This document shows, piece by piece, positions 1 through 64,000 of a stretch of DNA of 64,000 bases. Where the stretch lies: the NCBI GenBank assembly GCA_000182565.2, contig KQ257465.1; one strand, given 5' to 3'. The DNA comes from Spizellomyces punctatus DAOM BR117 (taxonomy: Eukaryota). Numbering within the stretch: the first letter of the stretch is position 1; each line of letters begins with the position of its first letter. The notes under the pieces are model-generated. The model worked only from the letters and a program-made list of their open reading frames with translations. It was not told the DNA's origin and did no database searches. The translations under genes and the position numbers were made by a program.

Positions 1-643
1 CTAACGTTGATAGGAGAGTCTCGTCTACTTATTAGTATCAGAAGCAAAGTGAAACTTGAAGGTTTAAACAAAGGCCCGCGAAAGATAGTTCAGCCAGATG
101 GCCCCCGGTTGGCTCCGAGATCAACCTCGCGTCGCTGCGTCATCAGTATTGGCTGCGTGACTCATAAAAGTTAAATTTCGTTGCAACAGAGAAATATAAT
201 ACGTAAAAACATAAAAAACATATGCCTAAAGATCCAGTCAGATGATGTGATTCAAGAGAGAATTGCCGGATGGCCGACGAAAGGGGAACATATGAAAGAT
301 CGTCAGGCTATGGATTGAAACTTGTTGTGAGGATCTGGAAACAGCTAAAGGACTGATAGCAGAGGCCAGGCCCCTCAAGAGAGGATTATCCAAAGTTTTC
401 TCCTGCTGTTCGTGTTGGCGGAGCGTTTCTTCCAATCAAGACTCAATGATGCTGCTGGTTAGGGTTAGGGTTGGTGTAAATTCTTATACAATCATCAGCA
501 TTCCATCAGTTTCATGTGCCACGCGTCTCATCCAATCAAAATGCTTTACTGCTGACATTGTCCCCCTTTCCGATCCTCAAAAAAACATTTCCAGCCTTGC
601 TGAAATACTCTCCCCCCCCTCCCCCCAGCCGTGATGCTAAGAA

Positions 644-2288
644 ATGACGACTATAACTAACGATACCATGGACCTTCCCACCCTCAATGGCACCTCCAGC
701 CGCACTAGCGATACTGTGCAAATCGTCGATGTCGAACCAACAAGGAATCCGGCCAGCAGCGATAACGCCACAATGAAAGACTTCTATGTGATCGCTGCTG
801 GATATATATTCTTTACCCTTACCGACACAGCTGTTCGAATGATTGTCTTATTCGGATTGTGGCAGAGGCACTTTCAGGTACGAGCCATTGAGTTTAAGCA
901 AAACTCAAAGGTCGGCTCCTCACTCTCCATCACAGGCTCTCAATATTGCCATTATGTTTGTATCTTACGAGGCACTGGGCGTAGTTACGAACCTGTTTGG
1001 AGGCATTATGGGTTCTAGGTTAGGGCTCCGCTTTTGCCTCCTTCTAGGCCTGTTGCTTCAGCTTGTCGGAATCTCCCTTCTCTTCGTTCTGGACCGTGAA
1101 GATGTTTCGCATTGGTCGCAAGCAGCCGTGACGGGTTACGTGGTTTTTGCACAAAGCTTTTCAGGCGCTGCAAAAGATCTCGTCAAACTAGCCGGAAAAT
1201 CATCCACAAAGTTAGCCACCAAAGCAGCAAAAAATCGCAAGACCAATGCCGGTGACCCTCTTTTCAAACTTGTCGCATGGCTGACTGGGGCAAAGAACTC
1301 TGTTAAAGGCCTTGGATTTCTCATTGGTGCAGTTTTGATCAACTATGCTGGTCTCTGGCGAGCACTTTTGGTCATGGTTCTATTGACGCTCTTACCATTG
1401 CCGGGAGTATGGATGTGGTTGGATCCACGATTGGGAATCTCAAAGGATCAGCAACGGTTAACGCTGAGAGAGATATTTGACAAAGGGAGGGATGTTAATA
1501 TGCTGTCGTTGGCAAGGGTGTTCCTGTTCGGATCGAGAGATCTCTGGTTTGAGATTGCTTTACCCATCTGGTTACGGTATGTATGCATATCGGCTTCCTT
1601 CTGTCAGCTGAACATTTATCCCTTTTGCCCGACCAGTGCGCAATTTGATTGGAATTTTACCGCAAGTGGAGCTTTCCTGGCTGTGTGGATTATCATTTAT
1701 GGGGCTGTCCAAACGATTACCCCTCAATATATTCTAAAGCCGCTGAAAATGTACCCATTCAAACGGTAAGAGACGAAAGTCGGGCCGTTTACAGGACAAA
1801 AACTCACGCATTTGCTATAGGGCAAAGCTGCTTGTAATATGGACAGTTTTGCTCATGATCATTACTATAGCAATAGCTGCATACCTTACAGCTGTACGCA
1901 ACAAGCCAATCAGTGATCAGAAGGCCGCTACTCTCTCGATCATTTCGATCGGTCTGGCAGTTTTTGCTTTCGTCTTCGCGGTAAACTCTTCGATACACTC
2001 TTACTTAATTGTTGCATATGCGGCAAAAGATAAGATAGCCATCAATGTTGGCTTTTACTGTGAGTACCCATTCATTTGGTTTACAAGAAGAACTTCGAAA
2101 TTAAGTTCCCAATGCTTCATCTAGATTGCGCAAATGCGTTAGGTCGATTGACCGGAACTTTACTGTCTGGTTTTATGTTCCAATATTACGGTATCTGGGT
2201 TTGTATCTGGACGTCTGTGGGCTTTCTAGCCATCTGCACAGTTATCACAGCATTCTTTCGGGATGTGAAAGACGCGAACACTGAGTAG
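644..2288 (+). CDS. arsJ: ArsJ-family MFS organoarsenical (1-arseno-3-phosphoglycerate) efflux permease, 5 exons
   Basis: Introns 878-935, 1577-1636, 1766-1820 and 2060-2124 (all GT..AG) join the ORFs in frame. The spliced protein carries ArsJ-like motifs FTLTDTAVRMIVL, YEALGVVTNLFGG, SGAAKDLVKLAGKSS, LTGAKNSVKGLGF, ARVFLFGSRDLWF, VFAVNSSIHSYLI and GFYYCANALGRLTGTLLSG. Confidence 0.9.
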
Positions 2289-3636
2289 AATAACATTAAA
2301 AGTAACTACCACTTGAGAAATGTGCATGGGAGAGCGTACCGTTCTTGTCCCAAAAAGACGGCTTATTGCTCCCCACAAAGCAAATAAATGCTTTTGGGCT
2401 TAATATTACATTTAACACTAGCGCAACATGGTCAATGCATGCTCAAAGAGTATACTACCGCATTGCGACTCTGTGCATGTGTAGCATCAGTGATCAAGAA
2501 AAAATTCAGATGCAACTCAAGTTGCGGGTCACCCAATGTTGACATGTCCAACAGTCTTGGCGCGATATCTAAGTTGCACAAAAAGAAAGCAAGCAAGATA
2601 GCACGGCAAGATCGGCAAACTCAACAGAGGTGCCCAGATCGAGTGGCAACCGACGTATGGCCTATAAAAGTGTCGGGTAAGCTTCTGGTAATATAAATGA
2701 AGCAGATAATCGCAGCAGCGTGGGTCAGAGTGTGAATACAAATGTAGTCGTCCCGGCCAAAGCCATTCCGATAATACATGCTTTAAACCATCATTCCCAT
2801 TGCTGGCGAAGTATGCGCTATATAGCAACTACTGACCTTTTGCACAGGTGCGAGACCTGGATGTCGCGCCCTGGCCCACCACTCAACGTTAGGCATGTAT
2901 CAGATCTAAAGAGACAAGAGACGAAAATACACCTGTTAGAACCCATTTCTTCTCTTTGCGGGTTGAATGTGCGACCCAAATAATGCTCAGTTGAAAAAGA
3001 ATTTTCCGCTCATTCGGCAAATGGGAGATATCCCGCCTCGGTATTAGCATGGATAAACCATCACTGCACTTTTAAGTTCTACACTGCTGACGACCCGACG
3101 TTTGCTTACCTTGTGCGTGCTTCATAGCCGAACAGATTTAACTAGAAATACGGAAAATATAAGAATTAATCCAAGTTATGCCACGAACTCAGCTGTTGCA
3201 AACAGCTCCAGTGATCATCAATATCTTGTCAACAGAGACTGTTCAGGATTTGATAGTACTTTTTGATAATCATTTCACTCTGACATGTTCAGCCCAATTG
3301 CCAACCAAAACAACATACCTGCACACGATTTGAAGAACTGCACATCCTCGAAATCGCCCTTCCTTTTATTTTCAGTCCAGCAGTGGCGCAGGTGTCACGA
3401 GCGGGGCGCATTCATTCCAGTCACATGATCCTGGTCAAATGCTGTTGTGGGAGGGGATACTGAGAAACAACAGGGCCTGGAAGAGTCCAGGATCTTAGGG
3501 ACGAAGGTAGTTTCCGGAGATAGGGAATTTCTATTCCTATGCATGCTCATAATCTAAGGTCTATCTACAGTGTGTTCCTTGTCCAATACCATAAAGAGGA
3601 TTTATGCAAACAACATCCTATACGGACCTTCACAAC

Positions 3637-4832
3637 TTATTTGATGTGATACGGACATGAACTAACATCCCACGCTTCATCGTGCCACTTCGCATATAGA
3701 GCCAGTGCATGATCATCTGTCCAGCGCAGCATCATCCGAAATATAATAAGTTGTCTAGAGACCTTTAAGGCGGTACCCGTAGTAACAATGCTTACCTAGT
3801 AACCGGTTGGCTTTTATAAACATGACTTCATATGGATGGAAGGTCATTTCTGCAGAACACTATGAGCATTATATCGCGTACAATTATGATTTCCGGGCCA
3901 CCCACCATAGTATCCTTTCGGAAGGTTTGGATCATCATGAGTGCAGTGTGTTCCGTAGTTTGGGGATGTATGATAGCTCGTCATTAGCACATCTACGCCA
4001 TATCCAGCATTTCGGATGTCTTGCGTCAACTGCACTTCCCCTCTCATCACGGCATCATGCATATTCGTCCAGCACTGCATTGACCCCGCAGCGGCATTGA
4101 AGGCGTCACGATCCATTGCCAGCACCTGACTTTGGACGTGCGGTCGTGGTCGACAATTATACGTTGTCCCAACCAACTTGACCCTCTCGTTCAACCGACT
4201 GAGCAGCAGGTCCGTCCAGCAGCCCTTCGTGTATGTTGGCATGAAAGGTCCACGGACAGAGGCGTTTATCATCACAAACCGACGGTATCTGCGATTTAGT
4301 TGCTTTTCCAGCATTTCGACCCCAATTTTGAAGGACCCTATATCGTAACATCTAAAGGGTGCACAAGATCAGCGCTTGCTGTAAGCAATAAAGACAGCAC
4401 GCCGACGAACGGACTTATTTTCTCGCCGAATGATATGGATGTTTGAACGCTCAGGAAAACGTATTCCTTCGTCAACATGCCCGTTAAGGATGAATAAATA
4501 ATCTACATTAGACTGTAGGCCATGCCGAAGGAAGAATTGAAGATTGTCGGTCTGGACAGGAACTTGCGGACCCTTTACACTTGCGAGCGGTTTCCGGTGA
4601 GTCTAGAGATGGTAGTTTCCTGTGGTTTTGAGTGCTTTCCTCACCGGAACTCCGTATCCGCTTTCGAACTCGTACCATCATAGTAGATGTACACGACTAG
4701 AGTATCGCTCTCACTTGACTTGCGATTCACAATACCCAAACTTTCTTGACGCAGAGGGTCTGCAAACCAGACAAGCCCTACAACTGTTGCGGCGATAAAG
4801 AGTAAGATGATAGAATAGCGAGGACGACCCAT
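3637..4832 (-). CDS. Type II membrane protein, putative glycosyltransferase-like, multi-exon
   Basis: N-terminal TM anchor (YSIILLFIAATVVGLVWF). Spliced motifs LVVYIYY, NLQFFLRHGL, RENKCYDIG, INASVRGPFMP, VKLVGTTYNC, PHVQSQ and HPYEVMFIKANR. The function is inferred. Confidence 0.6.
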
Positions 4833-6312
4833 CGTGGACTGGGAAGGAGCTGGAGTTGCGCCGATTCCATCGGCGCCGGACAGGTTGGATTACTATTCCT
4901 GTGTATCTACTGGTTTCGAACACGCCAGGGCACGTGGGATTACAGTAGCACGAATCTATCAGCGCTATTAACAGCACATTGTTCGCTATTCTGAAATGTG
5001 GGCGACTTCTTGGGCTTACGGGCAGGCCCCTTCATGTTGGACATGGAAACAGTGTCACCTCATGCATCTATTCACGCTCCTTCGATGAATAAATACTTAC
5101 ACATCTACGTTGGAAAACGACTTACGGGCAGGACTCTCCATGTTGGACATAGGAACAGTGTCGCACACATGCACCTATTCAAGCTCCTTCGATCAACTTA
5201 CCTGTTGTGTTGGCAAAATTGAAACATATCATACATCATTGTACCCACTAGATGAATAAAGCACCTTGCTGGGGCGGGAAAGTTTGTCCGTTATAAAAGA
5301 AATCGGACTACGACGATGACAATACTCGTGCGACCCATATAACTTCGGCTCTATCGTGCAGTGCAATGGATTAGAATTAAACCGTCCGGCCACACGTATA
5401 GAAGTTGTATTCGGCTTGAAGCAATCCATATAAGCCACATGTGCATCACACATAGCTGGTATCATCAAAGTCATCCGGAAAGGCTGTGAAAATAGAAAAC
5501 ATATTAGCACATCATAATGCGCTTCCTCTACAGTAAAGTGTCGACAGTGCAATCTTACCATTGAAAAATTTGGTGTCAACAAGCCTTTCGTCAAACGATT
5601 TCTGTTGTTTTCCGGTAGGAGCAACGGTAGTGTCATCTAATGAGCTACCAGTGTGTCCTCTCGACGATCGTGTTCCATAAACAAAGGCAGCAGGTGTGTT
5701 TTCTTCAACCCGCATTGCATCCGCTTCAAACTCGAAGTCTTCCTACGTAATATCTCATGAGCATTGTGTAATCCTTGATTTATACTTGAAAACGAAACCG
5801 CATATCCGCAGCCGTTCTTTTTTTTTTTTGATCTTACATCCATCTCGCTCGCATTCCGTCCGCTCATCCTTCCTTTGGTACTATATCTCCTCCGCTTTTG
5901 AACGGTGCCAATGATGCGATCGCCTTTGTGATTTCCCTGATATACTCGATTTGTACCCTCTGCCTGCCTATCGTTAGAGTGATATAGGTGATTCCCTTTC
6001 TGATCTTTGCACGGTCCAAGAGAGCCTCCTGTGCCACAGTAAGCTGCAGGCCTTCGTCACTTGTCGTATAGGAGCTCGAGCAGAGTTCTAATTCATCGTC
6101 TTCTCTTGAACTTGACGATGGAGGAGATGCGGAGCGACTGTGCTTCGAAGTGGTTATGATGGCGGATGAGCAGGGTGAAGGTCGCCTCTCTCCGAAAGGA
6201 CAGCTTTTGATGACATGAGGTGCTGCATGATATGGCTGTGCCACCGTGGGTATCATGTCATTCCTGGACGGCTGCCTGCTTCCTATCCAGTTCACGCGAA
6301 GTTTAGATCGAT

Positions 6313-9300
6313 ATGCCAGGCAAGCTGCCACCAGACCGCCTTGGTTTTGACAGAGAAGATGCGATTCTGTATGAGTTGGTCCCTGTGTCTGAATGGCTTC
6401 CAGACGATTCTTCCGGAGAACATAGGGCAATTATGCGAACCCCAGGGAAGATCACCCAAGCCGTTTCGAGTTCGTACTCCAGTGTTCCTCAACGACTGCT
6501 CAAAAATATTGCGGCCCGCCTTGTACGCACATTAGATGGACTGGTCGTATCTGCATCTGTGCCACCAGCGCTGGTTCAACTGCTTCCATTTGTTCGGTCA
6601 TCTTGGATACTCGAAGCTTCTCCGTGTGGAGAATATCTCGCAGTTGTCACAGATGAAATGCTCGAGATACGATCAAAAAAGGAAGCGTTTGAGGTCACCG
6701 GAGTGGTGTCACTTGATCGCGATGGGTTTCCATCTTGGCGACGAATTGCGTGGTCGCTTGATTCTCAATTGTTGGCGGTGACTGGGAGTGACGGCCGAGT
6801 ACAAATAGTTCGCACCGATGGCGTCCTGATGTGCTCCATTTCGTCGAAAACTAAAGAGGCTGGCTCAGGGCGTGGTTCGATTTCCCTGCCAACCCGCCCT
6901 GTTGAGGTGGAATGGGAAGACCTGGGAGAAGCATATCGGGATCCTGTCGGCTTTATTGAACCTATATCCACCCTCTTGTTTGTGCGACCGGAGAGGGACT
7001 CTAAGACGCCCGTTTTCATGTTCGAGAATCATCATTACACGCATGAACTGATTACAATCACCTACGATGGCCTACTCCGTAGCTATCTTATTAATCTCGA
7101 CGGATTGGCCCAAGCGCTGCCACCACCGAGCACCACGTCATATGTTCCGGCGTTACATGGTCGAAGATCAAGTACCGCGGGACTCTCTATTTTACGTGAA
7201 AGTAAGCAGCATCCTGGGCAAATCACCTATTACCATAAATTCTCGTTTCGTCATTGGCACATGTGCGTTTGCACTGCTGTGGCAGACGTGACCCGAGGTG
7301 TGCTACTTGTGAGCGGGAAGGGAGTGCATGTTCGGGGCAGTAAGCTACGTGATGGTAAAGAAGCCAGTCTTACGGGGTTTATATCCGAATGGAAGCTTAT
7401 CTGGGAGAAACCGCACTATCAAATGGAAGGGGTGGAGGTTACAAAGGCCAATTTGGATGTTCCGTTGGACGACCATGCGGCGGAAGGTCTATGGGGGAGC
7501 ATCAGAAAGGTTTTCACAATAGATTCTGTTCTTATGTCCATTCAGCCTTCACGAAGGATGCTCTATCTGGACACCATCCATCGTATTTACTTATCGCCTG
7601 CTGGGACGCATCTTGTTACACTGGACTGCGGCGGAACAGTAAAAGTTTGGGCAGTGAAGGGACTTGAGTTACTGCTTGAATGGACATCCGCAGAGCTGCA
7701 TGAGCAACTGAAGCGGTCTTCCACTACAATCACAGAAGGCACCGATGTGGACCTGAGGTCGTCCAATCACGTAAACGGAATTTCCGGCAGCCCTACCGTT
7801 GTTTCGGTTGGCTGGTGGTCCAATTCTAGTATCACTTTGGCATTTCTTGACGGAAGTGTTTTCATCCTTAATCTACCTCATTTAACGGATCTGCTAGGGA
7901 ATAGCCTGCAAAAGCTGCGTTGCCATCCAGACGTGGTTTCAATGAACGGAGATCGGTTGTTTATACTTGATTGCGAAAAGAAAATTGTGCGTTTGTGTGT
8001 GCGTGATGGAGTTTATTCTCCCATGCGAGCCACTAGCGACGACCATCTGATAGATGAAGACCAAAATGAAGATCCCCGCCAGAAGACCGCGGTCGAAAGA
8101 TTACTTTCTATTGCAGCTCGTCCGTTGCGATTCGTCACTGACACCTTCCTGTGGCATTGGGAAGATGAAACGTCGCCTTCCAGAAAAATGGTGACAGTGC
8201 AAAGGCGGAAATATCGTCTGTTGTGTTTATTTAAGACCACACCGCTTGAAGCCATGAGACGCAAAATTCAGCGGGAGGACTTTGGCGCGGCTTTAGAATT
8301 AGCAGCGCAGTTTGGATTGAGTATGGATGAGGTTTACAAAGCGCAGTGGGTCCGAGCGGAGGTATCTGAAGACTCTATCCGTGATTTTCTGGTCAAAGTG
8401 GAGAATCGGTCATGGGTCCTGCGTAACTGTTTGGAAAGAGTGCCCCCGTCACCTAAAGCCACGAAGTTGCTGTTGCAATACGGACTGGAGCAGACAGGGA
8501 GCGTTACCTTGGATGATGTTGAAAGAGATGTTGAAAACTTGCTGGACGATCTATGTGAACAACCGAGTGCATCCGCAGTTCAGGCGACCCTGGATGACGA
8601 ACAGGGCCACCTACCATCTACGGCCGAGCTATGCCTGTATCGCTATCGTTTTTTGAAGTATCTTGACAGACTCGAGACGCATGAAGCCATATACGCGGGC
8701 GCATTTGATGACCGCAACACCGAAGGCAGCCACAGCAATTTTGCAGAGCACTTTGCGTGGTTCAGAGATTGCGACTTGGTTGTTCAAGCAATAAACTATG
8801 CAACGACAAAAAATATCCCGGCGTTACAACAGCTTTTCACGCGTCATGGTAGAGAAGTCTTGCCGTTTCGTTTGGGCATTTTGAAGCAGCTTCCGGAAAC
8901 AGCCGATCCTAGAGAGTATGCGCACCTTTTACCTGTTATTGACGGACACAGTGGTCAAGAGATGGAGTGGCAGGTTATTCCATGGCGAAAGCCAGATTGG
9001 ACGGAGTCAGACACGGTCAGAGACTTCATAGGAATTGTGGAAGAGGGTAATGAACAAGAATCTGAGGAGGTCTTGCCAACAGGATGCAGACAGTATAACT
9101 ACCCCGCCTCGCTTGAGGTCATTCGAGATTGGTACCGTGAACGTGCTGGTGAAGTTGAAGGGCTGTCTGGGCAGGTGGACTTTGCCCTGGAGCTCATTCG
9201 GTCTGGTATCGACAACAATGTGACTGGGCTAGAGGACTTGGCCGAAGATTTACAAACCTTATCTGAACTGATTTACGACTGTTACAGTCCAGATTCGAAG

Positions 9301-12300
9301 GCAGCCTTGGATCTCTCCCTCGATCGTCTATGCAGCTTGTACCCTGGAGAAGTGGTGCGTCTGTTTCTTGTGGAAGCGGAAACCCGTACAGTGGTTTCGA
9401 TAATGGATCGGTTTGTTCTACCATTCCTGAGCCGGCAGGCTTTGAGATGGGAGCGACAACTTCGGGAAGGGAACGAAATGGTGCCGCCAGAGCCACAGGA
9501 AGCCATTCGCAACATTCTACATGAATGGCTCATCGAGGTTGCCGACGAGCATCTAGACTGGTGCGTAGCTGTCTTTGAAACATTCAGCGCGACTCCAACC
9601 GGCAACCATCGAATCATCGGTTCCAGGAAAGATCTAGCAGATCTGTCCATGCAGTGTGCTTATCGCTGTACTCGTACCAATGCGCTTGGAGAGTTTCGCA
9701 AATTGCTCAAGAGCATCCCATTTCAAAACCTGCAGAGCACAATATCTCCGGCGGAGCCTATCCGCAAGTCAATGTCATGGGAGGACGAGCTCGAGCTCGC
9801 GATGCTCGAAATCAATGATTCTAATATGGCGTTGCCAAGTGACCTATTGGATGATCCAGCGGTAATGGATGACTTGCAAGAACGCTTCCAGCGGTTCAAA
9901 GTACACGTAGAAGCGGTTGCGATATTGGAACGCTATGGTCTAGCGAGGCCTCTGTCCTGGTTTCTGGAATCAGACAACAATATCGATGCGCAACGTCAAT
10001 TGGTTGTGCAGCTTGCTAGACGGTCAGCGGGGGGTGAAGGCATGGGAGCCGGTGGTGAACATCGTTTTGAGTCTGAAGACGAGTGGTCTGGGCTCTTGGA
10101 CGACATGCTGGAGCTTCACCAATTAGGGGTCTTAGACCGTGTCCCGAGAAGAGATATCTATGTGGAGTTTCTCTCGGTTGTTCTCAGCAGCGGAAGTACG
10201 TGCGGTTATTCGTTTCGGGCACGTGCTAAGGGACATAACTAACTTAGCCATACTAGAATTCCGATTAGCAAAAAGGATCATGCAACCCGAGTCAGGCCTT
10301 CCACCTCTACCGAGTGACGTTTCGGAGACGTTGGTGATCAACGCCGCAAGAGAATTCTTCGATAACGCCCATAGTGGGGACATGAACCATGGCCTTATGA
10401 AGAAAGCACGAGACTGGTAAGCATGGCCAGTTAGAATTGACCAAACCGACAGAATGCACAGTTTGATGACTCTCTCGTCCTTGCAGTCTAAAAGTGCTAC
10501 CGACATCCCCCATCTTACAGACAGAACTAAACTTAATCAAGGCGACACATCAGCTGACAACTCGTTATAATATCACATTGGATCCCAAGGAAGATATCCT
10601 CATTCTCCCCATTCAGATCCGATTGCATCCAGATCGTCTTCAGCTCATACAGCAGATCCTTCGGCGGTATCCTGACGCATACAATTCCGCCCCATCCTTG
10701 CTCGAACTCACCAAAATGCTCTTGGGTGAGCAGTATAATCGCAGCGTAGAAGTGCGTGCGCAAGCAATGATTGCGACAGCTGCCCTCGAGGCAAAAAGCT
10801 ACGAGACTGCATATCAAATATGCGAAGATCTCATCAGGGGAATGGGCGAAGCACGGTCCATTGATCCATTGGTGGCCGAGGCGGTCTGTAAAGTCTGCAT
10901 GGCTCTTGGAAATGTGGCTGAATGGCCAGATCTCAAGAAGAGGATGAAGGTTGTTGGTCACGCGCTGGCACTGTGCCCAACCGAGAAAATGGTCGAAGGA
11001 CTTGCGCTTTGGAGGTCCTTGGAGAGCGAAAAAACCGCGTTGGATGCTGTAAACCGCGTCCCCGGAATAAAATCCGCACCGTCTCTGCTAGGTCGCCTTG
11101 ATGGCACATCCGAAATGGGTTCCGAGTCGTGGATATTCAGTGTGGAGAAAGCTATTGGAGAGCTCGAAAGACAATTGCTGGCATTCGAAGATCCTGGTCA
11201 TCTTCAGGCCACCGCCAAAATTAAAACTCTGCCGCGGCATCCATTCTACCAGAATTTGCAGAACGTGGATTCTCTCAAAGCATACCCCGGTGGCGAGTTG
11301 GCTGGTTCAACAATTCAAGGAGGCCTTCTAGAGGCTTTGATGAGATTAAGATCTGCTCATGGTACGTTCGCGGCCGGAATGACACAGCTCGATGACAACG
11401 GTGAATGGATCAAGGACGAAGATCTTCTCAGTTACTCAGCAGAGATATATGCGTCTGACGCTGTTCTCGCTTTCAATTGTCTGCTACACCAGCAAGAGGT
11501 AGGATAGCACCTTAGGTGGTCTTCGCTTGATTTTTAACCTCTTGTGACTGACTGCGGCGCACCAGGATCATAAAGCTGGGGAGTTTTTCGATGGGCTTCC
11601 GCCATCACCAGCAAACGACCTGTTAGCGTGCTACTACTATGCTCACAAGACGTTCTCCCGTACATTAAGCGCCGATAATCGTCATTTTCTCGCGGAGCTG
11701 CCTAAATATGCACCGTCAGACGTCATTCGTAACATCGATCGATTGGCCTCTACACTGGATCGGCCAAATGGAGGTCCCCCCGCGATCTCCAGCCCTCTTA
11801 GCCCACTGCGGTCCGTAGGAGATTGGGACTTTGATTTGCCTCTGCCATTTTCTGGTGACCCGCAGCCGCCAGATACCATCGATCCGGCCGCAGCGTGGCC
11901 ACCACCGAAAAGGCAGCAGGTTTTGGGAGAACAAGCTGCTGAAGCCTTGACGAAAGCTCGACATTATATAACTCTAATGGAAAACAGGCGACAAGAGCGC
12001 ATGTTGCGCTCCATATATGATAGAAAGGGTGTAGATCCACTCAAGTTTGAGCAAAATGATGAGTATAAAAGAGCGGTTGTTCTTGACATGGCTCGTACAT
12101 TGGACGAGGCCGTGCTAGCGGAGGCATTCAAACTCGCCCATGAAGTTGGAGTGTCCGATTTGGATGTAGGTTCCAGGATCGATGCATCTGATCTGTGTCG
12201 CACGATCGTGCTTATGTTTGGACGTAGGTGGTTCTGTCAAGGGTGGCGTGGCTTTTCTGTTCGGAGGCCATCTCTGCTTCGGTTGTGGAAGAACAGCTGA

Positions 12301-26480: not shown

Positions 26481-26828
26481 GTTAAAGTACGGACGTATCG
26501 GCGAAAGTATGGACCTCGCAGGATCGTAGAAACATGTTGAAGTGAGTCATGCGCCTAGTGTTTTTCAATGACAATCGGAAAGGCTATTGAACATCCGCTG
26601 CTTACGCGAGTCATGTGTAAGCAGCTCTTAGCCTCGTGTGTTTATAATTGAAAGTATCCAAATGATACTTTATAGTACATGCACTATATCCTTCATACAG
26701 AAAAAGTCACCAACCACAATTTAAAGAGTATTATTGAAGAAGTAGAAAATCCTGGTCAGATACCATTCAGTCAATCATAGACATACATTATATTGCTTCT
26801 GTAATGTCCCGTTCTTACATATGCCCCA

Positions 26829-28492
26829 TCATAAGAAATATGGCGTTGTCTGTCTAGGTGGTACCACTCGTTCCGTGTCCGGTACTGCGTTGAAGATTTT
26901 GAAGGAACTTTCATTGATCTCTAAACTCTCGTCAATCGACATGATCGAGGCAACGTTGCCGCAACGGTAACAGTAGTTTGGTGCGGACCATACGGTAACA
27001 AGATTTTCATCTTGGAACATGTACTTATACCCCTCTTGTACCAATTGGTGTGCTCGTGCAATAAGGATAAGGTTATTTACATGATTGAACTTCAACACAC
27101 AAGAATTGTCAGTTATGAGCTTTCCGAGCATCACCATCGTCAGTTCACTCACCTCAGACGTAACTTTGCTCCCGAATAGCCATCCAGCCCCTCGCGGACT
27201 CACCGCCCATGTGTCGATGTCCTCTGGATCTGACCACATCAGATCTAAAGAAATAGATGTAAACTTCCAAGACTTTGCCACGGATGAGCGTTCAGAAACA
27301 TACCACAGAAGGCGCCCTCATGCGGAATCTCTTGGCATCGCTGTATCGTTCGGATCTGGTCCAGTGTCCGCACATCAGGAGAAAGGCCACCATGCACACA
27401 TAACACCCGCCCGTCGACAATCTACGATTGGTGTCAAATGGATATTTTGGTGGTAATTCTTGATTCTCCTCTTTTTGCACATACCGCTGCTAGTGTCAGA
27501 TAATCGAATACAGAACAGCAGTATTTCCACACGTTTGCGTTCCCATATTTGGTCTGACATTCATCTATGTGACATGGATAAATTTTACAGGACGGTCGCT
27601 GAAAAAGTCGAGGCTATCATTACGCACCGTAAAATCCGTACACCTGTGTAATTTGTCGGCTCTCGTGATTGCCCCTCAATAGGGTGATCTTATCTGGGTA
27701 CCTGGAACAGAAAAGATTCTTGAGCTCCGAGGTTCTGGATATGGTAGACAAACTTAGGCTGCGCATTGCTTACCTGGCCTTCAGTGCCAGTAATAGTGTG
27801 AACGTTTCCAAGCTGTAATACCCCCGATCCACAAAATCCCCCTAAGTAACAGGACCAGAAATGAGCTTTGCGTGTCCAGATATGCTGAATAGAACGGGTT
27901 TCCCACCGACCATGAAAATGTAGCTCGTATTAGGTATCTCCCCTCCCACTTTAAATAACTCCAGTAGATCGTAGAATTGACCATGAATGTCGCCACAAAC
28001 CGTAACTGGTGAATGTACGGGCTGAATATTTGATTCCTCCATCAAGAGCTCCTTAACCTACGAAATTACAAAGAGTGCTGGTCAACAAAATGATCTTCGA
28101 TTGGCATTCATCCACCAGTTGACATTGTCAGCACAAGCACCGTGTGAAATGCGCCAAAGACCATGCCGGACGGGACTTCTTTCAAAGCACGATTGTGCCC
28201 ACAATAATGCACTCCAATCATCACAGCGCCATGTAAAATTTCTGCTGCCGTGGTTCCCTCCAAAGTTGGCACGAGACATTGGGCCCCTTCTCCACCGCGT
28301 CAACAATATATCAAAGTCCCTGACATACCCACCATGTCACAGAGTTTTTTTATGTCAGGTTCAGGAAGATACTGACATTTCTTCACTGTTTCGAGCCATT
28401 CATCCGGACCTGCGTAACAGCGAAGAATCTCGACGTAAGTTCGCCGTTGGCAGGAAAGGCCTAGGTTACGCCAAGCGAGTACTACCAGACAT
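26829..28492 (-). CDS. SIT4: Ser/Thr protein phosphatase 6 catalytic subunit (Sit4/Ppe1/PPP6C)
   Basis: Spliced [82 protein letters not shown]-terminus. Confidence 0.95.
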
Positions 28493-28799
28493 GGTTGCAG
28501 TTCAGATGTTGTAATTGTCGTTGTGAAAGGTGAAATTCGGGATACTCTTCCACACTGGGAGGCGACGGCTAGGTAATGTGCGAAAGACGTTGATTACACG
28601 GCAGGATCTTGTACGGTTGTTGTTATCGCTGGTCTTGCCGGCACGTCAGGGTATAGCGCGCAAAGCCACACTATGGCTGATTGTGGTGGCATAAGGTGTC
28701 GTCATGCCAACAAAATCTGCTTAGGTAAGGAGCAAGTTAGAGGCAGGTCTGTTTCAGCAGTTTCCTTTCCTTGTTGGCATCTATTCTTTCGCTAAGAAA

Positions 28800-29525
28800 T
28801 TGGGACGGTCCATCATGGCAGGGATGGTCAGCTCTGGCTTGATGGATAGCTCACAAGGCAATGAACGATTGGCGTGTAAGAGAGTACGCTCGGAGTATTC
28901 CACTCAAGCCGAACCCGACATTGAGTTAAGGTCGTTATGGACTCCTCCACCCTCACCAATTGCTACGGTTGCCACCATTTGTCCCATTGCGCACAAAATG
29001 TGGTTCACAACACCAACAGAAGATCTTAATCGCAAGAGAAGTTTAGATGGTGAATCTACGCAACCACTACCTGCCCCTTCAACTGTAGATCTCATGGATG
29101 TGGATCTACAACCCCGTCCAGCACTTTCCATCCTTACGCAGTGCTTCAACCACGTACGCACCACGACATCTTCTCCCACTCTGCTTACCCTTCTCGATGA
29201 CCTCCTCCGCCCGTCCCTTGCATCCTGGCGTGCGCATTTTAACCTTCTCTTCTTAACGGAAATAAGGCATGCCCATCCGGAACCCAGCAATGTCACAACA
29301 ACCGGTATATTTCATTTAGTTCATTATCTCGAAGATATGAAAACACTGCAAGCTACCTGGCAAGCTGCGGCGGGACATTGGGCCTGGCTCAGTGGTGCAA
29401 TTACAGTTGGAAGAACATGCGGCAGCTGGACGCTCTATCATAAGGTGATACAACAGCTTGTAGTTTACTGGCTGGAACAAGAAGGCATGGTCCATGCTGT
29501 GAATGAGTATCGAGCTCTGACGTGA
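28800..29525 (+). CDS. Hypothetical protein
   Basis: 241-aa ORF with a Pro/Ser-rich N-terminal half and a helical C-terminal half, divergent from SIT4. No family recognised. Confidence 0.5.
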   Translation: MGRSIMAGMVSSGLMDSSQGNERLACKRVRSEYSTQAEPDIELRSLWTPPPSPIATVATICPIAHKMWFTTPTEDLNRKRSLDGESTQPLPAPSTVDLMDVDLQPRPALSILTQCFNHVRTTTSSPTLLTLLDDLLRPSLASWRAHFNLLFLTEIRHAHPEPSNVTTTGIFHLVHYLEDMKTLQATWQAAAGHWAWLSGAITVGRTCGSWTLYHKVIQQLVVYWLEQEGMVHAVNEYRALT

Positions 29526-29753
29526 GCTTGCATCAAGCATCTAGCAGTGTGGCGAAATCGAGGGTGAAGGTTAGAGCCGGATAGGGATGCCAACGTATTT
29601 GATTTAGACCATAGGTGCAACGACCTCCGTTGCAGTATAGCTCCCTGATTTGATTCTATCCTTATGTATATATGGTATATAGCATGATCTATCATTAATA
29701 TCGCATGATAAATTCAGGCGGGCATGGTAAGGATCTGAAATTTGCATTCGTCC

Positions 29754-31069
29754 TCATTTGCGGGGATCCCAGGTGGGGTTGACCCTCAACTTCACACGGT
29801 CGTTGTTGGCAATGTCAGAAAAGTCCACGTACTTGAAAGTCGTTTCGGCGGCTTGGCTACCATCTGGATTCGTTTTATGGTCATCATGAACTACCAGCAG
29901 TCCCTGTGGGAATTTGGTTCCCAAGCCGGTGGAGACGACAGCAAGGCCGTCAGTCTCAGTCACTTCGTCGATATTGTTACCCGCCTTAACAGTGAAGGAA
30001 AAAAGATACTTGTGGGGGGCTTTCCTCTCATAAACGTTGTATGCGCTGATGCCTTGGACGGAGACGAAGATATATCCCTCGTCCTGCGGAGTCGAATTGC
30101 GTGTCAAAATGGTGTGCAGCTTCAGTCATTGCTGTGAAACCAACCTTTTCTTTGCCATAAAATAGTGATACACCTTCAACATCTGGAACCAGATGCCCTC
30201 CATTTGCAGTGTCAACGGAATCAACCAAGGTTCCCTTGGTACTTCCGTTAGGTTCAGCATCATACTTCCACAGTCCTTTGTCCTCCTCGCCGACGAACAA
30301 CCATCCATTATCCTTGTCAGCCACACACCCCTCAACCTGGCCTCCATTGCCCGCTTTCCAACGACGAACCAGTTTAGATGTGAGGCTGCGGCCCTTCGCG
30401 AAAATCTCATATTGGAGGTACTCGGAAGTTTTCGAGTTGATGAAGACTACGACAACACGTTGGTATTAGGTTATGACTTCTTGACGGGGGTGTCCAACTC
30501 TCGTGACATACCATACTGCTTGCCACTTTTTGGACTCTTGTACTCGCAACTTCCATATACCTTAAACCCGTCTGGCGTTGGTTGCGTTCCACCTCGAATC
30601 TCCTCAAGCCGCCCCTTCTCGTTAATCTTCCACATACAGATGGTGTCATCGGTTCGGCAGGCCGCGATAGCAATGTCAATTTTCTCAGAATCAAATTCTA
30701 GGTCATAGATTACATCAACGTTGTCGGGCCTGCCAGCTGAGACGAATTGCAGTGGCTATACATAGGAAGAAGATATCAAAGGATCATCCAATTAGAAAAC
30801 TAATCACTAGGATGCAGCGTGCACACCTTGCCGTCCAAATCAAAGACATGCAGACCTCCATCTGCCTTCTCTTTGGAGGTTGTAATCACGACGGACTTGG
30901 CCGTGTCTTTTTTGTGAATCCAAATGGCGGGATCGTCACCGTCAATCCCAGCAGGTCCTGTCTCAGCCTTGGGAACAATTTCATATGGAGTTTGCGGAGC
31001 CGCCAAAGGAGCAGCGCGCGCTCCACATATGAGAGGAAGAAGAATCAGAAGGTTGGTCAACTTGGTCAT
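29754..31069 (-). CDS. Secreted beta-propeller phytase (PhyC-type 3-phytase)
   Basis: Signal peptide, then [75 protein letters not shown] and [11 protein letters not shown]. Confidence 0.92.
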
Positions 31070-31169
31070 GATTGCAGTATGAGGACTTTTGGCGAGACAG
31101 ATGAGGTTGACAATGCAGATATTTAAAGAAGAAACGGAGGAGGGCTTTGGAACTGCGCTTAACCTAATG

Positions 31170-31385
31170 CACGTGTTAGAAACCCACGTAATGGGGGGGA
31201 AGCTTTTTGTTTTTTTCTTGATCACAGCCGTCTGTGCCAATAAAGGACGACGATCTCAGCACGACATCCTACGATGTTGTTGGCGATCACAACATTCTGT
31301 TCAAAATCGACAGCGAGGATCTCATATGCACGTGGGTCTTGCCTTTGTAAGTAACTTGTAAGTTTAATTCACTGTTATCCACGTG
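31170..31385. promoter_or_regulatory. Cluster of three CACGTG E-boxes (Pho4/NUC-1-like sites) upstream of the phytase
   Basis: GCACGTGT (core 31170), GCACGTGGG (core 31329) and CCACGTGC (core 31380) lie 100-320 bp upstream of the phytase ATG. Confidence 0.6.
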
Positions 31386-31736
31386 CATTGCAAGTCAAAC
31401 TCTATAAAACGTAAATTGGGGGAGTCTGCGCAGGAAATACCCGAAGGGACAACCCCCGACTTGCCCGCAAGGTCTGTCAAGGTGTCTACCGTAAGTTTTA
31501 TGCTCATCCTCCAAGGGATTCTGGCATCCATATAAACATGTTATATATTTAGTAGCATGAATGATCAAAACAAACTAAGGTTGTTCTAATTTTGGTGGAT
31601 ACTATGTGAGGGATGTGATCTGAATCCCTAGTGGAGAACAGATGGAATTCTCAATAAGAAAAAGCATATTTTCCCTTGGGTCCCCTGTCTGTCTCAAACT
31701 GCACACTTGACCGATCATCGAACGCCGTTGCCCAAC

Positions 31737-33305
31737 ATGGTGTGGACATTTCCAGAGGTCGATATCGATCCTGCCGACTTCCCGGTTCCTTTTACCATTG
31801 AGTCCCAAGTGATGGTGGCAGTTGTAATTATCTCAAGTTTTTGCAGCAAAAGCACTCTGAAGCCCGCAACGCTAATCTTTCACTTTGTTCCTAAGGTCTG
31901 CATACCCTTGATCATATCCTTTTCTATAAATGGGCTACTGCTCTATGTCTTTGCACGAGAGAAGCCGCTATGGACTTCGAGCAATATGTTGCTAATGAGC
32001 ATGAGTTTAGCTGACTTTTTGCATTCTTTGTAAGTGTAGATTTGATGCGGAAGTCACTATTCTTCGTTTTGCTAACCCTATACTCTGCTCAACAGCACCT
32101 CCGTTCCAGTGCTCCTCTGGAATCTTGCAGAAAATGCATATGTGTCGCCTGTAGCGTGCAAATGGCAAGGGGCTTTGGCTTTATTCACCGGATCCGCACA
32201 GCTTATAACTATGAGCACCATCGCTATAGAGAGATACTTTGCGATTGTAAAGGTGGGATGGAACTTTGAATTTCAACGGTATTGACAACATGGCTCACCG
32301 TTTAACTCGCTCAGCAAAGCCCCATGCCCACTCGAAACGTTCTTGCAATGGCCTCCGTCCCATGGTTCACGGCATTTGGAATCGCTGGCTTTCCTTTCCT
32401 TCTTGGCACCCTTTGTCGCCGCCCCACCAATGTTACTTGTGCAGCTGCCTGGTGGACTCGCGAAACCCGAGGTGTTATTTTCACCATCACCTGTTTCGCA
32501 ATCCTCTCCACTTCTATGAGTCTGACAGTCCTGCTGTATTATAAAACGTGGTTGGTTGTGCGAAACCAAACTAGGGAGCTCCAAGATCTGATGAAGAGCC
32601 GAATTACTGCAACTACCGTCGCAACAGCGAGCACTGCAAACGCTGGCCAGTCCATAATCCAAACTCGCGCGATGTCGACGCAGGAGTTGCCTCCTGAGCG
32701 AAGCCGGCTGCGTCGACTTGTAGATACTTGTTTGGAAGTGGTTCTCTTCGTGATGAAGGGGGCGAATGCGGACCAGGACGAACATGAAGTGTCAGGACAA
32801 GGAACTGGTTCCCGGGGAAAGGCGCCGCGCCAACATACCACCCAAAGAAGACAGGTGTTAGAAAAGATAGTGTTCAACCGATCATTGCGGATCGTTGCAG
32901 TATTTTTCTTGGGATGGGCACTGTATAACGTCATGTTCGTGCTTGGTGAGTGATCTTGATGTTAACGAGATCCTGGTGTATCAATTAATGTTCTTTACCA
33001 CAGAGCTAATTATGGGCAGACCCGTTCCACTTGTTATGGACTACCTGGCTCACGCCTTGGTATGCATTTCTGGAATATGCAACATGCTGATCATGGTAAC
33101 CGACAACAACCGCTTTAACGAGGCGTTTCGGCGGCATTTGGGCGTGGGCAAGTTTCGACTTGAACGGAACATGGCCAGCGGAAGCCGGGATACCTTCGAA
33201 AGCCCGTCGCTAGAGAAGGTCAACGGCAAAGTTCAATCACCAGCGATACTTGTTGCGGGCCCAGGATCTATTGACTGGAAGATTGACGAAGTGGACGGAG
33301 CATAG
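31737..33305 (+). CDS. Class A (rhodopsin-family, opsin-like) GPCR
   Basis: TM1 INGLLL, TM2 SNMLLMSMSLADF, ACKWQG, TM3 IAIERYFAI, TM6 FFLGWALY and helix 8 NNRFNEAF, in spliced exons. Confidence 0.85.
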
Positions 33306-33809
33306 ATATCTGTAGATAGTGGCGTACCCAGTCTTTTTAAGCACGGGAACAAATTGACAATGATATTAACCCGGCGTGTCGAGTGACATATGTGTCGGAC
33401 ATTGGTCCAATTGCATCTGCCATCTGGCGAAGAAACTTAACATAACGTTTCCTGTAGAGTGGCATACACAACATTTTTGAGCACTCGGAAATTTTGTGAA
33501 AATGTTAACCTTGCATTTCTAGTGACGCTCCATATCTAACATTGGTACTATTATATTGGGCGAAGACGAGCTAGCATAACGTGCCTCATCCAATTAGATT
33601 TATACACCGGCTATCTTCACGTCCACATCATCTGGAGCACATGTCAAAGGTTAGGGACTCATATTCATAGCGCCAGGTTAAGCGATGCAGATAGATCCAT
33701 CTCAGCGCACAGAATTCCCATCATGGAGATCAGAGTAATTCTAGAGCTTGATTTCTTGCAATATCATCATCGATGGACATTCCTCCTTGTACGCCGCGCA
33801 CCTACCAAG

Positions 33810-34882
33810 TTATCCCGGTGGAAGCATGGTAGCGTCAACCTTCCCACTGTCATCTTCTACTTCAAGACTAGCTTCGTCTTCGAAGACACCATCCACAGGA
33901 CTACGAGGCATGGCCATAGCACCTGAGAATCGAGGAACAAATAGATGAGAATGAATGTTGGTAACATTTTCTCGAGCTGTGGCGCAAGAAAGATATCTAC
34001 TTACCCGACCGCGCAGCTTCAACTATGCCGTATGGCTTGAGAAGCTTCAAAAAAGCATCTACTCGGTCGGGTTTTGCACTGAGCTCAAGGATAACCCCAT
34101 CGAGACTAACATCCACCACACGGGCCCCAAACAGACGGGCCAGCTCGGTGATCGCCTGTCGCTGCAAAGCGGTTCCTAGCAAAGGGGAGAAAGACGTCCG
34201 ACTCTAAAGAGCCCGTTATATTAGCGTAAAGCAGATGATAATAAAGACCACCTAGCGGAAACTATACCTCGGGCTCCTCAACCTCCTGTCCCTCAATCTC
34301 ATGCTCTACGAACTCACTCAAATGCTCATGCGGCACAGTGGAAACCTTTGCCAAAAGCAGTTCCCTTTCAACAATTCTGCCATGGGTATAGTCCAAAACG
34401 GCCCACACCGGCACCATGTCCTCCAGCTGTTTCTTCGCCTGCTCAATCACAACTTTCTGCCCATTCAGAACAATGGTCATACGTGACAAATCGGGTACCT
34501 CGGTCTTGGCAACCACCAACGATTCAATGTTGAAACCCCTTCCAGCGAGGATTCCCGATACATGTGAGAGAACACCAGGTTCATTGGAAACAAGGCAGTT
34601 TAGGACATGTCGAGTAACGGGCGCGGGGGTAGCGTTTGGTGTGTTGTAGAGGATATTATTCACAGCTTCTTCCGGAGACGGAGGAAATGGTGTACGGTCA
34701 AGAAACGCCGGCTTCTTGCGTCGTCTTCGGATGCGGTTACTAGCGTCGGTAAGGTGGGTTGATGTAGACTGAAAGCGGATAGAATAGCACGCCCGAGCCA
34801 AGGCAACGTCAGTAGAAGAACAAGCCTTGAAGGCGAGTCCAGTAAACAGCCCCCTGGACAGTGCACGATTTATTGGCAACAT
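33810..34882 (-). CDS. ILV6: Acetolactate synthase regulatory subunit, mitochondrial
   Basis: HVLNCLVSNEPGVLSHVSGILAGRGFNIESLVV (ACT domain), ELSAKPDRVDAFLKLLKPYGIVEAARSG and C-terminal LPPG. Confidence 0.95.
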
Positions 34883-35249
34883 GGCTCTGATTCCGTGCAG
34901 GACTCTAATGGGGAACGAACCTCAAAAGCTCATCAGTTGGTGATCTTGAAGATTCGCATCACGTGATTATGGAAGATCTCGATTGTTTCTATAGAAACAC
35001 CAACATCATCCAGTGACTTGCCCATCTGGACAATCAGCGGGTACTGACTCATTTCCATGAAGTGTGCGCTACCAAACCACCCTGCAAATTCGTTGATTTC
35101 GCGAGCAAAGATTGACTACTGAATCATACGGGCAATCAATATAGCAAAATATTCGAAACTGCAAAACACATGGTATTCAAGATGGTTCAATTGGCTGGGA
35201 AAACCCCGTAATATTGCATGTTATTTTACAAATCCGCCGACATACGCCT

Positions 35250-36714
35250 CTATTCGTCAGCCTCCTCACCCAACTTGCGCAAGAAAGCCTCTTTCTTCTG
35301 CTTAACACGGTCTTTGCGCTGCTTAAGGCCTAGACGCTGCTTCTTGAACCGCTTGAGCTTGTTCTTCTGCTCCTCAGTGAGAGGTGTGCGCTCCTTCTTC
35401 TCTGCCAAGGGGTTCTCGCGGATGGCTTTGTGTGCCTCGGTGTACAAGTCCTCGAGATCATCGGGTTCAACTTCGTCCTCAATGTAAGAGGCAAATTGAC
35501 GTTTGTACGCCTCCTCATCTTCTTCCTGCAGGTATTCCATATAGTCCGCAACGTGGCGACCAAAGATGTACCCACGGAGAAGCTCTGCATCGATCTCCTT
35601 GCCATCCCATCCAGGGAAACGGCTCTCACTGTGGGGAACACGAAGACCTCCATCAGCGGCACCCTTCAACGCACCGAAGATACGGTGACCTGTGGTAGTG
35701 CGGCGGAGACCAGTGTCGAGGTAGGCGGTGAAAGGACGAGGACCGTCGTCCAAGGGTTCTACCTCGTACTTTTCTCCATCAGGCTCAGTCTGACCTTCGT
35801 ATTTGCTGTCAAGTCCGAGCTTCGCAAGGACACGTCGGGCAAGAAGGAGACCAGTGGCGTAAGCTGCGACATAGAATTGAATAAGTTTCCATCTGTCAGG
35901 AGATTTGTCCGTGACAAATTGCTTTGTGATTCCTACCGGCAGCCCAGTTCGTCAGACCGTGCTTGATACCATACCGTGGCAGCTCGTGGGCGTAAGCGGC
36001 GGCAAGAACAACATCACCCTGGAGCTTGGCGTACACAATTTGTGTGATAATATCCTTGTTGGTGATACGGACAACCAATCGGTACTTGGGCGAGTTGTAC
36101 TTGTTCTTGGCTTGGGTCACCAAACGCTTCCGGGCATAGTAGTCAGTCTTGCCCTCTATACAAATTGCGTCAGTTCAACATGAACATTTATTGAGACTTC
36201 AGACCCTGATTCGACGTAGAGAGTCTCGTGGTTCAGATAGGAGCGAAAGAAAAATGAATCCACACGATAGTTTCTCGGTTGAACTATGTAATCATCATGT
36301 GCACGAAACTCTCTCACGTCGAACTCGGGCCTGTAGGCAGCAAAACAAGGACAGTGCAATGCACCTACTCACCGCGCCTACGCCTGTACTTGGTCTGGTA
36401 CCGCTTGTAGTACGCCTTGTTCTTAACGAGCTTGACGAAAGGCTAGAGAAACACCAAACAAAGGACTGTATAAGTGACTGTCGACAGAGAATTGTATCTT
36501 GATCGCCCTCCAATTTGCAAATCTGCTATATACGAGTGTCTTCATCTTGCTTCACATCGTCATGGGTCCACGTAATTCAGGGCGACAATGTGATCCACTT
36601 TCGTCTCGCACATCCATCCATCCATCATCCTCCATCAATCCATCCCGAACAGTTTCCATTCCATACGATCCAAACATCTCAGCTCCTCCCATCATCCTCC
36701 CTCTAACTCACCAT
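35250..36714 (-). CDS. RPL5: 60S ribosomal protein L5 (uL18)
   Basis: ATG-only first exon, then [49 protein letters not shown] and [18 protein letters not shown]. Confidence 0.97.
36228..36303 (-). ncRNA. Intronic box C/D snoRNA, snR60/SNORD80-like
   Basis: In RPL5 intron 2: C box ATGATGA (36298-36292), D box CTGA (36236-36233) and a long flanking stem. Guide CATAGTTCA is complementary to the conserved LSU motif UGAACUAUG, and TCTTTCGCTCCTAT to AUAGGGGCGAAAGA (one G-U). Confidence 0.85.
36503..36585 (-). ncRNA. Candidate second box C/D snoRNA in RPL5 intron 1
   Basis: Terminal stem TCGCCCT/AGGGCGA, C-like ATGACGA and D-like CAGA. ACACTCGTATATA just upstream of the D-like box could pair with LSU ..AUGCGAGUGU. 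Confidence 0.4.
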
Positions 36715-37051
36715 CGTGGTTGAATCCTCGCCTGGAGAAAGACACAGAGGATGATCAATGCGGAGAAGGAAGATAGCTCTGAGGCCGAGAGAGTTGCTTT
36801 GTTGAACTTGCTCCTGGTCACGTGGACATTTCTCCATATATGGCTATATGCGGACAACATCATTGGCTGAAATCTCGTTATTTCTCGTCAGCGTCCTTCC
36901 AGTGGGAGGCTTAGTAGAAGACGAGGGCATTGGAGAGGCTGGCAAGTCGAAAGTCTGATTCTTCCTTTCCATCCATCCATCGGTGAAACATCCGAAAGCT
37001 TTTACAGCCTTTTGGGTCCATCGTAACTTTTCCGTCCATCAGATAATAAAG

Positions 37052-37964
37052 ATGGTATGTATCTATGGGGCATTAGTTTATTTCTGGATCACCAAGGCAC
37101 GGGCGGATGGATGGGTTATGGATGGAGGAGCAGGGAGAAGAGAATGGTACATTTGCATGCCGAACATGCAATGTCCGTGACGATGAGGATTCTTCGAAAC
37201 GCACTTGGTATCACTGGGGAAGAAGGTGAAAGGTCGTCTCGTGGAAGGGATTACCTTCTCTCTATGGCCGATGGATTTGAAGAGAACTGGCATTGGAGCC
37301 CGGAGCTTGTAGAGTTAGGTTATGCCAGTTGGGAACGGCGAAACGAGGGTTGATTTATTCAACTCCCCACTAGGATATGCTCTGGTGGCCCTGTTAAGGG
37401 ATTCGTATGGAGCATTAAATCCGGGTGGTCTCAGCGACCGAAGATCTCCAGTTTGGTGAATCCTCGCTCACCTTTACTGCTACCTCTGTAGGTTTTCAGC
37501 AGGTTCGTTGAGGTTGGCCGCGTGGTCCTCATCACCTACGGCCCGGACGCCGGCAAGCTTGCCGTTGTTGTTGACATTATTGACCACTCCCGCGTCATTG
37601 TTGACGGTCCTACGACCGGTGTTGCTCGTCAAGCAATCTCTTTCAAGCGTGCCACCCTCACCGACCTGACGATCAGCATTCCCCGCACCATTGGTACTCC
37701 CGCTCTCAAGGCTCAAATTGAAAAGCAGGACCTCCTCGGTCGGTGGAGCAAAACTGCATGGGCCCAGAAGATTGCCAAGCGTGAGGCCCGTGCCAAGCTC
37801 ACAGACCTCGACCGGTTCAAACTCATGGTTGCCCGCAAGCAGGTGGGTAAAATTCACACTCTGCTGCCATTGACATGCGCCTACTCACGGTGAACATTCT
37901 ACTTTGACACTAGCGCCGTGCTATTGTTGGAAAGGCTCTTGGAAAGATCAGGAAGTCGAAATAA
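37052..37964 (+). CDS. RPL14: 60S ribosomal protein L14 (eL14)
   Basis: ATG, then intron 37055-37491, then [50 protein letters not shown] and a final short exon. Confidence 0.96.
37184..37466 (+). ncRNA. Candidate structured RNA within RPL14 intron 1
   Basis: Nested complementary segments: GAGGATTC/GAATCCTC, TGGGGA/TCTCCA, GGTCG/CGACC, CTCGT/ACGAG, GAAGG/CCTTC, GCCG/CGGC, AACTGGCAT/ATGCCAGTT, GTTGA/TCAAC and ATGCTC/GAGCAT. Confidence 0.5.
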
Positions 37965-38205
37965 ACTCCTTGTATATTTGCTGAGGGCGTAATATGAAAC
38001 GTGGACACCCAAAACAGATAGTTCTGCATCACAGTGCCCCCATATCTTAATGCCTGTTGGCTGTGTGGATGAAGATTCAGTGCATTTTCCGTGGGAAGAA
38101 AGTTACCCTTAGGCACTTCGATGTGCGATTCGTACAATTTAATTCACACGAGTGAAGCTGATATATGATACAAGGCAAACAATGTACATTCCCGACATTC
38201 TCATG

Positions 38206-38640
38206 TCAAGCAGCTACAGCAATACTCTGCCTCTCCATTTCTGCTCTGTCCAGATTCCTCATTGGCCTCCATGCCATTCTGACGGCTAGGAACTCTCGTT
38301 CTATAGCGCGAACCAGATCCCTGTTCCACACGGGACCAATGGTCTCCATCACATCTGGATGCATTGTGCTAAGTATATCGGAGGGTACTGGGATCTCGGT
38401 AATTGAAGGTAGCGGTAGTGTAGTTGTCGATGATCTGCGGCGGCTCAAGACCACATCGTTTGCTGTTGCTGGCGTTGTCGGAGGTCGTGCTTGGACGTGC
38501 GACACGGCTTTTGAGGGATTTGGAGAGGCAGCGCGCAGTACTTGTGGACTCAGAGTTGATTTCGGCTGCGTCAGCGTCGCCATGGATGGGACGTATGGGG
38601 CAAAGCGAGGCCCGCGCGGCTGTTGTGTTGAACAGTGCAT
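38206..38640 (-). CDS. Small hypothetical protein
   Basis: 144-aa ATG-initiated ORF, Pro/Ser/Thr-rich with a helical C-terminus. Confidence 0.45.
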   Translation of the reverse strand: MHCSTQQPRGPRFAPYVPSMATLTQPKSTLSPQVLRAASPNPSKAVSHVQARPPTTPATANDVVLSRRRSSTTTLPLPSITEIPVPSDILSTMHPDVMETIGPVWNRDLVRAIEREFLAVRMAWRPMRNLDRAEMERQSIAVAA

Positions 38641-38976
38641 GTTTTAGAAAATATTCTGTGTGTTTTGATCAGAATATGGAATGAGAGGTCGAGCGGCGCC
38701 TTTTATGGTGAACCGTGGCGTGTCTGAGTTGCAATGACGTCGTTTCGTTGTAAGGCAATGAGTAATGTCACGTGGCATCATGAATATAAACAATTAACCT
38801 CGCGGTGGGAGGAATACATATGGGATTTGCGAACGAACTAGTGAAAACTGCTCAACGTGCATGGACTATATAATTTGCCTGTAGCTCGAACCAGTACTGT
38901 TTTCGAACTCCTACACAGGATCAACGTGCCCCAAAACAGTATATTTTACCTTACTATTTCTGACCCATAACATTTA

Positions 38977-41346
38977 CTAAAACTCAATGACAACAACTGC
39001 CCAAAGATCTCCGTTGCTGTCATCACATAACCCTGGTTCTTGTCCCTTCTCCTTTCCTTTGCGACTGCTGGCTTTTCCCACCCCCATATTCTCCTTTTCA
39101 CCTTCCCAATCTGCAGTCGTTAAAGGTGGCACACTAAACCCTCTGACAAAGCCGCTACCATCGTGATCACATGCCGTTACGGGCTTGACGAATTCCTTCC
39201 ATTGGGGGTGGGTCTTACCAGGGCTGGTAAAGTTTTGAGGATCAAAGATATAGATTCGGTAGGATATAGATGGTGATGTCTGACTAGGTGTCGAGGGAGT
39301 TTCACTCGGCATTGTCGTGGGCCCCGACGCGCGGGATGAGCTCCCGACTGAATGGGAAATATTTGAGAGAACTCCAGACTCCTTTCTCTTTCCTGTGCTC
39401 CCCTCCCCGACTCTGTTCCTCTGCAGCAACACCCTGAAAACCTCCCTGGATTTTCCCGCCTGCTCGTCCGCAGGTACGGGCTTTTGGGAAGAGTACTCGG
39501 ATGGACTATGGTTCGACGGGCTGCATCGCTCCGAATCGTCATTATCATCCTCGGGTCCCAAAGTCAACAGTACCCGGTATTGGAGACCAGCGCACAAAAC
39601 AGATTCGGAGCACATAATTCCCGGCTTTGTAATGTCGGTCCCTGTATCGGACACTGAAGGGTACATCGAACCCAGATGCTGTCCACTTTTACCAAGAAAG
39701 TAGTTTGCAACATTTTTGAACTTGACCGCAAACCGGAATTTTTGAAAGCCCTTTCGCGCTGCACTCCGTCCTCCATTCATCAGCTCCGCCTGTGTCCAGA
39801 AGCTTTCCAGGACGACAGCATCTGGAACGATGCCGTCACGTTTCACGAGCTCAAGCTGAGGAAAGGTCATGTAGGTGTAAATGACGGCGGTTTGAAATAC
39901 ACCTGCCATTACAGCATCTTCAGGAGTTGCCTGAGGGGTAGGAGAGAGTGCGCCCGGAATATAGTGCCTGTTAATGCTGCGCGGTGAGGATATCGGTGAT
40001 CGGCCATGCGCAGGCACTCGCCGTGTTGGTGTACGGATAGACGTATGTGGGGCCTGTGCAAAATCTTCAACGGCTTCTACAAATTGCTCCTCTTCGCCTT
40101 CTCGCCCATTGGTTAGGCCAAAGGGGCTCTCGTCATCAGAATTATCCGTCCGTTTTCTCTTACGTGCCCCAATGTTTGTGGGCACCACCTTTTCAAAGAG
40201 GTTGCCGAAATAGTTTCGGAGACGTAGAACGGCATCGGTAGGACCTGCATTTCTCGTTAATGAATCTGCGCTGTTACTATGGTTCGTCGTATCCTCCAAT
40301 ACGCTAGCAGTTTCACTCCATAGAGACACCTCCAGGTCGTCATTTCGGGTAAATGTGCAATCGTTGTCGCTGAGAAACTCCTGTTTGATCGGAACATCAT
40401 CTGCAAGGACCCTACATCCTGTCACGCGCCTTGATCCAACTACCCTCTTGACCAATTCATATCTCTCGAATTCGCTTTGAACACACAGCAAGTCACTTTC
40501 GAGCACCCGGCGCACCCAACACAATGGCAACCTGGTCAATACTTGCTCAGCAGACATGGCATGGCCCTTCTCGCTATCAGGGATCTCCTTAGCCAATCCC
40601 ACATTGACAACTCCACAGAGGAAGCCTAATACAGCTTCGCTCAGTTTCCGGTGACACTCTGCAAAGAGCCTACCGTATGCGTGCTTGTGACCGTACGGCG
40701 AGCTGAGGACACCGTGAGGCCGTAGTCTTTCGAGTTGAGTAGCGTAAGTGACGATTGTGTCAGTGGAGAGTGTGGTAAGGATCGTATTGACGCAGTAAGA
40801 TTTCAGGGAATGTAGCTCAAAGAAGCAAGCTGCTGGAAGAATCGAAAGCACGTTGAGAGGAGTTATGGATGCGCGTTGAGAAGCGGCATAGAGGTCTCGG
40901 AGAGCTGTCTGAACAAGGGAAAGTTACCCCATGTTTGCATACATCCCGGATGCTCGCCTGTCGTTGCTGATGCGTACCTGTACACCTTCTCTAGTCACCC
41001 TCCAATCTCCGCCAATCTCAACACCCAAAAATCCCTCAACAATGACCACCTCTCCACCGTTCTCATCCAGCAACAGTCGTTTAAAAAAGGGAGACTGCAG
41101 GAGTATCACTCGGTGTAAGCGATATACGTGATTATGGGATATTATTTTTACGTCGGAAAACCGGCCCGTGCGAACTGACATTTGATACAAGCGCAATATT
41201 AGGGTTGATACATTAACTTAAGAGGAGGCTAGTGAGACAGGGCGCGAGGACTTACAAGCATCAAGAAATGTCTCGGTGCGATCACATATGAGCGAGTGCT
41301 TTGTAGGCCTACCAGCCTGAGATGGAGAATGGTGACCGCTCAACAT
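38977..41346 (-). CDS. BTB/POZ (BACK-like) domain protein
   Basis: GRFSDVKIISHNHVYRLHRVILLQSPFFKRLL, NVLSILPAACFFELHSLKSYC, VLESDLLCVQSEFERYELVK and a MATH-like C-terminus. Confidence 0.85.
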
Positions 41347-41502
41347 GCGTTGAAGGCGAAAGGATTATGATCGTTGGCCTGAGGGTTTACTGAATTGAAA
41401 AGCTAGAGATCGGTGCAGCTACAGCTACTGAAAAACCGACGGGAAATTGTGCTTACCACAGAGTTTCGGACAGCGTCCACTTGTCCGAAAGCGCGACCTC
41501 TG

Positions 41503-43235
41503 ATGACGTTTCCAGCCTTTAGCTCGTCCCATTGGTACATGAATCCAATTTCTCGCCGCACAACTTTCTTCTTGCTGGGAGCCATAACAGGCTCGGCTGC
41601 CACATACCTTCTGAATCGACGTTCTTCTGTTAAATCTGCGGCGACACAAACGGCTGAACCGACGTCTGCGAACCGCGTCAGCGAACTGGTCAAATATGGC
41701 ATCCCCGAGACCGAGCAAGTACAGTTTAGGAAAAACTTTGTGACGAGTATCAATTATCGGATGAAGATTCCTAATTGGGTTTTGGTTAGTCTCATGCCAT
41801 TATCTTATGCTCGTACCTGCGACTAGAACTTGCCCTGTTTGAACCTGCAGGAACACTTGACAAAGGAGAACTTGAAGGGAACTGCCGACGTATGTGGTAA
41901 ATGATGAGCAATGTACCTCCAGTGTCAAAGGGCTGTTCCTGAGATGCTCTGCAATCTTTCGCCAGAGGCAGTATGCTCGCTTCGAACCGGACGAGTCGGT
42001 CCCGGAAATATTCCGCGCCAATAATGAAGATTATTGGAAGAGTGGATACTCAAGGTAAACACTTGGGAACATGGCTTTCATACTGGAAACCGTGATCAAT
42101 ACAATCCACCAATAACCAAATTTCTTTGTTGACTAGAGGGCACCTTGCCCCCGCCAGTAATAATAAATCTTCGGCCGAGGCAATGAAAGAAAGCTTTTTG
42201 CTTTCGGCCAACATCGTCCCTCAAGACTATGACAATAACGTGTAAGCGGCTCCTCAGCTCGTGTCTTCTACATGAGTGTTATTTTGCTCATCTACCTTTA
42301 AGCTGGTACTGGAACCGTCTGGAACTGTATGTCCGGGATCTGACCAATTACTTTGACGATGTCTATACCTTGACGGGTCCGCTATGGCTTCCAGAGCCGA
42401 TCCCAGATCCCACTGATAGGGCTCGCAATGCGTCTCCGTCTTCAACGTCAATGGCTGCGCACGCTCGACCGAAAAGAATGCAAAGGGCCTTCACGCCGCC
42501 GCCGCCTCCGTTGGATGCTTTACCTCTTCCTGCAGGGGAGGACGTGCTCATAAATCCCGTTCCATCTACGATCTTTCATGCCGCCGTTCAGCACCCAGAT
42601 GATGTTCCCATGGAGCCGACAGACCAATTACAGCCTGTGCGCTCTCTCACGGTACGTCCATTGCCCGCGGAAACGGCGCCACCCCGACCACTCCCAAAGT
42701 ACCAAATATGTTACCCGGTTCTCGGCGATACCCAAATAGCCATTCCTTCTCATCTATTCAAAGCAATCCTTGCAACTGATACCAGTACCCACACCCATCA
42801 TTTTGCCGCATTTGTCATTCCCAATCGGCCTATCCCTGAAGATACTCCTTTGAAAGTCTTTCAAGTGGGAAAAAATGATCTCGAAAAGATGACAGGGTTC
42901 AAAGTCTTTGAGGGAGGGTTGGGGCCTCAAGGAGAGCTCAAAGACTTGTGCATTTCGCACGGATGCAGGATGATGGAACCGGATGAGCACAGGTATGTAC
43001 AGGTTCTTTGGCCCGCCGTTCAAGCGAAGCAGAACTGACCGTCGTGTACGGTTCAAGGCTGTACTTTCTGACAAGAGATTTGAGAAATTCAAAAAAAATG
43101 CAGCGGGTGGAGAGAACAGTGGATCAGTTGTTACGGCAGGGTATCGTACCGGATCACGAGTTTATGAAAGTGTTGGCGGAGAAAGTGGACATGCTTGATC
43201 GAACGGAACAGGAAGTGGGTGAACCTAGTTCGTAA
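41503..43235 (+). CDS. EXOG: Mitochondrial EndoG-family nuclease of EXOG type
   Basis: KIPNWVLEHLT, SRGHLAPASNN active site and NIVPQDYDNN..YWNRLE. After intron 42993-43057 comes a C-terminal helical extension LYFLTRDLRNSKKMQRVERTVDQLLRQGIVPDHEFMKVLAEKVDML. Confidence 0.8.
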
Positions 43236-43597
43236 CCCGCTGTCATTTCTGCGAGAGCATACGGTGTACGTCAGGCTTGATGATGCTTTTGTAACTATAC
43301 TCCCACCATTGTATGGCATAAAGTAACGGATCGCTGTGACATCACAAGTTGTCGAGTCTAAAATGTGAGCACTACCAGCTGAAAATATAAGAACCAAAAC
43401 AAATGGGTAGACCGAAAAACTGACACAAAGCATGGGATATCTACATTTTAGCAAATAACGTATGTAAATGAATCAAGGACGTCTAACAAATACAGTGATA
43501 AAGCGGCGACATCAGGAACTAATAATAGATAGTAGTGTGCGACCTTTGCATGCAAGGCCAAACGCAAAGAAAAGAAGTTGGTCATAAAGCTGCTCAG

Positions 43598-45690
43598 CTA
43601 TGGCTCCGGAGCACCACTGGCTCTTCTGGATGTGGCTGTGGATCGTCCTTTTGGTTTCGCGATCGCCTCTGACGAAGACGCCCCTATTCCCATATTCGAA
43701 AGTGCACTGACGTAGTCTGCTCTCTTCGGACCTCTTGCCTTCGCTTTTGCTTTTCCCTTCGCTTTCTTCGCCGCTGCTTTCTCCATAACCTTGTCTCTGT
43801 ATCTTACTAATTCCCGCACAAATGTGTCGCCATCGCGTTGTTCTTGATATCGCTTTTCGGCCAAACGTAATGCTGCGCTAAAGTTTGGGACAAGCTTGTC
43901 TGGAGACTGGGCTAAGAGGACTTTGAGGATCGGTTGGATAAGAGTAGTACCCGAGTGTACGATGCAACGACGGATGGTTTTGTCCGTAATCACTGGACGT
44001 TGGCGACGGTTAGTAAGGAGATATCGGGCGATATGAAAGGATTGCTGATCAATAGCATAGACAAGTAGTTCGGCCAACTAAACGTATGGATCAAAAATTA
44101 GCGAAAATTTGAAGGGCAGCTACCGAGTGACCAGATTGCCAACCTTTTCTTCTGTAAAGTCCATTGTTCGGATAAGGTACTGAAATATTGCCTCTTTCTC
44201 GGTTGCAATAAGGTGTTTCTGTAGAAGGCGAAAATGTCAACAATTTCTCGGTCCACGAATCACATGCGACGATCGCATCATACCAACGGATCCACTCCAG
44301 CATGACCGCCTGATTCCTCCGCAGCAATGTCAAACCGAGCACCTTCTTTCAGCAATGTTTTAACAGCTTTAAGGTCATTCTCCACGCATGCAGCTATGAG
44401 GGCTCGTCGCAGAGCGGCAGGTGACTTGGTAGGCTGCTGGTAGTTGCCCATATATCGAGTAAGCATGTCAACACCGGCGACGTAGTTCTCGTCCACCGCT
44501 AATTGAAGTGTGGCCTATAACTGACTGGTTAATCAATGTCGGACACATTGGTGGAGAATAATTTGGCTTTACCTTGAGTACTTCAAACCCCTGAGCTGTA
44601 TTCCACCGCTCCAGATCGTGCTCCAGTAATAATTCCATGACTTCTTCTTGCCTTTGCTTGGTTGCTAGAATCAAGGCCTCCACCGCTGTGTGATGCAATA
44701 TGTTACTACATTGAACCGCCACCATGTGATATGCTAGAACGTACTTTTTGTCATATACATGCGAGTTTCATTTGGGAAAAATGATTCTTCCCATTGTGCC
44801 GTTGCTTCAAAGAGCGGAAACATGGTCATATCGTATGCCCTCTCTGTTGCGGGACTTCCGCTGGGAAAGCGCTCGATATGTGTAGCAATGTTGTAGCGAA
44901 GGAGTACTTTGACAAGAGCCTTATTTCCAGAACTAACAGCCGTCAAAAAGGTACGAAATCCTGCTCAGTGATAATTGGTTATGGCGACGTTCTACAGATC
45001 ATTTGCACGAAAAAGTCTGCCTACCTTCATTTGTTTTCAACAAAGGTAACCCGGTTACCATGCTCCATTTGCAGAAATTCACATCAAAGCGATATTTCTT
45101 AACGAGAACTTCCAACGCCTCCATCCTGGCTGCCGTCATCAACGAATTCGAGTGGGCGTGGACAGTCCAGGGAATAATCTCTTTAAAATATTGCCCATCG
45201 TTCTTCGCCAGGGACAAATCTCCATATAGCATTTCGCCGTATTGAAGCAGTGGAATGAGCAGGCTAAGTTTGTTGATATGCTGGAACCGAGTGACGCCTC
45301 GTTGAATGATGTATCTGCAAAATTGAACTCTGTCTAAGGTAGTTCAAATAGCACTGGTTGTTTTTCTGCAACAAACCTTGGAACTGGTGGAACAATCTTG
45401 AGCAGTAATTCAAAAGTGTCTGGGTCCAGTAATTTTGTCCATCTTAAGGCGCCTTGGAAAGCGTTGAGCTTTCCATACTTTCTAACCAACCAGCTACATC
45501 GCACCCAGCATTTTCTTCCCACCGTCCGTAGCGTGCTGTTTACTTTTATCAGCCGGGATGGGTCATACACAAACGAAAATATAGCTTCAAGAAGCTCTTC
45601 AGGAAGGTCGCTGAAAGTGGTGGCTTGCAGCATGGGGCGTGCCTTTTGCGACGCAGCTCGGCGAGAACCCTGCTGATGTTGTCGGAACAT
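43598..45690 (-). CDS. F-box plus ankyrin-repeat-like protein
   Basis: F-box TFSDLPEELLEAIFSFV. Ankyrin-like units FLTAVSSGNKALVKVLL, ALILATKQRQEEVMELLL and ALIAACVENDLKAVKTLLKEGA. Multi-exon. Confidence 0.75.
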
Positions 45691-46907
45691 TCTCCCTTCA
45701 CCGCAGGCCAGAGCCAGATGCTCTCGGTCAGTTTATCTGCCTGGAAATGGGGCTCTGATGGGCCTGAAGGACAGGTCTAGGAGTAATTTTGCGATAGGTG
45801 GTTTTGACAGTTCCAAGCTAGTGACAGATGCAGGCAACAGAACAACTGTACACAGAGGCCAAGCGACAGATGCTGGAACAAGAAGCTCTTGGAGACTGAT
45901 GGCAGCTCGGGGACGGCAAAGTGCCAAGCGTTGAACGTTGTTTTTGGCGTGTGGGAAACAACAAAAAAGCGGTCTTTACGAGTACTCATCATCAAATGGC
46001 CTAAGCACATCGTGATGAATGTGGCCTGTGATGGACTGTGCCACCTGCGGGTTTTCAGGACGCTCTCAAAAGGAGACTCTGAACGCAATTGCTTTTTAAT
46101 GCCGATGATGGCGGTTTGGAATTAGCATTTTTGTAGCTCTGGTGTGTGCCTATCCCATTGGCCGTGTACGGTTTCTTGCGTACTGCTGCTGGGGCAAACT
46201 TATTGTTGTCTACTGCATTCCTTGCACGAGCTACCAGCATCTCTTTTGATTTTCAGTTTTTCTTGAAAACCCTAGCACTTTTATGCTCTTGCCCTCCATG
46301 GAGGTTTTTTTAGCGACCATCCACTGGAATGCTCATATCATTGCAGTCAAACGTTGCAACATTTGTGATGATTGGGGAAGTTCTGGCAAGAAATATATCT
46401 CTTACTCTCGACTCCTCGCTGTCTCTGCCTCTCACCCAAATGTGACTTTTTGAAAAAGTAGCTTACTTCAATTTTGCCATCAACAATGTAAACACTGTCA
46501 CCCTCGGTTGCCTTGGGGTGATGAATCATACCAATCAGCACAAGTATTTTGCTCTTCAAAAGGATAAAGGAAATGTGTGTACCAATCATCATTCTGGAAT
46601 AGTACAAATGCATATTCCATGCAGAAAGAAAATATTCCAAATAAGAAATCACGTGGATATTCAATACTGTTATTTAGAAAAAAGAATATTCCTACTATTT
46701 GTTATTAGCCATAGGTTGTGAGGAGATGCCCTCAAATTACATCAAATTACATAAAATATGATCGGGCGACAACAGGAATTATCCTTGGGGAAACATTATT
46801 TATCATTTGGTGTTTGTTCTGCATAGAAACAGTCTTTGACTCCTGCAGTTGGAATATAAAAATACAAGGGAACGCAAGCATTCTTCCCTTGGTTTCATAT
46901 CACAAGT

Positions 46908-48824
46908 ATGGAGAAGCAAGTATCTCCACTGCTCCCAACAGTATCCAAAACTGTTGCGTATCGCAAAAATCCTGCATCTCACCGATATCATATGCGCTTG
47001 CCGGTATGGAGAACGCTCGCTCTCTTGCTGGTCCTTATCAACACGTACGCCATTCCCCGCTGTGGACTGTATCCTCTCTTCAACACCCAACTTGCTACGA
47101 GAAATTCGCAGTACAGACAAGCTGCAAATCCTACGGACAGTATCCCTCAGCAGCGTGAGTTTGCGCCAGCTGGGCCGAAAAGGTTTACTGCCGTCATTAC
47201 GTGGGTCAATGGTAGCGACCCGCTTCACCAGCAGATGCGCTCAATATACGCACGGGAGGCACCACATGTCAACATGGTAAATCGGTTCAGAGATCTCGGT
47301 GAATTGAGGTACACCGTGAGAAGTCTGCAAAAGTTTGCCAGCTGGATCAAGGAAATTCTCATCTTAACGAGCGATTATCGGAACGTGGAATATGGATCCG
47401 ATCGTGGACAGGTTCCAATATGGTTTGCAGAGGTGTCCTCTGAAAGTGAACCAGTACCTCCCGTACGAGTAATTCATCATGACGAGTTTTTTGCAAACGC
47501 TCAAGGGTCGCTGCCGACATTCAATAGTCTGGCCATTGAGAGCCAATTGGGGAATTTGCCAGGGCTCGATGAGGATGTGAGTGTGACCTGCTCCACTGTA
47601 CCGTCCGCTGATCCCATTGCTGAACAGTACTCTCGCAACAGATCATGTTATACTTTAATGACGATATTACCGTCGGGCAGGCACTCCAATCATCAGACTT
47701 TTACTCTCCCGAGTCCGGATTTGCTTTCGCCATTCAATCTGATCTGCAGGTCAGCGCCTTTGACCGGCCGCCTCGCATTGAATCTTCTCAAGGAGAGTGG
47801 CCCGCTCTTGACTGGTCCAACTATTTACTCAGTGAGTATTGTAATGGAATCTTGGCTGTTCTGCTCTCAAGCCTAACTGTATCATTTTACTCCAGGTCAA
47901 AGATTTGGCAAACGACGACGGGGTTATGTCGCTCACAGCGTTAAAGCCTTTGCGACCCCTCTATTACAAGAACTGGCCTCAGATTTCCCCTCAGCCTTCC
48001 GACAGACGTCTCATCACAGGTTTCGCGGCATCGGTCACGACGTACACACTCCTTTCATGGCCGTGCACTATGTCCTGGAAATGCATCGCGAGAGTGTGTT
48101 GAAATACTTTGTAAATAACGTGCTAGATGAGAACGGAGATGGTGTTGTGGATGATCAGGAAGTGGAAGCATTGCAAAAATTGTCCTGGGACGCAGACTTG
48201 GTGAACGGGAACGGAATTCCTGTGCGGGAAAATCGGAGGACATGGGACTCGAGGAATGGCTACCCCCACATGACAGTCCAGCCAGAGGCAGGGAATGCAT
48301 GGACATACACTGATGGCACCCCACCTTCCCTCCGCAAATGCAGCTTTTCGCTTAACGTTTGCCTTCCGTCAGTGAGATCAGCTCAAGCGATTTTGCGCCA
48401 CATTGGCCGCGAACACATTGCTTGCGGAGACTGCCTCCTGAATACCATGGCCCGAGCTTCGGGCGACGCTGGAATCGACTCGTACCTCGTGCAAAACACC
48501 AAGCGCAACGTCAGCTCAAATCCGCTAGCTGAAGTCTCAAAATACAAATATTCGCTTACCTCACTATCTCTGTCCTTCCTGAAGCTCGAAAACGACGACT
48601 GCGCGACATGGAGATCTATGGAACTTCTGGCGGAAAATCCAACCGCAATAATATGTTTGAATGACGATATTGGCAGACCAGGTGCCGTGAACGGCATAAA
48701 GAGTATGCTGGAAGTGTTCTTTGCACGTCTAGGATTGAAGAATGACGGAGCCGCCATCAAAGAATTTGACGCATGTGCGCCAAGGAGTCGTCCAAGGAGA
48801 CCTATTCTCAGCGATTTTAGTTAG
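46908..48824 (+). CDS. Stealth-family sugar-phosphotransferase (XPT1/GNPTAB-like)
   Basis: CR1 FTAVITWVNGSDP, CR2 RFRDLGELRYTVRSL..LPTFNSLAIES..LYFNDD, CR3 YVAHSVK..HRFR, CR4 ICLNDD, and an N-terminal TM anchor. Confidence 0.9.
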
Positions 48825-51800
48825 GACGATTATGTACCGACTAGCAGCACTAGATAGTTTTGCCTGCCATTAGACGCATGCAGTTTACCCTTATCCGTGG
48901 AATAAATACTTGCTCGCTCGCAACAGGCACAATGGTTGCAAAGAATGTATGGTCGCTTTTGGGTCACTTTTCGGGTTGAATGGTGTGCACAACCTGAATC
49001 AGGAGGGCAATGAGCTACATCTTGTGGATTTCGTCAGTGTGAAACGGGTTGCATACCGTCGTCTTCTTCCCACGTAAGACCCTGGCCATCCTTTTTGTGT
49101 TGGCCCACCTGCAGATTGACCGGTCCGAAAAGCCTGTCATTCCAGCCAGAATGAGGTGACCGGCTCGTCTTTGCATCACTTTCCAGCCGTAGTGCTCATT
49201 GGCCTGAAAATTACAAACTTAGGTCACCAAACTTAGATATACCTAACCCTAACTAGCGTTCGGTGTTCGTGGAATGGTTTGCTAATGCTCCACAGTATCC
49301 GGACGTATCCTTCCGTGATAACTTTGCAGCATCATAAAAGGAGCTTAATCCTACTCGTGCTTAACAATGGTAGATGCCTCTGCACCAATGCTTCGAATCA
49401 GCGAATTACGGTGTAGTGCTTAGGCTACTATAGATAAACCCTAAATACAAGCAGGGCCGGTCAAACCACGGGTCTTGAGGGAGAACCTGGCCGATCACGC
49501 TTTCTTTTCTTTTCACTTAATTCTCGCAAGTGGACATGGCAACCCAACACTTTCAGCAACTACAAATGGCATATGAAGGTTTTTTTTCTTGCCACATGTC
49601 GACGGCGGATAGCCAACAGACCCGAAGGGCTTTGCCGCTCGCGGTCATGATCTTATCTTTTTTGCCCTGCATCAATTACTGGCTCCCTATTCCTCGCCAG
49701 ATGTATGCCGTGGGCGAATGCGAACCACTCTTTGCAAGCGCAGCGTCAGAGAGAAAGACATTGAATTGCGGAAGTGAGGGCCCGTCTGGTCCGCTGGCAT
49801 TATAGTGTACCGATACGACAAATGATCCATAGTTCTGCGTTTGTTCTCCAGGGATGATCGCGACGTGATAACGTGTCGGGAGCGAGAGGGTTACCCCGAG
49901 GGTAGCATCTGAAGATATCCTGAGCTTCTGGTGACCCTTGGGTGTAGCCGTGCGGGAAAGGGGGAGAGAGTAGGTGGAGTCCTGCTTTGGGGAGTCCATC
50001 TTGGCTGGCAGGATTCCTCTGCGGTCTTCGTTTGTCTTTGGACACCACGTAATGGTTGAGGGTTGAAGGGAGAGGTGGCAAAAGTGGGTGGAGTGTCAGG
50101 TCGAGAACTCTGTTTTTTTTCTGCCAGCGTCTGGGGGCTTGATAGTACGCCAGGATATCGTTTGGGTCGCGACCGATGATGGCCATGGGATTTGACACCT
50201 CCAGATGACCGACAGGAGCCGAGGCAGTCTGGTTAGCAGGCCGCGGGGCCGTGGCGACCATCGATGCGTCCCCATGTTAGTGAGCATGGTCCTTGAGGAA
50301 AACTCCTCAAAATTCCAATTGATAACATGTCGCTCTTTGAATAAACTGGGAGTTTCCCGCACTGCTGCTATACTGAGAAACGGGGAGACGTGCGGGAGGA
50401 AAAGAGGGACGTGTTAGCAGCCAGCGGCGTGAAACGGCGAGGTTTCCCTCACCGTTGGAGGTATGAAATACTGCTGGTGCTGCCGACGGGAAGGTGAATC
50501 AATTTGGGGATGATCACTGATCTACCGTTGATGATGAGAAAGATCGCACATTTAATAAACTCATTATTACCCGTTAACGAAGCATAACGACATAAGTTTG
50601 AGTCAGCGAATGCGAGTGCGGTGTTTACTCCTAAAGGAAAATGTCAGACATGAACGCAACTGAGCAAGATATTTGCAAATATGGACAGTAACCCAACAAA
50701 ATGTTCCTAAACCGCTGGCCGATGGCACATTACCGGCAATATCCCAACGTTCACAAAGAGCCAAAAAGACTAAAAGTTTCTCCCAAGGCACTGTCTTGCA
50801 GATATTGTCTAACTTTGCCTCTCAATTTTTGGACAATATCAGATAAAGACTCTCTCCGCGCGAGATAAAAATGCTACCGGCCAAGAAAGGTTTAACTACG
50901 GGCCTAGAACGAACGATATCAGCACAGGGGCGATTCCCCAGTCATCGAGCGCATCTATCGTCAACTGATTACATGTCGTATCTTGGATGGCAAGAACATC
51001 CCTATCCTCAATGCAACCGGAATGACTCCGTTGAACATTATACGAATGGCTATCAAAAGATAGGGATGGATACCAGTGTTGATTGATGGCGGGTGAGGAG
51101 CTAATCTGCAATATGCTGCAAGTGCCCATATCCTGCCGGTACCACCTGTGAAGCGATCAGTCGTTACGCAATGAGTTGATGTTGATGAAGCGGGCATTGA
51201 GCACAGGGTTGTCAACATTGCCAAACATCCTAGAGTAATAAGCACAGAACACTGTCGGTGGACGCCCATAGATGTTGCTATAGGTGCTGGCATAACATAC
51301 GCACATCAGAATTCAGAAAAAAAGTGGATGTATAATTATGCGATATATGCGTACAATCACCATGTAACTAGCCACATAATCCTGGAAGAACCCAAAATTT
51401 GGGACTTTAAGGAATCGGGTGTGATCAGCCTCTTAGTTAAAATCATGAAACATAATACTTGTCCTCTAGAGTCGCCCTAAGGAGCTGCTTGTAGATATTC
51501 CTGCTTCAGCATACACAGAACTTCCTTCGCGATCACACCGAGGGGTTTCCATTTGGATTCAGTCGAAGATAAATTTGTAGTATAGGGTCCCCCACCGTCC
51601 AGAACGCTTCTAGCTTAGGATCGATACCGCAACATTCAAAGTCTAGTTTAAATCTATTTTCTTCTATTCAGCGCAGCAACTATTGGTGACCCCATAGGTT
51701 TGAAAAGGATTGATCTTGAATCTGGGAACTGTCATTGGCGTTCTCCCAATAGTTTCATCACCACTTTCTCTGTATATGTCTTTAATGCAATCGAAGATAT

Positions 51801-52752
51801 ATTTGCTGTTTAAAGAGATTCACAGAAGATTTATTGGTACAGACACTAGAGCAGGGCATATTCGTGACTTCGTGACTTCACAGTCAGATAATCAGTGCCT
51901 GTGCCTGAGTAGAACTAATGATGTATGGTGAAAATATACACAGATGCGCTATATGCTTTTCTACTACGTCTAAATCTATGGTTATACTCTACGCACACTA
52001 TCTAATATAAGGTATTGGCGTTCTCTCATAATTGATGAGATTCTGCGTGTCAATATAAAGACCCAGTCTAAAAATTGTCGGTGCTATCCCATGACAGATT
52101 GCAATTGCCTTTGGCAGGCTTTGAACCAAAATCCATGAGTACGGCGCCATCGACGACTTTGTCGATGGGAGAACCAGAGTCGTCAGCGGTGGACTTTGTG
52201 GAGAACTTGAAAAAGCCTGCCTTTTTTGAATTCGTCCGCCAGATCTCAAAGTTGCAGTCTGCCGGGCGAAATGTTGGATCTTTGAATCTTCTGAAAGCCG
52301 TGTTGGGGATGTTGGAGTCCGAAGGAGCATCTTGTAATGCCGGACGTTGTATGTAAGATCCTTTGAGAAGGCGCCACGAGTATAACTAATATTCACGGTA
52401 TCTTACCAAGAACGTATATGCGTAAAGTATTGTCGGCTCTCACTTTGAAGTGCTCCTGGATAATCCAGAGAATGAATTTGACCGCGTAGGGATGGTCCCC
52501 GTCAACCCTACCGCCTCTCCATTTGCCAGTGATCACAAAAACATCGGCTACTCATGCAGATTAGTATTGCATCAGGCGGTAGTAGTCAAAAGCGTCCGAC
52601 AAGGTTCAACCTACCGTTTGTAAAACCAGAAACATCAGCTCTACTGCCGGTGTTTTTACTGCCGTGGTGAGCAACCTTCACCAAGTGCGAATCTCTCCCG
52701 GTTGTAAACCTTGCGAAACTTTGGGCAATCACATCACCTGTCAGAAGCAGTT

Positions 52753-53647
52753 TCACAGCTCCAAGATGAGGCTGGGTGACAATGCTGATATCTGACCGTT
52801 AAAAATAAAATGCAAATAGTAAGAATAGCTCCATTGACCCCGAGGCACAAACTTCAGCCTCTCACAATTTTTTAGAGGTGCCACGTCGAGTTTGCTATCC
52901 GGGAGCTCTCTCTCATCAAGAGCGACAAATGGGCTGCTTGAACATACGGGTGCAATTCCTAGGGGGGCATTTTCTGCCGGCATGCATTGTTCATCTGCAA
53001 CATAACTTGAGAAGGATCTTGTCACAAGGGGCTCTTGAGTCGTGACCCTATCAGGTCTAGTGCCTCCGAAAGACCGCCTCCCATATATGTCGGTAAGCTG
53101 ACGGGTCGGCGGCCACAAGACATCGGTACTTCCGGAAACTGCCAATCTAAAACTTTGACCAGGAGGTCGACCGCCGACATAACCAGGTGAAACTTGTAAA
53201 CCATTGTCGCTGGAGCGTTGCCACAGCTCAAACAAAATGGATGTGAAGGCATGGCCTTGCTTTCCTGCAGAGTCAGGATTGACCAATGCCATGCTGTCCA
53301 CCCACGGCTCGTTCGGAGGCGTGAGACCGGCAGCAGTAATGATATCCCTCCATTTTTTCTTTGTGTCAGGTAGTCGAAAAGTCTTTGCTTTGGGACCAAT
53401 GAGCGGAACTACGGAGTGGGCAAGGAAATTTACAGCCTTTGTGTAATCGTTCTGTCGGATGATGATGGCTTAGAGTCGGGAAGCTAACCATTCTAGAATC
53501 AGCGTCCATTCTACTTACATGCTCGGTCGCACTGACGATGGTTCTCGTTGATATATCCATGGGGTTATTCCAGGTCATTGGAGCTAAAGGCCGAACAATA
53601 ACAGATTCATTCAGCAGACTGTGGAGGTCGCTATCCTTTTCAGGACC
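52753..53647 (-). CDS. Coding exons of an orphan gene (possibly the 3' part of the 54019-57181 gene, or a decaying paralog)
   Basis: Open frame GPEKDSDLHSLLNESVIVRPLAPMTWNNPMD, a GTAAGT..ACAG intron near 53518-53452, then about 200 open codons NDYTKAVNFLAHSVV..DSMALVNPD.. Confidence 0.4.
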
Positions 53648-54018
53648 CTACCTTGAAGAGGGACCCAACGTCCCCTAGGTCCGAGATTGTCACCGCCAGA
53701 TCTGAGTACTTTCAAAAACGACGCAAAGTGATCTGAGACATATCTTGAGCAATTTGTGCGGTTGCTCCCAAACTCAGAAGACTACGTTACCTTCGTCATT
53801 GTGCGTAACCATAATCTGCAACGTATGGGGTCAATCGTATGTAAAATTGAGAGAATTCATGGCAAGCCGCAAATGGGACCATCCCATCCCCACCGTACCT
53901 CATCGAAATAGTAGTCCTTTTCGGTACCATCAATAACGATAGGTCCAAGCTGTTGCTTGAAGACCTCAGTTGATCTCGTGTGTGTTTTACCTCCGTCTAC
54001 CCAAATGCGACGTCTAAA

Positions 54019-57000
54019 TCAGAGCAAGAAGCGATGACAATACTTTCTATGAGACGGAGAACTACACAACTGCTCAAAAAAGGTTGTGGTAACTGACCTT
54101 TCCTTCAGCGTGCACGCGTTGGGATAGGCTTTGACATTAGTACTGCTCCATACGACTGGCACCCCATTTTGCATCAGGTTCTGACATTCATATCGGACAT
54201 GTTCTTGGACCATGGAATCAGCTTGTCCATCATTGACGACATACAGGTTGATCCACTCAACCTCTTGAGGCACTGGTCTTCTAGTGACAGTGACTGTCAC
54301 CCTAACGCACAACAACCCACGAAACCTCTTCAGAAACGGTTCTCCGTTTGGATCCTTGTCAGCGTCCTCGTAATCCTTGTCGGGATCATCTTCACCTGGG
54401 TCCTCTGGCGGATCGGGGCCGTCTTCAGGTGGGTCATCCGGATTGTCGGGGTCTACCGGGTCATCATCTTCAAAGTCTGAGCGAGATCGTCTGCCTCTGG
54501 TCGTGACTGCGTGTTTGACGCATCAGGACTGCAAAGAAAAAAAGTTTCGAAAGTAGGGGCTACCATGGTCTCTAACTTACGAATTTGATTCTGCTCATTT
54601 ACTCCTGTTGAAGGATTACCGTTCCAATAGCCATTGCTAGGGTTAAGGCCTGTCGCAGTCGCCCGACCCAAAAGGTCTTCAGCCACCGGGACCATATTGA
54701 TCCCGCGAGAGGCAGTGTATATGTTCATAGCAGCAAAGGCTGCAAGACCTTCAGGATTGTCCAGATATGCGCAACCCCGCACAACCTCGCGCTGGGCTGG
54801 TTTTGATTGCATGCATGAGCCTATCACCACATTTTCAATATAATCATCAAGCAAAACGTCTTGTACCTGTTAAACCTGCTGCCAGGTACTTTCTCAATTT
54901 GACAACGGCAGTATCAAAGTCTCCGACGTTGGTGTAATCGGATATCATGCTGTTAATAAGCTGAGGGAATACATCCACCACGCGCCGCAAACAGTTCCCC
55001 ATAACCATCAGCGCCAGGCCTACTTGTTTAATTGCAGCGTCCCAGCGGCCGCCTGTATCGCACGTATCCGAATTATACATCACTTTCAAAGTTTGAACAA
55101 TGTCACGGAATGTAACACCTACATAACGAAAAGATCAGTTTCAACAATGTCCTAATGACCCTTGATCTAATACCACCTACATACCGCCGGCAAACTCATC
55201 CGAAGCACCTATGGAGAAAGAGCGATATGAGCTCGGAAGAGGTGGGCCAGGTGGGAAGCGTGAAAACAATGTCATTACCCTTGCTATAAAACGTAGTTGC
55301 AGCGTCATTTCGCTCGATGGCAACCGAATCTGTCGTAGAAATGCGGCAAACGGCCTTGTTGGCATCGTCCTCATTGGGCATTACCGAAAATGCCGAGCAA
55401 CCCGGTGAGTGGACGCAAAGTTTGGCGCAATCCGACACGGACCCAAGAGGTTCCTCAAAGGAAGAAGCTGCCGCTAAACTTCCGGGAACCGGGTCCCGGA
55501 ACTTTAATGCCTCACAACAGCATCCTTCAGTAACTTTCCAGCACAGCGATGAACACCAAAGAAGTGGAAAATCCCCACAACCGCAACTCCCATCACGACC
55601 AATGTCGACGCATGAATTGCCATCTGAAAAAACTGGATAAACAAATCTGTCTGCGTACGCTAAGCGGAGCATGGAAACTCACGAACTCGGCGACCGTCGT
55701 GTGAGCAGGTATGACTAGCCCCAGTTGATTGAAAGCCGCACGAATCGGACCAGTACAGTAATAAGGAGCATTTAGGAGCTGGTTGATCGGTGGACCAGAC
55801 AACAAAATCCACTGGCAGCAGATCCCCTGACGGACCAAGTTCTATGATAAGAAATGCAATCAAGCAAGACAGCATAACATCATTCTTTTCCTATACCCGT
55901 TGATCGAAGTGTTTCAATCGGATGTCTGAAATCCTCTACAAACCAAGTAACAGTGCCCGCCAAGGTGAGAACAAAGCTAACCAAGTCGAATAATGAAGAT
56001 GTGTAGAAGCAGGGTTAATGCACCGACCGGAAGTGATGTCGCAGGAAAAATAGTTGATATGCAGCGCCGTTAAAATGATACTGAGAAGCACGGTCAAAAC
56101 CTCGACTATCAATCAGGATAACGGTGAACATAAAAATGGCAGGAGATAAGACGCAAAATTCTGTCGCAGTGCGATGAAATGTTCTATACACGAATAATAT
56201 CAAAAAGGAACAGCAAGACCTACCAAATATTTCCACAGCAGCAATTGGAATACCAACGGGACCAAGGACGACACCACCGATCCGCAACGCAGTAAAGACT
56301 ATCCTGGCGCCGCCCCTGATCACCGCTTTTAGGACGGCAAGGCCTATTCTCTGAAGTTTAGGCATTCTTGCTGGCGTCAACCTGCTTCGAGAGGGGCCGT
56401 CGAGGAGTTCATAGGGCCAGTTTGTCATTTCAAATGAGTCGGCACGCGCAATTAGCTCGTGCGTATGGGCGGCGATGACCGTACTCATCTCGATGGGCAT
56501 GAAATCGCGCTTGGTAAATTGGCTGGTATCGAAACAACTGCAAAGATCTTGGGCCTTCGCGGTGGAAAGACATTCCAGGGAACTCAAGATGCTGGCGTGT
56601 TTCATGCAAATGCTCAAAGCGGCTCGAAGCTCCAAATCACAGCTGGAAGGACCCAGTTCTTGAACCTTTCGGTCGATCAGATCGCAAGTGGCACCGTACA
56701 CGTCGTTGTTCTCGTCTCGCAGCTTGGCGTCTGCGGCCATACTACTAAGAGTCTCGTGTCGCAGGGTCCCAGTGTTGCCAACATGAACCATGATCTGCTC
56801 CACCAAGTCTTCGTCAGCAAAGTCGTGAAGGCCCACCGCACGCTTGATATGCACAAACTTGGGCACTTCTTCATTGTCGGCTTTTTTGCCGACACTTTTG
56901 TCGATGGAATTTATCATAGCCAAAATCTCCTCTCGATCCAATGAGCCATCGCCGTTGCCATCGTACGCTTGCAAGACCCTCAAGTAATTGTCTCTTCCGG

Positions 57001-57181
57001 ATTTATGCCTGTGACGTGTGATGGCACGATTGGCCAAATGGTTGACGAGATGGTCCGAAAGATCATACACAGGCTGCTGGGCTGTTGATTGCAGGATGGC
57101 GCCGCTGCTGAAAAGGCCCAACAGCAGCAGAAGCACTAGTCGCGGTGTTGAGTTCATTGCCCTCATCCGCATGCGACACAT
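54019..57181 (-). CDS. Large secreted orphan protein (signal peptide, EF-hand-like loop, PAN/apple-like domain, Asp/Pro-rich linker); may be disrupted
   Basis: Signal LVLLLLLGLFSSGAILQS, EF-like YDGNGDGSLDREE, PAN-like SVSDCAKLCVHSPGCSAFSV..CRI and DDDPVDPDNPDDPPEDGPDPPEDP. Most ORFs are joinable by GT-AG introns, but one junction near 54850 is not. Confidence 0.55.
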
Positions 57182-57916
57182 CCTTGTCGCTGTCGCAGAG
57201 ACTATGAGGACGTGACAGTGTCAGTTTGCACAATGAGCAGCCCTTTGCTAATCCTTGCTTGTATGAGCATTCCCCTCCATAAGGCCATCGTTAATCCCCG
57301 GCAAAATGGCACTGCAGTGCAAGCGTCATTATTCGTGGAGTGCATGCAATGCAAAAAAGGCTTGTGGTACAAGTGAGATCTTTCCTTTTGCAAACTTTGG
57401 AAGGATTTGAAATGGAAATGTAAAAGAGAAGAAGCATGCGGGGAGAAAAAAGCAAGCCACAAAGCCCAACATAAACAAAGCGGCTTTCCGGCTTGGCGAT
57501 CGAGTCCGCAAGACAAATTTTTGGTAAATTTGTTGCTTTCATTTCCCTGAATCCTGGTTCCCCGTGTCCCTGAATTATCGAACTCGTCCATTCTTCCGTG
57601 GCTTAAATTCTCAAGTAATATTCCACACACGTGGCTCCATGGGAAACAAAACGCTTGGTTATTCTCAGGGATCTTTCCACGTGATCTTCAAAGCCGCGCA
57701 CCTTCTTCATTCTTATTTCTTTACGATCAAAGCTGGTTCTATAAAAACGTCTATCTAGTATATCAAGTCTACAGATTATTACATTGGCCATTTGCAAACT
57801 CTGAGATGCGTCTGCTACTTAGAAGAATTTTGAGGTTATGGCATTCGTCATAAAAGAAAGAGGGTACATTTGATTAGTTCCAACATAAACAGGCATAGTG
57901 GCCGCGCACTTTGCAA

Positions 57917-60456
57917 TCAAGTGGGACGGGGAGAAGGAACAGGTGGCACCGTAACCTGAGGGGGCACAGTGGTCAAGTGTATAGCGGTTCTTGTAGTCGA
58001 CAGAGTATTCGTCGGTGTGATGCATTTTTGGGTATCCGCAGGAGCCCAGATACCTGCCGGCCCACAAAGAGCCGTTTGATTTCCTACCAAAGGCGAAGGA
58101 CAGGGGCCCGTGGCGTTCTGTCCCAGTGGCGTGCGCGGGAACACATCCGAGACGCAAGTCGACTCCTTGCTCCAAACACACTGCGACGTATCGACGGTAG
58201 TCCATTTGCCACTTGGAAGGCAGCGTGCCGTTTGATTGCCACTGAAGAGAACGGGACATGGAGCACTTGCGATTCCATTGAAAGGCGTTGCGGGAAACAC
58301 GTCAAATGCCGGGCATCCTATGCGATAGCACTGGGAGGTGTCGGGGGTAGCCCATATACCATCTGGATTACACCGAGCCGTCATGTTACCGGCAAAACCG
58401 TTTGAGCAAGATTGAGTTGCGTTCTGTGTGTAATTTTAGACCAAAGCATATGAGAAATAGCCATAATTGACAACTTTGTACAGTGGATCTGATAAACAGT
58501 ATCACGAGGAATAGTTTAGATACGTTACCTGTCCAGCCAGTTTACTCGTCCATCCTGCCGCTGTCGGGCAGACAACGATCGGAGGATTGCATGTGGATAC
58601 CACCTTTCCCCACAAGCCGTTCGATAGACACTCAGCGGTAACATTGCCGTTCGCATTACCATTTGCACAGGGTATCGTAGCACTTGCGTTAGCTGGGGTT
58701 GCAGTCCAGTTTCCAATATAATTCACCCCGTCTTGCGACATCATAGTGGCTGCGGAACACTTGATGTCCAAGGGCCACCCGCAGGCGCCAAAACCTTCCT
58801 GACACTGGGAAGGACTACAGTATTCGGACGACGCGGCGCACTGACCTGCCTTACCACAGCAGGCGGTTGGCCCACAGGAAGTCTGATTTACACTTGTGAA
58901 GCCGCAGACTGAAATGGTACCGTATTTAGCATAGGTAATGCGCGACGAGCAATCGGATCATCTGAGAAGATACCTGCGGTCTTGTCAAATGTCTGGGGGC
59001 CACAATCTCCGTAAATTGGATTACATGTGGTGCGATCACAAAAACTGCGGAAAGTCCCGCATTGGCCAATAGATGTATCACAGCACGTTCCTTTGGGACA
59101 TCTCCTATTTTCCGCAGTCGCGTAAGGACCACATTCTAAAACAAAAGTAATTAGCAACATGATTCTATGGTGTTTTCAAAGCCTAACGAACAGGTTGGCA
59201 GGCAAATGCTTACGATGATTCTGGTTGAAAAATTGAGTACATTGGCCTGGTCCAAAGCCTATCTGACATCCCGTGGGTGCGCCATTTTGGGAAGGCTTTT
59301 GTGGATCCGCTAGCATGCAATCAGCAAAGCCCAATCCACAAAGGCCCTGTCCGTTGCAGCAGCCGGTTGGACAAACAGCAAAGTTGGCAGAAGTAGCGCC
59401 ACATACTAAAATTGGCGCAATTGTGAGATTTACGTTCAAAGTTCGAGAAAAAAGAAAGCAAGTATATTGAGTGATAACACATAAAAGTTACTTACTAGCT
59501 TTTGGGTCGACAGTCCTGTGTGTACAAGGTCCATATCCGTAGCGGCAGTTGTCAGGACCGCAAAAGTCGGGACCTGAGCCGCAAAGTCCTTTCAAGCTGC
59601 AGCATTGACCATTCGGACATAACGGGGTGGCTGCCGCAGGCCCGCATTGTTCGGCTTGAGGCGATGCAGCGTAAGCATCAAAGGTCATCGAGGAGTTTGC
59701 CGGTTGCAGAGGAGGAACATAGGGCAGGTTGGGGATTGTGGGCAGGAGGATGGTTTCAACTGCATCTTGAACGGAATTTTCGCCGCAAATCCGAGTTCTG
59801 TAATACGTAAAGTGGGTAGTTAGAAAGTAGTAAATAAGCCATGAACCACAACAAACTACATGTAAGAGGTTGCCATACCTCAAAATGTATAACATCTGCT
59901 GGGCATTGGCATCGACCGGTTTCCTCAACAGGGTTGCGGCGAGGAAGCAACCACAAGCAAACTTTTTGTCCAGTACATCGAAAATGTTAGCCTTTGGATC
60001 GATTTTCGACAAGACATCTTTGACCTGCTTGACACAATTTGCACCGGACGCAGCGTCATTTGCACAGGGGAGTGCAGACGAAAGAACGAGATGGCGGAGG
60101 ATATAAGCAATGTTGGCAGTAGGACCCAGCATAAAATCCATGGGACAGTCCTTCTGGACCTGAAGGTTAAGGGCCTGTAAGGACTGCTGACAAGCGCCCT
60201 TGGGATCGCAGAAAGCCGCGCGTTCTGCGTCTTGATTCAATGAGGAGAGGTTTCCAAAAACAGCCGCGCGGCTGCACTGCAGCTGCATTCCCAGGGCGGC
60301 AGCGCAAGCAGGCGTGGGAACCTTGAACGCGGCGAGATCATTCGGAGTAAAGAGGGCAAAGGAAGACGGGATAGCAGCGATGGAAACGTCATTTGCTGCC
60401 GCCAATACGAAAGCTACGAGGACGGCGGCGGCCTGCCGTGCTGTGAAAAAAAGCAT
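57917..60456 (-). CDS. Secreted non-catalytic Cys-rich protein: N-terminal Cys domain + 4 hevein/CBM18-like + 4 HormR-like repeats + P/T tail
   Basis: Signal peptide; CAAALGMQLQC..FCDPKGACQQSL..LPCANDAASGANC; CG..CP..CC...G.CG units x4; C..W/FP.T......CP....G..TA.C...G.W...D.S.C units x4. Confidence 0.8.
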
Positions 60457-60582
60457 GGAGCAGCGACAGAAAGATGGACAGCTGTTGCTCGTGGCACTGA
60501 GAGCGAGAAGCTCCAGGCGACAATGCGAGGGAATATCCCGGAAGACAAACACGCTGCTCAACACGCTCGGCGGGGAAGCATT

Positions 60583-60752
60583 TCACATGATTGGATGCAG
60601 ATCTGCGCCTACAACAAGAACTAAATCGTGGAGAAAAAGTTTTGATCGGGGGGATTTGTCCCACGGACTCGGGCGGAATGGAATTCATCCATAAAAAAAG
60701 TTTTTTAGAATCATGGCTTGGCTTGCCTTCGTGCTTCAGTCACATGATTGGA
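60583..60752. promoter_or_regulatory. Duplicated 13-bp motif TCACATGATTGGA in a bidirectional promoter
   Basis: Exact copies at 60583-60595 and 60740-60752, each followed within 1-2 nt by GCAG. The motif contains an E-box (CACATG) abutting an inverted CCAAT. Confidence 0.55.
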
Positions 60753-60822
60753 AAGCAGTTGCTTGCAGGACGCTGTTCTTCCCAATTCCCTAGTGCTTGG
60801 GCCATTCCGGTTGCTGCCTACG

Positions 60823-63800
60823 ATGCGCATCCTGGCAGTATCCCTGGCTCTGTTGCTGGTGGTGGGCGGGACCACTGGGTCACCGTCTAGCACGAACTAC
60901 AACAAAACAAAGAACAAAGTGCACTTGTCAAAGAGATGCGCTGCAGGTCTCATCACTTGTGGAGAGGACTGTTTCGACCCGGCTTTGGGCGAATATCACT
61001 GTGTAAACGCTCCAGATGGAACACCTTTGTTGGTTCAAGGCCCCGGGTATAACCCCAACGATCGTAAGTGTCTCATGGGAGGGGAAAGGGTTTGGTCTGT
61101 GGGTTACCTTTCGTCCTCCTTCCGCCTTCCGACTGGTTCTCCCCTCAAAGTCACTAACTTATCCACATATCTTTACGCACAAAGCCGATGCTGAGATACT
61201 GCCCGCGGATATCACGGACATTGGAACTCCTACTGGCCAAACGAAGAAGATTACAATGACCAACAGATGTCCGCACAAAGTGTGGCCGGCTCTTCAGGGA
61301 AAATTCGGCGATCCTGTCCCGGCCGACGGAGGATTTGGAATGGGACCGGGTACGACTGTAACCGTTCACGTTCCATATAATTGGGAATCCGGACGGATCT
61401 GGCCGCGGACGGGCTGCAAGATCAACAATGGAAAAGTCTTTTGTGAAACAGGCACGTGCGGCATCAAAGAAAACGGCTACGGCGTGCAATGCAAGGGCAA
61501 TGGAGGAGTGCCGCCATACACCATCGTCGAATTTACTTTGCACGGGTACAAAAACCTTGATTACTACGACTTGTCTCAAGTAGATGGTCACAACATTGGA
61601 ATCGCTGTCGCAGTTGTGGGAGGTGATAAAATCAACGATCCCGATATGGTTGAGCCCAAATTTGACTGCGGAAACGCGGCGTGCAGGATGGACATTTCCA
61701 AATACTGTCCCCCCGAGTTGGCCTTTATGAGTAGTGACGGGAAAAGAATCGTGGCATGCGGGAGTATCCATAACGCTGTGGAAGACCTCGTCCAGAGGAC
61801 GTTGCATCCTGACCCTTTGAAGCCCCTCTTTGACGATCAAGTCAAGAGGTCGCTTGTTGGATGCACCTGTGACCCAACAGGAACTTACAACCACTGCTAC
61901 GCAAAGGTCGATAAGCGTCCTGAGGCCGAGGGGAAGCGATGCTATGTGGAGGACTGGCCTTCTGTCAAGGAGCCCGGCCCATGGCCTACCCGATACGACA
62001 AAGTCTTCAAAGACAGGTGTCCGCGTGAGTTCCTCGTGCACTTTGGGTGGCCATTCTGGATGTTCTTGGGAACATCGTCTGCCTTCCTTTACCTGTATTC
62101 ATACTTTTTGACAAATCATTGTAATCTTCAGTTGCTTATTCGTGGCAGTTTGACGACTTTTCCTCGACGTTCAATTGCCGAAACGCCGATTACCATATAA
62201 CATTCTGTCCAGCGGCCGAGTGCGGGAAGGAAGCAAATGGAAAGGAGTGTCCCAACAATGCATGCTGCTCTTCATTCGGGACCTGTGGAGTCACAGAGAC
62301 AGAATGCGGTGACGGGTGTCAGTCCAACTGTAACAGCTTGGACGATTTCCCTGGCCCTGGAACATGTGCGTCACCTCCTTTGACCATTGTTGTCGGGTAC
62401 TATAGCAATACGGCGTACGGACGAGGGGAAAACCTGCCCAACTGCAAAGGGACGTTGAAAGCGATGGCCCCGGAAGACCTCCGACCGACCGGTTTTACTC
62501 ATCTGAACTATGTAAGGTTACTTATTGATGTGGATTCCACAGAGCATAATCAGATCTGTGTGAGTCTCTCTCTGACAGACTCGTCTTCCACATTTAGGCA
62601 TTCGGTGCGATATCCGTTGACTTCAAGCTTACCACCACTCGAAACGAGGATGACGATCTCATCAAGAGGTTCAATGGACTCAAGAGTTCGAACGGGAACT
62701 TGAAGACCTTGTGGTCAATTGGTGGATGGGCCTTCAATAATCCAGGATCTGGGACGGAAACACGATTTTCCGACATGGTCTCGTCTCCGGCCAATCGAGC
62801 CACGCTCATTGGCGATATTGTGCGGACAATCCCTGGACGTGGATTCGACGGAATTGACTTTGTACGTTGATTCGTCCTGTCGTCAATGCTCATCACTCTC
62901 TACTGTCTTAACAGTGCCCCTTTCTTCTGCGTCTTGGAATTAATAGGACTGGGAGTATCCAGGCCCGGCGCGGGGTGGTAGGGATTCTGACCCCGCAAAC
63001 TTTGTGCAATTTCTCAAGGAACTCCGTCAGGCTTTTGACCGCAGCAATCTCAAACTGATCATTACTGTCACGGCTCCCCCAACTCAATTGAACCTTGCTG
63101 AATATGATCTGAAGACGTTAAAAGAAAATGTTGACTGGATCAACTTGATGACCTACGACTTTCATGGAGCCTCTCCCGCCGTTAACCAACCGGCGAATCC
63201 CGTCGACAATCGGCCACCACCCAATGCGTGGGGCAGCGAATCCTTGGGCGTCCAGCCGCACGCTAACAAATTTGATATCGACAATGCTCTGCGAGCGTAT
63301 CTCAAAGCCGGTGTTCCACGGGAAAAACTTGTCATGGGAATTGCGTTCTACGGTCGTTCGTACACGTTGATGCGTCCTGATTGCATCGACCCGGGATGTC
63401 CGTATTCCAGTGCCGGGAAACCGGGCGTGTGCACTAACGTCCCTGGGTTCATCAGTTACTCCGAGGTGCAGGCCCTCGATCGGACGCAAACTGCGGTAGA
63501 CAAAACTAGCATGAGCGCCGTAGCAAGTTCTGGTGATCAATGGATCTCGTAAGCAGACGATCTGATCGTTGTTCTAGATGTGGATTTAAGTTAACCAACT
63601 TTCACTAACTCACCATGCCGTCCTTTATAATATGCACCTCCGGCCTTTCACAGATATGAAAACCACGAAACAATTCAAGCAAAGATGGGCATCGCCGCCA
63701 AACAATGTCTCCCAGGTGTCGCCATTTGGTCTCTCGACCTCGATCCGGATGGTGTATTGCTTCTCTCTGTTACAGGCAATGCCAATACAGAGACTCCCAA

Positions 63801-63969
63801 TACAGGGTTTTGTACCGCTGACGGCCGCTGGAGAACGACCGCAGCTGGGCAGACGAGTTCCTACAATTGCCCATACGGAGAAGGATCGATAGTGCGACAC
63901 TGCGGCTCAGACGGCCGCTGGGGAGACGTGGTCAACAATTGTGCCGATGTCCATACTGGTGCGTGCTAG
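60823..63969 (+). CDS. Secreted thaumatin-like + CBM18 + GH18 chitinase fusion with C-terminal HormR-like module
   Basis: Signal peptide; thaumatin ([51 protein letters not shown]); CBM18 ([14 protein letters not shown]); GH18 ([26 protein letters not shown] across an intron, [32 protein letters not shown]). Confidence 0.9.
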
Positions 63970-64000
63970 CAAGGTGTGGGGCGCGGCTGCTTCTTTTCGT

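Follow-up and report, generated by a model that had tools for sequence, protein, structure and literature searches.

An intron-containing gene of the ArsJ transporter family in the chytrid Spizellomyces punctatus

Structure and transcription of the gene

The arsJ-like gene is located on the plus strand at positions 644–2288 of the window (the whole stretch of 64,000 nucleotides analysed here, from contig KQ257465.1 of Spizellomyces punctatus DAOM BR117), and it encodes a predicted protein of 468 amino acid residues. Based on our own exon model, the gene is intact, with five exons (644–877, 936–1576, 1637–1765, 1821–2059 and 2125–2288) and four introns of 58, 60, 55 and 65 nt, all four of them GT..AG. 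The joined coding sequence of 1407 nt runs from the ATG at 644 to the TAG at 2286–2288, which is its single stop. An earlier sequence-only reading of this DNA had proposed an intron-containing fungal homolog of ArsJ; its limits were exact, and the proposal was borne out by the placement of all five exons on the NCBIfam model NF033734 (MFS_ArsJ equivalog).

The closest relative was SpCBS45565_g07185 of Spizellomyces sp. ‘palustris’ (P0001, annotated as a hypothetical protein), which comes from another species or strain. The spliced window protein aligned with it without gaps over 458 amino acids, at 95% identity, and the alignment spanned all four exon junctions. Exon 1 (644–877, 78 codons) contains a second in-frame ATG at 668, which corresponds to the annotated start of P0001. 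Residues 1 to about 44 form a polar N-terminal tail that the bacterial profile lacks, and the ArsJ core begins after it, profile positions 1–30 being matched by residues 45–74. Intron 1 (878–935, 58 nt, phase 0) follows codon 78. Exon 2 (936–1576, 641 nt) encodes about half of the transporter; it matched profile positions 35–232 (E 3.5e-57, 194.4 bits) and was 96% identical to P0001. As intron 2 (1577–1636, 60 nt, phase 2) has no in-frame stop, the case for its removal is made by homology, since P0001 and the ArsJ profile (232 to 235) both run on here with no inserted residues. Exon 3 (1637–1765, 129 nt; profile 235–266, E 2.4e-08) is followed by intron 3 (1766–1820, 55 nt, phase 2), which is lacking in a chytrid-like metagenome contig (L083). 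Exon 4 (1821–2059, 239 nt; profile 279–347, E 2.4e-18), intron 4 (2060–2124, 65 nt, phase 1) and exon 5 (2125–2288, 164 nt, including the TAG; profile 350–390, E 2.1e-10) complete the gene.

Splicing of intron 4 was observed directly in RNA, as 13 reads of run X6 with 8 different start positions joined position 2059 to position 2125. The RNA depth on exon 5 was about 10, with about 6% of that run read. The RNA support thus comes from one run of low depth, under a non-arsenate condition, and covers the 3' third of the gene; introns 1–3 lie outside the read cover and are based on homology, the restored reading frame and the splice signals. No reads of the metatranscriptome X7 aligned to the gene. 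DNA contigs from runs X1 and X2, which carry the same organism label, had the same sequence and kept the introns wherever these were spanned. The gene is intact, spliced and transcribed.

Membership of the ArsJ family

The five exons matched NF033734 in order over profile positions 1–390 of 392, with E-values from 0.0013 to 3.5e-57 and a bit-score sum of 352.8, which upholds the earlier statement that the motifs are colinear along the whole length. Every other NCBIfam family scored at most 18.5 bits on the window exons. The runner-up model, bile_salt_MFS, reached 17.8 bits on exon 2; on the full-length relatives, where no family competed with ArsJ, its scores did not exceed 38.6 bits. Pfam gave only weak MFS_1 matches on the window protein. 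P0001 scored 400.9 bits on NF033734 against a curated cut-off of 400, with rival families at 34 bits or less. The scores of 21 eukaryotic members ranged from 341.6 to 408.4 bits, while two bacterial proteins scored about 560. On an HMM of our own making, trained on 100 sequences of the bacterial clan, the window protein scored 414.7 and P0001 412.2. The whole-protein score of the window protein on NF033734 is accordingly expected to lie close to the cut-off.

When the window protein was compared with the bacterial ArsJ clan, the overall identity was 43% (168/391). Of the 140 columns with a conservation of 95% or more among the 100 bacterial rows, 108 hold the bacterial residue in the window protein; the other 32 are changed, mostly conservatively. 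The charged residues among these columns are all kept, save for an R in place of K at window position 252. Among those kept are D61, R65, E90, K158, D159, K162, K166, K198, K202, K261, R272, R279, D280, H394, D405 and R422.

Transporters of the major facilitator superfamily (MFS) have about 12 transmembrane helices, arranged as two six-helix halves. A Kyte-Doolittle scan of the window protein, too crude for counting helices, gave 10–15 hydrophobic windows depending on the threshold. For red-algal arsJ, 12 transmembrane segments are given in the supplement of PMC9812998. A sequence search for relatives of solved structure returned no match at E ≤ 0.01. Judged by these profile and residue comparisons, the window protein is a true member of the ArsJ family.

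Relatives, genomic neighbourhood and origin

The sequence-only reading had named grouping with a generic eukaryotic MFS clade as one outcome that would speak against its proposal; the protein fell instead within a eukaryotic ArsJ-family clade. In a FastTree phylogeny of 199 rows, the window protein, all 46 named eukaryotic rows and 52 unnamed rows formed a group of 99, which was split with a support of 100 from all 80 named bacterial rows and 20 unnamed ones. The same split was recovered by IQ-TREE (LG+C20+F+G4, 91 rows) with an SH-aLRT of 100 and a branch of 1.41+0.32, which puts a distance of about 1.7 substitutions per site between the two groups; the trees have no root and draw on a limited sample of bacteria. 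In both trees the window protein was sister to the S. ‘palustris’ protein (support 100), and the chytrids, Glomeromycotina and Blastocladiomycota clustered together inside the eukaryotic group. In the IQ-TREE phylogeny the Fungi formed one group (95), as did the Spizellomycetales (95).

Among the best 120 matches, 34 were named fungal proteins (12 from chytrids, 17 from Glomeromycotina and 5 from Blastocladiomycota), and none of these 34 was from Dikarya. The Rhizophagus clarus protein has already been named ArsJ by NCBI. The position and phase of intron 1 were common to the chytrid-like contig L083 and to two Paraglomus-like contigs (L081 and L100). The gene is most likely an orthologue in a eukaryotic ArsJ clade that comprises zoosporic fungi, Glomeromycotina, Blastocladiomycota, Capsaspora, algae and various protists.

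The neighbours of the gene are ordinary eukaryotic genes, for example Sec39/NBAS, WD40, RPL5 and RPL14 genes, and its GC content (0.461) and GC3 (0.488) fall within the values spanned by 14 coding stretches nearby. Eukaryotic neighbours of similar base composition argue that the gene is not contamination. Together with the introns and the RNA-spliced intron 4, they agree with the sequence-only reading, which had argued against contamination from the four introns.

A recent horizontal transfer from bacteria into the chytrid, or contamination of the assembly, could be suspected from the first description of the family in bacteria and from the 45% identity between bacterial ArsJ and window exon 2. 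Against it stand the four introns of spliceosomal type, one of them confirmed by RNA, the same sequence in DNA contigs of other runs, the eukaryotic flanking genes with their similar composition, the 34 named nearest relatives from three early fungal groups, the clustering of the fungi inside the eukaryotic clade, and the intron 1 common to Glomeromycotina-like contigs. We regard this explanation as extremely improbable.

The sequence-only reading had left the choice between a domesticated horizontal transfer and patchy retention. The shared intron 1 and the eukaryotic and fungal grouping fit an old gene that was patchily retained, and the trees favour such retention over a recent bacterial import, so that the former part of that proposal does not hold as a recent event. 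If the gene did come from bacteria, this would have happened before the early fungal lineages diverged, and within the fungi the gene would have been inherited vertically since before the chytrids and Glomeromycotina separated.

As the sequence-only reading had stated, no GAPDH gene was found in the window. No Gp_dh or PGK domain was detected by Pfam in the 112 ORFs of at least 110 aa in the 64-kb window. When 76 bacterial ArsJ-linked GAPDHs were searched against the window by tblastn, no real GAPDH match was obtained (best remaining E 0.018). The three strongest rows of that search (E 2.7e-33, and 1.8e-15 twice) fell on the ArsJ gene itself and not on a GAPDH, because one query ORF (locus L023) runs on into ArsJ. 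The stretch in which GAPDH and PGK are absent comprises 643 bp upstream and 61.7 kb downstream of the gene. No minus-strand ORF in window positions 1–643 fitted the beginning of a divergently oriented GAPDH or Zn2Cys6 gene.

For comparison, a GAPDH lay within 4 kb of arsJ at 76 of 80 bacterial loci; of the four without one, one had short flanks. A head-to-head GAPDH was present in three of the six distinct types of eukaryote-like metagenome contig with usable flanking sequence, and that of contig L095 scored 526.6 bits on NF033735 (ArsJ-associated GAPDH, cut-off 450). The chytrid-like contig L083 had no linked GAPDH or PGK in its 3.9 kb of upstream sequence. In protein searches with the L095 GAPDH and with a GAPDH exon of contig L102, the only eukaryote named among the 120 matches listed was a sea anemone, the others being bacterial or unnamed; both searches scored only the 8000 candidates sharing most words and are uninformative about fungi either way. 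GAPDH linkage is thus typical of the ArsJ family and not universal.

Proposed function and comparison with known systems

Taken jointly, the sequence comparisons make it fairly probable that the gene encodes a functional, nuclear-encoded MFS permease, an ArsJ orthologue from the eukaryotic clade inherited vertically within the fungi, which lowers cytosolic arsenate. The permease would do so by exporting pentavalent arsenic; its substrate, the direction of transport, its location in the membrane and an arsenate phenotype are all inferred. The exported form may be 1-arseno-3-phosphoglycerate (1As3PG), made when GAPDH takes arsenate instead of phosphate, or it may be free arsenate. Since no dedicated GAPDH lies within the visible 64 kb, the making of 1As3PG, if that is the substrate, would fall to an unlinked or glycolytic GAPDH. 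No functional study of a fungal ArsJ was among the papers listed in our literature searches.

Against this explanation count the lack of linked GAPDH and PGK, the lower NF033734 scores of the eukaryotic members, the 32 changed positions among 140 and the RNA support of low depth from one run.

With some 1.7 substitutions per site lying between eukaryotic and bacterial ArsJ, the substrate may have drifted. The eukaryotic or fungal branch of ArsJ might accordingly have shifted to another anion (phosphate or a phosphorylated three-carbon acid, for example), so that arsenate handling would be incidental or absent. This is suggested by the long branch, by the borderline scores on the ArsJ equivalog model, by the missing GAPDH and PGK in the window and upstream in L083, and by the dispute over which species ArsJ carries, described even for bacteria in PMC9601151. 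We nevertheless hold such a shift to be unlikely, as the strongly conserved bacterial positions are largely kept, the charged ones with the single exception at 252; disruption of an algal member of the eukaryotic group led to arsenate sensitivity, as reported in PMC7826186; and other eukaryotic members stand head-to-head with a GAPDH of the ArsJ type, as in L095.

An Acr3 protein of S. punctatus is listed in the supplement of PMC7826186, from which it follows that the canonical arsenite route probably coexists in this fungus and that ArsJ may be redundant. A relic that is decaying or has lost its function, with Acr3 doing its work, would be in line with that record and with the low RNA depth at the 3' end. 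The open frame of 468 codons with correct splice signals, the gapless alignment at 95% identity with the sister-species orthologue, the kept residues of the family and the orthologues retained in three fungal groups among the best 120 matches make a relic very improbable, and a working ArsJ-family permease remains our preferred reading.

The gene is largely ordinary, as it belongs to an old eukaryotic ArsJ branch that is already present in published trees, and the gene itself is no discovery. A broader proposal is tentative, and we rate it somewhat below an even chance: the early-diverging fungi, both zoosporic and arbuscular-mycorrhizal (Glomeromycotina), may have kept an ancestral export of pentavalent arsenic without a dedicated linked GAPDH, an export that appears to have been lost in Dikarya, to judge by the 34 named fungal matches. 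Such a GAPDH-unlinked route would act on free arsenate, or on 1As3PG from the glycolytic GAPDH. If this were true, an ArsJ transporter would carry part of the arsenate handling of chytrids and of the mycorrhizal symbiosis. The lineages bearing ArsJ include mycorrhizal fungi, which influence the arsenic uptake of plants. Arsenate export by a GAPDH-unlinked fungal ArsJ would also bear on the debate over the species that ArsJ transports, as set out in PMC9601151.

The sequence-only reading took ArsJ to be a bacterial protein, a premise since overtaken by the algal arsJ reported in 2020 (PMC7826186) and the eukaryotic group in a tree of 2023 (PMC9812998). Current fungal arsenic reviews still list ArsJ as bacterial (PMC12860867), and the common assumption is corrected here: ArsJ is not only bacterial, and it has an old eukaryotic branch that persists in early fungal lineages. 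The arsJ tree of 2023 (PMC9812998, Supplementary Fig. 14) shows a eukaryotic group with Spizellomyces sp. ‘palustris’, Powellomyces, Allomyces and Catenaria, as well as Gigaspora, Diversispora, Glomus, Rhizophagus and Capsaspora; P0001 is probably its leaf TPX61762.1.

The green-algal ARSJ (Chlamydomonas Cre07.g354150) likewise belongs to the eukaryotic ArsJ group and is a nuclear gene with introns. The ArsJ-GAPDH-PGK neighbourhood and an arsenate-sensitive Chlamydomonas arsJ insertion mutant were published in 2020 (PMC7826186). The algal gene adjoins a bacterial-like GAPDH and a PGK-like gene (ArsJ-GAPDH3-PGK3, same source), whereas the window has neither. The green-algal proteins, represented in our trees by Volvox, Edaphochlamys and Parachlorella, are longer (608–619 aa) and fall in a subclade other than the fungal one.

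The bacterial ArsJ (NF033734; Pseudomonas aeruginosa DK2, Chen et al. 2016), with which the window protein shares the proposed role of As(V) efflux, is matched colinearly over its full length. The bacterial gene stands in ars operons directly after the ArsJ-associated GAPDH (76/80 loci), and the two bacterial proteins scored about 560 bits, where the chytrid orthologue reached about 400; the fungal protein adds the N-terminal tail of about 44 residues, and its gene the introns. In Vibrio cholerae, ArsJ (VC1071) was reported to be the main As(V) resistance determinant, largely independent of its GAPDH (PMC9601151).

PvGAPC1 and PvOCT4 of Pteris vittata are proposed to follow a like logic, in which GAPDH arsenylates and a transporter moves the product (as described in PMC7826186 and PMC9454679). 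PvOCT4, however, belongs to an unrelated transporter family and is convergent and non-homologous, its role in the plant being sequestration in the vacuole. The Acr3/Acr2 route of yeast and other fungi also detoxifies arsenic, but Acr3 exports As(III) after arsenate has been reduced. Acr3 is of a protein superfamily other than that of ArsJ, which handles pentavalent arsenic without reduction, according to PMC12860867.

Gene model and family assignment

The gene model was built from window positions 1-3600 using the sequence and its stop-to-stop frames, and the exons were joined by script. The gene lies on the plus strand and consists of five exons (644-877, 936-1576, 1637-1765, 1821-2059 and 2125-2288), giving a joined CDS of 1407 nt (468 codons and a terminal TAG); the interval 644..2288 proposed by the sequence-only reading runs exactly from the start codon to the stop codon of this model. 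A second in-frame ATG at 668 falls where the closest relative, the Spizellomyces sp. 'palustris' orthologue P0001, is annotated to begin, so the true start is either 644 or 668. The four introns are 58, 60, 55 and 65 nt long, and all begin with GT and end with AG. From the ∼6% that was read of RNA run X6, which bears this organism's label, 249 reads were placed on 500-2500, and 13 of them, with 8 start positions, skipped exactly 2060-2124 with GT..AG ends, indicating that intron 4 is spliced and that the 3′ third of the gene (RNA depth ∼10) is transcribed. Introns 1-3, upstream of the only intron reached by X6 reads, are predicted from their splice signals, the reading frame restored by their removal, the ungapped match to P0001 and the unbroken ArsJ profile over the junctions. 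Since intron 2 (60 nt) is stop-free in frame, its removal is supported by homology alone. The contigs from DNA runs X1 and X2 contain whichever introns they span. Just past the ArsJ stop, at 2376-2500, X6 depth rose to ∼50, five times that of ArsJ itself, with first mates nearly all on the minus strand, which suggests that a different transcript with higher expression ends here; the ORFs at 2388-2983 and 2532-2828 had no Pfam match.

When the exon translations were scanned singly against NCBIfam, the MFS_ArsJ model NF033734 (length 392, curated cut-off 400 bits) was the top family for all five, in profile order: exon 1 matched profile positions 1-30 (E 0.0013, 18.0 bits), exon 2 35-232 (E 3.5e-57, 194.4 bits), exon 3 235-266 (E 2.4e-08, 33.6 bits), exon 4 279-347 (E 2.4e-18, 66.5 bits) and exon 5 350-390 (E 2.1e-10, 40.3 bits). 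The proposal of a fungal ArsJ homologue with motifs colinear over its whole length is borne out by this order across positions 1-390. The separately scanned exons sum to 352.8 bits; no rival NCBIfam family exceeded 18.5 bits on any of the five, and Pfam gave weak MFS_1 similarity only. Over 458 aa that span all four exon junctions, the window protein and P0001 align with zero gaps at 95% identity, and full-length P0001 scored 400.9 bits on NF033734, compared with 341.6-408.4 bits for 20 other full-length eukaryotic relatives and ∼560 bits for two bacterial ArsJ proteins. With a home-made HMM of 100 bacterial-clan sequences, the window protein scored 414.7 and P0001 412.2. By these scores the window protein is a clear ArsJ-family member; like eukaryotic members in general, it falls just at the stringent 'equivalog' cut-off.

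Contamination was considered by scanning the 112 window ORFs of at least 110 aa against Pfam. The neighbours were ordinary eukaryotic genes, with finds that included Sec39/NBAS, a WD40 protein, the AHAS small subunit, RPL5, RPL14, a non-specific endonuclease, Stealth-domain proteins, thaumatin, and chitin-binding and GH18 domains. The ArsJ CDS has a GC of 0.461 and a GC3 of 0.488, within the ranges of 14 neighbouring coding stretches (GC 0.46-0.57, GC3 0.45-0.65). Contamination, against which the sequence-only reading cited the introns, was ruled out by these eukaryotic neighbours and the matching base composition. Domains noted in the stretches 46860-48821 (+), 57920-58435 (-) and 63631-63966 (+) comprise Stealth CR1-CR3 in two adjoining ORFs, hormone-receptor (HRM) domains in two ORFs, and the thaumatin, chitin-binding and GH18 genes, which lie close to the right end of the window. 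A beta-propeller phytase (PF02333) was found in three ORF pieces at 29757-31255 (-); the family is known mostly from bacteria, and this may be another gene of patchy eukaryotic distribution.

Distribution, phylogeny and descent

Exon 2 was searched against longer proteins, and the best 120 of 215 matches included 34 named fungal proteins: 12 from Chytridiomycota sensu lato (Spizellomycetales, Rhizophlyctis, Gorgonomyces and Gonapodya; 51-96% identity to exon 2), 17 from Glomeromycotina (46-57%) and 5 from Blastocladiomycota (49-54%), with none of the 34 from Dikarya, Mucorales or Zoopagomycota; weaker matches may lie below the best 120. The same 120 contained Capsaspora, two hemichordates, three green algae, five protist-transcriptome entries and two Verrucomicrobia ArsJ proteins (45% to exon 2). 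The Rhizophagus clarus protein is already named 'organoarsenical efflux MFS transporter ArsJ' at NCBI.

A set of 199 rows was assembled from the window protein, these 120 matches and 78 bacterial ArsJ proteins. The last were extracted from 80 genome loci, two of which were dropped for having <370 residues matched; bacterial sampling was limited to the 80 closest relatives of a single Verrucomicrobia protein, and the trees are unrooted, with no outgroup. FastTree separated 99 eukaryote-side rows (46 named eukaryotic, the window protein and 52 unnamed) from all 80 named bacterial and 20 unnamed rows with a support of 100. A subset of 91 rows (all named eukaryotes minus 7 of the 17 Glomeromycotina, 16 unnamed eukaryote-side, and 31 named and 5 unnamed bacterial rows) was analyzed with IQ-TREE (LG+C20+F+G4, quick search, SH-aLRT support), and the same split was recovered (support 100, branch length 1.41+0.32). 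Fungi formed one group of 32 rows (95), within which Blastocladiomycota (100), Glomeromycotina (93) and Spizellomycetales (95) were each one group, and the window and S. 'palustris' proteins were sisters (100). Bacterial sequences recruited by similarity to the fungal query all fell on the bacterial side. The phylogeny called for by the sequence-only reading places the protein in the ArsJ-family tree, but among eukaryotes and not nested in the sampled bacteria. Capsaspora forms a long branch, and in both trees the hemichordate ArsJ-like proteins P0065 and P0091 group with algal and protist sequences instead of Capsaspora and fungi, contrary to species relationships.

Intron positions in metagenome contigs were compared in window-protein coordinates. 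Intron 1, which follows codon 78 in phase 0, has an identical position and phase in the chytrid-like contig L083 and also in two contigs that match Paraglomus brasilianum best, L081 (93% in its longer segment) and L100. In L083, introns 2 and 4 are near, not at, the window positions and intron 3 is missing; Funneliformis-like contigs have introns at other positions. One exactly shared intron, together with a gene tree that tracks fungal groups, argues for vertical inheritance since before the split of the chytrid and Glomeromycotina-like lineages, and any bacterial origin of the gene would predate this fungus by far. Of the two histories first offered, domesticated horizontal transfer or patchy retention, the shared intron and gene tree favor patchy retention and speak against a surprising transfer.

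The premise that ArsJ is bacterial does not hold, as eukaryotic ArsJ is already in print (PMC7826186, PMC9812998). In its supplement, PMC9812998 gives an arsJ tree with leaves for Spizellomyces sp. 'palustris', Powellomyces hirtus, Catenaria, Allomyces, Gigaspora, Diversispora, Glomus, Rhizophagus and Capsaspora, and the legend of that tree argues against prokaryotic transfer. A 2026 fungal arsenic-efflux paper still counts ArsJ as a bacterial family (PMC12860867). Among the papers listed for ArsJ, judged by titles and abstract openings, no study of any fungal ArsJ was found; many of those under the bare name 'ArsJ' concern human arylsulfatase J. The window gene is a genuine ArsJ-family member, orthologous to a eukaryotic and fungal clade that is already in print, rather than a surprising transfer.

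Linkage to GAPDH

The known order ArsR, GAPDH, ArsJ was reproduced in bacterial loci L064 and L076, whose GAPDHs scored 552.7 and 570.3 bits on the ArsJ-associated GAPDH model NF033735 (cut-off 450); in L076, Acr3 follows ArsJ. Of the 80 bacterial ArsJ loci, 76 had a GAPDH-like ORF no more than 4 kb away; among the remaining four, one offers just 134 bp of upstream sequence. The sequence-only reading saw no GAPDH in the window, and the searches agreed: no Gp_dh or PGK domain was detected by Pfam in the 112 ORFs of at least 110 aa, and tblastn with 76 bacterial ArsJ-linked GAPDHs gave no real GAPDH match. The three top rows (E 2.7e-33, and 1.8e-15 twice) were rejected, because the L023 query ORF continues from GAPDH into ArsJ and matched the window ArsJ gene; the best remaining match had E 0.018. 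As a positive control, bacterial ArsJ found by tblastn the gene at 921-2249 alone. Only 643 bp upstream are visible, so a GAPDH partner could lie elsewhere in the genome. The L023 ORF (2822-5236, +; a Filomicrobium MAG contig) holds GAPDH and ArsJ in one stop-free frame of 805 codons, which could be a fusion protein or reflect a stop lost or misread; at the related locus L057 the GAPDH ORF is separate.

Six distinct types of eukaryote-like metagenome contigs had usable flanks. In three of them, ArsJ is placed head-to-head with an ArsJ-associated-type GAPDH on the other strand, and one or both genes contain introns (L095:6339-9059, also L094; L102:3207-5957; L124:209-1332); in L094/L095 the GAPDH scored 526.6 bits on NF033735 and ArsJ has an intron. 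No GAPDH was found in the other three (L082; the L088/L089/L090/L117 group; L083). The eukaryotic pair of ArsJ and GAPDH seems to persist in divergent orientation and not as an operon. In L083, ArsJ (3885-5554, +) has a divergent gene upstream with a fungal Zn2Cys6 DNA-binding domain (329-3667, -; 22.4 bits), which could, as a lead only, be a regulator. In protein searches with the eukaryote-contig GAPDHs, the matches listed were bacterial or unnamed plus one sea anemone, and were uninformative on a fungal ArsJ-type GAPDH; the anemone protein, P0242 (Actinostola sp., 707 aa), has GAPDH domains at twice normal length and was the second-best match of the L102 GAPDH exon.

Conserved residues and known ArsJ systems

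Among 140 alignment columns at least 95% conserved in 100 bacterial-side sequences, the window protein has the bacterial residue in 108, compared with 43% identity overall (168/391). All charged residues in these columns are kept bar one K-to-R at position 252, including the lysine- and aspartate-rich stretch 158-166, lysines 198 and 202, arginines 272, 279 and 422, and H394; the 32 changed columns are mostly conservative. This retention fits an unchanged anionic substrate. The N-terminal tail of ∼44 residues is polar and acidic, with no equivalent in the bacterial profile.

In the original model (Chen et al. 2016), ArsJ is said to export 1-arseno-3-phosphoglycerate formed by GAPDH. In V. cholerae, ArsJ is reported to be the main resistance determinant, largely independent of its own GAPDH, and appears to expel free arsenate (PMC9601151). 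Without a linked GAPDH, the cargo of the window ArsJ might be either compound, both versions being possible since glycolytic GAPDH is also described as able to form the arseno-compound (PMC9601151). An Acr3 protein is recorded for Spizellomyces punctatus (PMC7826186 supplement), and the canonical Acr3 route probably coexists with ArsJ in Spizellomyces. The algal ArsJ-GAPDH3-PGK3 neighborhood has been published with mutant phenotypes, and the Chlamydomonas arsJ insertion mutant, reported as arsenate-sensitive (PMC7826186), affects an ArsJ that belongs to the same eukaryotic group as the window protein.

What the first reader, a model, noticed from the sequence alone, without database searches (positions are those of the whole stretch)
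57917..63969. Divergent secreted gene pair: thaumatin-CBM18-GH18 fusion plus a non-catalytic partner, a candidate antifungal/killer-toxin-like module
Seen: two secreted genes lie head-to-head 366 bp apart, share a Cys-rich C-terminal module, and have a duplicated motif in the shared spacer. Established: killer-toxin-like (subgroup C) GH18 chitinases of ascomycetes carry SIGGWAF-type motifs plus CBM18/LysM and often sit head-to-head with a non-catalytic LysM gene. The partner's N-terminal Cys pattern resembles the N-terminus of those LysM proteins. Inference: this is an analogous system in an early-diverging fungus, with LysM replaced by hevein-like and HormR-like repeats and a beta-glucan-targeting thaumatin added. 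It may attack or remodel chitin-glucan walls.
Basis: partly seen in the sequence, partly recalled or inferred. Interest (0 to 1): 0.8.

Follow-up and report, generated by a model that had tools for sequence, protein, structure and literature searches.

The report
Chytrid chitinase and partner gene cluster
A soil chytrid fungus carries a linked pair of secreted genes related to the chitinase-plus-partner pairs that moulds use against other fungi, rebuilt with different sugar-binding parts, and next to it lies a third secreted gene ending in a nuclease-like domain that may be a toxin.

Summary
The pair is real. Gene A (+) and gene B (−) start head-to-head, 366 bp apart. One correction: the stop at 63969 lies in an intron. 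A runs about 0.9 kb past the window and encodes 1114 aa: thaumatin, CBM18, GH18, a HormR-like repeat and a C-terminal CBM52.

B (706 aa) is a homologue, not just an analogue, of the partners of group C chitinases. Its N-terminal domain matches, in both directions, the domain in front of LysM repeats in genes beside 12 of 40 C-type chitinase loci, and 0 of 40 other GH18 loci. Hevein and HormR-like repeats replace LysM.

A's GH18 groups with C-type chitinases (100/99) as a separate lineage. Both genes sit on one contig in three other chytrid assemblies, with consecutive locus tags in two. Geranomyces copies have lost the catalytic glutamate.

It was seen beside B only in two Spizellomyces species.

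Best reading: a module aimed at foreign chitin–glucan walls. A toxin-delivery role with C is open. No activity, binding or co-regulation is shown.

The parts
60823..64000 (+). Gene A, 1114 aa, continues about 0.9 kb beyond the window. Exons in window: 60823-61063, 61185-62024, 62132-62511, 62598-62861, 62947-63548, 63654-63958; intron from 63959. Signal peptide, KR37, small Cys module, thaumatin, CBM18, GH18, HormR-like repeat, conserved tail with RRQR 916-919, Pro/Thr linker, CBM52.
61262..62211 (+). Thaumatin-like domain of A (aa 107-387, split by one intron). R151, E196, D209, D214 and D369 are invariant in 8 of 8 aligned copies; their reading as the acidic-cleft residues is recalled.
62218..62331 (+). 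CBM18 (hevein) chitin-binding module of A, aa 390-427
62389..63744 (+). GH18 domain of A, aa 447-806; intact DGIDFDWE motif (aa 571-578) spans the intron at 62862-62946
63811..63945 (+). HormR-like four-cysteine repeat of A (aa 829-873), homologous to the four repeats of B
60457..60822 (.). 366-bp divergent spacer between the two ATGs; likely shared promoter (inferred)
60583..60595 (+). TCACATGATTGGA, copy 1 (holds an E-box-like CACATG and a reverse CCAAT; labels recalled)
60740..60752 (+). TCACATGATTGGA, copy 2
57917..60456 (-). Gene B, 706 aa. Exons 60456-59879, 59797-59496, 59405-59214, 59135-58974, 58908-58529, 58423-57917. No catalytic domain found; RNA 3'-end peak at 57401-58000.
59710..60369 (-). 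N-terminal helical Cys domain of B (aa 30-222), homologous to the domain in front of LysM repeats in partners of C-type chitinases
58772..59649 (-). Four hevein/CBM18-like repeats of B (aa about 243-457); three match PF00187 in the whole-protein scan, the fourth by Cys pattern
58010..58759 (-). Four HormR/Sushi-like four-cysteine repeats of B (aa 462-676)
52068..57172 (-). Gene C, about 1329 aa (public model starts at 57157), secreted, many short introns; splicing between 56223 and 55841 uncertain. EF-hand-like pro-region, KR105, KR216, hydrophobic helices, Cys/PAN region, helical region, acidic Asp-Pro linker, KR769, MBL-fold tip. RNA 3'-end peak at 51401-52600.
56225..56371 (-). Basic-then-hydrophobic helical stretch of C (aa 263-311). 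With aa 218-262 it is the most divergent region compared between the two Spizellomyces copies (71% against 89-94%).
55280..55447 (-). PAN-like domain of C (aa 490-545; E 0.006, below the Pfam cut-off)
52071..54324 (-). Metallo-beta-lactamase-fold tip of C (aa 771-1329), motifs VNDGQADS, WVDGG, THNDEDH, LLLTGD, KVAHHGS

Best explanation
A and B are the chytrid form of the group C chitinase plus LysM-partner pair of moulds, aimed outward at walls made of chitin and beta-1,3-glucan, most likely those of competing or prey fungi and their spores. Shown: the gene structure, the domains, the homology of both partners and the linkage. Inferred steps: (1) both genes are switched on together from the 366-bp spacer, perhaps through the repeated 13-mer; (2) both are secreted and A is cut at dibasic sites; (3) thaumatin, CBM18 and CBM52 anchor A on glucan and chitin, and the GH18 nicks chitin, although anchoring matters more than cutting; (4) B binds chitin through four hevein repeats and either shields the chytrid's own wall or concentrates A on the target. 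B's conserved N-terminal domain, kept while the sugar-binding repeats were swapped, is the likely docking or effector core.
For: The GH18 lies in a 100/99 clade with CBM18-bearing Dikarya chitinases, apart from two other GH18s of this genome, animals and bacteria (40 rows). C-type sequence signatures are in 7-8 of 8 chytrid rows, 18-21 of 23 Pezizomycotina rows and 0 of 4 other own-genome rows. A chytrid-only profile of B's N-domain hits ORFs next to C-type chitinases, best E 4.2e-8, reversed control best 4.5. After one iteration it hits 12 of 40 C-type loci (11 head-to-head) and 0 of 40 other GH18 loci; 11 of the 12 have LysM downstream in the same orientation. A profile started from a LysM partner without chytrid input hits all 5 B-family proteins at E 3e-7 to 1e-4, next best 19. 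In 2 of those loci the partner also carries PF12708 domains (GH55-type beta-1,3-glucanase, recalled), so glucan targeting recurs in the pair by another route. Linkage is seen in three other chytrid assemblies. Thaumatin is better conserved than GH18 (81 vs 53% to Geranomyces, 68 vs 59% to Rhizophlyctis). Literature: group C chitinases are induced by other fungi (bioRxiv 2024.10.25.620242); tal6 lies next to tac6 and is co-regulated with it (PMC4392113); Tal6 protects hyphae and raises mycoparasitism (PMC6773873).
Against: No activity, target or induction is shown. The function of the mould pairs is itself disputed: Tal6 inhibited germination of Trichoderma only, and protection was not detected in one study (PMC4392113). 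All 6 Geranomyces sequences read DGIELDWQ, so chitin hydrolysis is dispensable there. B and C have RNA 3' peaks in the one informative sample, whose growth condition I do not know. A B neighbour was seen for only 3 of 11 other A records, and orientation was not visible. Three of the 12 loci (L037-L039) look like one organism. The tree has no named group A, B, C-I or C-II references. Spizellomyces is described as a degrader of pollen and plant spores (PMC10103886, PMC6899921). Another chytrid has wall beta-glucan without FKS1 (PMC7341943), so glucan binding need not mean a foreign target.
Confidence: 0.5

Rival explanations
1. Three-part toxin delivery. A and B bind and open the target wall. 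Gene C is the cargo: it is cut at KR sites, its hydrophobic helices cross the membrane, and the MBL tip acts inside the cell as a nuclease or phosphoesterase. C would supply in trans the long tail that mould C-type chitinases carry in cis.
For: C is secreted, single-copy and directly behind B on the same strand. The same order holds in the second Spizellomyces species (tags g07204 and g07205). Its tip follows an acidic linker and a KR, and matches LmuA (E 4.5e-9), Avs1a (1.5e-5) and ComEC (0.002), and Lactamase_B clusters (0.94). A has only 288 aa after the GH18, against 541-1236 aa in 21 of 23 Pezizomycotina rows; 2 of 15 of those carry a NucA/NucB DNase hit (one above cut-off). In Chytriomyces the same thaumatin clade is fused to a hydrophobic segment and an HNH-like motif (motif reading recalled). 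Loss of catalysis in Geranomyces fits a carrier. B and C 3' ends have similar depth (26 vs 28-39) in one sample.
Against: C was found only in two Spizellomyces species: 2 hits among 8000 scored candidates in a word-limited search of 554-2000-aa proteins. The genes at the C position in Geranomyces and Rhizophlyctis were not seen. C has no detectable similarity to the tails of C-type chitinases or to 94 fetched loci. No immunity gene was identified. The MBL matches are short and far below family cut-offs, and MBL folds also act on lipids and small molecules. The splicing of the hydrophobic region is uncertain and the two public models differ. The tip is 91% identical between the two species, so no tip swapping is seen.
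Confidence: 0.25
2. Feeding module. A digests dead fungal spores, arthropod cuticle or callose-bearing pollen, and B helps hold enzyme or rhizoid on the substrate.
For: These genera are described as degraders of pollen, cellulose, cuticle and fungal spores (PMC6899921; PMC10103886). The catalytic motif is intact in 6 of 12 copies. Partner genes in moulds are induced on chitin (PMC7176902; PMC4392113).
Against: A nutritional chitinase should keep its catalytic acid, and 6 of 6 Geranomyces sequences lost it. The genome has other GH18 genes (10 matches at five loci). Feeding does not explain the conserved non-catalytic N-domain of B.
Confidence: 0.15
3. Self wall remodelling or developmental control during encystment, germination or sporangium opening.
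For: B is transcribed in the one informative sample. Tal6 inhibits self-germination (PMC4392113). Chytrid walls can hold beta-glucan (PMC7341943).
Against: The GH18 does not group with this genome's other chitinases. The fusion was found in only four genera, a patchy spread for a core process. Copy number varies (two tags in one Rhizophlyctis assembly).
Confidence: 0.1

Closest known systems
Group C (C-I-like) GH18 chitinase plus adjacent LysM protein pairs of Pezizomycotina, e.g. Trichoderma atroviride tac6/tal6 and Clonostachys rosea chiC1/lysm2 (PMC4392113, PMC7176902, PMC6773873; passages read)
   Same: Secreted CBM18-GH18 of the C-type clade, lying next to a secreted non-catalytic chitin-binding gene whose N-terminal domain is homologous to B's. 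Head-to-head in 11 of 12 fetched loci.
   Different: Hevein and HormR-like repeats replace LysM. Thaumatin and CBM52 are fused to the chitinase. The long C-terminal extension is missing. The GH18 is a separate lineage. The named Trichoderma and Clonostachys proteins were not themselves in my comparisons.
Zymocin-like toxin clusters (C-II chitinase + gamma-toxin + immunity +/- LysM), bioRxiv 2024.10.25.620242 and PMC13348850
   Same: A clustered secreted chitinase, a chitin-binding partner and a secreted neighbour with a nuclease-like domain.
   Different: No LysM in A. A lies outside the LysM-bearing GH18 clade. The candidate cargo is 1329 aa with an MBL fold, not a small anticodon nuclease. 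No immunity gene or virus-like element was identified. In the passages read, the only chytrid example is a Kappamyces VLE-like contig.
Thaumatin-like proteins (PR-5 family; PDB 3zs3, 2ahn, zeamatin 1du5)
   Same: Pfam PF00314 and PDB matches (E 3e-23 for 3zs3); conserved acidic residues.
   Different: Here it is a module of a chitinase; in Chytriomyces it heads a long toxin-like protein and in the rotifer Adineta it is fused to GH16.
MBL-fold effectors of bacterial defence systems (Lamassu LmuA, AVAST Avs1a) and ComEC
   Same: THxDxDH, TGD and HHGS motifs; weak profile hits in gene C.
   Different: Eukaryotic, intron-rich, secreted and placed at the tip of a 1329-aa precursor; scores far below family cut-offs.

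Membership tests
Group C (killer-toxin-like) GH18 chitinases | GH18 domain groups with group C | tested here: met
   100/99 clade with CBM18-bearing Dikarya chitinases. Caveat: those rows were classed by architecture; no named references were in the tree.
Group C (killer-toxin-like) GH18 chitinases | DxxDxDxE catalytic motif | tested here: met
   DGIDFDWE in A; intact in 6 of 12 copies, DGIELDWQ in the 6 Geranomyces sequences
Group C (killer-toxin-like) GH18 chitinases | CBM18 directly before the GH18, and a signal peptide | tested here: met
   PF00187 at 390-427; hydrophobic N-terminus, no dedicated signal-peptide predictor was run
Group C (killer-toxin-like) GH18 chitinases | Long C-terminal extension after the GH18 (typical, not universal) | tested here: not met
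   131-306 aa in 8 chytrid rows against 541-1236 aa in 21 of 23 Pezizomycotina rows
C-II / zymocin-like toxin cluster | LysM within the chitinase | tested here: not met
   No LysM in A by Pfam or by a LysM profile that finds the two control proteins
C-II / zymocin-like toxin cluster | GH18 inside the C-II clade | tested here: inconclusive
   A lies outside the clade of five LysM-bearing GH18 loci, in an unresolved three-way fork (quick tree); no named C-II reference
C-II / zymocin-like toxin cluster | Small secreted gamma-toxin gene beside the chitinase | tested here: inconclusive
   Neighbours seen are B, C (1329 aa), an unassigned ORF and a class C GPCR-like gene; small spliced genes were not searched exhaustively
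C-II / zymocin-like toxin cluster | Immunity gene | not tested
C-II / zymocin-like toxin cluster | Terminal cysteine linking chitinase and toxin | tested here: inconclusive
   C887 is invariant in 8 of 8 copies and lies 30 aa before the RRQR site; its pairing is unknown
LysM partner proteins of C-type chitinases | Divergent neighbour of the chitinase gene | tested here: met
   366-bp head-to-head spacer
LysM partner proteins of C-type chitinases | Cys-rich N-terminal domain | tested here: met
   Reciprocal profile hits with reversed-sequence controls
LysM partner proteins of C-type chitinases | LysM repeats | tested here: not met
   None in B; hevein and HormR-like repeats instead
LysM partner proteins of C-type chitinases | Co-regulation with the chitinase | tested here: inconclusive
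   One informative RNA run, 3'-biased; A's 3' end was outside the laid stretch
Thaumatin-like proteins (PR-5) | PF00314 domain with acidic-cleft residues | tested here: met
   153 bits; residues invariant in 8 of 8, cleft assignment recalled
Thaumatin-like proteins (PR-5) | Beta-1,3-glucan binding or hydrolysis | not testable with these tools
   Needs a biochemical assay
ComEC/LmuA/Avs1a-type MBL hydrolases (gene C tip) | Metal-binding motifs in MBL order | tested here: met
   Motifs at 800, 850, 888, 1151 and 1175 in both species; profile hits below cut-off
ComEC/LmuA/Avs1a-type MBL hydrolases (gene C tip) | Nuclease activity | not testable with these tools
   Needs an assay

The most novel reading that the evidence does not exclude
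A, B and C form a three-gene contact-toxin system of soil chytrids. A glucan- and chitin-anchoring carrier (A) and a chitin-binding co-factor (B), from a pair older than the chytrid-Dikarya split, deliver a separately encoded precursor (C). C's membrane-crossing helices release a nuclease tip of the kind bacteria use as suicide effectors in anti-phage defence. The Chytriomyces thaumatin-HNH fusions would be the one-chain version, making thaumatin a targeting head of a fungal polymorphic-toxin family, and B's N-domain the conserved docking module of all C-type chitinase pairs.
Probability: 0.25. Interest if true: 0.85.

Novelty: new variant of a known kind. Interest (0 to 1): 0.62.

Why it matters
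It extends the group C chitinase plus partner pair from moulds to zoosporic fungi as a nuclear, intron-rich locus. The paper read on killer-plasmid origins had only one tentative chytrid case (PMC13348850).

It also points to what is conserved in these pairs. The LysM repeats were replaced, while an unnamed N-terminal domain was kept. That makes the disputed role of Tal6-type partners testable by domain swaps.

I found no description of the thaumatin-CBM18-GH18-CBM52 fusion in the searches named in the full report. If gene C is a cargo, this is a new kind of fungal toxin delivery.

Tried and rejected
- Stop at 63969: rejected, it is intronic.
- Genes 'C' and 'D' as two genes: rejected; public models in two species join them.
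- SIGGWAF as a marker: rejected (3 of 12).
- P0128 as a B relative: rejected as a repeat artefact.
- DUF7729 for B's N-domain: Atlas score 0.89, a lead only; 0 papers hold the term.
- Structure of B: pLDDT 54. Foldseek gave hevein lectins and Sushi repeats. VIA-align gave HormR domains at Z 6.8 or less, which is within common background, and no clear match for the N-domain.
- Structure of A: pLDDT 42, not used.
- FKS1 glucan synthase: 0 candidates for PF02364 and PF14288 in the genome. There was no positive control, so this is not used as evidence.
- RNA: no RNA holder was listed. Of 4 runs laid, X6 gave reads, X7 and X8 gave none, and X1 (kind not on record, no joints) was uninformative. No splice joints were listed, so the introns rest on sequence and on public models.
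- Gene C relatives: none in prokaryote genomes by short patterns, none in PDB sequences, none in 94 fetched loci.
- Viral contigs gave 3 distant thaumatins and 11 distant GH18s, none with the B domain.
- Earlier findings of the scan: 4 look-ups were empty, and 1 returned 8 unrelated notes.
- PMC7389562 held none of the chytrid terms searched.

Full report
Observation. The two ATGs lie at 60456 (−) and 60823 (+), 366 bp apart. Gene B splices through five GT-AG introns to 706 aa, the same as public protein P0129. Gene A's six window exons match public protein P0121 over residues 1-877. Their source labels both as Spizellomyces punctatus proteins. P0121 goes on to 1114 aa: the apparent stop at 63969 lies in an intron that opens at 63959, and two more exons lie beyond the window. 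A reads: signal, small Cys module, thaumatin (E 9.5e-45), CBM18 (4.9e-9), GH18 (2.8e-67), HormR-like repeat, conserved tail with RRQR, linker, CBM52 just over its cut-off. That CBM52 binds beta-1,3-glucan is recalled. B reads: signal, helical Cys domain, four hevein-like repeats, four HormR-like repeats. The spacer 13-mer repeat is unlikely by chance: 1 of 500 shuffles, and 1 of 172 tiles, being the tile that holds it. Its function is untested.

Distribution and linkage. A search with the thaumatin-CBM18 region returned 11 proteins. Six are thaumatin-CBM18-GH18 fusions, from Spizellomyces, Geranomyces, Thoreauomyces and Rhizophlyctis; one cluster holds 7 Geranomyces records. A search of all 50%-representatives with B's first exon gave 5 hits, 4 of them true relatives. 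A and B carry consecutive locus tags and equal contig lengths in Geranomyces michiganensis (HDU86_005455/005456) and Rhizophlyctis rosea (HDV00_010360/010359). That is 3 of 11 other A records. For the other 8 I saw no neighbour, and I could not see orientation in any. In this genome the searches found A, B and C once each.

Place of the GH18. In a 40-row mixture-model tree, the five chytrid rows form a clade (100/100). It lies inside a 100/99 group with CBM18-bearing Dikarya chitinases and three unlabelled environmental rows plus one at its base, apart from animals, bacteria and two other GH18s of this genome. I dropped 31 of the 71 rows as redundant, long-branched or surplus. The sister is a Lyophyllum LysM-CBM18-GH18 (92/84, not starred), which also carries the HormR-like repeat after its GH18. 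A quick 43-row tree with 18 metagenome loci shows an unresolved fork of three lineages: chytrid plus Lyophyllum; chitinases with LysM inside; and chitinases with a head-to-head partner. No named subgroup references were available, so 'C-type' rests on architecture and signatures. The catalytic motif is intact in 6 of 12 chytrid sequences and reads DGIELDWQ in all 6 Geranomyces ones.

B is a homologue of the LysM partners. I fetched the best 80 of at least 582 GH18 loci from metagenomes; 40 scored as C-type and 40 did not. A profile of B's N-domain built from the five B-family sequences hit five ORFs at E 4.2e-8 to 0.029 among 19,119 ORFs; the best reversed control was 4.5. One iteration gave hits in 12 of 40 C-type loci, or 12 of the 25 with at least 2.8 kb upstream. 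Eleven were head-to-head and one on the same strand; 0 of the 40 other loci were hit. Eleven of the 12 have LysM repeats downstream; three look like one organism. As an independent reverse test I started from the stretch in front of the first LysM in locus L038 and iterated without chytrid sequences. The profile hit all five B-family proteins at E 3e-7 to 1e-4; the next session protein scored 19 and the reversed controls 0.12 or worse. L038 had appeared below significance, so the seed was not chosen blind. The loci are unlabelled; their GH18s group with named Pezizomycotina proteins. In L032 and L036 the partner also carries PF12708 domains, the GH55 beta-1,3-glucanase pattern as I recall it. 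So chitin and glucan targeting recur in the pair by different fusions.

Gene C. Behind B, on the same strand, lies an intron-rich gene from about 57157 to 52068, public protein P0142 (1329 aa). Its 85%-identical counterpart has the tag next to B in S. 'palustris'. It has a signal, an EF-hand-like pro-region, KR sites at 105, 216 and 769, hydrophobic helices, a PAN-like domain and an acidic linker. Its tip has the motifs VNDGQADS, WVDGG, THNDEDH, LLLTGD and KVAHHGS. The tip matches Lactamase_B clusters (0.94), Avs1a and ComEC and LmuA (4.5e-9), all as short matches; where a cut-off is given, scores are far below it. Splicing between 56223 and 55841 is uncertain and the two public models differ. 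Supporting a cargo role: chytrid A lacks the long tail of 21 of 23 mould rows; 2 of 15 such tails scanned hold a NucA/NucB DNase hit; and Chytriomyces fuses a related thaumatin to a hydrophobic segment and an HNH-like motif (motif reading recalled, no Pfam hit). Against it: C was found in one genus only, resembles no chitinase tail, and no immunity gene was identified.

Expression. One RNA run (X6, about 6% read) behaves like a 3'-tag library: a neighbouring gene shows poly(A) ends behind + reads, so the first mate reads sense. Minus-strand peaks lie at the 3' ends of B (26x) and C (28-39x). A's 3' end was outside the laid stretch, so A cannot be judged. No joints were listed. One sample shows transcription, not co-regulation.

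Mechanism. Most likely (0.5), A and B act on foreign chitin-glucan walls: A anchors through thaumatin, CBM18 and CBM52 and nicks chitin, and B binds chitin to shield the producer or concentrate A. Rivals are toxin delivery with C (0.25), feeding (0.15) and self remodelling (0.1). Gene structure, domains, homology and linkage are shown; secretion, processing, binding, target and co-regulation are inferred.

Literature seen. bioRxiv 2024.10.25.620242: parts 1-4 of 5 of the text. PMC13348850: abstract, outline and passages; 'thaumatin' and 'Spizellomyces' occur 0 times in its main text. Passages only: PMC7176902, PMC3689799, PMC4392113, PMC6773873, PMC7341943, PMC10103886, PMC6899921. PMC7389562: term search only. 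Searches for a prior description: thaumatin+chitinase+GH18+chytrid, 0 papers; Spizellomyces+thaumatin, 1 (69); thaumatin-like+chytrid+glucan+antifungal, 2 (89); Spizellomyces+CBM18+chitinase, 3 (110); MBL+polymorphic toxin+fungi+chitinase, 2 with 1 listed (71). I saw those hits as listings only; none suggests this locus by title or abstract start. The library lacks most subscription papers. I read no supplements, and trees or tables there may include these proteins.

Verdict. A new variant of a known kind, interest 0.62. The pair is a true chytrid relative of the C-type chitinase plus partner pair, with swapped binding modules. The three-gene toxin reading is the open, more novel case (probability 0.25, interest 0.85 if true).

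Noticed in passing
P0138, P0139, P0150 (Chytriomyces hyalinus): Proteins of 1210-1283 aa with a related thaumatin (two with the same small N-module as A), then a hydrophobic segment near aa 793 and an ECDHKLELQ...NLVYVDRDVNQAKG motif that I recall as HNH-like. Possibly one-chain thaumatin-headed toxins.
   Followed up: partly
P0137 cluster (Adineta steineri, a bdelloid rotifer): Thaumatin 46% identical to A's, fused to GH16; 5 cluster members. A candidate horizontal transfer, not tested.
   Followed up: no
L022:4203-5502 (+), G000:C4: Second thaumatin gene of this genome with the same small N-terminal Cys module, ending right after the thaumatin domain.
   Followed up: partly
G000:C10:188974-190683 (−) and C10:185270-186438 (−): Seven LysM matches lie about 2.5 kb upstream of another GH18 on the same strand; this GH18 is not C-type. 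A second LysM-chitinase neighbourhood, or one gene.
   Followed up: no
P0013, P0122 (Lyophyllum shimeji): Mushroom LysM-CBM18-GH18 proteins are sister to the chytrid clade and share the HormR-like repeat after the GH18.
   Followed up: partly
P0039, P0036 (Orbilia, Penicillium): C-type chitinases with a NucA/NucB DNase hit in the C-terminal tail, one above and one below the cut-off.
   Followed up: no
L032:3552-7637 (−), L036:4132-8744 (−): Partners of C-type chitinases that join PF12708 domains, the B-type N-domain and LysM (plus WSC in L032); a HET-domain gene lies next to L032's.
   Followed up: partly
window 57678: A relaxed form of the spacer motif (CAYRTGAT) also lies between gene B's end and gene C's start; 3 of about 6 plus-strand window matches fall in these two regions. 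Post hoc and weak.
   Followed up: partly
window 46860-48945 (+): Stealth-family gene, the most strongly tagged transcript in the laid stretch (202x), with poly(A) ends at 48942-48945.
   Followed up: no
window 18203-18691 (+); L016:5535-7649 (−): A HET-domain ORF in the window, and a class C GPCR-like gene (7tm_3 plus ANF receptor) about 3 kb downstream of gene A's end.
   Followed up: no
L025-L027 (viral contigs): Three contigs labelled GVMAG (giant-virus bins, recalled) encode distant thaumatin-like proteins, 27-30% identical.
   Followed up: no

Follow-up and report, generated by a model that had tools for sequence, protein, structure and literature searches.

Does a chytrid fungus encode a thaumatin-like protein (TLP) and a chitinase in a single polypeptide, and if so, what could such a protein do? 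The question is raised by a locus of Spizellomyces punctatus DAOM BR117 close to the end of a 64,000-nucleotide stretch of contig KQ257465.1, the whole of which is referred to here as the window. A sequence-only reading had placed a thaumatin domain fused to an intact GH18 chitinase at 61190..63760. Behind a short intron, the TLP was said to run with ..ITFCP directly in frame into CBM18 and GH18 domains, in an architecture that was not recognised as common.

The gene was modelled from the frames lying between stop codons and from the raw sequence of positions 60700 to 64000. It shows six exons on the + strand and five introns of 85-121 nt, all of them GT..AG. Exon 1 (60823..61063) contains the start codon, a signal-peptide-like N-terminus and a 4-Cys motif, and ends at a GTAAGT donor. 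Removal of intron 1 (61064..61184; 121 nt, phase 1, GT..AG) restores the frame and yields exactly the sequence of the GenBank protein SPPG_07647. Exon 2 (61185..62024) encodes a linker and the main part of the TLP (from about 61253) and is followed by intron 2 (62025..62131; 107 nt, phase 1, GTGAGT..CAG), which lies within the TLP domain. Exon 3 (62132..62511) carries the C-terminus of the TLP, the CBM18, a linker and the N-terminus of GH18. The GH18 domain continues in exon 4 (62598..62861), which ends in FDGIDF, the first part of the DxxDxDxE motif, and in exon 5 (62947..63548), which begins with DWEYP and contains the MTYDFHG motif. Exon 6 (63654..63958) completes GH18, which ends at about 63744 (AIWSLDLD), and adds a 4-Cys, HRM-like module at about 63829-63936. 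A GTGCGT donor follows at 63959, and the gene runs past the end of the window.

The joined frame of 877 codons is free of stops and agrees letter for letter with the first 877 amino acids of SPPG_07647 from the same strain, a protein of 1114 aa (about 120 kDa) labelled "uncharacterized protein" whose last 237 residues are encoded beyond the window. With this protein as the tblastn query, the gene itself was the sole match in the window. The fused gene is already annotated as one protein, yet it has never been characterised. A literature search found no papers naming SPPG_07647, A0A0L0H9C3 or XP_016605298, and no title or abstract describing a thaumatin-GH18 fusion. The word 'thaumatin' does not occur in the article text of the two chitinase surveys nearest to the subject (PMC8042737, PMC12115818), whose supplements could list the architecture. 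Reads were taken from one raw RNA run labelled as the same species, from two further runs labelled as RNA and from a contig run. The 27 reads aligned, 18 of them fitting partly and none with a joint, are too few to show splicing; two contig pieces aligned at 60600-61097 and 62658-63905, neither crossing the junction.

The junction itself lies in exon 3, which is one open frame without a stop from the end of the TLP through the CBM18 to the start of GH18. The last 26 TLP residues (AYSWQFDD...ITFCP) are encoded here and end at 62211, and the CBM18 (62218-62331) begins three residues after the TLP end. A linker of 18 residues and the first 41 GH18 residues (from about 62389) complete the exon. 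Since exon 3 alone carries the TLP C-terminus, the CBM18 and the GH18 start, the fusion is independent of any intron call. Were intron 2 retained, the frame would stop at 62198-62200. Across the exon 2/3 splice, 41 residues align with no notable gaps to the very end of solved plant TLPs (PDB 3zs3, residues 182-222 of 222, E 2.5e-9). Intron 2 therefore interrupts the TLP, which becomes complete once it is spliced out.

The claim of a single polypeptide with a complete TLP, a CBM18 and a GH18 that has its catalytic motifs is thus borne out by the sequence, by identity to the 1114-aa SPPG_07647 and by ten further proteins, and the in-frame passage behind the short intron by the stop-free exon 3 and the splice junction aligned with 3zs3. 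The span had been drawn too short. The fusion does lie within 61190..63760, but the gene starts at 60823 and continues past 63760 beyond the window. Likewise, the TLP, CBM18 and GH18 had been named correctly, while exon 1, the modules behind GH18 and the existing one-protein annotation had been missed.

The TLP fold is filed by CAZy as GH152. The exon 2 stretch 61187-62023 matched Pfam Thaumatin (E 4.1e-38, 131.6 bits) and PDB 3zs3 (E 3.3e-23), and the complete SPPG_07647 reached 153.3 bits for PF00314 in two stretches (cut-off 27.4). By count alone, residues 104-388 contain 16 Cys, as in long TLPs; the Rhizophlyctis orthologues are without two of these, in the expanded region described below. 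The cleft residues of the REDDD type, which are dispersed along TLPs as outlined in passages of PMC3048497, are retained as had been read from the sequence. R151 (SGRIWPR), E196 (IVEFT), D209 and D214, the latter two in one ten-residue segment, align with 3zs3, as do D368/D369 in AYSWQFDD with AYSYAYDD. In the sequence alignment the cleft R, E and D residues are invariant in all 11 fused proteins. About 70 extra residues compared with plant TLPs are inserted between the ninth Cys and a 14-residue segment (9th-14th Cys), and AlphaFold models this expansion as partly helical, with four short helices in residues 275-306 (pLDDT 88-95).

With its Thaumatin profile, 16 Cys and REDDD residues, the domain resembles PR-5/GH152 TLPs such as Lentinula edodes TLG1. 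Unlike PR-5 TLPs, it is not free-standing; it carries the expansion and is fused at its last residue (FCP) to the CBM18. A TLP also forms the extracellular N-terminus of a longer chain in the plant PR5-kinases, the unusual TLP fusion named in parts of PMC3048497. There, however, the partner is a cytoplasmic kinase across the membrane, whereas the chytrid partner is a CBM with a glycoside hydrolase in one secreted chain.

The exon 3 stretch 62134-62511 matched the hevein-like Chitin_bind_1 (E 8.5e-11, 42.4 bits; 36.7 bits in SPPG_07647; cut-off 27.8), with 8 Cys in residues 389-428. GH18 was recognised by Pfam in exon 4 (62598-62861, E 1.2e-12) and exon 5 (62947-63546, E 9.6e-31), and with 228.1 bits in SPPG_07647. 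The DxxDxDxE motif is retained, as had been claimed (FDGIDFDWEYP, residues 570-580, catalytic Glu at residue 578), although it is split by intron 4 into DGIDF|DWE (62847-62861 and 62947-62955). It aligns with the same motif of human chitotriosidase, the closest solved GH18 (E 1.8e-51, residues 472-807, about 29% identity). DxxDxDxE and MxYD are conserved as in human chitotriosidase and acidic mammalian chitinase, while the accessory modules differ. When the full-length model was searched with Foldseek, chitotriosidase gave a target TM of 0.83-0.85, in keeping with a TIM barrel that carries an insertion domain, and GH18 chains alone were among the matches listed. The AlphaFold2 model has a pLDDT mostly of 80-99 from residue 40 to 820 and mostly of 85-99 in GH18, where the loop at 650-674, about 25 residues long, has low confidence.

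The remaining modules are less familiar. Exon 1 matched no Pfam family; its 16-residue start resembles a signal peptide as judged by eye. Its 4-Cys motif, a 22-residue stretch followed by ...LLVQGPGY, is 49-75% conserved in those orthologues that include N-termini and is modelled as a small beta unit of four short strands (pLDDT 85-91). The HRM-like module (PF02793) behind GH18 scored 25.4 bits, below the cut-off of 26.2 (pLDDT 72-83). Beyond the window, SPPG_07647 continues with a Ser/Thr/Pro-rich stretch of low model confidence, described as disordered, in which a polybasic site near residue 916 (RRQR, RRKR or the like) and a DLWDLM motif are both conserved. A C-terminal stretch with 10 Cys (residues 1069-1108), also outside the window, resembles the module of S. 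pombe Eng1. This match to Carb_bind PF10645 is marginal (25.5 bits, cut-off 25), and the module is modelled at a pLDDT below 50. A TLP and an Eng1-type module co-occur in other Spizellomycetales proteins (P0011, P0174). The PF10645 module, CBM52 in CAZy, binds beta-1,3-glucan.

How widespread the fusion is was followed in several searches. Among longer proteins, the thaumatin exon matched nine, six of which contained PF00314, PF00187 and PF00704 together. Spizellomyces sp. 'palustris', Geranomyces variabilis and Thoreauomyces humboldtii contribute one protein each and Rhizophlyctis rosea three. SPPG_07647 falls into the 90% cluster of the Spizellomyces sp. 'palustris' protein, and the Geranomyces cluster holds four further full-length proteins, one of them from G. 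michiganensis. A profile of the six orthologues gave 16 matches at E ≤ 1e-10 among proteins of similar length, with the same six alone being fused, and a short-TLP profile gave 12 matches among longer proteins, the fused ones again being the same six. These sequence and profile searches were word-indexed and miss distant relatives. HMMER against 1.84 billion representatives returned 17235 matches at E ≤ 0.001; the best 150 of these (243 bits or more) contained no further fused genera, a depth at which a distant fusion could be hidden. When TLP and GH18 HMMs were run over 170 collected proteins, 11 contained both domains, 11 the TLP only and 148 GH18 only. All 11 fused proteins stem from Spizellomyces, Geranomyces, Thoreauomyces and Rhizophlyctis, which belong to Spizellomycetales and Rhizophlyctidales, and each assembly has one or two copies.

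In a FastTree phylogeny of 82 GH18 domains, from which 77 of 159 domains covering fewer than 250 profile positions were left out, the 11 fused proteins formed one clade with a support of 100. An IQ-TREE phylogeny of 23 TLP domains, after three fragments had been dropped, likewise joined the fused proteins in one clade (support 98), and the TLPs of long Chytridiales proteins were nearest to it. Both trees fit a single origin of the fusion without proving it. The TLP-GH18 fusion is a lineage-restricted domain shuffle of familiar modules. It is also uncommon, in line with the initial impression, as it was found in the searches made only in Spizellomycetales and Rhizophlyctidales. As judged from sequence, the locus is shown to be one real six-exon chytrid gene, conserved and predicted to encode a multi-module protein of the secreted type.

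The two halves of the protein have not been kept equally. Across genera, identity to the S. punctatus protein is 63-82% in the TLP core and 52-58% in GH18. DxxDxDxE, MxYD and a late Trp are intact in six of the 11 fused proteins, S. punctatus included. In all five Geranomyces proteins, GH18 reads FDGIELDWQ and VYEY and the late Trp is replaced by Ser, with the TLP cleft kept. In the Geranomyces lineage, GH18 is therefore probably catalytically dead beside an untouched TLP cleft. Since these residues were lost there, chitinase is not a universally conserved activity of this protein family.

From N- to C-terminus, the protein would comprise a signal peptide, a small Cys motif, the TLP, the CBM18, a chitotriosidase-type GH18 and the HRM-like Cys module, and then the Ser/Thr/Pro-rich stretch with the polybasic site and the C-terminal Eng1-type module. 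CBM18 and GH18 would bind and cut chitin, and the TLP cleft together with the Eng1-type module may recognise beta-1,3-glucan. Such a protein would be targeted to the chitin/beta-glucan composite of fungal-type walls, in which these are the two chief polymers, and act there. An enzyme that is secreted and acts on walls of chitin and beta-1,3-glucan is the most likely general reading and can be considered probable. Dual activity on glucan and chitin, called plausible in the sequence-only reading, would go one step further. Inhibitors, membrane-active antifungals and sweet proteins are also among the TLPs, so that glucan binding is not proven by the cleft residues by themselves.

The protein might be truly bifunctional, with the TLP as a second catalytic centre, a GH152-type endo-beta-1,3-glucanase like L. 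edodes TLG1, beside the chitinase. This is possible, though rather doubtful. The set of REDDD-type residues is complete and does not vary in 11/11, and the TLP has diverged less than GH18 and persists where GH18 catalysis has been lost. The tlg1 paper, which is cited in PMC3048497 and by its title reportedly deals with a TLP in lentinan degradation, was counted in favour as well. However, most TLPs with an intact cleft have weak glucanase activity or none, and the expansion of about 70 residues adjoins the cleft.

Following in likelihood, and somewhat unlikely, is an antifungal weapon of the killer-toxin or subgroup C chitinase kind that would be secreted to break through the walls of other fungi, aided by a PR-5-like antifungal action of the thaumatin part. 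The layout is indeed similar to subgroup C GH18 chitinases and the alpha subunit of Kluyveromyces lactis zymocin: large, secreted and with a CBM18 N-terminal to a GH18 of the chitotriosidase/class V type, as presented in parts of PMC4392113. Subgroup C is defined in the same parts of PMC4392113 by LysM (CBM50) together with CBM18. Pfam found no LysM family in SPPG_07647 at E ≤ 0.01; the chytrid protein thus falls outside the definition of subgroup C, and the missing LysM weighs against a weapon. It also differs in having the TLP before the CBM18 and HRM-like and Eng1-type modules behind GH18, and at about 120 kDa it is smaller than subgroup C chitinases (150-250 kDa). The conserved polybasic site after the enzyme part would suit a weapon, and S. 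punctatus is discussed in a portion of PMC8042737 as a possible decomposer of mycorrhizal fungi. On the other hand, weapons usually expand and change fast, whereas this protein is highly conserved and has one or two copies per assembly, a weak argument. Moreover, chytrid walls themselves contain chitin.

In a more far-reaching variant, which is unlikely, a lineage of soil chytrids would have an 'all-in-one' protein for action on walls whose indispensable core is the PR-5-type domain and not the chitinase. Its two catalytic centres would be a beta-1,3-glucanase and a chitinase, and of its two binding modules one would be directed at chitin and one at beta-1,3-glucan. It would correspond in a single chain to the plant-defence pairing of chitinase and PR-5, and attack other fungi or open the chytrid's own wall.

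A non-hydrolytic wall lectin or structural protein, whose modules would only bind chitin and glucan and for example organise the chytrid's own wall, is quite improbable. The five Geranomyces proteins, kept in spite of their lost GH18 catalytic residues, would agree with this, but all three GH18 motifs are intact in the S. punctatus gene and in six of 11 proteins overall.

That a TLP gene and a chitinase gene were wrongly merged, or that the assembly is chimeric, is hardly credible and was rejected, as the exon 3 frame spans both junctions, the identical junction is shared by 11 proteins from separate assemblies, and a split would leave an incomplete TLP without its last two Cys and the last cleft Asp. 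In favour of such a merger, there is no RNA joint among the 27 aligned reads, and one Geranomyces annotation has two models on one contig, P0023 (265 aa) and P0022 (358 aa, partial). Yet P0023 ends in the middle of the TLP, and in P0022 the TLP C-terminus comes first, in one chain with CBM18 and GH18. The break lies within the TLP, and the split is consequently a model artefact and not a domain boundary.

The joining of a TLP to a CBM18 and a chitinase, retained across two chytrid orders, is natural evidence that the TLP acts on the chitin/glucan composite. This bears on the TLPs in general, which have long been debated as glucan binders or glucanases. The Geranomyces proteins, with GH18 probably dead and the TLP intact, provide a ready-made comparison within the family. 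As S. punctatus is reportedly amenable to genetic work, the function can be tested. A single-chain wall-degrading enzyme may also be of practical interest. As the fusion is a lineage-restricted shuffle of familiar parts, no view is overturned.

As to whose walls are concerned, conservation and low copy number lean weakly towards action on the chytrid's own wall. The layout, similar to that of killer toxins, leans towards attack on other fungi, as does the association with mycorrhizal spores reported for S. punctatus in a portion of PMC8042737.

A cluster of wall genes was considered and rejected, as the rest of the window encodes MFS, Sec39/NBAS, WD40, ribosomal L5, endonuclease and Stealth proteins. 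The chitin-related neighbour in the window is the immediate divergent gene only (57917..60462, - strand). It is not part of the fusion and combines a signal-peptide-like start with a CBM18 (Chitin_bind_1, 30.4 bits) and HRM repeats (54.1 bits, three stretches). The HRM-like module of the fused protein matched this neighbour weakly in BLASTP (E 0.016).

The GH18 catalytic motif DxxDxDxE of the fusion gene is interrupted by intron 4, with DGIDF encoded at 62847-62861 and DWE at 62947-62955. In all five Geranomyces orthologues (P0002 and P0018-P0021), the GH18 catalytic motifs are replaced (DGIELDWQ, VYEY and Trp to Ser), while the acidic cleft residues of the thaumatin-like domain (TLP) are nevertheless invariant. 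Judged from their sequences, these proteins look like a natural chitinase-dead version of the TLP-GH18 fusion.

GH18 is immediately followed by an HRM-like module with four Cys (63829-63936, plus strand). It scored 25.4 bits against the Pfam cut-off of 26.2 for HRM and is kept in every orthologue extending to that region. Its predicted structure has three strands with a pLDDT of 72-83. Past the window end, the full-length protein P0017 (SPPG_07647) has a Kex2/furin-like polybasic site at residues ~914-920 and, at ~985-1010, the motif DLWDLM(K/R)xNP. Both are kept in both chytrid orders within a region that is elsewhere disordered and poorly conserved, and this conservation suggests proteolytic processing at the former and a short functional motif in the latter.

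HRM occurs in the divergent neighbour on the minus strand (57917-60462), which starts ~360 bp from the ATG of the fusion gene; elsewhere, this domain is familiar from class B receptors of animals. The product of the neighbour begins with a signal-peptide-like stretch and carries a CBM18 (Pfam, 30.4 bits) and three HRM repeats that lie clearly over the Pfam cut-off with 54.1 bits. The two genes may have a common promoter as well as a common chitin-related role.

Chytrid TLP domains also occur within other long multi-module proteins (P0007-P0009, P0011, P0013 and P0174), with an Eng1-type module and PA14/GLEYA among their partners; some of these proteins, 1210-1638 aa in length, had no Pfam match besides TLP. 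The chytrid TLP seems to be a general building block for large secreted proteins. Chytrid-type TLPs were also observed in records labelled as rotifer (Didymodactylos carnosus, P0156/P0175) and tardigrade (Paramacrobiotus metropolitanus, P0165), matching the TLP profile built here over its full length with 220-234 bits. This could be due to horizontal transfer or contamination.

Elsewhere in the window, two adjoining open frames on the plus strand (46860-48824) match the CR1/CR2 and CR3 regions of Stealth, a capsule-type phosphotransferase family. They are probably a single gene with an intron or frame change in between.
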